Positions 1 to 59,195 of a stretch of DNA of 59,195 bases are shown here, piece by piece. Source of the stretch: Pelomyxa schiedti (taxonomy: Eukaryota > Protista > Evosea). Made by a program: the position numbers and the translations under genes. The notes under the pieces were generated by a model. That model worked only from the letters and a program-made list of their open reading frames with translations, made no database searches and was not told the origin of the DNA. How positions within the stretch are numbered: position 1 is the first letter of the stretch; every line of letters begins with the position of its first letter. Location: positions 1 through 59,195 of the forward strand of contig JAHLWZ010000512.1 of NCBI GenBank assembly GCA_020536535.1, given 5' to 3'.

Positions 1-200
1 ACTTTGAGAACGTCTACAACCACGGCGAGGACTACTACGAGGAATGCGCCGCCAACAACGAGGCCGTCAACGCCGTTACCGCTGCAACATCCAGTAGCTC
101 CGCCACGTCGTCGTCATCCGACCCCGCTGACGCCCCCCTGGCCGGCACAAAGAGGCCCGCCTCTGCCCCAGCCTCAAAGAACCCTGATCCTCTAACTTGA
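1..200 (+). CDS. CWC2: Pre-mRNA splicing factor Cwc2, 3' end of last exon (second copy/haplotype, partial)
   Basis: Matches 27586-27785 with 4 differences (122, 125, 188, 191), all synonymous third positions; ends ..KNPDPLT-TGA at 198-200. Confidence 0.9.
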   Translation, partial: FENVYNHGEDYYEECAANNEAVNAVTAATSSSSATSSSSDPADAPLAGTKRPASAPASKNPDPLT

Positions 201-277
201 CCCCGCTTTTGAGGAAAGGAATAATATGTTTCCTATTTCTTTGGAAAAACCCTTGTAAACAGCTAAGAGGCATTGAC

Positions 278-2495
278 ATGGCTCTAAGTAACGGAAAAAA
301 ACCAACCAGTTTGGCGTTGTCCGGCAGGCCAACTCCTGATTTCGTTGAAACACAAGAACAGTAGTTGCGGAAACACTGAGAACTACGGCAGGTATTAATG
401 CAACAAGGGGAATGCAGCAGGGACGCCGTGTCCCGAGCGTGCAGTGCTGGGCGGATGCCTTGGATGCCCGACGGGTGGGACATCAACCAGCCGCTCAATG
501 AAGCTGGGCGCACGGCACTCCACGTCGCGTGCCTGGGGGGCCACGCCGGCCTAGTGCGGCAGCTTCTCGCGGCCGGCGCCGTGCGCGCCCCGCCTATTGA
601 CCCCAACGCAGCCGACCAGGACCAGTGGACGCCCCTTGTCCTGGCGTGCTATGAGGGCCGCACCGAGGTCATGGACATTTTGCTGCAGCACCCTGGCGTC
701 GACGCGAGCAGCACCTCCCCCCTGCACTATGCCTGCCTCGGGGCTCATGAAGACGCGGTGGGAGTTCTGCTGAGGCACAACAAGCTTGTTGACGTAAACG
801 CCCTGGGGACAGGCCTATTCGAAGGCCTTACGCCATTGCACGTGGCTGTGTTTCATAAGGTGCCAGGGGTTGTAAGAGTTCTGTTGGGAGCAGACGGCAT
901 CGATGTGATGAAGCGCAACTCCAACGGGGAAACGCCACTGGAAGCGGCAGAGAAAGATCACAACACTGACGTGTGCAATGTGCTGAAGGAGCACATATCC
1001 CAGAGGGCCCAGAAAATGGCGGAAAAACTAATCACCACTGGCGCATCACCACAAGCACAACGCGCATCATTGTTTGGGGGGATGCCAGTGACATCAGTCC
1101 CTCAAAGTGCACAAACATCAACAACCTCCCTTGTTGCCTCAGCAGTCAAAGAACCACAAAGTCAAGTCAACATCGAGGGGGTTGACCTGCCCGCTTTGCT
1201 TGAGAAGTTGAGGTTCTATGAAGAGAATTATCCAGCACTCCTTGCCAAGCAGAGTCAAATGGAGAGCGAGATCAGCAGGATAACACAGGAAAAGAATGAG
1301 CTCATGACAATGACTGACAACCAACTGAGGGACAAAACCACGAGAATCAAGGAGCTCGAGCAAGAGAACTCGTTGCTCAGATGGTTCAAGGTTCCTTTTT
1401 TCTTTTTCACTTTTGTTGATTAATTGGAACACAAGGACACATCTGAAACCATGACATCGTTGATTGGTGCCAACATCGACTCATTTGAAATGAAGAAATT
1501 CCTTGGATCTGGATCAAATGCAGCGACTTTTCAAGTTGGGTTCTTTCCAAGTGGCACTGGAAGATTGGGGACAAATGACAGCAGCAGTAGTAACAAATAC
1601 CCAGATAGCAGCACCTCGACAACTACGATGGCAATGAAAGTTTTGTTCAACTGGGAAAGCACACCACAGCAAACACTGATCAAGCAGAAGTACATGAAGG
1701 AATGTCTGGTCCTTGCATCACTCCCACTTCACAGAAATGTCATCCACCCTCTTGGCACACTTGTCATCCCTCGGTGTGTGTTCTTTCACCACCAACAATT
1801 CACCAACTAATATCTCGGGAAAAAGATTCCCACAGGAGTTCATTGATGCAATTCCATCAGAGCAGATTGTTAGCACTGAGTGCTGTGTCACACCTTGAGA
1901 GGTCACGAATTGTCCACAGGTTCTTATCTCTCCCTGCAATTACTATCACCAACCCTCAACCCCCAATACCACACAGGGACATCAAAGAGGACAACATCCT
2001 GGTTGACCCGGCCACACACAAGCTCACACTGATTGACTTTGGAGAGGCAGAGGAGTGCACAGGCCCCGACCTGCAAATGACAGTTCACAGGACAGGGCAG
2101 GTGTGGGGCAACACCGTCACACAATGCCGCCCGAGGTGTGCACGCTCAGCAAGGACATCATGAGGTCGCCACAGCCCTCCCGCGTGTTCTCGTTCTCCAA
2201 GTGTGACTCCTTCTCGCTCGCCCTCGCGTTCTATGACTCGCTGCTGCCACAGGGGACCAAGTTCATTGGTCAGTTCAAGGGTGACATGTCGTCCTTCAGC
2301 GCGTCGCTTCTCCCTCCGCTCCCTGGCCAATTCTGCTCCCTAACCCCTGCAACAACAGGATCCAACTGCACGATCAGTGGAGTGTTGAATACGATGATGT
2401 CACGTGACCGTGCAACAAGGCTATCTGCTGACGAGGCATTGCGCCTCACTGCTGATCAGTCCAATCACAGGAGATGCCCATTATTCGTGGACTGA
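278..2495 (+). pseudogene. Ankyrin-repeat / coiled-coil / PINK1-like Ser/Thr kinase gene; ankyrin part intact, kinase frameshifted
   Basis: ORF 398-1423 has ankyrin repeats (TALHVAC, TPLVLAC, PLHYAC, TPLHVAV, TPLEAA) then a coiled coil. Intron 1391-1435 joins in frame to kinase motifs GSGSNA, AMKVLFNW, HRDIKEDN, DFGEA, TMPPE. Frame breaks near 1866 and near 2120. Possible short first exon ATG278-287 with intron 288-380. Confidence 0.75.
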
Positions 2496-2649
2496 TTTGG
2501 AAGAAAGGAAAGAAGAAGGAGGGTTTTTCTCGTTTTTTTTCTTTTTGATCAACAGTTTTTTCCTTTGGAGACATGGCGGTGATTACACCGTCTGCCTCCC
2601 TGTTTTTTTATTGGCAAGTTCACAAAGGGTAGTCAGATGGAGGCTAGAT

Positions 2650-2754
2650 CTAATAGCCAACACCGAGGAGGTAGTCAGCCATGTCCTCGACGACCTTGGT
2701 GGCATTCCCGGGCTGCTTGGGCTCGACGTAGATTCCGACGAGGATGCACTTTCC
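2650..2754 (-). CDS. Profilin, C-terminal fragment (second copy/haplotype, cut by gap)
   Basis: Identical to 28772-28876; encodes GKCILVGIYVEPKQPGNATKVVEDMADYLLGVGY*. Confidence 0.9.
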   Translation of the reverse strand, partial: GKCILVGIYVEPKQPGNATKVVEDMADYLLGVGY

Positions 2755-2854
2755 NNNNNNNNNNNNNNNNNNNNNNNNNNNNNNNNNNNNNNNNNNNNNN
2801 NNNNNNNNNNNNNNNNNNNNNNNNNNNNNNNNNNNNNNNNNNNNNNNNNNNNNN
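2755..2854. other. Assembly gap (100 N)
   Basis: Run of exactly 100 N joining a profilin fragment to a Rab1 fragment. Confidence 0.99.
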
Positions 2855-3136
2855 CTTGACTGTCTTGGAGTCCAGTTCAATTGTTTTGATCTTGAAGTCC
2901 ACACCAATTGTGCTGATGTAGCTCTCAGTGTATGTGTCATCTGCAAATCGCAGCAAAAGGCAACCTTTGATGAGTCGTAAATTCATTTTGAATGCTTGTG
3001 CTAAGAAAGGGATACTTTTGCCAACTCCAGAGTCACCGATCAGCAACAATTTGAACAAGTAGTCACTGATCAAATGTTAGGGGATTTAGCAGCACTGTCA
3101 AACAGAAACACACTATTCAGGGGTCATGCTCGTCAT
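2855..3136 (-). CDS. RAB1: Rab1/Ypt1 GTPase, 5' part (3' part lost in gap)
   Basis: Removing two GT-AG introns gives [61 protein letters not shown], the canonical Rab1 N-terminus. Confidence 0.95.
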
Positions 3137-3392
3137 GTTGTTGTGTCTGTCTTTATTTCCTGTGAACCGTTGTTGTTGGGCTTTGTTTTTTATTTTTTTT
3201 ATTTGTTTTGAAGAAAAAATTCTGGTCTTTTTTTCTTTCAAATGGGGGTAGATATTCGTCGATTTCCCCCCAAACGCGGCGTATGAATGGGGTTAATGCT
3301 GGGAATTGACAAGACAGTGGTCGTTTGGGGTGTTACGGTTAATTTATTGTGACAATGGTTGCAACTTGAAGGGTTGCGAGAACACCCTGGGT

Positions 3393-4520
3393 TTACCGGG
3401 ACTCTCCAAGAATTTTCGTTACCAGTTGCAAAAAAGCATCCTGAACGTTGGCCCCGGTCATTGCGGAACACTCTCTGTTGTGGATGAGTTGTGATATTGA
3501 TAACGCGAAGACACATGAAAGGGATGCCTAATTCGTCGGCTAGCTGCCTCCCAGTCGCAGTCGGCACTTGCCGATTGGCTTCATCATCACACTGTTTTTT
3601 TGAATGTGGTGAGAATTACATTAGTAAGTAAATTTATTAGTGAGTAAATTTAATTCTATTTTTGGGAATGTGGTGGAGAATTACGGGGGTAAATAAATGT
3701 AATAAATTTTATTCTATGTACGGCACCATGTTGCCAACTAAGATTTTGTAAGCTCCTGGCGAGTGCTCTTCGAGCCTTCTGCACCAGTCTTTGATATAAT
3801 CAAATGTGTATGTCTTTCTGATGTCACTTGATGAGGGACAAAAGGTTGGAATTAAAAATAAGAAAAAATGTCATACTAGACCAGTAGTGCTCCATGTTTG
3901 CACCTAAAATCTAGTATTTTGAGGAACTGTACAATTGAAGATTGTCTTACAGCAACTGGGAACCCACACGCGTCTGATTGGGAAGATAGGTGAAAGAGAA
4001 GAAAATGGGGAATAGTAAATACGCTGGATTAAAGCAGCCGTCCCACTATTTGGTAATTTAGTGAAATAAATAGACGACTTCAAACTACAATTTGAATTGC
4101 CACAGGTTTATCTCCAGCTCGTATTGGGTGAGTTACAAAGTCGACCCCCGTATTCTCGACATAAATACTTGAGAACGTATTGCTCTGAGAGTAAAATGAA
4201 TGCATAAACCAAGATCAGCAAGGAACCCTACTACGAGACGGTTTTTCAAGGCCGCTGTATATGTTGAGCACAACGATAAGTAAAAAAAAAAAGAGGTGGA
4301 AATACTTTTGCCAGTGCGCATCTCTCCTAGCATGACAACTCTAAGTACAATTGCACCGCTGTCCAAGTTGGAGTTAAAACGAGAGAGAGGAACAAATCCA
4401 CACTGTTAATTTGTGTATTAGTTAAGCCAAAAAAAAAAACCTGGCATCAGGGAGGAGTGGCAACGGGCTCGGGCTTGTGGGAGGAGGGGACACCGGTGTC
4501 TCCGATTGGCTGCCGCCCAT
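3393..4520 (-). CDS. Divergent Rab-family small GTPase with N-terminal MGGSQS and no C-terminal prenylation motif
   Basis: Spliced model: MGGSQS..LRVVMLGEMRTGKTALKNRLVSNTFSSIYVENTGVDFV..IQIWDGC..GALLVYDI..ILVGNMCD..ELGIPFIECSAMTGANVQDAF..GESR*. Confidence 0.8.
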
Positions 4521-4724
4521 TGATCGATGCCCAAACGAGAAAACAATCAGCAGATGAGTTTTGGTCACTGGAATCAGAGAGAGTCTACTGCGAAATACAC
4601 CAGTCCGTCGGACAACCAAGTCTGATGGGAGAGTCTCTGAAACACACCTCATCAATTATCGTCTTCTTGTCTGTTGCTGTGTGAGCTTTTCACCTAAAAG
4701 TCGATTGATAGAACAAACAGGGAG

Positions 4725-7700
4725 ATGAGCTCCTCTGAGGACGATCAACAACAACCACCATCGACGACTACAGTCACACCTCGTCACCCTTCGTCGTCGT
4801 CGTCTTCGTCTTCGTCACACCACTCCTCCTCGTCGTCCTCGCAGACGCGGCCCAGGTCCCACTCCAAGACGACGACGCCGCGGGGGACCAGCGCCACCCC
4901 GCACCACCGCAAGAGATCCCCCTCGCCCCACCGCGTCGGCGGGGGCTCGCACTCGGCCCGCGGCGAGCACAGCCACGCCGACGAGAGGTCGCCGTCGCCG
5001 CCCCCGGGCCCCCACAGGGCCTCCACCCCACGCCTCCTCCTCTCCGCCGAAGGGGGAGGGGGAGGGGGAGGGGGAGGAGGAGGCGCGGCTGAAGCGGCCG
5101 ACAGGTCGCCGTCGCCGCCCCTGTCGGGGTCTGGGTCGCACCGCACGCCGCGGCTGGAGCGCTCCCCGACACCCCCGATATCGAGCGACGGGCTCCCCGC
5201 TGTCTCGCCTCGGGCGCACGGGCACTGCAGGCACAGGCACACGGTGAGGGTGGGGGACCCCCTCACGGAGGAAGGAGGGGGAGGCGGAGGGGGTGGGGGT
5301 GCTGTTGTTTTCACTGGGCTGCCGGAGCAGTCGCCGACGCCGCCGCCCGAGGGCGTGGGCGTGGGCGTGGGCGTGGGCGTGGGCGTGGGCGTGGGCGTGG
5401 GGGGGGATGTCAACGTGCCTGGGAAGCTGCCGGCCACGACCAAGCCGCGGTCTTTCTCGCTGCCTGCGAATAACTTGCCGAGCTTGAACTTTGGGGGTGG
5501 AGCTTCTGGGCCTGCTGATGGGATCACATCTGCTGGTGGAATTCCCTTGACTTCTCCTAGGAGCGGAGTCCCGCTCACTTCGCCACGAAGCCTGGGAGAC
5601 GGGTCCTTGATTTCTCCAAGTAATCCATCAATCAATCAATTGCACTCAAACTTCCGTCCGACCTCTGCCCTCTTTTAGTTTATAGTTTAACCTTTATACA
5701 CCAGGAAGGCTCATGGAACGCTCTACAACCTCACCCGATCTTCGTGCCCGAATTGCCTACAAGCGAGTTCAAGTGATGTCAGGCTTGAGTGTTACTTCGT
5801 ACTCCACCCAGCCTCTTCCTAATGCTGACCCCAACACCGATGCACAAACTACCAACGCAAATGAAACAAGTCCAGTCGTTCCGCACTTGCTTCCCCCAGG
5901 GAAGCATATCCCTGCGCACCCCAATCTAACACTCAACCTCTCATTTTTGCGCTCACCAACTCCTCCTTGTGTGCCAGCTGTAAATTCTCCTTCATTGCAC
6001 AAAAGTGATTCTTCCTCTCCAATCATCGCAATACCGGATCACCCGCCAACCCACTTGGTTAATAGAGGCAGATCTCTGAGTGAACCAATTCTCCCTTCCT
6101 GGGAATTTTCGATTTTGCTTGCAGGTAAAATTTCTACAAATTTAATTTAATTCCTTCTTTCTTCCAACAAACCAAGACCGTGAGGAACAGAAAGCAGTTT
6201 CACATCATCACTCCGCCCCTACAGTTCACGTAGATCAGACACCAGAAGTTGTCAGTCTAGAGTATGCTATCATCACATTTTTCACAGTTTATGAAACACC
6301 TGCAGTCACACACGGTGTGTGATAAAAAAGATTGGGGTTTCTGAATTGCCTAAAGTCATTTTCGATGGCTCATTCCGTAAGTGGGGTCTTTCTGTTAGCA
6401 GCCCACAGGGCCCTTTAACATATGCTTGAAGGAGGCCATGATGTAGAAATTTTAGTGTTGACTCATATGTTTTACATGGACTCTTCAAATTTGATTGAGC
6501 TCTTGCTCGCGAGGTACATACTCACCCATCATTTTGCTCTAAACATCTCATCAGCTACCAAACTAACGAATCTGACGAAGTACACCAAAAGTACGAAAAA
6601 TTCACAAAAAAATAGCTCATGTTCGTAGGGTGTTGAGTATCCTTGAGAGATGGGCAAAATATCTCCCCTCACAAGGGGTATTGTGTGACCCGATTTCGGA
6701 TAAAATATTCCATTTTGTAAATGGCTCTCTGAAACTCAATCCTAAGCACAAGACAACTGGTGATAGTATCCTGCATACTCTAAAAGAATCTCTTGTAAAT
6801 CATTGTGTATGTCAGTTCTTATTACTTTACCAAGGAATAAATCGTCCTTCTCTTCAGAAATTAACTCTATCCTCGCCCACGCAAACTCTTATGAAAGTAC
6901 GTCTTCCACTGTAGTTTTTTGCCTTTCATTTGATCTGAGAAAGATGGATGACACTATTTTGTTCTCAATTATTGAAGAAGGTATTTGGTGGCCAAGTCAC
7001 CTTCTCAAAACACGGAAAAAGTCTCTTGTCACCCCCCTTCTCAAGAAAAAATGTTTTCCAGGTATAGCATCAAGTAAAAGTGTCGAAATAATAAACATGG
7101 TACACCAGGTGATGAGATGATCGCCTACACACTCGAAAAGTGCCCATGGCTCACAAAAGAACAAATATTGGAGATAGGGACCACTCTAATTTCGCAGCAT
7201 AAAATGATGTGTCTGTCGAAGGAGCAAGTATTTAGAGAAGATAACAGATTTTATGGATTCATACAAAAAGTTTGAACGCTGTTAGTCTTTCATACTTCTA
7301 ATAAAAAAAATATTCTTCCAGGCACCCATGAAATTTCCTAAGCCAATTGTCCCATCATCTAAAGTATCCAACCCATATTTTTTAACTAATAAATATAACC
7401 GCAAACCAAGACTATAACGTTCTTTGACCTTTCTCCTTTGGTATGCCAACCTTTTACGGGATAATTTTGAAACACCAAATAGGAAGTCGCAAGGCAGCTC
7501 ACAATCATGGAAGCTGATATATTTCTTCACATTTCATTTGATGAGCTCACAACACAGGTTGTCTCCAAAAAAAAAGTAAACATTGCATTAAGAAATGAAG
7601 TAGGGCTGGAACAAAAGCAACCCCAAGGAAAGAGAACGACTCTCGCCAACTATTGTAAAATCTATTGCTCACTTCAACTGGGTTAGTAGTTTGGCCTGTT

Positions 7701-8535
7701 TCGCTATGGATTAACAGCCAAACAATCCAGATAACCTATTGGGTTGCCAGTGAAGTAGTTCTCACACCCAATTTACGACAAAGGATTTGTGTTCTTCACA
7801 GAATTATTCAAATTGCACAGGTCAATGAGCTTGTGCTCTTTTCATTTTCTAAGTCTCTTGCAGGCCTGCATGAGTGTGAGCAATTTTAATTCTGCGATCG
7901 CGATTTGCATTGGTTTGCAGCTATTTGCTGTTACCCGGCTCAAGAAAACTTGGCAGGTTTTTACATCTCCTTTTTTCATCAGGACTCATAAAGAAAAAGG
8001 GGATAACACAACAAGAATCGCAATTCGTTGTTGATACAGCAAATGATGTATTATTACACAACCTTAAAAACTATAGAGTTAAGCTATCTCAATCACAACT
8101 CCCGACAATACCTTATCTTGGTGCGTAAACAATTACAAGTACTTTCAATATCTAATCTTGAACTATCTCCCTTCCGCAGGGATGTGGTTGAAAGGTACAA
8201 TGCAACAACTACTTTGATTCTATATCTCACGTTTCAAAACCGCAAGACCTAACCGTTGAAAGCTTTACAAAGCAAGACTTTCTGGAAGCGGGTGTAATAA
8301 ACTGGAAAAAGATGACAACTTTGGCAGCTGTATATGCACATGTATACCACTTCCAGTCACGCAGGCACCCATTCCGTGCAATACCAAGTATTATATCGTA
8401 CCTGAAAAACGCTGTAGCAATATCAAACACCGACGTAAGCAAAACTTTTTCGTTTTAAAAAACCAAAACACTGACCAAAACAAACAGACTCTTATAGACA
8501 AATCTATTTTGTGTGAAAGCAATAATGCACATTAA
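4725..8535 (+). CDS. Ras guanine-nucleotide exchange factor (low-complexity N-terminus, REM, DEP, CDC25/RasGEF domain)
   Basis: Multi-exon. REM-like LTHMFYMDSSNLIELLLARY; DEP-like KKCFPG..EIGTTLISQH..FREDNRFYGF; CDC25 motifs EVARQLTIMEADIF, WVASEVV, NFNSAIAI..LQLFAVTRLKKTW, PTIPYLG. Stop TAA 8533-8535. Confidence 0.88.
5352..5399 (+). repeat. Coding hexamer repeat (GGCGTG)8 encoding (GV)8
   Basis: Perfect tandem repeat read directly in RasGEF exon 1. Confidence 0.9.
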
Positions 8536-8932
8536 TATCTTGGTACGGCAAAATGTATAAAATCCTCACTCAACCTTCTTATCCTGGTGTCGAACCCAAT
8601 TACTTATTTCTTCCGTCCCTCTACAACCACGATGAGACTGGGGTGCAACACCGTGATTCAGATTTTTATCTTCGTTGAGCCTTCTAGATTCCTCGCTATT
8701 TTTAAAAATCGATCGGCAAACGGAAAAAGAAGAAAAAAGAAATAAAACACCGACAGGTGCCGCGTCAAAGGGTTGGTCCCAAACGACACACGCTTAAAAT
8801 AAAAACAAAATAATAACGGACTCATCCCCCCACAAAAAGGCGTTAGCGTTTTACAACTTTCAAAAATTTTAACTGCTAAAACACAACCCACTCAGGTTAC
8901 CAAATCACATCAACACAGCAATACAAGGCAAA

Positions 8933-10227
8933 ATGGTCAGAATTGGGTTTATTGGTCTCGGTAAAATGGGGTCAGCCCTCATCACAGCCCTCATTGAGAA
9001 GGGCATGACCAAGCCTCACGAGGTGACCGGCGCCGATAAGGTACAAGAGTAATTCTCATTTCGTCGTTCTGTGCTAATTAACTAGTGCTTATTATGTAAT
9101 ACAAGTTATAAGTTCAAATGACATATGCCAAATAATAACACTCTTTATGGAGAACTTACAAACGAGTTTAGATCGATGCTGCACTTGAATTGGCTGCCAG
9201 AACGCTTAAGATAAACGTCACAAAGGACGTTGCTGCTGCTGTTGCTGCTAGTGAGGTCATTTTCCTCTCTGTCAAGCCACAGGATGTTGATGTCACTGTC
9301 AGGTAATCTTTAATTTTTACCTTCCAAATAAACACTAACTCAATCAACAATGTAGGGCGTTTGAGCACGCTTGGACATCTAAGAAGATTCTCATTTCCAT
9401 CTGTGCAGGTGTTCAATTGTGCACCCTAGAGGCGCTCCTTGGTCCTAAGTCCAAGGTTAACCGGACTCCAAATTAGTACCGTACTAAAAAGAGACTAGGT
9501 TGTGCGTGTGATGCCCAACGCTGCGGCTATGGCTGGAGCTATGGCTGCTGGCTTTGCCCCAAATAGCAACATCACTCCAGTTGATGCCGCATTTGTCGGT
9601 AAAATCCTCAATTGTGCTGGATTGGCCAAGCAAGTAAGCACATCAAGTAGTTCTGAAACCGCTTAACTTCTTCCAAAGGTCACGGAGGACCTTCTCAATT
9701 CCGTGACTGGCCTCAGTGGTTCTGGACCTGCCTATGTTGCCTACCTCATCAGGTCCGCGCCACCAACTCTGATACTTTTTATCTTATTCCTTTCCGCAGA
9801 GAGTTCGCCAAGGCCGGTGAGAAGGTCGGACTTGAGCCCGATATTGCCTACAAACTTGCTCTTCACACTTTCTATGGTACACCCCTTAGTTTTACTTCCG
9901 CTACTAGGCATCAATAACAACTCTTTTTTTCTCCCCCTGTGCAGGCTCCAGCAAAATGCTTGCGGATAAGAAGATAACACCAGATCAGCTGATCACCATT
10001 GTAACAAGCCCCAAGGGCACAACATGGGCCGGCCGCCAAGTTCTCGAGGTAATGAACCCCCTCCCAAAGAACATTAAACAAACAAACACCAATATGGTCT
10101 GACACACTCACAGCACAGCGATGTTTCTGATGTACTCCTCCGCACTGTCATTGCGGGCACTGAGAGGTCAAAGGAGCTAGGTGCTGCCGCCGCCGCTGCG
10201 ACAAGGAAGCTCAAGGCAAAGCTGTAA
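8933..10227 (+). CDS. proC: Pyrroline-5-carboxylate reductase with C-terminal PTS1-like -AKL
   Basis: Eight exons: MVRIGFIGLGKMG (Rossmann), FLSVKPQD, ISICAGV, VVRVMPN, VTGLSGSGPAYV, VTSPKGTT; ends RKLKAKL*. Confidence 0.95.
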
Positions 10228-10299
10228 CCACACACCCATTACATAGGCTCGAAGAAACAAACAACATACTCCAGTGATTTTTGAGTCTTTTTTTCTTTT

Positions 10300-12379
10300 A
10301 TGGAGACTGATCTGTGGCAGTCAAAAAAAAATCGACAATCTTTGGTGCTGAGGTTCATCTGTGGGTCAGTGGGCTCCGGTCCCAATTACGACTCTTGTTG
10401 TGGGAGCGAGGGTCGATACTGGGAATGGAGTGCCCTCTACCCAAGTTTGTCACTACTTGGAATCAGATGCTCGAGAGCAGAAGATTTTTCCCACAAGCTA
10501 AAATCCCTCGCCTTACTTGTGGGATTCCTTTGTCGGACCCCAGTCACCACAACCACGAAAGTCCCTTGTGCGATGCGGAAACCAGGCTGCGTAGAGGTGC
10601 CATCAGAAGTTGACGGGGCGACGGACACGATAGTGCCAGCCGAGTTTGGGGGTCGCTGCAAGGACATATTCGACAACTCGCTCCCTCACCTGGTCGTTGG
10701 GGTGCAGCAGACGCGGCGGGGGGGCTTCCCGTGTGGGCCGTACAACGGCGAGGGCGAGGGAGGGAAGGAGAGGGAAGAAGGCACGGGAATGGCTTCGGCA
10801 TGCGGGGGAGATCCACCAGCCAATGTGAGCGTCACGGTGACTGGGACGGATTTGGCTGGCGTGCTGTGGCAAAAGTACCGCGAGGCCCCCGCCACTGTGC
10901 GCGCCATTATGGGATCCGTGGGGGGCGTGTACTCGCTGGTGCCGCCACACCCGCCCCGCCAAACACATCGCCGTTATTGCGACGGCGACAACAATAATGG
11001 GAACAACGGGAGTTCGGCTGGAACCACGACGACAACTTCAAAGAGAAGGCATGGTAGCAAATGCAATGAAGAAGAAGAAGATACAGTAATTGTTGTGGAG
11101 CGGCCAGAACCTTCCGGGAGTGGACCATGCGATGGTGAGGCTGCTGGCGGCGATGGCTGTGTGGTTCCGGGCACAACTGGAATAACACGGGAGGGCTTTG
11201 CTCTTGTGTGCTACTTGCTGGCTTCTGAAAAACCGAACGTCAAATTCGGAGCACCTGAGAAGTGCACAGTACGACAGTTCGTAGGCAGGCAAGCTTGTTC
11301 TACATATGTTTCTTTTTTTCGATGGGCTTACTTCTACGCAGTGGGTTTGCAATGGCATCAAGACTATCCGAAATTACATGCGGACTCGATACGCATATAA
11401 ATCGACTTATGATTGCGAACATTATCCTCGGGGTGAAGCAATCTCCTTGTATCCCACAAAACTTACTAATGTCGAGGTAATCTCTGTTATCCCGTTTGCC
11501 GGACTAGCATCGATTTTAACTGCTGTGGTTGCTTGTTTCATTCACAAACTGAACCTCCGTTATCCTTTCATTGTACACAATCACTTTATTGAAAGTATTG
11601 CTTTCCTTTCTTCCTGATGCACTAATTTCCACAAAACAAAATTTAGGAATGGTTCCAGTCTTAGCGTTTTCTGCAGTTCCCTTTTCACTGGCGGGATTCT
11701 GTTGTAATTTGTTTTTTGAACTAACAAAATTCTGTGGGGAGGCTCCTCTTTGGTGCTGGACCGCTTTATACCCTTCCTGGACCATCCTACAGCTCCTGTA
11801 TCTATGCACTTCAGTGTACTTACTCTCTTCCATGAAGAGTACAGTTGAGGCGCTGTATAAACATAAAGGGGAAGCCGTGATATCAATTCCACCAGTATGA
11901 ATAAATACACAGCGAAACTTAAATTCTAATTTTGACTGATTAGGTATCCGGCACACGCCGAGTGCACCGAATCTTCTACAAGCAATTACTTTGTACATGT
12001 TCCGCCGAGTTTATTTGCCTTATATTCTTCGCCGGGATTCTTTTCATCAAATTCTATTGGATTCCAGATGAGAAGTCACTGCCGGCCGGCTTGGCTCTTT
12101 TTTCGCTCTCTGTTCCCCTTGGAACTGCCGTGATAGGCTCATTTTCTTCAATGCTTCTAAGTGGGCAACAAACACTCTCAGTGAAGTCATCATGCGTCGC
12201 TGGTATACTTTCATCACTGGTTATTGAGACCCTATCCATCTACTTTGCTGTTACTTTTTGTTTATCTCCATAAACAAATGACGCCTCAATTACTGTTTGT
12301 TTTCTCAGTGAAACTGAGAACTTTCGTTGTTCTTCTAATTTTGATTTCTGTTTGTTTGTGGACCAAATTTTTCACGTGA
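10300..12379 (+). CDS. Hypothetical multi-pass membrane protein (soluble N-terminal region, hydrophobic C-terminal exons)
   Basis: Long ORF 10300-11400 followed by hydrophobic ORFs linkable by short GT-AG introns; predicted last exon LKLRTFVVLLILISVCLWTKFFT-TGA. Exon structure is uncertain. Confidence 0.5.
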
Positions 12380-15300
12380 TGGCGGCCGCGAAACGGCTGG
12401 AGCGATACCTGAGACTTCAAAATGGACCAATCTGGGATCTACATCGTATCCATTCCCCATAATCGAGTGCTCTTGTTGGCCGTGTTGCGTTCATTTTATT
12501 TTTTTTTCCTTCCCTTCGTGACAGTGATGGATCGGTGGCTGTAGATTGTGGGATACATCCCGAGGAAGCGAAAGTTTTGGCCAGGCACATTAAATCAAGT
12601 TCGACAGTTTCACGGCTTTGTCTTCGTCGTATTTTCCTATTGCTCCTACTTGTTAGATAAAATCAAGGAACTTGTTAATGTGATGCAGACAATGACTTGG
12701 GGTATGAAGGATTTGAGATTATTATGGATGCCTTGGCTGTAAATAAATCGTTGTATCATTTGGATTTGTCCTGTGTGTGACACAAAAAAAAATAGCCTAA
12801 AGTAACCCCAAGTAGATACTTTTCTTGGGAATAGGGAATTGAGTTTGATTTTTCAAAAATTGAGAAGCACTTCCCTGGGCTCCCTTGATTTAAGCAGTAC
12901 TTAACTCCTCTTAGAGGAGCATTAACTAAGCAAACTTACTAGATAATTTGATTGATGACAAGGGAGTTGGTTCAATTTGTGAAACACTTACAACAAATCC
13001 AACACTGTTTCATCTCGACTTGACATGTGAGCCTCTTCTGCTTCTTTTTGTCATTTAATTTCTCCAGGTAACATAATTACACTTTCTGGAGCAAGGCAGC
13101 TAGCAGACGCCCTCAAATCAAATACGGTGCTTGTTGACTTGAAACTTAGAAGTAATTTCCTTCAAAGACTCCATGGGCCCAACAATTCAACTTACTGGTA
13201 GATAATAACATTGGAGTTGAAGGGGAACAACTCATTGAAAACGCCATTCATCATAACCAGGCAGTATACAACAAAGTTCTGTCGCATTATTTTATCCGCA
13301 ATGAATGCCAAGGGGAGTGTAGAATGTACTTTGCCAGTGCTGTTTGGGATTGTGTGCTGGAGCCAGGTGCCCAGAGTCACTTCCCTTGTGTGATTGATGC
13401 TCTACAGCGGCACTCTCTTCATTGGCATTTCAGTTGCATTGATGAATTAGTCTATTCCGGGCTCCCATCACCTACAGTGCCTCCTCAAGCACCAAGTCTT
13501 AGTACCACAGTGAATACCGGGAAACTTCTTCTCAGAACTGACAGTGGAAATGCCAGTGGAGCCTTCTTGAAGTCTACAAGTATGATTATGCGCCGCAAAA
13601 CTCCTGAAACTTTACGGACACCATCCCCTACTCCTCCATCCTCTCCACGGCCACGTACCCCCGCAATGCACTCGCCTTGGCCTCCACCCCTATTTGACAC
13701 ACCCTCTACAATACAGCACCTGCTGACAAACGCGTCTCAGACAGCGGCTATTATACTCCTTCAGTGCGTTGGAGTTTTATATGTTCGTTCAATGCAGCCG
13801 TGGGAAGCCAATGATTTAGTACTCTCAATAATGAACAGTTCCGCTGCTCCTACTGAGAGTGGTATCAGGGGACCGTTAGATGCTCTTGTACTTATCAAGT
13901 TATTACTCCGTGAATGGGTGCGTGCTAGTAATTGGGTTGTTCTCAAAACAGTGCTGCAAGCTCTCTCCCAGGTTATTACCCACTTGGATCTCTCATACCT
14001 CCATTTATCTGATACCTACATACCCTCCGATGTGTGGGAAGCACTGGTGTGTACAAGTGCACTTCAAATCTTGGATCTGAAGGGGAATGAGTTCACCACA
14101 CTACCTCCCTCACTTCAAACCATCTCAAATGTGGAATTTGCTGACAATCCTCTTGTCATTTTCAAGCCGAACTTTGGTGTTCCGGTTGAAGCCGCTTCCG
14201 CACAGCATTCTGCAAGCAATAAAGAAGCGCCGACTGAACGCAAGTTGGACTGGCCAACTTTGAGAGAATACCTTCGGCAAGGTTGGTCTGCTGGTGTGAA
14301 TCTGGTACAGTGGTTAAGAAGGAGGGTTGTAGTTGTTGGAGATACCGGAGTTGGGAAGACAACTCTTCTGAAGTGCTTGAAGAAGAAAAAGGTGTGTTCC
14401 ATCTTATTTTTTGGTGCCTCATTTGACATATTCTCAGACCAAAGTCAAAGTGGACAAAAAGGTTAAAAAAGAAAAAACTCCAAAATCCCCTGGGAGCACC
14501 CTATTCTTGGATGCTTCCAGCAAATCTTTCAAAATGCGGAAAAAAACTAAGCTGAAATGGGACTCGTGGATTCTAAGTGTGGCTTTTTTCTTCTTATTCA
14601 AGTCTTCACCTTCCCCCAGAAGGAGATGAAACGAATGCGACATCACTCCAGTTCTTCCTGGGGTCCCGCTGTGCTTTATGGTTAGTTGTTTGGGATGCCG
14701 GACTCGTATGGCAGCAACGCTCCAAGATATCTGCAGTTACTCTTGATGCAATGACCACACCAAAACAATCAGCCCCTGTGAATATGGCGGATATTCCCGC
14801 TGTACAGAGAGTTGTTTATTGGGTCAAGCAGATCGTTTCAACACGTAAGAGTATCGATTCTTGTACAAGTGAAAAGACTATTACTGGCACTACCGTTTAC
14901 TGTGACGGTGGTTGCTTATGCGATTCTAGTTCCTTTCTTGGTGGAAGAGGGGAGAGAATACTTCTTATTGGGACACACACAGATCAAATTTCCCCATCCG
15001 AAGCTAAAACTGTTCTGCAAGAAGTGATGGAAGAAGTGGCTTTCCATATTAACATTTTATCCAAGGAATCTACTCAAAATAAGCCTACCCAGCAACAAAT
15101 TTCGTCAGCAGCTTTGACGCACACCCCTCCTTCGATTGGAGAAGCAATCGCTTCAATGGCCACAACACCAAAACCCAAAACAAAAAACTCAGCCTCTCAG
15201 TACCTTTTTCCTCGTGCTTTCACTATCAGCTGCAAAACTGGTGAAGGCTTTTCATACGGCCTCAGTGAGAGTCACCCTCAGTTGGAAAAGAAAGTTGTTA

Positions 15301-18300
15301 AAAGCATCGTTCACCTAATCGATGACCACTGCAGTATAGGAAGTATTACTGGTGTCGGTGGAGTGTGGATACCAGAAAGTTGGGTTAAACTTCATGAATA
15401 CATTGCAAACGTTCAGCAGAAGATATCTCCAACTGGGGATGACCTATCTGTAACATGGGACAGATTCAACTCATTATGTACCGATTTTAGTGTTGGTGTT
15501 GAATCTGTTGCACACGACGCCACTGTTACCCCCCCTACAAAGAATAGACTTTTGCATACCAACCTGCTCACAAGGACGCAATCAATTGCCACATTGGGGA
15601 AGACTTCCACCAGACCAATAGCGCAATCAACACAACAGCAACAAGTTGCATCAGAGAGGGCAGTTTACATGTGTGCAGATTTCCTGTCATACACTGGGGA
15701 TATATTGTTCTTCAGGAATGCGCCTACAACTAGTAGTAATTCTTGTACTTCAATGACTCTCCCAATCGAAAACGTTGTAATTCTAAATCCCATGTGGTTA
15801 ATGAAAATGCTAAGGTGCATTGTGTCAGCACCACATACGCCTTCCAGTAGTCATACTTGTGTTGCTGTGGGCGCAGTTGGAGTGCCTAATGCAGTGGACT
15901 TCTTCGCAATGTGTGGACAGCTTCCATCGCTAGAATACAAACGCATGCTGCACACTTTAGCCAACCTTGGGGTGATGTATGTCAAAGAACAAAAGCCAAG
16001 CCGAAATGGAGAAATGACTTCCGTTTATAACTCCGTATTCATTCCGCAAGACATGCAACCCCACCCAACAGTGACCGGCCTGGCTGGGAGTCTGCCCGAC
16101 TGGTGTGCATTCAGCCTTGTTGGTGGAGGGAGTTCTTCAGTGAATCGCCGTTCTTATACTATAGCTGCTCGGGTTTTTGAATTCAGCGCAATTCCACTTG
16201 GGCTACTGTCTAGACTGTTGACCCACATACTGAGTATGGAAAATATGGAGCTAACATCAGTCTGGAAGACAGGTGCTCTTGTATCTCACGTAACGGAATC
16301 ACAAGAACCCTCCAGCTCCCGTATTCCTTTTCTCTTAACTTTGAGTGAGCGAAGTAGCACCATTACACTTCAAATCTGCTTTCCTCAGTGCAAAATTATC
16401 ACCACTTCTGGTTCAGTAAGCACACTTTTTGCATGCCGAGGGTCAATTTTGTTCAACACTCTGATTCGCACCATCGCCCAGTGGGTTGATGTGTGCTACC
16501 CCAGTCTCAGCCTCACTCTTATGCAGCATTATCCTTGCCCGCATTGCATATATATTAACCATAGGGCTCACTGTAAAAGGTGTAATCCTTCAGCCGTTGC
16601 TGATTCACACACTCCCATTCCCGACACCACCACAGGGAAATGGTTCAAGCCCAACGAACTTTTCTCCGCAGTAGAGATTGACGGTACTGTACTGCAATGC
16701 GGATGGCAGCCCGACCCCGCCTTTATTCCCTTACATTCAGTTGCCCCAGATCTCGTACTTTCTCATATAACCTTCATTGACCCATCTGAAATTCACTTCG
16801 AGCGCCCAGCAACAGTGCAGTCATCTTTAACAGGCACCGCAAGCAAACCTACTGAGCCTTCTGGGAGTGTATCGCATGGCACGTGGAAAGGTAACTCTGT
16901 TGTTGTGAAAGAACTCTGTCTACCAACCCCAAGCCCGGAGATGGAAGAAGTTATGACACTAATGGACACCTCGGCCCCCCTGCATGACACTACAGAATTC
17001 TCTGTTAGTGAGTTTTTGCGCCAAGCAAGAGTCATGCAGGCTCTTCCACCCCACCCTAACATTGTGCGGGTACTTGGAGTCTGTTATAGGCACCCAAAAA
17101 CAAGAGTTGTCATGGAGTACTCACCCACCCCTTTCAAAGAAAAACAAAGGGTTCCAAATTCACATCCTCATCACCTTGCCCAATCGCCCAGTGCTAACAA
17201 TGCCAAAAAAATCCGGAAAGAACAACTTGCCAAGTTCTTCAGAGAAACTGGCGGGGTTTCCAAGTCAGACCTGGCAACACTCATCCAGCTCATCATGAAA
17301 TATTCTTCCTCGCCAACTACCTCCAGCATGTGGGACTGTTACGATTTACTGGAATTAGTTCTTCCTATGAGTTTAAGGAAGCACATTTTGCATGATGTTG
17401 CTAGTGCTATACACCACCTCCACTCCCAGTCTCCACCTTTTGTGCACACAAGTCTTCACCCAGGTATGTACTTTTCCCGTTTCTGCGAATTCTAATTCTC
17501 CTAGGGAATGTCTTTGTGTGCAGCCGTGAAGATGAAGTTCCTGGTCCCTGGGCTAAGGTGAGACATATCTTACAAGTTGGTTTATACTCACCTTTTTTCA
17601 AATTAGATTTCCGACTACGGGTTATCTCAATTCAGACAATCGAAGGATACCCATTCTCCCGCAGTTTCCGAACCCTCGTTGCTCTTACAACCGCAGGCGT
17701 ACAAATCTCCAGAAGTTTTTAAGGACACCCCACAAAATACCGAATCGAACATCTGGAATTTTGGTATGGAAAAGTTATGATCTAATCCAAACTGACTCAT
17801 ACTTCTAGGAATGATTGCGCGACTACTACTAGATCCCTTTACTCCCCCATTCTCTCTGTCCGACAGAAGGGATCGAGATTCCGCTGTTCAAGAAACCAGT
17901 GCAGAAAGTCCTGTTTCACTCGCCGACCTCAAATCTGCCCTCATTTCTGGGAATGCATATCTTGCACCACTGAGTGGTTTGGTTCTCAACATTCTTTTTT
18001 CTTCTAATGAGTGCAGAATGCCCTCAATGGGGACAACATCTCGTTGACTGGTGCTGTAATAAATACCCAGAGAAGCGTCCAAATTCAGCTCAACTATTGG
18101 ACTGGTTGGACTGCATGTGGGTTTCTTTCCACTTTATAACCACTCAACTTTCGCCAGACTGTTCCCGTTACCTCCACTTGCAATAACAATGGAAACTCCT
18201 TGTGTTGATGCCATTGCCCCAGGGAGCAACAACAGGATTTCTGCAATGGTTTGGGTTTCTCAGGAACTGTGGTGTGGCCTTGAGGATGGCTTCATTGCCG

Positions 18301-20150
18301 TTTATGCCCATCATCAACCGCATCATAGAGTGGACTCCCACGAGACCCAACTACTACAAAAATGGCAGGCACACAGTTGTGCAGTGTCTTGTCTTCTTTG
18401 GCTTCCTTGGGAAGCTAATGAAGGGGACCTATCTTCGGAAGAGACAAGCATTTCCCCTGGTGGTTTTGTACTCTCTGTCTCAGTTGATGGTGAGATGAAA
18501 GTATGGGACCATCTACTTGGAAACGTAAGTGATCCTTCAGCCCCTTCTTCCGTGCCTCCTCTTGACATCAAGCAACACACATTTACCAAAGAGGCCCAAG
18601 TTACATGTCTGACAGCACTCCAAGGGGGAAGGAGCTTATGGAGTGGTGACTCCCTTGGTGGAGTATGTGTTTGGAATATAACAGTTTGCGCCCTCTCGCT
18701 CCAAGACAATTTCAACGCAGTCGCGGCTCTGCAGGAGCACCTGCGATCCAATCCATCCCCTACTTCAAGTCAAATTCCAACTGGAATCACCGCAATGACA
18801 TCCCTGCGTGTCACAGAACCTCACACCCAACTAACTTCCTGCCAGTGTGTTAGTGACTGTGTTCTTATCTGCTTCAATGCCGGGCCTCTTGCCGTTTTCC
18901 GTGCCGCTTCACATGAAATCTTACAGCTACTACATCCGCCTTCATTTACTACTCACCCTCTATCGCCGTGGCAAGAAAGCCCAGATGCACAACGGAATCC
19001 CGTAATGCTCTCAGTAACAGCAACAGCCTTGCCTGTGTCAAGCGTTCCAACCCACCATAAAACAAAGCGGCACTCCAGAAGCACCGTAACAGCAAATCCG
19101 CAGGCGTCTGTCTGGGTAGGAATGAGCGGCGGAGTTGTTGTGTGCTGGGATGTGCACTTTGACTGCGGCGCTGATTGCGAAAGCCGGGACGATGTCGTGC
19201 CTCTGTTCCTGCCGCAGGACCGGTTCATGATACAGACCGCAAACAACGGCAACATCACCTCAGTAATATCTTGCTGCACCGGCAGCACCGAAGTGGACCT
19301 ATCCCCCGCCACACTCCCCGCGCATCCCACCACGTCCTCGCAGTCCCCTTGCCTCGGCGCGTCGCCCTCCCCGCCTCTTCCGCCGCCACCCAACCCGCCA
19401 TCTCCATCGCCTTCGCCGCCGCCGCCGCCACCGCCGCTATTGCCCACAGCAAGCCACCTTTCAGAGGCCGTGGTCCCCGGCGACGAGGACGCGGGGTCGA
19501 GCCCGCCTCACCACCACTCGTCGTCGTCCAAGGCGAAGAGGAGGCAGACAAAGACCCTCAAGCCGCGATCCAACTCGACGCACGCGTCCAACTCCTCGCA
19601 CTCGTCCCACTCGCACCGCTCGAGGTCGTCCTCGCCGCACTCGCGCCACTCGTCGCACGCGGCGCACCGGCCCGGCAGCAACAAGCAAAAGGCGAACCCG
19701 CACAGGCACCACCACATCGTAGTCACTGCTTCCAGAGACGGGTTCCTGACCCTCTGGGATGCGCTCTCACACACCCACCTCTGCATCACCCACATAACCC
19801 CCCCGGAATTCCACTCCAAAACAGGAACCACACCCACGGCACAGTCATTGTCGTCGGCAGTAGTGTCATCACAAACAACAACAACAACAACAACAACGAC
19901 AACACAAACACCGGCATCGCGTCACGCGTCCTCCTCGTCGTCGTCGTCATCAACCGGCAATTTTGGGGACCACCATTCAACGGCGGCAACGAACTCAGCA
20001 TCATCAACAGTGTCACCACACCCGGGAACCTCCCATAATGATGAGTGCATCGTAGTGAGTGCTAGGCCTGCAGCTGCGGGTGATGTTTGTGGAACTCGGT
20101 GCCTCGTGGCTGCCTCTTATCGTGGCTCCTTAAAGTTTTGGTGTCTCTAA
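12379..20150 (+). CDS. Roco-family protein (LRR - Roc GTPase - COR - kinase-like - WD40)
   Basis: RNI-type LRR exons separated by phase-1 introns; P-loop VVVVGDTGVGKTT; LLIGTHTD; ISCKTG; COR motifs IPESW, VILNPMWL, IPLGLLSRLL, CPHC, VAPDL; kinase VVVKE, HPNIV, HTSLHPGN, ISDYG, SPE; WD40-like C-terminus (WQAH..VSCL, VTASRDGFLTLWD). Confidence 0.88.
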
Positions 20151-20225
20151 TGGCCATGATTCTAACGTTCTTTTTGTAAAAAAGAAATCCCTTTTGAATT
20201 ATGGCTTATGGCTTTTCCTATTAAA

Positions 20226-22712
20226 TTAAACCTTTGAATTTGAAGTGGAGGTGCTAAGTGTTGATGATGAAGGTGGTTTCCTTGGTGTTGATGCTACCGC
20301 TCTGTCATACTGGTCCAGCCAGTCATCGGTGTTTGGAATCAACCGGCCTTGCTTACTAGTGCGATGTTAGTTATTATTTGACAAGGTAAGCACATACCTC
20401 AATTTGAGCTTCAATTGGCCCTGGTTCTGATTACCGGCTGCGGCTGCTGATTGGCTCTGTTGTTGAAGGAGGTGTGGCATTTGTGCGGAAGCCTGAGCCG
20501 GGCCGGAAGCGGATGTGTTCTCACCGGACTTGGGTTTCTCTTGTGAAGCCGGAAGGATGCGGGCTGCGGGTTTGCTCACCGGGTCTTCATCATTGTCGAT
20601 TATGATGACTTCTGAGGCTTTGGGTGGGGGAGTGTTGAGTGCTCGTGCCTTTTTACTCAGGGATGCTGCCGCTGATGCTGCTGTTGCCTCGTCTTTGGCA
20701 GGTCTTTTTTGCGGGAGGATCCGCTGTGTGGTGGGCTTCGGTTTCAAGTTGGAACTTGCTGTAGGGCCGGTTTTATTTTGGACTGAGCTGGATGACGTGG
20801 AGTTGTTGGTAACTCGTGCAGTGTGAGGTGGGTGAACTTGCTTGGCAGAGCTCTGAAGTTGTTGTTCGTTGTTCTTTCTTTGTAAATCATGGTTTCTGGC
20901 TATGGCATGCAATGAAGGCGACTCTTGGGTTTCTTCATTTCCTGTCTCCCTGTGTTCACTTTGGGATGGTAGAGAAAAATCCATCGGCTGTGCTCCCATA
21001 CATGTGTCTGAGTCAGTGGATGATAACAGCGCGGTTTCGCTACTTGGAGGAGTTGGTACGGGCTGAGATGATGCATCTTGGGTGGGTGGTAAGTCCGAAA
21101 GCTTCTGCTTATAACTCTCACTGTGAGGAGCGCCAAGGGGGAGGGCTTTTGTATTACGTTGTGTGGAATAGACTGTTTCCGGTTTTGGTTTGGTTGGGGA
21201 GGGGCAAGCAGAACTGGGTTTATGCCTAGATACTGGGGCTTGGGTCAGAAACTCACTTATTTGTGGGCAAAAAAGAAGTTAGTGATAAGGTTACATAAAG
21301 GCTGGCATACTCATCGTTATCATCATCCTCAGATTGTGACCTGGGAGAGTCATTTGATGAAGACGCACTAGCATATTTTTTCCCGTTGACGATCATTGGG
21401 TTTATGGCACTCACATTTTTTTCAGGTTTTTCGATTTTCACAGGTGGAACAGAAGGAATAAAGGCTGTTTTTCTGTGGCTTATGTTATGAAAATACATAA
21501 TTAAACGTGAGTACTGAGGATCTGGATCAAAGTGCAATTGGGTCACAGTGTCATAAGGAGGGTAGGCTCCCTTTAGAAACTTGTCAGTAATAAGAAATTC
21601 GGATGAACACTAACGGCATCTTGGGAAGTGGGAGGATTTAAATCCATCTGGTCCAGCAATGCGGAGGCACTCAAGGTACTGCTGGGAACCGCATCAATGA
21701 TGGTACCTGCATCTGGAATACGTCCAACATCACTGCTATCAAATTTCACTGAACCGGCAGTATTAATTGCTACTGGAAGGAACTATTGTGAGGAACTAAC
21801 ATTGAGCTTTAATCTGTTCCAAGAGTGTGACTTGATGAGGAGGAATGAAACAATTTCGTGAATAAACGCCACTGTCATTTGGAGCTGCCTAAAACTGGAG
21901 GAAGTATGCGGCAAAAAGAAGTGGCAACGAACCTCTCCATTGAAGCAAGCAAGCATTTTCTTGATCAGGGAGTGCTTGTTAATAGGACAATACTCATATA
22001 GTGACTGGCAATTGATTGATTTTTGTGTCATCCTTTTATTTTAAGTTGCTGCGTGCTTCAGGAAGTGTAAGTATTTGATGGTAATACCTCGAAATTACCA
22101 GTACAAAACCGGAAGGTTCCAGTCGGATAGAAAACTCGTCAAGGTGAAAAACGCTTCCAGTGTGCCCCCAGATAGGTCTTGAAAAAAAAAAACAAAAAAA
22201 AGATACTGAGAAAAAAACAAAATTGTGACATAACTTGTGATAAGGACTACACACATGGGAGAATCCTTCCCATCATCGTCAGACCCAGCAGTGTCAATGC
22301 AACTCGGAGTATTGATGCAGTATTCCGAGAAACGAGCGGGAATGCTGTGCTTGCCGTCCATTACTTCACCCATAATCCACTCCCCGCCTCCCTCCGCAAC
22401 CTTGGTCACTTGCACGTTCGCGTCGAATCCGGAGGCATCGATCTCACTGCCAACAACAACGCTCTTTTTTGGTGACGACGACGTTCCCACAATGCCGCTT
22501 GTGCGAACAGGCGGCAGCGCGGCTGATTTGTGCAAAACGTCGGCGACATCGTTCCTGCTTTTGCTTGCGACGCTGCTGGTAGTAGTCGTACTTGTTGCCG
22601 AGGTTGTCGCCGGCTGATTGTCGCTATCTACAGCCACTATTATGGGCACGTTTCCTGTGGCACCGCCGGACGCGATGCACTTCAGCAACCAGTGCGCACG
22701 CAACAGATTCAT
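20226..22712 (-). CDS. TPP1/Est3-like OB-fold protein with long disordered C-terminus
   Basis: Spliced N-terminus LRAHWLLKCI..VQVTKV..GEVMDGKHSIPARFSEYCI..WGHTGSVFHLDEFSIRLEPSGFVLVISRY parallels recalled TPP1 OB motifs (LRPWIRELI, QLLEV, VSDGTHSVRCLV, GTEGRLLLL, EFYLQVDRF). Visual match only. Confidence 0.55.
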
Positions 22713-22842
22713 TGCGATTTTTTCTCCTTCTGATGAAGCCTGGGACAGGGCAGTGGTTTTTCCTCCTCCCAACAAGCTCCTCCCCTCCAGCAAAGACTTC
22801 GTTCGGAACGTAAAGAAAAAAGCAAGGCCCGTTTAGAAATCG

Positions 22843-24228
22843 ATGCCGGTCGGCGTGAAACGAACCACGAAACAACGAGGGCGCGTCGTCGGCGTCGCCC
22901 CTGCGTCGTACACAGGAGCAACGCGGCGGGCCAGACCAACCTACGGCGCGACAGATGCGGCCACGACAATCGCGACCCACAGTACCACCACAGCGAGGGA
23001 CCAAGTCTTGGCCCTGGCCGCAGGGGCACACCCGCGGTGCGGGGCCCGCTGCCCACTGCGCACGATGATGGCGACGAATTATGGGATGGCGGGGGGTGTT
23101 GGTGGTGGTGAGGGTGAGGGTGATGGCGATGGCGCTCTGGCCGTGAGGCTTGTGTGGGAGTGGCTCATGGAAAGCACAAGGCTAAACTCCGTGAGGCTCG
23201 AAAACGAGGCAGGGCAGAACGTGGTTATCACGTTCGGGGTGTCGATGGCCCTGCTCACACTTACGCACCCGACGAGGTGGTGGGTGGAGAGGAGGCGGGA
23301 GAGGATCCTGTGCGCGTGCAGGGACTACCTCGTGCTGCTGATGAAACGGAAGAAGCGGCCACTTTACTGCATACAGGACCGGGCCACTGGCCGCAGGGCG
23401 CAGCTCGTTGCCCGCGACCGGCAAATCCCATGCGACGCAAACTGGAAATGGATGGTGTTGTGTGATTGCGAGGCAAGGGAGCTCATTGTTGTTGAGATTC
23501 CAAGGAAAAGCACTGGCACAACAACAACAGCAACCAAGAATCCAACTGTTGTGGTTGTTCCACTTGACACGAGCAAAGGAAAGTGGACGTACTGCTCACC
23601 TTATTTGGGTGGGACTGACAACCAAGACCATGTCCTGTTGTTGTTTGCTTGGCCAGGCCGCTTTTTCGAGATTGCCTGGGTGGACCTTGTGCAAACATGT
23701 GCATCCAAGGCACTGGCTGTGCTGAGCTCAACTGTTCCAAGATTCAGTGACGTTGTGAGGTTGGATCCTCATCTCATTCCTAGCTGTGCGATGAATATTT
23801 TCCTGGGGAAGACTTATTTCGTGGTGACACAAGAAAGTGGTGCCCACTCATTTGTGATGCAAGGCCCTGACCTTGATGGGGTCATCACTATTGAGGAAGG
23901 AACTGCCAGACTGCATAAGCCACTAGACGCACGTGATATGAGGGTATCCAAGTTGAACGAGTCACAGTTCTGTGTTTTTGTTGAAGGAATGGATACCTAC
24001 ACTGTGTGGGACATCAATGACACAAGAGAGCCTGTGTGCACAAAGGATTGTGCCTCTGGGCAAGTACTGGGCCAATCTTTTGTTGAAGGTGGCCTACTGT
24101 TCCAAGTTAGTGAGTCTTGTGAAGAGATACAGGTGACTGAAGAGTCTTCTGGCCACCACATAATCTCATTTAAGTTGTTCACACCCCTTACCAACTTCTG
24201 TGATTGGTTCTCTGAAGCTCTCTCTTGA
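22843..24228 (+). CDS. Hypothetical intronless protein of a lineage-specific type (beta-strand-rich C-terminus)
   Basis: Uninterrupted 461-aa ORF; N-terminal ARDQVLALAAGAHPRCG..RLVWEW motif; no recognisable domain. Confidence 0.7.
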   Translation: MPVGVKRTTKQRGRVVGVAPASYTGATRRARPTYGATDAATTIATHSTTTARDQVLALAAGAHPRCGARCPLRTMMATNYGMAGGVGGGEGEGDGDGALAVRLVWEWLMESTRLNSVRLENEAGQNVVITFGVSMALLTLTHPTRWWVERRRERILCACRDYLVLLMKRKKRPLYCIQDRATGRRAQLVARDRQIPCDANWKWMVLCDCEARELIVVEIPRKSTGTTTTATKNPTVVVVPLDTSKGKWTYCSPYLGGTDNQDHVLLLFAWPGRFFEIAWVDLVQTCASKALAVLSSTVPRFSDVVRLDPHLIPSCAMNIFLGKTYFVVTQESGAHSFVMQGPDLDGVITIEEGTARLHKPLDARDMRVSKLNESQFCVFVEGMDTYTVWDINDTREPVCTKDCASGQVLGQSFVEGGLLFQVSESCEEIQVTEESSGHHIISFKLFTPLTNFCDWFSEALS

Positions 24229-24519
24229 AATGAAACAGTAGTAACCAGAACTGACACTCAACAGAATAACTTCCATCTTGTTTTCACTTTGGTTGTCCTT
24301 CACAAAAAAAACCGGCCAGGAACAAGGTCTTTGAGCAAAAGAAAAATTTGGCATCAAAGAGGCTCGAAGCAGAATTATGGTTTTTGGCCAACAACTCTCG
24401 ACGTGTTTGGGTTTGTGTTATGACGTTGTTCTTCTCACAATTTATGGAATTCATTAGAAGGAACGAGAAATTGGTGAGAGGGTGTGAGTTTGTGTTTCTT
24501 GAGTGGGTTAAATGGAAAT

Positions 24520-25203
24520 TCATATAGACAAGCCATAGACAGTAGTTATACAGTAGCTGGAATGATAGGGTTAGTGGGGAATGTAAATTTTGGATGTTTT
24601 GGGGGAATAACATTGACTTGTTCTCCCATCTGTGGGTCACGCTAGCATCAGAGGATGTGTCCCAAAAACAGGCACTTGCTGTGTGTAACCCAGCTCCATT
24701 CTTTTTGTAGGTTAGTAGAACACCCCACCCTGCAACTTTCTCAACAAACTTTTTGCATTATCAGACATGACACAATATATTTATAAGGTTTGTTCATAAC
24801 AGTGAGTCTTCTGAGTGTGTTTTCCAAAATCTGATTTGTCCACAACGCCACATTTGCCTGAGCATACACAGTAGTCCGCGTGAGTGCCGATTCTATGGAC
24901 TCCTGTATGATACTATTCACAGACTCTATATTTAATGAGTAAGTAGTTCATTCAAGGGCACCGCAGAACCAACACCGCAAAAAAAGCAACAACAACAAGC
25001 AAACCCTTTGAGAACAACGGGTCCTCGGTACCCTCCACAACTCCCACAATGTCGTCGCCAACACCCCCGCCCCGCGACGATGACGTCACCGTACTAGGTG
25101 CCGCTTGGCTCGGCGTGCCGGTATCCCCCATATCGACGTGCCGAGAATTCCTTGTTGATGACTGAACGGGTGGTTTCCACTGCGGTGCATTGTTGGCCAA
25201 CAT
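24520..25203 (-). CDS. Dynein light chain Tctex-1 (DYNLT family)
   Basis: Spliced: [87 protein letters not shown]. Start is at 25203 or 25131. Confidence 0.9.
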
Positions 25204-25308
25204 GATGAGGAGGACAGGCAACACGACGTGGAGCACCAGCACCTCAGAACAGGATGGAAAAAAAGAAAATACAAAAAAAATAAAAGACAAACCTGTTTCC
25301 AAATACAC

Positions 25309-27785
25309 ATGACAGGGACGTCGTCGTACGGGGTTGGGACCACGATCATGCCCCCTCCATTCGTAACCGCCCTATCATCGTCTTCGTCGTCGTCGACTAG
25401 CGCGGCGACTACGTCGGGGGAAGGAGGAGGAGGAGAGGGCGGGGACGCGGCCAACGGGGGAGCCCCGCCGTCGGTACCCGTGGTTAATCCAGTGCCCCCG
25501 CAAATTCTGGACAAACCAGCGAGGAAACAAGTCAAGAAGATAACCCACTACACCCCAAACACAAGCGGTATGTTTTNNNNNNNNNNNNNNNNNNNNNNNN
25601 NNNNNNNNNNNNNNNNNNNNNNNNNNNNNNNNNNNNNNNNNNNNNNNNNNNNNNNNNNNNNNNNNNNNNNNNNNNNTATTTTATTTTATTTTATTTTATT
25701 TTATTTTATTTTATTTTATTTTATTTTATTTTATTTTATTTTATTTTATTTTATTTTATTTTATTTTATTTTATTTTATTTTATTTTATTTTATTTTATT
25801 TTTGTTTGGTTCGTTTGTTGTTATGTTTTGTTTGGTTTGTTTGTTATTTTGTTTTTATCTATGCTTTTTTTTGTGCTGAATATTGTTTTGTTGTTGTATT
25901 TGCTTTAGTTTATTTTAGTGTGTTTATTTTGGTTTTAACGCGTTGCTTAGGTGATTACAATATTTGGTACCATCGATATTGTGGATACGAGTACAAGGAG
26001 TCACGGCGGGATAGGTCTGCCACTTTACTCCACCCCTCACTTCCCTCCTTTTATTGTTACCTTCATTCACGTGTAGCCACACACTTTGTGGTGGCGTTGC
26101 AGGGGTGACATGACCCGAGTGAACATTCTGAAGGACGCTGGCAGAACCCACGCTGATGATGGTGCTCCTGTCTGTATTCACTTTGCAATGGGGAAATGTG
26201 CTTTGGTGTGTACTAAAAGAATTAAAACATCTTCTCACTACCTTCAGGGGTCTGAGTGCAGCTACAAGCACCAAATTCCCACAGAAGATGATGAAAGACG
26301 CACTGGGCTCACTCAAGATGTATTTGGCCGTGAGAGATACAAGTGAGTAGCAGCTTAATACATTGGAGACTAATTTTCTACAGGACCGATCGTGATGATA
26401 TGGGTGGTGTGGGAAATTTCTCTAAGGAAAACAGAAGTGCGTTCCTTTGGTCATTAAAGATTTTGACCTTAACTATTCCAACAGCTCTCTATCTTGGAGG
26501 CCTGAAAACTGAAGTGCCCGTTCCCGAGATGGAGACCTCTCTAAGGAAGCACTTTGGCGAATTCGGTGAACTTGAGTATGGTATGTTTGACTCGGGCATT
26601 TCTTATTTGAATTTACTTGAATAGTTCGTGTTCTTGCTGGACGTGGAATCGGCTTTGTACGTTACAGACTTCGTACAGCTGCAGAGTTTGCTAAAGTTGC
26701 AATGGGGGATCAGACACTTGACCATGGTGAAGTTTTGAACGTGAGGTGGGCCTACACGGATCCAAATCCAATTGCCAAGGCACATGAAGAACAAGCAACT
26801 GCCAGTCAGTTTATTAATGCTGTGGAGAGGAGGGTCCAAACTGTATGCTGTTATATTGTTCCAGTTAATGTTGACCAATCTTAACAGATGACACCGAAAG
26901 AAAAGGCTGAAATGGAAGCCCTACGACAATTGGAGCAGCTTGCTGAGAATCCTGATTCATACCCGGATACTGATGCACAGTTCACTGGGTACTGTTCCCA
27001 TATGCGCTGGTGGCCTTTAATTGACTATTCATAGAAAACCTGGAGGAGAGCCAGCCGCGCCCACTGTCAAGAAACCGCGCATCCAATACTCTGCCCCTGC
27101 TATTTCCTACAAGTACAAATTTATTGGACCACAAAGTATCCCAAGGCACTTGGTCGAGAACACAGAGAGGCAGCAAATCAATCAGCCCACTCCGACAACC
27201 ACGCGGTCAGTTTTGCAAATCTTCGTTTATTTCTATTCTAACACACGCAACAGATCGGAAACTGAAACAGTTTACCAATTCCAAACACCAGTGGAGTATG
27301 ACCAGTGGGACCCCCAGACATATGCAGCAGCCAAACAGCATTACTCTGCCAACCCGCACACCGGACAGGTAAAAATATATACTACCTTCCCATTTACTTC
27401 CCATTACCAAAGCAATCTTCCAAAACATCACACAATATATACCTAATACTGTAATTTCTCATTTACACTTACATTGTTACAGTACCACCCGTACTCGTAT
27501 GGGTTCTATTACCCGAGGCAAATAGCACCCGAGCCGGAGATTCCCGAGGAGAAGCTACGCCAGAACGACGACCAACTTCAATCGTACTTTGAGAACGTCT
27601 ACAACCACGGCGAGGACTACTACGAGGAATGCGCCGCCAACAACGAGGCCGTCAACGCCGTTACCGCTGCAACATCCAGTAGCTCCGCCACGTCGTCGTC
27701 ATCCGATCCGGCTGACGCCCCCCTGGCCGGCACAAAGAGGCCCGCCTCTGCCCCAGCCTCAAAGAACCCTGACCCCCTAACTTGA
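25309..27785 (+). CDS. CWC2: Pre-mRNA splicing factor Cwc2 (Torus/CCCH zinc finger + RRM)
   Basis: Spliced motifs KPARKQV, DYNIWYHRY, DAGRT, CIHFAMGKCALGSECSYKHQIP, DVFGRERY..DRDDMGGVGNF, RTLYLGG, AEFAKVAMGDQTL..LNVRWA..DPNP. Intron 1 spans a gap. Confidence 0.93.
25577..25676. other. Assembly gap (100 N)
   Basis: N run inside CWC2 intron 1, next to a microsatellite. Confidence 0.99.
25677..25800 (+). repeat. (TTTTA)n microsatellite in CWC2 intron 1
   Basis: About 25 visible perfect pentamer units running into the gap. Confidence 0.95.
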
Positions 27786-27871
27786 TTGAAAAAATCTGAG
27801 TAGAACCAAACCAAAAGTCCGAATTTGATTTACTTGAAAAACCGTTTTTTTTCCCAACAGTTCGCGTACTC

Positions 27872-28618
27872 ATGTCGTTGCTAAGCTGCAACCCCAACGA
27901 CGCAGTGGCTGATGCGTGCGAACGTGGGTGGATGCCTTTGATGTCGAACGAGTGGGACATCAACCAGCCAATAGACGGCGACGGGAACTCGGCGCTCCAC
28001 TTGGCGTGCAAGGGGGGCCACGTCGGGCTCGCGCGGCAGCTTCTGGCCGCCGGCGCCTGCCGTGACCCGCCGATCGACCCAAACAGGCGCAACACGGAGG
28101 AGTGGACGCCCCTTACGCTGGCGTGCAGCCAGGGCCACGTCGGGGTCGTGGAGGTGCTGCTGCAGCACCCCGGCGTGGACGCCAGCAAGGACTGGCCCCT
28201 CCACGTCGCCTGCGTGTGGAACCGTGCGAACGTGGTTGCGCTGCTGGTTAGGAGCCGGCGGTTCGACGTCAACGCGGTGGCGAACCGGGTGCGCTGGATC
28301 TTTGACGGAATGACCCCACTGTACGCGGCTGCGTACTTTGAGAACCTAGAGGGTCTCAGGATTCTGCTAGGAGCAGACGGCATTGATGCTACGAAGCCGG
28401 AACCCCTGGGCGGCCAAACGCCACTCGATATAGCAACTGAGGTGAATTTCCTTGAGGGATGCAATCTGCTGAAGGAGCACATAAACCGCGGGCTCGGAAA
28501 TTGGAGGACAAACCCACCACCACCGCAGCAGCAAACACAACCCAAACAACCACAGGATTACGCGCGATCGCGCAACAAGGTTGTAGGCTGGTACGGGATA
28601 CCGAAGTTTGAATTCTGA
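27872..28618 (+). CDS. Ankyrin-repeat protein (ankyrin-only version of the cassette)
   Basis: 248-aa ORF with SALHLAC, TPLTLAC, PLHVAC, TPLYAAA, TPLDIA repeats; about 50% identical by manual alignment to the ankyrin region of 398-1423. Confidence 0.9.
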   Translation: MSLLSCNPNDAVADACERGWMPLMSNEWDINQPIDGDGNSALHLACKGGHVGLARQLLAAGACRDPPIDPNRRNTEEWTPLTLACSQGHVGVVEVLLQHPGVDASKDWPLHVACVWNRANVVALLVRSRRFDVNAVANRVRWIFDGMTPLYAAAYFENLEGLRILLGADGIDATKPEPLGGQTPLDIATEVNFLEGCNLLKEHINRGLGNWRTNPPPPQQQTQPKQPQDYARSRNKVVGWYGIPKFEF

Positions 28619-28771
28619 GGAAAGGAAATAATAAAGGGTTGGGTTTTTCTCGTTTTTTTTTTCTTTTTGATCAACAGTTTTTTTCCTTTAGAGACAGGCG
28701 GTGATTACACCATCTGCCTCCATGTTTTTTTTATTGGCAAGTTCACAAAGGTAGGCAGATGGAGGCTAGAT

Positions 28772-29348
28772 CTAATAGCCAACACCGAGGAGGTAGTCAG
28801 CCATGTCCTCGACGACCTTGGTGGCATTCCCGGGCTGCTTGGGCTCGACGTAGATTCCGACGAGGATGCACTTTCCGGTCTTGACTGTGACGACTCCTCC
28901 CTTGTTGCCCTTGCCGTAGACGGACCTGGGGTCGGCCTTGACGCACATGTACTTCAGCTTTCCGCAGAGGATTCCAGAGCTCTGGGGGACTGATGGGTCC
29001 TGTGTTCGCATAAACGTTAGGTCAAACAAATAAGCAAGTAATCATAAAAGATGCGCGACGGAAGTGCAGAAAAAAAAAAACTTTGCGTACAAACGATGTT
29101 TAAATGGTTGTTGTTAATTAAAATGTATATTTGCGTGTTGCATTTTTTGTTTGAGTGTGTTAATTGAACGATGAAAGTAAACGCACAGTGAAGTTCTGGA
29201 CGAGTTTTGCGGCCTCCTTGTTGGCAACAACATCGGGGAATGTTGCGGACTTGGCCCAAACAGCGCCGTTTGTTGCGTCGAGGATGGCAGCGGAGTCAAC
29301 GAAGCCAGATCCGACGAGGTTGGTATCGACGTATGTTTGCCACGACAT
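28772..29348 (-). CDS. Profilin
   Basis: MSWQTYVDTNLVGSGFVDSAAIL..one intron..GKLKYMCVKADPRSVYGKGNKGGVVTVKT..MADYLLGVGY*. Confidence 0.95.
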
Positions 29349-29473
29349 CTTGTGTCTTTGTTGTTGGTTAAAAGCCGAAGCTTTGTTGGTTTGTCTTTTC
29401 GGTGTTGGTTTTTTTGTATTAATGATTTTCTGTTGGTTGGTTTTTAAGAGGCCCCCGGCGTCTGTTGAATAGC

Positions 29474-29722
29474 TTTTTTCGCGACGTCACCCACAGTTGA
29501 ACTTTCCCTGTTAGAAATTTAGAAGCCTCTTTCAAAAAAAATAAAGAGGAAATCTGCACGGATCCTCAGTCTATGGGGTTGTCCCCCACCTCAGCTAGTT
29601 TCTCACAGTACACCTCAAACACATCTTGACCAGGACAATTAGGGTATTTTCGTGCAAGTACTGAGTGTTGGGTATTCCAACTTGCAGCTCCCAACGTAAC
29701 CTCAATTAGTTTCGCGAAAAAA
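29474..29722. promoter_or_regulatory. Bidirectional promoter region with inverted TCGCGAAAAAA motif pair
   Basis: TTTTTTCGCGA at 29474-29484 and TCGCGAAAAAA at 29712-29722, each about 125-150 nt upstream of one profilin ATG. Confidence 0.4.
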
Positions 29723-29871
29723 ACTCACAGCCGTTTCAGACGCATAATCCAAAAAAAGCACTGCATTACTAGAAAATGAAGAAAAGGTGGTGCCTAGCCA
29801 TTAAACTCCAACAAACCACAAGTCAATAAACAACCACAACAAGGAGCCAACAACACTAACAAAAACAACAA

Positions 29872-30335
29872 ATGTCGTGGCAAAACTACGTGGACGACAA
29901 CCTGGTGGGCTCTGGATTCGTTGATTCTGCGGCAATTCTTGGTTCTGAGGATGGCTCAGTCTGGTCCCGTTCCTCAGAATTCCCATCACTCAGTGCTTTG
30001 ATTCCAGGGACAGAAGTTGCCGAGGTTGTATCTATCATCAAGGACAACTTTGAGGTTTGTTTTGATAGGAGTACCTTATTTCATAAATGACTCATGTGTA
30101 TCTTAAGAGGGAACATACACCTCAGAGCAGGGGAATATGGGCCGGCGGCCTCAAGTACATGTGCGTGAAGGCTGATACAAGGTCTGTGTATGGAAAGGGC
30201 AACAAGGGCGGAATTGTCACTGTGAGGACCGGGAAGTGCGTTCTGGTTGGAATATACGGAGAGGGAAAGCAGGCCGGAAATGCTGTGAAGACTGTGGAAG
30301 ACTTGGCCGACTATCTCATTGGTGCCGGATTTTGA
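29872..30335 (+). CDS. Profilin (divergently transcribed paralogue)
   Basis: MSWQNYVDDNLVGSGFVDSAAIL..one intron..GGLKYMCVKADTRSVYGKGNKGG..LADYLIGAGF*. Confidence 0.95.
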
Positions 30336-30482
30336 TACAAATTCTCCTCTGCTGTACAGGTTAATTAGAGGGGGACAGAGTAATCAAAGTAATTTCTTCT
30401 ATTCAAATCGAAGTTATTGGAATCCTTAATTTCATGAGCAATGAAAGGAAATTGCTTGTTGTATGTACCGGTTAGTGCCTTT

Positions 30483-31287
30483 TTATCTTCCTTTCGTTGA
30501 GTATTGCCCTTTCAGCCCAGTCCAGTGCAAGTCTCAGGCCTTGTCCTCTGTAAGCAATTGTGGGGAAAACAGCCCAGTCCCTTGTTCCAGGCTTTATGTC
30601 CGGAAGTTGCAAAACGGTGGCGATTTCCTCTGGTGATGCGGCAAATGGTAAGTCTTGCTGAAGAGATTAAGTACGCTTTTATCGGGTGTTATATTACCTT
30701 ATTGGCCAGTACACACAGAGGTACACTGGACAGTTCTGGAGCGTTCAGAACCTATAAAAATCTTAATAGGAGTAGAACGGAGGAGGCATTATAACCCCCC
30801 ACAATGATTCATAGGCCTCAATAAACATGTCTCTGTCTTGGGAATCAATGATCCAGAATATACACTCAGTGTTTGTATAGTAATTCCTCCACCGTGGCCG
30901 TAGAACCGTTCTGTGGAGATTGGCTTTATGGGGAAGATAGAGTTCCCATACATTCCTCCTGGAACCCAAATAGTAAAATCCAGGGACTTGTTGGGTATAG
31001 TTTCAACACAGAATCCAATGTTCGGTCCGGCACAAACATTCTCCCCAAGCTTCAACTTTGTGATTGTATTGTAAGACCTTCACTGTTAAAAGGAGGCAAC
31101 AACCATGTACAATGCTGTGAGGGCGCCTGCCGAATCCAGTCCTATTAGTGCAGTTGTAAATGGAGGCGCACTTTAAAAAACCTGTACCGAGCAACAGACA
31201 TCTGCAAGGAGACAGCTTTGGCTCCGAAAACAGGGAGAAAACTTTGGTGAGCACTGGAGTTTCCCTTTTGTCATCTGACTCTGCCAT
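30483..31287 (-). other. ARF-like GTPase domain with degenerate motifs (C-terminal domain of the fusion, or a separate gene)
   Basis: LLLGLDSAGALT, PNIGFCVETI, FTIWVPGG, LRPRWRNYYTNT, IDSQDRD, VLANKQDLP, AYRGQGL..LDW. Confidence 0.85.
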
Positions 31288-33704
31288 ACTAGGTATAGGT
31301 TATTGTGGAAAGAAGAAGCATGCAGATTTACTCCAGAAACAATTCCCTTGTTTGCTCGTATACCATCAGGTATTTCAGTTTCGCATGTTTCTGGCTTTTT
31401 ATAATAGATACTCTCACAGAAAATTAATGAAGAACAAGAATGGCGGGTTACTATACTGTTTGGGGGGTAGAAGATTACTAGCACATCGAAAAATTGTCCT
31501 GGACGAAAAAGACAGTTCAATATCCAACCAACGTTGTTGAGACCAATGCAACCTACTTCTGGGTGCATCTCAGTAGTCAAGAAATGAGATTTGACCTACC
31601 GACGCATTACAGCTTCCCACACCTCGTCAGATGAGGAAATGATGCGCATTCCTCTACTGGTTTGTCCAAGTCTCATGAGACTCTTGAGAATGTGAAAAAT
31701 GTTTACAGATTTCTTCAAAAAACCTTAAAATCATGTATCTCCGTGAGAATTTGAGTCAGCACAGATAGAGGTAGGACTCCAAAACTTCCAAGTGTTGAAT
31801 CAGCTGATTTTCGAGGTGCACAAAAAATTGCTGAGGTGTGGAGCCATCCACATGACACCTACAAATGAGTGTTGAAACTTCGGTGGGAACAGAAGAGGCC
31901 TACGGAAACAGCAGGCAAACAAAGCCCTGTGACTTGAGTTGGAACAGGAACTGTGTCAGTTCCACTCTGACCACATTGCCCATAGTTATTTGATCCAAAC
32001 ATAAATCTGAGTAAAAGTCAGTGTCCGAATCAAGTGAACTCGTACAATTTGCCAGAGTTTGTCACTAGAGCCGTGTGTGAATTACCAACTGACCCGTTTG
32101 CAGAAACATTTGCAATCCATTCCTATTGTGGCATTAAAAAATGAAAAAACCTGCTCCAAAGAAACATTGTTTGATTCCAGGTACAAGTTGAACTCGGATA
32201 AAGGTCTAAATTAAGATTAGGAGTTTACTTTCAGAGATTATTTCATACTGAGGCGCCAAAATGTCCAACCCCTCAGGAATGGAAGGTATACCACAATAGT
32301 CTCTTTTGCCCCAAGTGTAGACCTATTCAGATGAGCTCTATTGAATATTTAGTGAAATACAGTTGAATGAATAGCGGGGCAAGAATCTTTCGTCACCACA
32401 ATTGTGTGGCAGTCACCACAGGAAACTAAAGTTTGAGTGTCCGGTGGAGTTGGCAAAATAACACTTTGAGGTGTTAATTTATCGTCCCTGCTCCCAAGGC
32501 CAAGCTGCCCAAATCTGATTTTATGGTCAATAATCGTTACTCCGTAGAATACTGCGTGCCTGTTTGCTCCAAATGCCAGCAGTTTGCCAGAATCAGTAAG
32601 TAACATTGAGTGCTGGCCACCGCATATGGACTTGACTGCTTTTTCTGTCAATAATACTTGATGCGGAGTATTTCTATCCTGGGGTTTTTTATTTCTGTCT
32701 GATTTATTGATGGGGAAACTTACCCTCCAGTCACCCAATCCAAGTTGACCATGAGAATTCACTCCCCAGGAATAAACTGTGCCATCCTGGCAACAGACTA
32801 CAGAGAAGGCAACACCAGCGGACACCTAGGAGAGTATCAGAATCCTGTAAACCTACATCGCCGGGTACCTTACATGAGTTACAATGTGGGATGAGAGTGC
32901 AGCAACAATAGCAGGGGGTTGCCACTTTCCAGAGATTTCACCCCATTCCCAAGCTCTCCCTGTGTCCTCCAACGCTAACCTGTGAAATCCTCCAGCACTC
33001 AACTGCTTAATTATACAGTTCTTAAATCTGTTTAGTAAACGACGTTAAATCACAGTCAAAAGGGGTACAAACAAGTCCAACAAATAGCACAACTAGCCAT
33101 ACTATCTACTATCTCTTAGAACAATATATGAGGCACCACCACTCATAATGAGCACAAGCACAAGCACAGGCACAGGCACAAGCACAAGCACAAGCACAAG
33201 CACAGGAACACACTGGGGGACACAGGCAGGGGCCGGGCACTGCGGCCCCCGGTACTCCCTCCTGCTCACCGACGCCACGTTCACCGCAGAGGCCACTTCG
33301 TGCGACCCTCCCCACTCCATCACCGCCGTCCTCCCGCTCCCCCCCGGCCCGCGTCCCGCTCCCGGTCCGTCGCCCTCGGGGCGCCCGCCGGGCCCCCTGC
33401 CCGTCGCCGCCACCGCCACCGTGGTGGTTGTGCCCCCGCACGCGACTGAGCACTCCACCGCCGCCGCGGCGTCCCCCCCCTCCTCGCCGTCGCTGCTGCT
33501 GGTTGTGTGGGTGGGCGGCGTGGTAGGCCCGCCGGCGGGGGGACCTAGGAGCAGGGTGGCGGGGGTGGATGCGGACAGCACTCCGTAGTCGGCCGCGTCA
33601 GGCCCCCCCCCGACCGCCCCCCATGGGCGGCCCAGCTGCCCGCTGCACCCGCACCCCCAGCACACCACGACGTGGCCCCCGGTACCCACGACGCGCCCGC
33701 TCAT
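30483..33704 (-). CDS. RCC1-repeat / F-box / ARF-like fusion protein
   Basis: RCC1 repeats (CWGCGCSGQLG, VYSWGVNSHGQLGLG, ICGGQHSMLLTDSG, FGSNNYGQCG), F-box-like LPLSVLTQIL..LMRLGQTSRGMRIISSSDEVW, then a 43-nt GT-AG intron (31289-31331) that removes the stop and fuses in frame to an ARF-like domain. Confidence 0.7.
33151..33206 (+). repeat. (AGCACA/GGCACA)n hexamer repeat, probably in the first RCC1-gene intron
   Basis: About 9 tandem units read directly. Confidence 0.8.
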
Positions 33705-34010
33705 TGATCGATCAAACAACGAAACAGTGGTTCGGCGAAATGTGATCAAACCTCCCCAGAGAAATGTGCTTGGGGCCCAACGCAGGCAGCCTCGGTTGGC
33801 CCAATTGGTGTCGAAAAATGGGGCTATCTCGAGAGGATGCCACACAACTTGGGGGAAGGTTTGACTACCAAGTTGAGGGTACGAAAGGGAAAAATGGGTA
33901 CTGCGTGTGTGTACGCGGTTTTGCTCTGAAAGAAAGCATTGCCTGGAACACCTTGCTATCACTCGTACTCCTTAACGTTTATTGGTGGGCAGGCGAGACA
34001 CAACATTTGA

Positions 34011-37000
34011 ATGCAAGAGGGTGCAGCACAAATTGGTGCCGCTGCGTCGGCGGAGCCGCAGTCCCGCAGAGCAACTGCGGCAGCTGCGCTGTCGACATCG
34101 GCACCACAGGGGAGCGAAACGACGCGGCGAGAATGTTATTTAATATCGCCTGATATTAAAGTTATCAGGGCAGAGACTGGCCTGTGTTATTGTGTGACCA
34201 TGGACCCAAATGCTGATTTCGAGTACGGCCAGTACTTATTGCGTTCCTTCTTGAAGTCCTTTTTTCCCCCCCCGTTATTGGCCGTTAATAATAATATCAT
34301 ACCTCCTAGATAAGACAATAAGAAAAGAAAAAAACGGGTGGGGCACACCCTGACATTCTAACAACCAAAAAGGAAAAGCTTCTTGTCTATGCAGGTAACA
34401 ATTGGAACTACTATTGGAGTTCCTGAGTGCAGTCAAATTCTTCTGGGTACTGATGGAACGGAAGTGAATGCTGAAACTTTCAGGAATTACCTAGAAGTAT
34501 GAGTTTTTTTTTTCACAGTTCCCTTTCACCCATGTTGTAGGCTGGCCACACTGATATTTTTTTGTATGATAAAAGTTTTCCGGATCACCACTTTTCTCCA
34601 GTTTCTGTTTTCCCCAATGGTACATGCCTTCTCTTTTCTTTCCCTTACGTGTCATCAGTACCCCTTCTTCCTTCATCACATAATTTGGACCGAGGAAGCC
34701 AATTGCTCTTCGCAAAGGAGGTCGTAAAACTGGTTGAGGAGAGGCTAATTCGTTGCACGGAACGGAAGACTGAGATTGCAAACCAGGATAGAGCAGTTAC
34801 TGCAGCGATTCAGTCCGCCCATAATTATATGAAGTTACTTAAAAGTTCTCCCATTCCCGTATTCAAATTTCCAACTTCAGGAAAGTGAAAGAAGCTTGCA
34901 GCCGAACGTATGCTGCAGCGGTTCAGGAAAAAGATCTTAGTATATCCTTGCTAGGCTCCTTTCAATGTGACATAGACAAAGTACAACTCATCGAATGGTG
35001 TTAGTGGTAACAACTTTCCAGATAAAAACAGTACCTATACCAAGCTTTCTGTTCCCCCTGTTTCAGGCGAACCTGCTTGGCCAGGTTTTACAAGAAGAAA
35101 TGCTTGCAAAGAAACGAGACAAATGCGTTGTGATTCATGGTTGTTCTTTTTGACTTCTGCAGAGGACTCACCCTCTTGCTTTTCCAGAAATTTTCAAAAA
35201 ACAAATTGAAGAAATGGAATCAAGTGTAAGTGATTTCTCCCAGGCAACTGAAAGACTCTCTTTGGGTTCAATTACAAAGTACTTAGAGGAAGTGTCCTTC
35301 ACCAATAACTCAGAACAGCATTCCGAAACTTGAGGAAAACCTGGAACAACTAGCAGAAATTCATAGGGAAGTCAAATGTAAATGTCTTTCAATTGAACAG
35401 GGTACTTTCTCCTATGGGGGCACCTCCCACGTAGTGTTGATCGTTTTAGATAGGGATCTCCAGGACTGTGCTCCAACCACAGAGTTTCCCGCAGTTGAAG
35501 AAAGACCACAGCATATTACCGAACAACTACAACATTGTGAACAAACTAGCGCTCATCTTTACCAGCAGTTAGAAAAAGCAAAAGTGACACTCTCATTCGA
35601 TGCACGTGCACTTAATTTCCATTAGGCTGCAACTACTAGCACTACTACTTCATTACTTAAATCCTGTGCATTAGTCGGATCTTTGTAAGAACTTGATTTT
35701 CAACACAGTGCATTAATTTTGCCTAAGAGGGATTAAGGCCAGCAATAATATTCGTACAGTATATCATGGTATATCAAAGGTATAATATATAGAGTAACTG
35801 GTCTAAGGAATTCCTGCAATAAGAGACGCATTCACACCATTATACCGAGTCCACAACATACCCTCAGTAAGTTCTTAGCCTTCAAGGCTTTTTTTTAGTA
35901 ATTGTGGGACAGACATTTGAAGCTTACATCACTGAAATACGAACCAGAAATATTTTCAAGGTATTAATACGTTTCATTAATCCTGCCGACTGAAGTTAGG
36001 CGCGAGTCAGACGAGAATGTGCAAAATTAAGTGAGCTTCTGCGACAAATAAGAGAACATGAAATTACTAGAAGAAGAGAGTATGGCAGGTTATTGTTAAC
36101 TTGTTTCACATTACCTTTAGATTCCGAGACAAGTACCTGACTCTTTTACCTGAGCAATTACAGACAGGAATTCGTCCAGAACTTCCGCTGCTCGAGATTA
36201 TGGTGCCTCTTTTTGATTCTGTGCTTCCGAACTGTGAAATAGAAGAGGACCGATTGCCTCCATTGGTTTCTGACGAAAAAACCTGTAATACCTTGGTACT
36301 GTTCCTCCCTTTCGAGCACTGTATTGACCAACTTTTAGAGAGAAATGGAAAAAATGGTACCCAATTCCACAAAAAGCCTTGCTCAAACTCCTAACAGATG
36401 AAAGACTGGGAGTGTAGATATGCAACCCAGGAAGCGGCCTTGTGTATACTAAAGGGTGAACTCATAAAATCCAAGGTTTTTTTCTGCTTCTCCTCTGTGT
36501 ATTAACGTGTTATGTTAGGGGGAAACTGAACAAGAGAGATGCCACGTTAATGTGCTTCAGCAACTAGTAGATAGTAATGCAGTTACGATTTCCCAAATTA
36601 ACAGCGACCTCACGGAGGGGAACACCCAGCTAATACACATGCAAGAGGAGTCAGAAACGAGATCAAAGGAGTGGGAAATGAAAGTACAACAAAAGGAAGC
36701 AACGTTGAGGTCCAGGGAAGATACCATCAAGCATCAACAAGCTGAGATTGAAACCCTTCGAAAAGAATTGGAGCAAAGAAGCTCCAGGTTAATGCTGAAA
36801 GAGAAAGATGCACAAGAGCTGGAGAGAGTTCTAAAGAACGAAAAAGTAAATTGCATGAAATTACAGCAGGAACTGGAACTAAGGAAGACAAGGGAAATTT
36901 CCTCCAAAGAATCACAGGAAGCGGAATGCCAAAAAGCGCAGCTGATAATAAGGCAGCTACAAAAAGAATTAGTTGAAAGCAATGGCAAACACCAAGATTT

Positions 37001-38148
37001 GATGGAGGAGATAAGGAAGAATACTACATTAAATAATCAGCTGAGCGAGACAAAAGTAGAACTGCAATCGGAACTATCCCAACTGCGAACAGAACTACAA
37101 GTTTCAAAGGAGAGGGAAAAAAGAGCTTTGGCCCAGGCTTTTGAGGAGAGACAGAGAGTCAACCAGTTATTGTTTGAAAAAGGTGGAATGCGGGCAAAAA
37201 ATGCGGAACTTGAACTATCAAATGAACAGAGAACCAAGGACCTGGCTCAAGAGAAATTGAAAACGGAGCAGATCCGCCAGAGTCTCCATGAGATGCAACA
37301 CCAGTTAGAAACAGAGAGGAAAAATCTAGAAGCTGCCAACAAAGTAATTTCAAGTCGAACTCCCCAGGAAGAGACCAACACTGTGTGTAGAAATCCTGAA
37401 TGGCCTTCACTTATTCCTTACAGTTTAATCTGAAATCTAAACTTGGCACTTTGGAAAAGGAGTTAATTGAAACTAGGGTAAGATGTATTTCGCCACTAAT
37501 ACAGTAGTTTAAAACTCCCGCAGAAAATGTTGCAGAATGCATTGGAAGAGAAAGTAGTTTTGCGGAATCAAAACGCACACCTCAAAGAGCAACTTGTACT
37601 TTGTTTTTACTTCGTTCTCCTTATGACAACACATTTTAGGCACTGGAACTGGCAGAGAAGGTACAAAGGCGAAGACAGGTAATTTTTCCACTTTTTTTAG
37701 ACTGGACAAACGGCTGTATAGGTGATGGAGTCCACTGTGCCTGCGGTGGGGTAAGAACCATTTGATAGATAAATTTGGATTTGCTGAACCGCTTTTCAGC
37801 GTGGAGCCTGATCACCTTTGTTTTTTATTCCGAACATACATAGCAGATCACCAAGTAATCCAAGCTGTTAGCCCAAACTCCGGTTATGTATATATTTTAT
37901 CCCTTTTCTCCGAGACACTATTCCTACATAAAGAGTAAGTTCCCTGTCTCAACAGAACAGAATACCAATTCTAATGGCATGTAAATAGGAGGGAATTCTT
38001 CACCGCGGTTGTGGTGGAAATTCTGGAGCCTGACCCCACTGTATGTGCCACCATCCTCTCCCAAGTATTATTACTCATTTTTGCACAGGACACAGTCCCA
38101 CCAGTTGGTGGCAAACAAGTACTCAGGCTCAATGTACGCACTTTGTAG
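34011..38148 (+). CDS. ATG11: Atg11/FIP200 (RB1CC1)-like autophagy scaffold
   Basis: Ubiquitin-like N-terminus IKVIRAETG..IGVPECSQILL; helical region QDRAVTAAIQS and EITRRREY..FRDKYL; long coiled coil (36552-37433); Claw-like C-terminus DHLCFLF..GYVYILS..EFFTAVVVEI..VLRLNVRTL*. Confidence 0.7.
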
Positions 38149-38169
38149 AAAAATGGAATTTGTATTGTT

Positions 38170-38237
38170 GTGTTCTTGGCCAAGTGGATTTACTTGGGTA
38201 GTTCTTTTTGGCGTGGGTTCGAACCCCAGAGAACACA
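38170..38237 (+). ncRNA. tRNA-like element lacking an anticodon arm (tRNA-Leu/Ser-like pseudogene or processing signal)
   Basis: 7-bp acceptor stem GTGTTCT/AGAACAC plus discriminator A; A-box TGGCCAAGTGG; hairpin CCAAGT/ACTTGG; T-arm TGGG-TTCGAAC-CCCA; 68 nt in total. Confidence 0.6.
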
Positions 38238-38481
38238 CTTTCCTCTATTATTTAAATACCACGTATTAACTCAGGAAAGGTGGACAAAGCACCCAAAAAA
38301 CAAGAAAGCGGTATTAGGGAGTAAGGATATTCATGATATCCTTGGTACCCGTGGGAGAGAACAGTAAGGGAAGTGGATTTGTGTTGTTAACAACCAAGAG
38401 TGGCCACAAGCCACTTTAAGTCTCGGCAGTGGGGGGGTTTGGGAAACAAAAGATCGTCGGGGGATGTTGGTTTTGGGTATG

Positions 38482-38730
38482 TCAAGATCTGCCGGTGTGC
38501 GACTTGACGTAGTTGACGACGTCGCCTACGGTGAACACGTTGTACATGTCCTCGGTTGGTATGCTGATGTGGTACATCTCCTCTACCCTGGTCTTGATCT
38601 TGACGGTCTCGATGGAGTCGGCGCCGAGGTCCATGAGCAAGTTGGAGTCGAGCGTGACGTCCATCCCCTGCGCGTTGATGACGAGCTCCTTGACCAGTCC
38701 GATTACACAGTCCTCAACACTGCCGCTCAT
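38482..38730 (-). CDS. acpP: Stand-alone acyl carrier protein (type II / bacterial-like)
   Basis: Intronless acidic 82-aa ORF with DLGADSIE phosphopantetheine motif and EEMYHISIP..TVGDVVNYV helix pattern. Confidence 0.9.
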   Translation of the reverse strand: MSGSVEDCVIGLVKELVINAQGMDVTLDSNLLMDLGADSIETVKIKTRVEEMYHISIPTEDMYNVFTVGDVVNYVKSHTGRS

Positions 38731-39030
38731 TCCCTGTGAACTTGGGTTTTGTTTGTGTGTTGAGTTGTTGGGTTGTTGCCGCAAGGCCGCACCGTCAGGG
38801 TTGTGCCTGTTTTTTTTGTTGTTTTTCTTTTCCAGTGTTCGTGCCCGTTTTTTCGGCTCGTTTGCGTTGAATTTCGGTGTTGTTGATGTTGAGAAATTGA
38901 TTTGTCTGGTTGTTCTAGTTTTAGATAAAGCCCAAGCGTGGTCTGTCTTTAGCTGGTTGAGGAAACTTGGACAATGGTGTGTCAGTATTACATTGGTGTG
39001 TTGTAGTTGGATGGCGTGTGGTCTGGTCTG

Positions 39031-42000
39031 TTAACTTGTGCCGGGAGCGACGGCTTTGCGCCAGCCGCCGGTGCTTGGGGGTGGGCCCCGGCCTCGGCCG
39101 GTGCCAGTGGTTGTTGTTGCTGGTTGTGCTGTTGTGGGTTGCTGGGCAGAAGGAGTGGCGGGTGTGGTGGTGGTGGGAGTGGGTGTGGGGGTTGGGGTGG
39201 GGGTGGGAGTGGGAGTAGCTGCGGAGGTGGAGCTAGGAGTTGCTGCGGTTGTGGGAGTTGGTGTGGGTGTGACCGCAACAGGAGCTGGAGACTAAGTTGG
39301 GTTAGAAATGACAAGTAAACAGTGGAGTGGGGCTTACAGAACGTTTCACAAAGGAGAAGTAGTGTGTAGTAGTGGTTCTTACATCCGGCCACTTGGCAGT
39401 TATCCCCGTGAGTAAAGCGAATGGGGAGAGATCCAGCTCCGGCAGTCCTGTGAGGATTTAGAGGTGGCACTAAACTGAAAACTACCTGGAGTGTGTTCTA
39501 GGAGGTGAAACCACTCAGGTTGGTGAGTAGGATTGGTTTCCTTCAGTTTTTCGTCAATCTTTTGCTTTAAATCCATAACTGTGTGTGAGGAGTTCATTGC
39601 AAATAGCTTGGAGCTGCCATCTGCAAATCCCACGCGGGTATAAACCTGCTGTTGTTAGTTTTTTTTACCACAAAGTGAAGAAACCAGTTGTGCAGGTTTA
39701 ACGGCTACTGTACTGCTTGCTGAAGGGGGGGCTTGTGTGACGGGTGGAGTGCCACTTGTAGTGGAAGACGGAGAACTAACTGGACCTGGCGTAGTTGGAG
39801 TGGAAGCTGGAGTGGAAGTTGGAGTGGAAGCTGGAGTGGAAGCTGGAGTGGAAGCCGGAGTGGAAGCCGGAGTGGGAGCCGGAGTGGAAGCCGGAGTGGA
39901 AGTTGTCGAGATCTGGTTTTCTGTAGTGGATGCGGAAACCTGAGATGGGGGATGTGGAGCTGAGGGTGCTGGAAGAGTGGGGGCATGTGCAGAAGGAAGC
40001 GGGGCAGAAGCTAAGGGAGTCTCCGGTGGAGGAACTGGTGCAGGAGGTAAATCGAGTACCTGAAGATCCAGTAGCTCCAGAGCAGACAAGTTCAATGTCT
40101 GCTGTGGATTACTGCTCTGATCAGGAGTTGCATTAGACTGTTGGGGAGGAATCGTTTGTGTTGCTGGCACAGGTACTTGAGTGGAACCTGCTGATGATGA
40201 CCTACGACGTGTGTCGGGAGATAATACCTCAGCGTAATCTTGATCAATCAGAGTGACATTTTGGGGTGACTCTGTGGAAGCTGAACCCGGCGATACCGTT
40301 GATGTGGAGGACTGGTTTGTGGAGGTTTGGGCCCCGTTTGGTGTTGGCACTTCTGCGGGCTGTTCTCCTTGAGTCGATGTGGTACTTGGCTGTGAGTGTT
40401 CACAGGACTGCGTCCTTCTATGGATTATCCCCCTTCCAGGAAGATTAGCAATGAACTTCGGGATTTTAGATACGGAACTAGATGTGTCAGTTGTTGCGTT
40501 TGAAGAAGTGGAAGGACTTGTAGTATTGGCAGCAGGTGATGATGGTGAGGGTGAGGGTGAGGGCTCTGCTGTAGATGTGGACGATGGAGAGGGCGGTGTG
40601 GCGGAGGCAGGATTCTGGGAAGTAAGTGTAGGTGAATGGGGGGGTGTTGGTCCTGGTGTAGTGTGGCTTGGGGTCGCTGGAGTTGCCGTTGTAGAAGCTG
40701 TCTGTGAGTGGTCCGCTGGTCGAGCAGGATAAGTTGATGTAGAACCGGTTGCATGCATTTTTGCACTAACATCTGCTGCAGTCGTGGGGGGCATTGATTG
40801 CCGTGTAGCTTTATTCTACATGAGAAATGAGTTTCAGATGTTAAGGGTGTAGTGTCATTACGGCAAGCCAAGGTGCTTTGGCAGCGTAGGACCTTATATC
40901 ATTCGCCCAATCAAGTGCCTCTGCTGCACTTTGTGCTTGGCACAGATACGTCTTGGAAGATTAGGATCAGGTAATTTAAAGGAACAAGTGCTTACTCTTT
41001 TTGGAGTGACAATGGAAAAAGTGAATTTGGCATTGTTACGTTTTTGCTCTTCATCAGATGAGACTGGGCAATCCCGCACTTGTAATAAAGGAATGACACC
41101 CTTTAAGGAAAAAAAATTAGAAATTCTGCCTTAGTGATTCGATAAAACCGTTGGCCTCCATTCTGCCTGAGATTTGTAAAAGTAAAAACCGTCGACTGTG
41201 AAGAGGGTAAAAGAAATAATTTAAAACTTTTGGTACCTTTGAGGACACACCACCTTTTCTTCCAACCAATGAAAGCTTTTCCATGCTTATTGAGATATCC
41301 TTGGCGCGCAATAAATCCCTACAGTTTTCAGAAACGAGTCTGAGATATGAGCAAAGACCTCATTCTGTCTCTCCATCATCTTCTTTTTAAACTTCTCTTC
41401 CAATAGGAGTCTTTGTCTCTCACGTTCTGCATCTTCAGCTTCTTTTGCAAGCTTTCTTTTCATTTCATCTTCTAGTTCCTTTTCACGAGTCGGCAAATGG
41501 GGAAAAAAAGATGATAATAAAAGTACCTTCATTCTGGCAAGTAATGCTTGTTGTTCTGCTACTTGATTCAACAAAAGTTGCTTTTCCCTCTCCATTTGCT
41601 CTTCTTTTTCCTTCACCTTCCGGGTAAATTCATCAAGTTCTCCGACGACATCGTTCTTTTCCGCCAATATTCTTCTCCTTTCTTCCTCTGTGGTATTCAT
41701 TACCAGTTTTTGCTCTTCGATTGTTTGAGTCAAAGCAGCATTTTTCCTTTCTTCTTCTTCATGCAACAAGGCAAGTGCACGAGCTTTTTCTTCCCTTTCC
41801 TGAATTTCTTGTTGCTGAGCGCGCACTAATTCCGCCTCTCTTTCAATTCTGAAACGCAACTCCTCCTCTCGTTGGGCAAGAATCCGTTCTAGGTCCACTT
41901 TCTGTGATTTCTCAATTGTATGAAGACTAAAGAAAAGTATACTTCTTGAATTAATCGCTCCTTTTCTTGAACAGCCAGAGAAGTAACCCTCACAGTCTCT

Positions 42001-43592
42001 TTTAAGGCTTCTTCTTGTTTATGGAGTTCAAGCTGTTGCTCCTGAAGTTGTTGCACTACTTTTTGCAGTTGTCCACATTGGTCTTGCATCATGCGTTCAT
42101 TCTCGCTTTTTTCCTCCAATTCAGTGCGTTGAGTTTCCAGCAATAAAGCTTGCTCTGCGCGCTCCCGTTCAAATTTTGCGAGTTGCTCTTCAACATTCTT
42201 AATGGCCAGTTGCTCTTGCATCTTAAGCTCCTCCTGCCTGAGTTGCAGTTCTGTTATTACTACTTCCTTTTCTATTGCTTCTTAGAAAGTAAAAATTCAA
42301 ACACAGTACCTACCGAGGAGGGCATTTTTTTGAACTGTGAGTACAGACATCAATTCAGTTTTTTCTTTTTCCGCATCTTCTCTTGCTTTCTGGAGGAGTG
42401 CTTGCTCTTCAGCCTGGAAATACCATAAGAGGGCTTTCACCATAAGAAATAAAAAAGAAAAAACGAACTCGACGTTTATTACTCAGGACATCAGCTTTTC
42501 CAATTTTAGAGAGTGACTCATATCGAAAGAATTCAGCAACGTACCTAAATTGCTGAGAAAAAAAAAGTGGAAAGTGCACTAATACGTCATCATCGAGTTT
42601 TCATCGACCCCATTAGAGGCTACGTCATTTGCATCAATGAGTTTGGGTATGTTGAATGAACGCTCAGCAGCAGAAAAGACAGCAGCCAATTTTGCTTCTA
42701 TTCCACCATCCTATTGGAAGTGGGAAAAAAAAAAAATAAGCTGCACTATGAACTACCTGTGGAATGGAACTGGGGTCAATGCAGTTTGGGTCAAGAGTGT
42801 TCATCAAAGCAGCGAGTGCTGTTCCATCAACCCAACTGAGAAACTTAGGGTGGATAGCGAAAAGACAAAAACCTCTTGTCAAAATCTCGAAGAACGATAC
42901 TTGATCCACTAGCAGCAAGTCTCGCATTAACCCATGACAGCAAAAAATCTTTTGCATTTTCTGGAGACAATCACCATCATAAAAACGGGGAGAATAAAAC
43001 GCAACCCCTTTTGGATGGAGTTCCACCAGCAGAAGCTCCAGTACCACCGCCAGGAGCCCCAGTGGCTTGCATGAAATTATGGCAGATGATAGTCCACATC
43101 ATGCCGAGGATCATCTTTGATTCTTTTTCTGCTATATCTTCATTGTCTATTAATTGCTGCACAGTTTTCTGGGAATGCATACTGGCAGATTTTACAAAGT
43201 GTAGTGTAACTCCAGCTCTTGCAACCATGTCAAGAGCCAGTGTGGCATTGTCAAGTAAATGGATGAGTGTGAGGCTAGCTCCACCCTGGGACTGGCGATA
43301 GCCAACAGGCATGGGTATTTGGTACAGCCTATTCATCAACTGCATTAAAAGCACGCCGTCCTGTAACACAGTTGCGAGTTGGCTCATTTTTTCCCGGTGT
43401 GAGGCTACGTACTTGGAGCGCCTCCTCAAGAGTGGTTTTGTTGTGAGGGAACTCCTGAATCCCCAATCTACTTAACAACCACTTCGAGTATGTCTTGAAC
43501 CAAAAACAAAGGGTAAGAGCTGGTGTCAGATCTTGTTGAAAAAGAAAAGAAGGTACCTTTCTTTGGGAGCTCTCGCGGTCCGACGTCGCCAT
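39031..43592 (-). CDS. Actin-binding protein: tandem CH domains - coiled coil - PH - S/T/P-rich linker - ubiquitin-like (RA/FERM-like) domain
   Basis: CH1 KTYSKWL..LQDGVLLMQLM..ILGMMWTII; CH2 SWVDGTALAAL..AERSFNIPKLIDA; E/K/Q coiled coil; PH FTFSIVTPKRTYLCQA..DWANDI; VGFADGSSKLF..TVMDLKQKI. 3' end is uncertain. Confidence 0.75.
39797..39904 (-). repeat. Coding 12-nt repeat, 9 copies, encoding (PAST)n
   Basis: GGAGTGGAAGCY-like unit x9 on the + strand. Confidence 0.9.
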
Positions 43593-43817
43593 CTATACAA
43601 CAAAACTGTAAAACGCGTACCGCACGTCCGCTCGCCGAACCCCTACGTCGAATGTTTTTTTTTATTTGGTTCTGATTTCATCGCTTTGGGAATCGTGTAA
43701 CCCGGCTTTTTACTCAAAAATGACAGGTGCCAAAAAAAGATTGTTGCACATCAACAACGTGAGTGAAGGTGATGCTTCTAATTGTGCGTTCTATGGAATC
43801 CATTCAGTGGCGGTATC

Positions 43818-46800
43818 TCAGGTGTGTTTGCGTTTGTATGGTGTGAACTTGATATCATCATCCCCGTCATCGTCGTCCTTGTCATCACCACTGGTACCAT
43901 CACCATCGCTGTCACTATCACTGGCATGAAGAGTGGGAATTGGCTTGGGTGGGGGTTTTGGCTTTGCTTTTGGCTTCGGTGCTGGTGTTTTTGTTTTTGC
44001 TTTTGGTTTTGCGGCTGTTTTTGGTTTGGGGGCCGGTTTTGGTTTGGATTTTTTGGAGGGTGGTTGTGTTGTTTTTGGAGTGGGGGTGTGGGGATATAGG
44101 CCTTGTATCCTTTGGAATGCTTTCCGGCGGCCTTCTTCAGTACCTAGTACAGGCTTGAGGAGGTCCCGCAGTTCATGCTTTAGGGCACCGCGGCTGTAGG
44201 GAATGGTACTGTCGGTGCAGCACAAGTCTTGGTTGGCACAATAATGGAACATGAGTACCTAGACACAAATCATGTTAGGAGGATGGTACTAATAATTTGC
44301 GATTTTACTTGTTTCTTATCCACAAATAAAGCTGGGTGACAAAAAATCCGAGCTTGGCCGTCTGTTGTTTTTCTGAGGTAATCTTGGAGGCTCCCACTGA
44401 TCTCTATGGGTTCACCGTATGGCTTGCAGATGTATGTTATATGATCAACGGTATCTTTGTTGATAAAGATCTGTCTGCCTTAAGGACTTGAAGAAAGATA
44501 GTAGAAAGAATGAAACTTGGAGCATGTTTCCCATAGGAGCAGCACCCCTAGCAAGTGGAATATATGGTGCTGGGCCGGAAGAGTTGTAGTGCGAAGTCGG
44601 GAGGCTATACTTTGCCCCAATTTCAACTGCTCGGTGCAAAACCGTCTCGAGATCCTGTCCTAAAATATGGAATTGGCATACTTTCAAGCACGAGATTGGA
44701 ATACCGGAAAATCCGCAGGCTCCAAATAACTGTTCGAGCAGAGATCGCCACTGCACATCACCACAGGAATAACCTTGCATAAAGGAAGAAAGTGGATGCA
44801 TTTCACTTGCTGTTGCGAAGAGGCCACAGCTGACGGAGATAGCAAGTTCACGGAACCTAGGGTCATGGTCCTGTATCGAAATAAGGTTCTAAATTCCGGT
44901 CCATCCAGTACCTTGTCCCTCATGGAAGGGAAATCTTTCACAAGAAGTTCCAGTGTGGGCTTGCCCCCAAAAGGTGATTGCAACAACCTTCTGTGAGGTC
45001 ACGGATTCAGAAAAAACGAGTGAATTGATACCGCGGAAGTGGGGGAAAGTCTGTTTGAAGGCCATACAATACCGCGGCAATTTCGGATTGCAGCTCATAG
45101 AGCAGGGCGGCGAGTGAATACTAACAAATCAGAGACGGGGAAGGAAAAAAAAAAGGGGAATACCGAATGATAAAAAACAAAGTAATCTGAAAAATATTGT
45201 TGCTCACGTTCCAACATAGTGCTGAAGCAGTAAGCACAAAATTGGGCATTATCTCGAGGAAGATCGGCGGTAAGGAGGTCTACTGGGTCTCCCTGTGAAA
45301 TAAGAGGACGATTCAATTCGTTGTCGGAGCAATACCTGTAAACCAATGTATGATTGACAGGGAGCAGTCTTGTTGATTCTGAAAACCACTCCCTTTTTTT
45401 GCACAACAATTGCCTTGCCTGGAATGCATTTAATTGCCGAGGTTTCTTCGCGGGTCGCACTAGGACTTTCACTTCGATCTTCTCCCATCAGTAAGGCAAC
45501 AGCACGATTTAGGTCCCCCGCACTGCACGGATATTTTAGTTGGTGGGTAACTGCGTTACTTTCACCTTTCACTTAAAGCTGCTTTGAGTAAGGAAACTTC
45601 AGTTTTCGGGAAAATGTACATAAGACGCCGCAAATCCTGAGGAATGTCCCCTGGAAATGTTGTAAGATTAGCTCATTTCCCGAACCGCACCTGAAGCTGA
45701 ATTTGTTGGTGCATCACTTGGAAACAATGTAAGCGGTCTTGTAATGCCAAGTAACATAGCTGCGGCCTGTTCCACATTTCCACTAGAAGACACCAAGGTT
45801 TCTTTCAACGTTGAATCATCAATATGTGGTAACATCTCTTTCAACTAAGTTTTCTCTTAAATACATCGGGTAAAATGGAGGTAAAGAATACCGCAAGAAA
45901 AGTGGCTTCCATTGTGACGGGTACTGCTGGCTATGAAAAATGAGTCTTTTTTCTAAAGAAAACAGGTGCAGATACAGATGAAAGAGGCCCTGTCTGTTTG
46001 CCAATGGGAGATATACCATGATCTGCTTTTTCTGCGCAACAAAAAATGTGATCTTCAAACTAAACTAGGATATTAGATATTCTTGGTGAAGAGTTCTGTG
46101 CGCACAATGGATTGAGGAACGCCTTTGCAACAGAAAGGGCATTCTTTACAATCTTCTTTTATACTGCTTACTTCACAAGTTGGAGCATGGGTGAAAAGCT
46201 AGTAGAGGGTAAGACTGGGAAGGACCTTTTCGAAATCTTTTTACCTCTTCCAGGGCAAAGTACTGCCTGCAGGTCGGACATTGCTCGTGGGAGATGGAAC
46301 GGGAAGTACCAAGTTGTGTGGTGGTAAAAGGGCTGGAGATGGTTTTGTCCGCCTCTGCTAGTTTTGATCTTGAAGAAGTGCTGAGACAAGAGTTCGCATG
46401 TTCCTCAATCTTGGGGATAGTGGGATTACCATACAGAAGAAAGATCATACAAGACTTCTGGGAAATTCTTTCGAGCATAACGGACAAGATTCAAGCGGGA
46501 CACTTGAGGAAGTTGTAGTGCTTGAAATTGATTTAGTTCCCTCACACTTGTCAGCGTGCCTCGCTATCTATAAAAATGGGAATGTGTTTTTCATAGTGCT
46601 GTCCAATCTACCTCTGAAAGAGTAAATGACTGACCACACAGAGGGCACTCAATTGTGCTGGTGGCGGGACTGAGGATTAGGTTCCATGAAAACGTATCAG
46701 AATTTCAATACCTCGTGATTGGGGGCTTTGCCGCAAGTGAGGGAGGGTCTGTTGGTTTCCCAGCAGATGGAGGTGTTGCCATCGTGCTTTGCAGAAAATC

Positions 46801-47279
46801 TTCCTCTTGTTTCAGTAATTGTTCCCACTCTCCCATTGCGTGGTGATCACCACTCCCGCGTTTCTGCACCATCCCGTTGGTCGCCCGTGAGGCACCCGGC
46901 TTTCCATGGTCCTCGCCGCAACACAAATCACCACCACCATTATCATCGTCACACCACACAATGCCGTCACTTCCACTCTCACCGCTGCTTTTGAAGATAC
47001 ACTTGGCGTTTATTATCCCAGTGGCGTTTGTCCTCGGTCTCTTTGGTCTAGGCGGTTGTGCCTCCTGCGATGCCTAGTATTTGTAGTTGTAGTCGTAGTC
47101 GTAGCAGCAGCACCGGCACACGATTCAGCAAATCAATGATTGTGCCACCACATAAAGGGACAACAAAAAACATGCACACTGCCTACCGACACAGATCCGC
47201 TGCCGATGCATTTTACGTTGCGCGCACCCGGACCCACAGCCGCCGACTTGCCGCCCTCACCATCATCACTTCCTTTCAT
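43818..47279 (-). CDS. Ubiquitin-binding protein (several UBZ-type zinc fingers, UBA/CUE-like units) with an uncharacterised globular C-terminal domain and K/P-rich tail
   Basis: CPLCGQSF..RHADKC, CPLCSKEF..EEHANSC, CPTCRQYF..HAPTC; GNVEQAAAMLL and GDLNRAVALLM; globular part YFVFYHS..ALLYE..GSVNLL..GNMLQIFI..GQARIFCHP; NLS-like PRPKRPR. Confidence 0.65.
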
Positions 47280-48074
47280 CTTTTTTTTTTTTTTAAAGTT
47301 GAAATCTGTTTTTCTTCTAAAGGGGAGTGGTGGTGTGCGTCGAACGGACTGCGGCGGTTGTGGGAGGAGCCAGTGCTTTCGCATTTGATTTGTGCTGCAG
47401 TGGGCGTTGCAGTATGAATACCTCCTGATTGATGTTGGGCATGCTTCTTGGCCATTGCGTCACCGTCGTTATGGTACTATTCAGTCAATTTGGTGATTTG
47501 AGTCTTAGTTGATGACTGCCGTTTCAGAATAAGAACAAAAAAGAAGGAGATGATTGTGAGGTGTGCAACCCCAACGAACCCCTGCACTGACTCGATGGAT
47601 CTGCAACCATGCTTTGGGAAATGGCCCCTCACCTTCCCCCCCCTTCTGGAGATTGTGTCCCCTCAGCGCTATGTGCACCTGGGAGCCACATCACCAGAGG
47701 ATCAAGGAAAACCAAGGACCACGTTTTGCTCGCAGTGAGCACTGTGGCAGACCCTTGAGCCAATGCATTAGTTTGAGGCTCGTGGAGGAAAATCAGCCCC
47801 CCAAATCATCGATGAAATCGTCAACCTTGGGGGCAAAATTTCGAAGTAATTAAACGGGGTTTCTTATGAGAAAACTGATTTGTTTGGTTGTTGGGTTTCC
47901 AACTAACAAACTCAACATCTTGGTTATTGTCGAAGGAGCACACCTCTTTTGCATCAACCTCCAAGGAGATGCTCAGTACTCTGCCCATAAACCAGCCCAG
48001 ATGTTCCCACCAAGCGCATTATGGGACATGACTGACCAAGAACCAGTCTCCAATTTTCCATTTTTTTGATTTGG

Positions 48075-49289
48075 TTAATACAGAACGTCGTTTATGTGGA
48101 CTTTGATGGCTAGGGTTGTGGGTGCTGCTTTGTCAAATGTGAACCGTTGCCCTTTAGCAGCATCACAGTCATTCATTTCACAGAGACCAGACAAGCTCAA
48201 GTGCAACGTCTTTGTCTTTGTTGTCTTCTTGTTGGCCGTGACTTGTATGCTCACAGTCTTATCATGTGCATAGAGCTTCTTCTTAGAGAGGAGCAATCGG
48301 ACTTGTAGTGTTCCTGCCGGTTTCTTAGTGCGCACTTCCAGCTCGAAGTCCATGCACGGAGTGGAAATAATGTCACCTTCGGCAATCCACCATGAATCTC
48401 CATCCTTTATCGCTTTTGCTGAGAAAGTGCACCCATCACATCCATAGACTGGAGAAAAAATAATGTCAGTTGTAAATGGGGGATTTGTGATCTAACCTTT
48501 TGAAACAACATCTCGAAATTGGAGGCAAACAGAACGAACATTAAGAACCGATTTTGCTGGTAAATAGCCTACAATCTGTGATAGAACAGGAACCGGCAAG
48601 TCCAGAATGTGTGTGCCTTATTTTAATTTTTTGTTCTATTGATTCAGTGAATTAAATCATTACCTACTAAAATGTAAATGTCATTCAAAGAGCTCCCCAG
48701 CGCAGACAAAAGGCGTTCACTTGGGATAATGAGCTATGTTTCACCAATTAGGCAATACCAGAACATAATTGAGAACAAACTCGCTGGTTCCCTGAGTAGT
48801 CATTGGTGTTCAATGTCTTCAGTCTGTTGAAGGAACTCTGTGTGTGTCGTCAAATAAATAAGAATGGCTCTGATGATAGCAGGACGCACAGCCAAGTTCG
48901 ATTGTATGTTCTCCTTGAGTAGGCCGATTCTCTTGTCAACCAGTGCCACCATTTCAGCTTTGAGCTTACCTAAACCATCGTTCACTTGCGCTGTAGCTTC
49001 CACTGCACTCTAAAGTGCCAAGAATTTAGCATGTGTGCCAGTAACAAAAAAATACAAACCACAGACCACCACATACAAAAACACACAAAACAAAACAAAA
49101 AAACCAAATAGCTCTCACCTTCTCAGTGTCCGCGGCGAGCCTCTTCAAATACACAACAGCGTCGCGAACGACCGAAAACGACGCACTCCCATAATCGTTG
49201 GCTGTGTGAAGTGGGTCCGGGGATTCAGACTGTTGCGATTGTTGTGGTGTCGTTCTGCCCCGCTTGCGTAGCGGCTCTCCCGCTTCCAT
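48075..49289 (-). CDS. F-box protein paralogue A (coiled coil - F-box - beta-sandwich C-terminus)
   Basis: F-box ILDLPVPVLSQIVGYLPAKSVLNVRSVCLQFRDVV at about 48510-48610; homologous to 56260-57481. Confidence 0.8.
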
Positions 49290-49346
49290 CGTCGTCGGTA
49301 CATATTTTGTGGTTCGTGAGGGTATTTTTTTTAAAAACGCAGGTGA

Positions 49347-51229
49347 CTAATGAAAGTGACGGTGCTGCAGGTTGAGGTCGTGTGTGTATAGCCAGCAGCA
49401 TGTTGTGTCAGAGTCAGAGGGAAGATGAACACTCCAGGCAAACTCATAAATGTCGTCCATTGTGATGTCGGGGAAGTGCCTCATGGTGAATGACGCAATG
49501 ATTGGTGACTGTAGCACAAGCCCAAGCAGCTTCTCTTTGATAATTGCTGCCGTGATGCTGGGGAAACATCGCAGCATCATCTTCCATGTTCCCAAGTCAA
49601 AGTCCAATTGGGACTTACGCCAGTCGAGGGACAGGACCTGCACACATGAATGGAATGAGTGAGAGAAAGTATTTGTTACGGGTACCTCGTCGAGGGTGAT
49701 GTGGAACTTATGGATGAGCCACTCTGCGCAGTTCTCTTGTCCCCAGTAAATCATTTTGGAGAGTAACAGGTTATCGTGAGCTGTGATGTGCTCACGTTCC
49801 AGTTGGAAGTGCCTTATCAGCCACTTGACTGCCTTTGTTGACTCTACCCCAACATTGTTTGGGAGGCATTCCGCAACAGACTCTTTGGTGAACTCACCCT
49901 TTGATGCTACCTTTTTGACTTGTGAGAAGCGGGCACCTTGAATACTCTCTGCCAATATTCTGCAGAGGAGCACAGAGCGCTTTGGTTCGGAAATGTGGAA
50001 CTTTTCGATGAGGAGGACGGGCGCTGTATCTACATTGTGTTTGGTGAGGAGATGCTCAATACAATGCACAACAGTACTCGCGGACACTCTTTGTTACAGA
50101 ATTTACTGAGGTTCTCCTAGGGGAAAGTGAACAAGGAGAATGTCGACGTTGCCCACTCCAATACATCCACCCGGTTGATTTCATTCAATGCACTATAGCC
50201 TGGAGGCTGGCGCAACTTGAGGAGGGGCAATACATACTCACAGATTTTGACAGAGTCACTTCCCGTGCCTCCAAGGCAACCAACGAGTGTGGCGAGTGTA
50301 CTCGGATTCTCAGGGAATGTTTCAAAACACCACTTGACAACACCCAAGTTTTCACTCTTGCACGAGCGTAACTGAATCTTCATGCGCGAATAGCGGCGGA
50401 ACTGTGACGCCAAATCGAATGTGTTTACCATCCACTGAGCCAGTTCCAAGTGGCCCCCGGACACAGCAGAATGAAGCGGGGCAAAAAACTCCCAAGGCTC
50501 CCTGAAGCCGAACCTCTCGACCAGCCACCTGGCCACGTCCAAGTGCCCCTTTTTGCATGCCCTCTTCAAGATTGGGAACTCCCTCACATGGTCAGCAAGC
50601 CTCCCACCCTCCAACTCGCCACCACATCTACCTCCCCAAGCTTCTTCCTCAGTTGTCATCGTGGTTGCAGTGGTCGTGGTCATAGTAGTTGTGGTGGCGG
50701 CGGAGGTTGTCCCACACCACACCAACCCAGGCCAGTTCCCATCAACCAGCCACTGTGCCGTCGCCAAGTTGCCGGCCCTGCACAGCCCAGCCAACACATG
50801 CACAAACTCCTTGGCCACCCTCCTCTTCATCCTCATCTCCACTGTCATTTCCCCAGGTCCGGCCTCGGGGCTGGTCTCCTTCCTGTAATTGGCCAGCAGC
50901 CAGTTGACACACAGGCCGCCGCCCGTGCCCGTGCTCGCGGTGGGGGTGGTGTAGCAGGGCGCAGCCTCGGCGGCGGCCTCGATGAGGCGGTAGTACCTGT
51001 CGTAGTGGCGCAGCAGGGAGCGGCACACGCGGCCGACGAGGGGGAACATGGCCTCCCCGACCCGCATCGTGGTCACCACCGCGTCCCTCGAGTCCACGCG
51101 GGTGAAGGGCGTGGCCGGGGTGACCAGCAGGGAGCGGGGGACGAGCCACGGCATGACCCACTCCCACACCGTCCGCGACATCATCACCACTCGTGCGTGG
51201 TATTCCCCTTTTGTTTCCAACGACGACAT
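49347..51229 (-). CDS. Degenerate ankyrin-like repeat protein, possibly a pseudogene
   Basis: Ankyrin-like units LCRAGNLATAQWL, ACKKGHLDVARWL, AVSGGHLELAQWM. TAG at 50117-50119 and a frame change to ORF 49347-50087 could be a ~60-nt intron or a lesion. Confidence 0.65.
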
Positions 51230-51419
51230 CGTTTTCTGAAGAAATGTTGATTAGCTGCTTGAGGGTTTTGGTTTGTAACCAGTGCTTTTCTCTTTGTTGT
51301 ACCGACAACGGGATGTGAACGAAAGCCAAGTTGGTGACAGGTTCTTTTCTTTTTCTGAAATGATGAAAGCAAGTGCCGTGTCACATACTACATGTACAGT
51401 ACACTTTTTTTTGGTTTGG

Positions 51420-54400
51420 TTAGTTCGCACTTCCTGCTTCCAGCAAACGTTCTGAATCGAGATGGGGCTGGAGGATGGATACAATCTCGGAGAAGGTGGG
51501 TCTGTCATCAGGGTTCTGTTTCCAGCACTTGCACATAACCGCACTGATTGAGGAGGATGAGGAGGGTGATTCAGGAGGCACAGGTGGCCTGTTTCCGGTG
51601 CATACATGTTCTATCAGTGCTTTTTTTTTGTGAGAAAGGGAAAGCTGTGCTTGTAGTTTGTTTTGCAGGGTAATCGGTGTTGTATACCAAATGCGGATGT
51701 GATATCTACATAGGGTTCCTGCTGAGTAAGAATGCACCACACAAGAATCCCAAAAGAATATACATCAGCTTTCCACTTCCAGCGGGTGAGTAAACGAAAG
51801 GGGATGATATGTACAAAGGAATTAATTAATTACACACTGAATAGGGTTCAGATTTTAGGACTTCAGGTGCTGTAACTACGCCGGGTTAAAAAACAGTAGA
51901 AATTAACTGCCAAAGGAGAGTACGCACATGAAAGAGTGCCTATGCAGGCTGTGTATTTAGCTGATTCCGAAACATCTGTGGCCATCCTTGCTGTGCCAAA
52001 ATCGCTCAGCTTGATATGCTGTCCAGCACTTGGAGATAATGAGGAGATCAGAACCTGAAAATATTGGTGAGGCACCTGGCATATTCCAGCTGGATACATT
52101 TGCAGGTTTAAGGTCGCGGTGTATCACTCGATTTCTTGGGAAAAAGAAAAAGCTCAATCACTCATAGTTATTTCTGACAGAGGAAATGTACCTGTGTAAA
52201 AATTGCATTCCCTGAGCAATTTCAAAACAAAGGCGGAGCTTTTGTTTCATTCTCAGTTCTACTTAAAAATGGATGAATGTGTTCTAAACCTTCATTTCTT
52301 CCGATAATGTTTGTTGAGAAAGAATGCCTTCCAAACTCCCCATCTCGATCATTTCCTGATGACGAATTGAAGTGAAGAAACATCTGAGATAATGGGGTGT
52401 ACCATAACTATCAGACAATGATCCCTTGTGAGACAAAAGCCATAGAATGTCCTGTTGTAGAGATTAATATTAAATTATAATTATAATACAAATTATTATA
52501 TATATAATATGATAAACAAATATTAATATTTGATTGTTACGTGGAGAGATGGAAAATACACGGTGAACGGTGATCGCAGCATAATGGACATGTCAATCTC
52601 ATGCAGAAGACTCTCTCTTGCGGTATCAGACTCAAAAAACCAAGGAGGAAAAGTCTTTTCTTGTTGTGAGAATATTGTATTCGGAATATCAAATTGAATT
52701 CACACCTTTACAGCAACATCAAACCCTCTCCATTTCGCTCTGAATACACTTCCCATGGCACCTTGTCCTATTTTTTCTCCTATTTTTTTTCAAGAGAGAG
52801 TGGGTCGCTCAGTGACAGGAAGAAGTTCCACAAATAAAGGCGCAGCAAATGAATGTGTTATTGTACCATAATCGATCTCATCAGCATCCAATTTCAACGA
52901 CTGTTCAACGCTGGCTGTCACTGGAATAATGATATTGAACGGTAGATCTAGCAAACAAACAGATCAGAGTGAAGAAGGAAGAAATATGTATAAGATACGA
53001 GTACCTGAACACTTCAACGCAACTTCAAATGACAAATCTGCTGTGCACTTGGGTGTTATTGAGAACCGGAATGTGCACGTTTCGCTCTAAGAAATGTATA
53101 TTTCCTATTTATTTAGTATTGTGCTCAAGGGTGTTGATGAAGACCCTACCTTGGAGAGCGAGCAGGACTCAGGGTCAACGTGAAACGCGTATTTATGACT
53201 GTTGTTATTTTTTCCATGTGGCACAGATAGTGACAGGGTTCTGGTGGAACGCAGTGTATTCGTAACTGAAATCTCGTCATGTGATTCCTTATCCACCGAA
53301 AGAAGCTTGTCTTCAGTTCCGAAATTGATTTTTTGCTTTGAGAAAAGAAGACCATGTGCATCAGATGTCCAAGCAAATTTACTGTTCAAGGCGTTACAGT
53401 TGTTTATATCTAGAAAAGGATATGCTGACTATACCACATTTCAGCTGCTGCTGCAGAGCCACCAAGAAGATATTGGTACTCGTTGTTTTTCTTTTTCTGG
53501 TGGTGCCTCAGAATTACTATTGTTCCCGCCAAGACACCCGAAAAAGTCAACAGAGTTACTATTATGGCAATGGCTGGTCCAATGAGATCTTGGTGTGGTA
53601 TTAATTAAATAAAGCCAAGGGCCGGAAGTACTTAGTTTGCAATCATTTGAAATTGGTTTTGTAGAAACCCAAAACACGTCGCATTCACACTTAGTTGTGC
53701 AACCAGAACCGCCATCACTTAACTTTTGGGTGAAAATATCGTTGACAAAAAAAAGAGAAAAATACCACTGCTCATAAGGATCCACAATGGAATTGTTGCA
53801 TGCTTAAGGCTGACTTAGAGAGATACGGATTTGAAAAGTAAAGGAAACCTGGGCCACAAGAAACTTCTGGGGTGGTATAGGCGAAGTATCCTTTCTCACA
53901 AGCGCAATTATTGGTGCAAAATTTCCCACCGTCACTGTGAAAGGAATGTGTATCAGATTCGGGAAAAGTCCTGAAAAAAAAAAAAAAAAAAAAAAGAAGA
54001 AGAAAACCATTCTTCTGGATCAGCAGCAATACCATCACCACATTCTGGCACAGAATGGAGAAAAAGATGGAAGAAGATGAAAGTTAGTGAAAGTGAGAGA
54101 GGCCTTCTCGTACTTGTGAAACAGTCAATTGCATATGGACCAGCACCAACCTGCGCATAATAGCCAGGAAGACAGGAACAGTTGTTACTGCACCCAAAAC
54201 CTCCATCACATTCTTCGGCGTCATCGATATACATATTCCCACAAATGCCTGTTTTTATGTTGTTAACTCTGAACAAGATGCCGAATGAAAACCTTTTTTG
54301 GCACATGTGGCATTTAATGTGCAGATTTCACCCGTGTAACAACCTAGAGACAATGCGCCACATCCCTGACCTTGGGTGCAGTTGCAGTCTGGATCAAACA

Positions 54401-56123
54401 CGCCGCATAAACAGTCGCAGCCATCACTTGAATTGTACCACCAGGCATAGCATTGCCACCCAGGGACTGTTCGTTGAAGGAGTCAAGAGAGGAAAATATT
54501 ATGGGCACTTAACCAATACAAAGCCCGTCTTTGCACAGAGATCCCGAAGGACAATCACCCGATAAGTACTGGCTATCTTGACATGCTGGATCAGGGAGAC
54601 CACACAGACAGTCACATTTGTCATCAAAGAAGCTTGCATTGCCACAAATCCAGGATCTGGGTGCTGCAAATAGTCCTGTAAAATGGAGAGAAGAGTTTGG
54701 TGGAAGTACCTTGGCATTGACTCTGATTGTTGCAAGACCAAAGCAAGTCAGGACAGCCATAAACAGGTTGTTCCATTAAATTACCTTCAGCCATTCAGAA
54801 CGTGTAAAAGAACTAAAACTTACAATCGGGATCAATTGCACCACAACTTAATTCCCCGCATTGACATCCATCTTGTGTGCCATAATTGCAGCGGGTACAT
54901 TGGCCTGGAATCTCTTGGGAATGATGAATTAAGCCTATTTCTGCAGTTTAGGGAATGGTTACCTGTGCAAGTACCATTCGACAAGCAGAGGTGGTCAAGT
55001 GAAGAGGCACAACCTGAGACCTATTCTATGGGTCAATATCGTTTAATGGCAAGCAAAGAGTCTACAGGCAACCGCTGGTTGTAACAATCAAGATCATAGA
55101 TTCCGCAGCCGCAGTTACATTCTGTTCCGTTGTTCCACCAGAAGTCGGGACATGTCCACATCGGCGGAATCAAGTCCACTTTTATGTATTATTATCTTTA
55201 CTCGGGAACTGTATAACATACCATGTGCCCCAGTAGTTCGTAATTGCAATTTTTTCATTACCTCGCCATCAGAATAGTGACTGTAGAGAGGTTCCCATGG
55301 CGACGATGCACTGTAACGAATATACGAGGTTGTTATTTTGCGCATTGGATTCCTGTCTATCATGAGTGCCACGAAGTTGTACCCAGCGTCACAAACAAAC
55401 GCAGACACTCCAATGAATACGATCCGAGACCAGGCAACTTAATTAAGGTCTGTAAATATATGATAAGTGAACAGAAAAGTGCATACTAAAGTTAAAAGGG
55501 CTCAGGTCAAGCAGCACACTACCATAATTCGAGCCAGTCAGATTGTAATCCATGGTGGTGTATGGCTTTGAGTCAGGAATACCCCCCACATCTTGGTACA
55601 GGGTTATTTGTATCGTAGTGTAATTGCTGGTGGTCCACCAAAGATACGCGCACATCTATTGTGGGAGAAAAACCTTTATTACTAGGTTCAAAAGCACAGA
55701 CACAAAATTCCATTACTATTACGATAATTGAAACAGGGGGAAAAAAAAAACAGAGCCGGGTTCGGGTGCCTGTGTGAATTTCCAGGGCGGATCGTCGATG
55801 TATTCGACCTGCACCCACTCGCTGGTCGTAACACAAATCTCATTGCTGCTTTCACAGCAGGCGTAGTCCCACGACGTGTACGACGAATTGGGGTCGCACG
55901 ACCCTGAGGCACCGACTTGGGTTGTTGGGCCCCCCAGAGCCACGCCGCCCCCGCTGGGAGAGAAGTAGAGGGCCGAGTCCCCTGCTGCTGTGGCCACAGC
56001 GGCTGCTGCGGGCGATCGGTGGGGGCGGAGGACCGGTGGGGGCAAGCCAGGATTATGGGACGAGTGGATGGTGGTGACAACACCACAAATGACGAGGAGC
56101 ACAAACGCCGTGCCCGTTGACAT
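51420..56123 (-). CDS. Transmembrane receptor kinase (TKL, Entamoeba TMK-like) with Cys-rich ectodomain
   Basis: Signal-like MSTGTAFVLLVICGVV; CGN/CGD..EECDGG repeats; TM LIGPAIAIIVTLLTFSGVLAGTIVIL; juxtamembrane INFGTEDKLLSVDKESHDEISVTN; kinase IGQGAMG, VAVK, HRDLKPAN, SDFG, APE, ADVYSFG, RPTF. Confidence 0.88.
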
Positions 56124-56259
56124 CTGGTACGGCAATCAGATCTTGAACGTTCTGTTCGTGGTGTGTCTGCGAAGCCCAATCTCGAAATTAGTGATTATTC
56201 TAATTCGTTCTTTCTGATTCCAGACTTGTCTCCATTGTCTTGGGGAGAAGGGATGCCAA

Positions 56260-57481
56260 CTACATGGAAGAAATATCATTAATTGTGAGGGAGATGCGGA
56301 CCTCACTTGGCATCTCAGTTGTGCCACCAAACAAGAAACCACTGCCTTTGCCTGTGTGTTTGTTTTTCTTCATTTCAGAGAGGTCAAACAGGCTCAGATG
56401 CCGTGTCCTCTTTCTTGTCTTGTTATCGGCTGTCAGGTGTATGTTTACAGTCTTCTCTTGGGCATACAGCGTGACTTGAGTGAGGTACAGGTATACCCCC
56501 AGCCTCCTTTCCGATTTATCACTCTTGCACACAACTACTTTGAGGTTCATAGATGGTGTGGAGATGATGTCACTGCCAATAACTCTCCATCCAGCCTCTG
56601 CATCTTTTGTAGCCTGTGCTGTGAACATGAAAGTGAGGTTTCTGCAACCATAGGCTGAAAACCATCAGAGTCAAGGAACGGTGAGGGGAGTTTGAATTTA
56701 CCTTGAGATACAGCATCTCGAAATTGAGTGCATACAGAACGAGCAGCAAGAACAGACTTTGGAGGTAAGTAGCCAACAATCTGTGACAGAACATGAGGTG
56801 GCAAGTCAAGAACGTATGCCCCTATGTAATTGTTTGTTTAGATCATTGGAAATAAATGTTTGCCTGGGTGTATGGACATTTCATTCAAAGATATTTTCAA
56901 CAGAGACAACAGGCGTGCCCTTGGGAAAATGAACTATGTTTAGGAAATTAAGTTAGAGCAGCGATCCAGAAGGGAACAAACTGTCTGGGTTCGCGGCAGT
57001 TCCAATGCCTTGTCTGACCTGAGACCATTCAAGTAGTTCTGGCAGTAATTTCAATTCCTTGTCTTAGGGGAAGCAAGACACACGACTAAATTTGCTTGTA
57101 TCTCAGCCTTTAGTTGCACTATCCTCATATCTACCATTGACACCATTTCACTTCTGAGCTTGTCAACACTGTCCTCCACCTGTGCGGTGACCTGTGCAGC
57201 ACTCTGCAGTCAAGAAGTTCGAGTTGATTTCTCACTCGACAGTGAGATGTTTCATAGTGGATAAGCAAAAAGCCAATAATATATAAGCTGTACAACAACA
57301 AATGAACCTCTTGGGCGTCATTGTCGTAACGCACGATTGGGGCCAGACCCCTCCCATAGTCTCCGTTTGGTTGGTTTTGCTCGTGTGTGGGTGTTGGTGC
57401 CGAGAGTTCAACACCATTCTGTTGCTGCACTTCGTGATGATGGGTTGTACTCTCTGGTAGATTGTCAACAGTCGGTTGCAT
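56260..57481 (-). CDS. F-box protein paralogue B
   Basis: F-box LDLPPHVLSQIVGYLPPKSVLAARSVCTQFRDAV; similar exon layout and C-terminal pattern to 48075-49289; start uncertain. Confidence 0.75.
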
Positions 57482-58209
57482 GCACAAAAAGAAAAGAAAA
57501 AAATCTCCTCATTCAAAATCAAAACATTCCACTTTCTGAGAAGAACCACGATGATGGCGCCATGCGTGGCATTACGGTAACCGGCTGATGATAGTAACAC
57601 GGTTGCGGTGACGTCACTCTCTTTGCTTGTGGTGAGGTGTTTCGGTCATTGTTCGTTGGTTTCGAGTGAAATGGAGTACACCAACACATGGCCGTCAAGC
57701 CAATTGAATGTCGTACTGCAGGAACTAACCACAAGGTAAAAGACCATTTCTTTTTTCTATTTAATGTATTGATGGGTAATAAATAATAACCATTATGGTT
57801 TCTTGTTGGCCAACACACTATTGTAGGAATGTCGTGTAGTAGGTGGTAATGTGCAAGGGATAAAGATTCTCTCTTAATGAGGATGAATCCCAAGGTAGTG
57901 TGGTGTCCGAGCGACTGCGGATAGATGGGCCCTGTCCCCGATGGCGGTAAGACTCTCTTCTATCCTGCCCACTCACGAAAACTTAGGCAAGTGCACCAAA
58001 TTGGCCTCGCTACGCGACGGCACTACACGTGGTCTGCGACGTTCTTTGCCATTGCTTTTGCCTTTGGATAGTCCCCAGCCACACAACAATGGCTCTAAGC
58101 AGCCATCTCTGGGCATTGATTCTCCGGGGCTGAAGATCTATGTTCAGCAACTGCGCAATTCAGTGTAAGATTCCCACCTGGGAAGCTTCCATAATTTTAA
58201 GCTTCCATA

Positions 58210-58309
58210 NNNNNNNNNNNNNNNNNNNNNNNNNNNNNNNNNNNNNNNNNNNNNNNNNNNNNNNNNNNNNNNNNNNNNNNNNNNNNNNNNNNNNNNNNNN
58301 NNNNNNNNN
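58210..58309. other. Assembly gap (100 N)
   Basis: N run preceding a duplicated CWC2 segment. Confidence 0.99.
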
Positions 58310-59195
58310 GACATGACCCGAGTGAACATTCTGAAGGACGCTGGCAGAACCCACGCTGATGATGGTGCTCCTGTCTGTATTCACTTTGCAATGGGGAAAT
58401 GTGCTTTGGTGTGTACTAAAAGAATTAAAATATCTTCTCACTACCTTCAGGGGTCTGAGTGCAGCTACAAGCACCAAATTCCCACAGAAGATGATGAAAG
58501 ACGCACTGGCCTCACTCAAGATGTATTTGGCCGTGAGAGATACAAGTGAGTGGCAGCTTAATACATTGGAGACTAATTTTCTACAGGACCGATCGTGATG
58601 ATATGGGTGGTGTGGGAAATTTCTCTAAGGAAAACAGAAGTGCGTTCCTTTGGTCATTAAAGATTTCTACCTTAACTAATCCAACAGCTCTCTATCTTGG
58701 AGGCCTGAAAACTGAAGTACCTGTACCCGAGATGGAGACCTCTCTAAGGAAGCACTTTGGCGAATTTGGTGAACTTGAGTATGGTATGTTTGAGTCGGGT
58801 ATTTCTTATTTGAAATTTACTTTAATAGTTCGTGTTCTTGCTGGACGTGGAATCGGTTTTGTACGTTACAGACTTCGTACAGCTGCAGAGTTTGCTAAAG
58901 TTGCAATGGGGGATCAAACACTTGACCATGGTGAAGTTTTGAACGTGAGGTGGGCCTACACGGATCCAAATCCAATTGCCAAGGCACATGAAGAACAAGC
59001 GACTGCCAGTCAGTTTATTAATGCTGTGGAGAGGAGGGTCCAAACTGTATGCTGTTATATTGTTCCAGTTAATATTGACCAATCTTAACAGATGACACCG
59101 AAAGAAAAGGCTGAAATGGAAGCCCTACGACAATTGGAGCAGCTTGCTGAGAATCCTGATTCATACCCGGATACTGATGCACAGTTCACTGGGTA
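58310..59195 (+). CDS. CWC2: Cwc2, internal exons (second copy/haplotype, partial)
   Basis: Aligns to about 26106-26991; the differences seen are intronic or synonymous. Confidence 0.9.

Follow-up and report, generated by a model that had tools for sequence, protein, structure and literature searches.

The scaffold analysed here raises the question why one interval, between the genes for CWC2 and profilin, should occur twice in the Pelomyxa schiedti assembly, each time with nearly the same flanks and each time with a different ankyrin gene in between. The window is one whole scaffold of 59,195 nt from this assembly, which was made from seven pooled, MDA-amplified cells.

Gene order and flanks of the two copies

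An ankyrin gene stood between the 3' ends of CWC2 and profilin both at 1-2754 (copy X') and at 27586-28876 (copy X), in the order reported in a preliminary description of this DNA. Pfam searches supported the Ank, Profilin and CWC2 Torus domains. The ankyrin genes of X' and X are referred to as AnkA and AnkB, respectively. Flanking features and assembly joins were located as follows.

1-200, plus strand: 3' end of the last CWC2 exon in copy X'; the first 121 nt equal 27586-27706, and the TGA lies at 198-200.
201-397, no strand: intergenic stretch of X' from the CWC2 stop to the AnkA start; 197 nt, unalignable with the 86-nt counterpart in X.
2496-2633, no strand: 3' shoulder of X', made up of the ankyrin and profilin 3' UTRs; identity to 28612-28755 about 88%, interrupted by several indels.
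2634-2754, minus strand: profilin 3' end of X', with coding sequence at 2650-2754; exactly 121 nt equal to 28756-28876; contig end.
2755-2854, no strand: 100-N join, a product of the RNA-pair scaffolder and no true adjacency; the next Rab exons are on contig C3264.
26107-27785, plus strand: CWC2 on the main path X, with the Torus domain in 26086-26343.
27786-27871, no strand: intergenic stretch of X from the CWC2 stop to the AnkB start, 86 nt.
28612-28876, no strand: 3' shoulder and profilin 3' end of X; the profilin gene runs on to about 29029.
58310-59195, plus strand: 5' part of CWC2, second piece of X', 97.97% identical to 26107-26991 with 121-nt identical ends; located behind a 100-N join.

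Overall, the flanks of both versions were 98-100% identical, which means only that dense differences are absent, because SPAdes removes isolated SNP bubbles; the ankyrin core was only about half identical. Between the CWC2 ends (1-200 vs. 27586-27785), 196 of 200 nt were identical. All four SNPs (122, 125, 188 and 191) were synonymous, and the profilin coding ends (2650-2754 vs. 28772-28876) had no differences; both findings agree with the preliminary description. The crowding of the SNPs in the cassette-side half, also pointed out there, is correct as to position but not as a signal, because it is forced by the assembly: the contig opens with exactly k = 121 identical nt, after which the first difference follows. 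The edges of the cassette were as abrupt as first described: identity ended at the CWC2 TGA (198-200 / 27783-27785) on the 5' side and restarted at the ankyrin stop codons (2495 / 28612) on the 3' side. Noncoding flanks were 88-100% identical, with SNPs and indels of their own. Homology between the 5' intergenic stretches of X' and X was not significant (score 22; shuffle mean 17.1, sd 2.9), and a DNA search of the own genome with 201-397 returned no match. Upstream of the second gap, a candidate for CWC2 exon 1 was dropped, as a Pfam search found no Torus match there.

Probable assembly origin of the second copy

According to the source paper, the DNA of seven pooled MDA cells was assembled using SPAdes (--sc, k up to 121) and P_RNA_scaffolder. 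Joins made by this scaffolder appear as 100 Ns. Contig 1 (1-2754) and contig 4 (58310-59195) were identical to the main contig over exactly 121 of 121 nt at both ends and carried the same genes, as haplotigs do. At either end, contigs C4032, C4565 and C2915 likewise matched the main path over exactly 121 nt. The tails of C2831 and C4320 matched the main path over 121 nt and their heads over only 116 nt; the two heads were identical to each other across the first 121 nt. C2831 bridged the gap at 25577-25676, and the Rab gene at 2855 was continued by C3264, not by contig 1.

Alternative branches were scattered along the scaffold (2.9, 24.8-28.9 and 49.8 kb), with at least three variants at 24929-25304, and the CWC2 stretch 26871-27706 on path X was without an alternative contig. 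Dense haplotype differences clustered around the cassette, at 24.8-28.9 kb. Divergence in the other assembly bubbles was 2-6%. Branches along the whole scaffold together with at least three local variants point to pooled haplotypes more than to a local duplication.

Judged by these overlaps, the second copy is best read as an unmerged assembly branch and not as a second locus 27 kb away. Contigs 1-2754 and 58310-59195 would be unmerged de Bruijn branches of a second haplotype, and the RNA-pair scaffolder would have attached both to the scaffold ends. The two versions would then be alleles, carried within one cell or among cells. In its shared ends of k = 121, the same genes at 94-98% identity and the 100-N joins, the second copy resembles a haplotig of any de Bruijn assembly. 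Unlike in the usual haplotig bubble, its core is a homologous gene with 52% aa identity that is built differently and measures 2.3 kb in one version and 0.83 kb in the other.

Exact k-length shared ends would also be given by a large, very recent segmental duplication, so that tens of kb might be present twice per genome, either in this way or as polyploid homeologues, with AnkA and AnkB as fixed paralogues collapsed onto one path. The ankyrin family described below forms tandem arrays and near-identical copies elsewhere, and the source paper gives 8.6% duplicated BUSCOs in the genome assembly. Such ordinary paralogy is nevertheless considered unlikely: the main contig is unbroken through the region with no outer duplication boundary seen, and branches across all 59 kb with three variants at 24.9-25.3 kb fit pooled haplotypes better.

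Ankyrin genes and their kinase family

The following features were assigned to the two ankyrin genes.

398-1390, plus strand: AnkA exon 1, encoding five ankyrin repeats (about aa 26-205) and a coiled-coil-like linker; Pfam Ank_2 E 5e-39.
1391-1435, plus strand: AnkA intron, 45 nt, GT-AG, at the same position in paralogues.
1436-1773, plus strand: AnkA exon 2, kinase N-lobe with Gly-rich loop and AMKV lysine strand; 51-74% aa identity to paralogues.
1826-1919, plus strand: AnkA exon 3 remnant with an internal deletion at 1871/1872; halves out of frame.
1977-2495, plus strand: AnkA exon 4 remnant with catalytic loop RDIKEDN, DFG, PPE and C-lobe; ancestral stop at 2493-2495.
27872-28618, plus strand: AnkB open frame, 248 aa, five ankyrin repeats, without kinase.
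28556-28590, plus strand: putative remnant of a kinase C-terminal motif in AnkB, 25 of 35 positions matching AnkA 2396-2430.

The five ankyrin repeats of AnkA and AnkB were registered on their TPL anchors. Both ANK domains belong to Pfam Ank/Ank_2 and exceeded the Ank_2 cut-off of 27.3 bits (AnkA, 133 bits; AnkB, 92 bits), and the AnkA linker gave weak coiled-coil-type matches. AnkB is annotated as Pelo_6484 (190 aa); this gene model begins at 27932 and has an intron of 114 nt, in frame, at 28442-28555. For AnkA, the protein database search within the length window yielded no annotated product, and the exact products of both ankyrin open frames were not found in public assemblies.

Kinase motifs (PF00069) were recognisable in AnkA, namely GSGSNAATF and AMKV in exon 2 and RDIKEDN and DFG in exon 4. 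A stretch of 47 aa at 1972-2112 (5 nt of intron plus the start of exon 4) reached 30 bits against a Pkinase cut-off of 31.7. No single continuous frame spans the catalytic domain. At 1871/1872, about 140-190 nt are missing that were kept in four of four paralogues aligned across exon 3, and an in-frame TGA at 1896-1898, a stop not present in these four, leads to a 467-aa product. This premature stop was located with the joined-exon translation; homology searches used the exons separately. In exon 4, a 2-nt insertion near 2117-2118, which was not found in six paralogues, shifts the frame again. AnkA had at first been credited with a kinase output domain, a claim that fails because the frame is broken at two places, by the out-of-frame deletion and by the insertion. 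In principle, MDA chimerism or misassembly might account for both lesions.

The remnant in AnkB matched AnkA with a score of 30, compared with a shuffle mean of 17.4 (sd 2.8, maximum 28; z about 4.5). On this alignment, the last approximately 60 nt of the AnkB coding sequence are probably a scrap of the kinase C-terminus in another reading frame.

AnkA and AnkB have at least 35 ANK paralogues in the genome, at 40-46% identity. Kinase exons lay downstream in 14 of the 38 family loci that were fetched and scanned, and an intact paralogue exceeded the Pfam Pkinase threshold (37.8 bits vs. the cut-off of 31.7). The family kinase is very divergent, with PINK1 as best solved relatives (E about 5e-4). 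Tandem arrays of the family were located on C130, C786, C530 and C129, and near-identical copies elsewhere. Beyond AnkB (Pelo_6484, 51%), the best matches in a protein database search with AnkA and AnkB were generic ankyrin proteins of at most 37% identity. A metagenome scan with the CWC2 C-terminus returned no relative, and one with the AnkA ANK domain returned only ankyrin proteins of 30-38% identity that lacked the flanks; further Pelomyxa sequences were found neither in the protein database search nor in the two metagenome scans. The family is proposed to be large, fast-evolving and lineage-specific; its members would be cytosolic proteins in which five ankyrin repeats are followed by a coiled-coil linker and a divergent kinase. 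In ILK and TNNI3K, ankyrin repeats are N-terminal and are followed by a kinase or pseudokinase. The Pelomyxa family shares this order, but its kinase is very divergent and no orthology to the animal proteins was found.

Divergence of AnkA and AnkB and its possible causes

The ANK domains of AnkA and AnkB were identical at 102 of 202 positions, close to the 50% of the preliminary description, and the motifs quoted there were present. Both proteins were reciprocal best matches at 52% and sisters in the family tree (support 100/99) on a long stem. Estimates of dN were 0.35-0.40 and of dS 0.62-1.09, compared with a flank divergence of 0-6%. To speak of deeply diverged alleles or replaced cassettes was fair in view of the same flanks, the closest relationship, the graph branches and a dS of 0.6-1.1, whereas the epithets "swappable" and "hypervariable" do not suit an assembly that holds only two versions. 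With a dS of 0.6-1.1, the separation of AnkA from AnkB predates most of those between assembled members of the family (dS 0.05-0.57), a depth that is hard to explain under neutral alleles.

Gene conversion from assembled paralogues was rejected as a source of the divergence. No window of AnkA or AnkB exceeded 77% nt identity to any paralogue, A-B was the best pair in most windows, and the window scan found no copied tracts from assembled paralogues. A donor copy elsewhere in the genome was also rejected: for the ANK part, DNA searches with both cassettes returned only each other.

Variable ANK positions were 2, 3, 5, 13, 14 and 33, which are also those randomised in designed ankyrin binders, the reference for the binding positions. 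Differences between AnkA and AnkB were indeed enriched on the binding face, as had been claimed (29% identity vs. 57% elsewhere, p = 0.011), but not beyond family paralogue pairs at like divergence, which showed the same skew (22% vs. 52%). Overall dN/dS was 0.42-0.59. Omega was 0.98 on the binding face and 0.53 in the framework, with dS near saturation; a many-allele recognition locus would be expected to exceed 1 at the binding surface. In close family pairs, clear diversifying selection was detected on binding-face codons (omega 2-7; Fisher p 2e-5 to 3e-3).

Alongside the observed anatomy, family relationships, divergence and graph topology, we regard it as fairly probable that the CWC2-profilin interval of P. 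schiedti exists in two alternative haplotype versions at a single locus, with a deep A/B split and the kinase lost in both. The interval would hold a single gene of the ANK-coiled-coil-kinase family, and AnkA and AnkB would descend from one ancestral member at this position, having diverged very deeply while the flanks stayed almost identical. The AnkB kinase would have been lost by an internal deletion that left the out-of-frame C-terminal scrap, and the AnkA kinase by the out-of-frame internal deletion and the 2-nt insertion. What is left in both is predicted to be an open, expressible ankyrin protein-binding module, presumably the still-functioning part.

Whether the two versions were kept by balancing selection, as an ancient dimorphism at a locus that is mating-type-like or serves to recognise self/non-self, symbionts or pathogens, with the ANK face as specificity determinant, was also considered. 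The abrupt, idiomorph-like boundaries, a split that predates most of the family diversification, the clustering of dense haplotype differences at 24.8-28.9 kb around the cassette, and the binding-face omega of 2-7 in close family pairs are all consistent with it. Against it, there are two versions only, omega between A and B is about 1 on the binding face (framework 0.53) with a skew no stronger than in any family pair, and the signalling domain is lost in both. We therefore hold such a dimorphism to be improbable, and a recognition or mating-type role of the interval is speculative. Equally improbable is its fuller form, a selectively maintained ancient two-type locus, idiomorph-like and comparable to mat or fusion/allorecognition loci, with specificity in the ANK face and a kinase dispensable in both types.

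At fungal MAT idiomorphs and het loci, near-identical flanks switch abruptly to unalignable or highly diverged sequence. Classical idiomorphs are unrelated sequences, and each haploid genome carries one version linked to a compatibility phenotype; het loci have many alleles, with positive selection or trans-species polymorphism. The CWC2-profilin interval resembles both in the abrupt switch at the same chromosomal position, with one edge at the CWC2 stop and the other at the ankyrin stop codon; the single position is read from the assembly graph. Unlike the unrelated sequences of strict idiomorphs, AnkA and AnkB are clear homologues (52% aa, sisters 100/99), and unlike the many alleles of het loci, only two Ank versions are present in the P. 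schiedti assembly. Expanded families of immune receptors, for instance the NLR clusters of plants, also have hyperdivergent haplotypes and presence/absence alleles. These share with the Pelomyxa family a large lineage-specific membership in tandem arrays, diversifying selection on a repeat surface, and very old haplotypes with decayed domains in one member. They differ in being built of NB-ARC and LRR instead of ANK, coiled coil and divergent kinase. Within the Amoebozoa, a precedent for alternative versions of one locus is the mat locus of Dictyostelium discoideum, which carries the gametologues MatA/MatB and MatC/MatS, with 57% identity between MatA and MatB (PMC5580921). There, too, strongly diverged homologues occupy one locus (MatA/MatB 57%, AnkA/AnkB 52%), but the Mat proteins, small regulators of homeodomain-like type, have established mating phenotypes, whereas AnkA and AnkB are ankyrin(-kinase) proteins known here from sequence alone.

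A split older than the flanks would be explained without balancing selection if an old AnkA-AnkB tandem had stood between CWC2 and profilin and each haplotype had deleted one member, leaving pseudo-alleles. The family is often arranged in tandem (C130, C786, C530, C129). Such reciprocal loss requires two independent, precisely placed deletions. No relic of the partner was seen in either version; the intergenic stretches are short (197 and 86 nt), and homology in the 3' UTR sets in directly at both stop codons. Just ahead of this shared UTR, the AnkB tail also aligns with the C-terminal end of the AnkA kinase, as for one gene, and we give this course of events little credence. An artefact, with contig 1 formed as a chimera during MDA or assembly or derived from a co-cultured organism, is very improbable, even though the DNA was MDA-amplified, the culture held several eukaryotes (source paper) and contig 1 carries two odd kinase lesions. 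Both of its junctions lie at homologous sites (CWC2 stop, ankyrin stop), and its flanks, though 88-100% identical to those of the other copy outside coding sequence, have SNPs and indels that belong to them. AnkB is the nearest relative of AnkA, and the companion branch 58310-59195 extends the same haplotype upstream.

For the scaffold record, the analysis is a correction: two of the three 100-N joins put alternative haplotype pieces beside unrelated sequence, and it is misleading to read the scaffold as a 27-kb duplication or to count CWC2, profilin and the ankyrin gene twice. The pooled Pelomyxa sample contained at least two haplotypes, locally three, with one interval far beyond the 2-6% of the other bubbles. 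In the family as a whole, the strong replacement excess on the canonical ankyrin binding surface bears the mark of a receptor-like repertoire and merits a study of its own. To our knowledge, nothing is known of sex, ploidy or self-recognition in the multinucleate anaerobic Pelomyxa amoebae, and therefore a locus with two old types would be a concrete handle on them. If true, a balanced two-type locus would be an extreme case of a family-wide pattern, in which ANK-kinase sensors diversify their binding surfaces.

Assembly of the CWC2–profilin interval

For the P. schiedti genome, seven cells were picked by micromanipulation out of a polyxenic, polyeukaryotic culture; their DNA was amplified by MDA, pooled, assembled with SPAdes --sc (k = 21 to 121) and scaffolded with P_RNA_scaffolder (PMC8887013). 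This tool links two contigs if each holds the unique alignment of one mate of an RNA-seq pair, and its default filling at a join is 100 Ns (PMC5834899). Scaffold C512 (59,195 bp, from a 52.4-Mb genome in 5,337 scaffolds) is complete in the window.

The order CWC2–ankyrin gene–profilin, described previously in two versions, was confirmed by flank alignments, Pfam domains (ankyrin repeats in AnkA and AnkB, Profilin, CWC2 Torus domain) and abrupt boundaries. AnkA lies on the contig at 1-2754, AnkB on the main path (27872-28618). At the CWC2 3' end, 196 of 200 nt were identical (1-200 vs 27586-27785), with mismatches at 122, 125, 188 and 191, none of which alters the CWC2 protein. Beyond the CWC2 stop, intergenic stretches of 197 nt (AnkA version) and 86 nt (AnkB version) were unalignable, and similarity picked up again at both ankyrin stop codons. 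Positions 2500-2754 and 28617-28876 were 93.5% identical with several indels, and the terminal 121 nt of contig 1, including the profilin coding end, had no mismatch to the main contig. On the CWC2 side divergence was 0-2.8%, with the four synonymous changes confined to the final 79 nt; for the 140-nt 3' shoulder it was about 12%. Isolated SNP bubbles are removed by SPAdes, and therefore "identical" flanks are flanks without dense differences, nothing more. An inverted profilin-like exon copy is located at 30150-30324 (minus relative to 28783-28957, 1.3 kb away, 75-78% nt identity); a 90% copy of such an exon is also present on contig C1212:486-609.

Contig 1-2754 shares exactly 121 identical nt with the main contig at each end, as does 58310-59195, a 97.97% copy of 26107-26991 (CWC2 5' part). 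The small contigs C4032, C4565 and C2915 likewise match the main path over 121 nt at both ends, and C2831 and C4320 over 121 nt at their tails and 116 nt at their heads. Because the shared end length of 121 equals the largest k used, all these pieces are alternative assembly-graph branches left unmerged by SPAdes. A branch contig must begin k nt ahead of the first difference, which is why all four CWC2 SNPs fall in the half near the cassette. The two-place arrangement of the cassette is thus an artefact of assembly and scaffolding.

Alternative branches and 100-N runs along the scaffold
2755-2854: 100-N run, first of three in the window
2855-3510: alternative branch, C4032, 97%
24813-26055: alternative branches, C2831, C4320 and C4565
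25577-25676: 100-N run, second of three
26107-26991: alternative branch, second copy at 58310-59195
27586-28876: alternative branch, second copy at 1-2754
49777-50486: alternative branch, C2915 (L055), 97-98% identity, 121-nt identical ends
58210-58309: 100-N run, third of three

Pieced together, the second haplotype runs from C2831 through 58310-59195, a shared stretch and 1-2754 back into shared sequence. The join at 2755-2854 is a false adjacency between contig 1 and a Rab1-like gene, since this gene, cut at 2855, resumes on C3264 (L009), which overlaps 2855-2975 by 121 nt and then carries the next Ras-family exons. The profilin continuation and the beginning of the Rab contig have 9 nt in common (CTTGACTGT), apparently by coincidence. 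The gap at 25577-25676 is spanned by C2831, corroborating that join. A TATTT tandem array (5-nt unit, 25677-25937) sets in exactly at the contig start behind this gap and differs between alternative contigs (C2831 95%, C4565 85%). C2915 also contains a segment of about 340 nt that the main path lacks.

Gene structure and family

A six-frame genome search with the AnkA ANK domain returned AnkB as top match (52%) and at least 35 more full-length copies with 40-46% identity, frequently in tandem (contigs C130, C786, C530, C129). In the reverse search with AnkB, AnkA was best at 52%, followed by a match of 45%. Kinase exons were located downstream on the same strand in 14 of 38 loci that were retrieved and scanned. 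In the members analysed, the ANK exons are uninterrupted. In an intact member (C649), kinase exons follow an ANK frame that carries a coiled-coil tail; the C-lobe is above the Pfam Pkinase threshold (37.8 bits), and the nearest solved relatives of the kinase are PINK1 (E ~5e-4).

AnkA exon structure
398-1390: exon 1, ANK and linker, followed by a 45-nt intron
1436-1773: exon 2, kinase N-lobe
1826-1919: exon 3
1977-2495: exon 4

In an alignment with four paralogues across AnkA exon 3, about 140-190 nt are absent from AnkA at 1871|1872; the halves of the exon are mutually out of frame, and a TGA at 1896-1898 yields a 467-aa product. Exon 4 differs from six paralogues by an insertion of 2 nt near 2117-2118, which falls between its DFG and PPE motifs. 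As assembled, the AnkA kinase is broken twice, although amplification or assembly error may underlie the lesions. AnkB has a 248-aa open frame without kinase. Its last annotated exon (28556 onward) aligns to the AnkA kinase C-terminal motif at 2396-2430 (25/35; score 30, shuffle mean 17.4, sd 2.8) in a different reading frame, which suggests that AnkB arose from an ANK-kinase gene by deletion. The output domain appears to be gone from both genes, and the proposed contrast between a kinase-output and a sensor-only version was not borne out. The public AnkB product, 'Pelo_6484 [Pelomyxa schiedti]', may differ from the true one, which may be the uninterrupted 248-aa frame: the model sets the start at the second ATG and excises an in-frame 114-nt 'intron' (28442-28555) that codes for the final ankyrin helix, CNLLKEH, conserved also in AnkA and paralogues.

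Haplotypes or paralogues

In the maximum-likelihood tree of 36 ANK domains, AnkA and AnkB were sisters (support 100/99) with a common stem of 1.25 and tips of 0.94 and 0.92 (median tip 0.24), and so trace back to a single family member at the CWC2–profilin position. Identical residues numbered 102 of 202 aligned, and the motifs reported earlier were found. ANK-domain dN was 0.35-0.40 and dS 0.62-1.09 by method (omega 0.36-0.59), and 36% of four-fold sites differed, a split exceeding most of those among assembled paralogues (dS 0.05-0.57). No recent conversion tract was indicated, no AnkA or AnkB window being close enough to another paralogue. At the level of the sequence, the deep dimorphism is real; the earlier interpretation is partly supported.

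We consider most likely, with moderate confidence, a single locus at which one decaying gene from a fast-evolving ANK-kinase family exists in two very old haplotype versions; it would appear twice because branches of the second haplotype were left loose by the assembler. Branches along the whole scaffold fit several pooled haplotypes better than a local segmental duplication; the haplotypes may coexist within heterozygous or multinucleate cells or be spread over different cells. Upstream of CWC2, at 24929-25304, three distinct variants (window, C2831 = L011 and C4320 = L054) include one tri-allelic site, so that at least three haplotypes are present there in the pooled assembly. Other ANK-family contig pairs are 94-98% identical (C1641 vs C695:22900-26594, C2184 vs C2114) and probably haplotigs; one haplotig-like pair has a 320-nt indel and ANK domains differing at 9% of residues.

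The depth of the A/B split may be explained by long-term maintenance of two types. AnkA and AnkB may also be fixed paralogues on a large, very recent duplication, but the branches are scattered over the scaffold, three variants occur at 24929-25304, and no outer edge of a duplication was seen, with the main contig passing uninterrupted across the region. An old tandem pair reduced by reciprocal loss may likewise account for the depth, but no relics support it and the common 3' end of A and B speaks for a single gene.

Selection and the candidate recognition role

Loci of the mat or idiomorph type are defined by a single version in each genome, by an associated compatibility phenotype and by being maintained across isolates or species. 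In abrupt boundaries and divergence level the cassette is like fungal idiomorphs and the Dictyostelium mat locus, whose MatA and MatB are 57% identical (PMC5580921). A recognition or mating-type role of the cassette is a low-probability candidate reading rather than a finding.

As the binding face we took positions 2, 3, 5, 13, 14 and 33, which are randomised in designed ankyrin binders. A/B differences were enriched there (identity 8/28 vs 72/127 at framework positions, p = 0.011), but not beyond the family norm, similarly diverged pairs having the same skew (22% vs 52%). A/B differences coincided with family-wide variable columns (p = 4e-8). Omega was 0.98 on the binding face and 0.53 in the framework; with dS near saturation, these values neither support nor refute positive selection.

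Close ANK(-kinase) pairs tested
L022/L025, L026/L031, L028/L033 and L035/L039: contigs C130, C38, C1870, C695, C1641 and C530

In such close pairs, binding-face omega was 1.9-7.1 (framework 0.3-1.0), and replacements were concentrated on the binding face (Fisher p 2e-5 to 3e-3). This family-wide signature points to diversifying selection, and the ANK-kinase family overall resembles a diversifying receptor repertoire.
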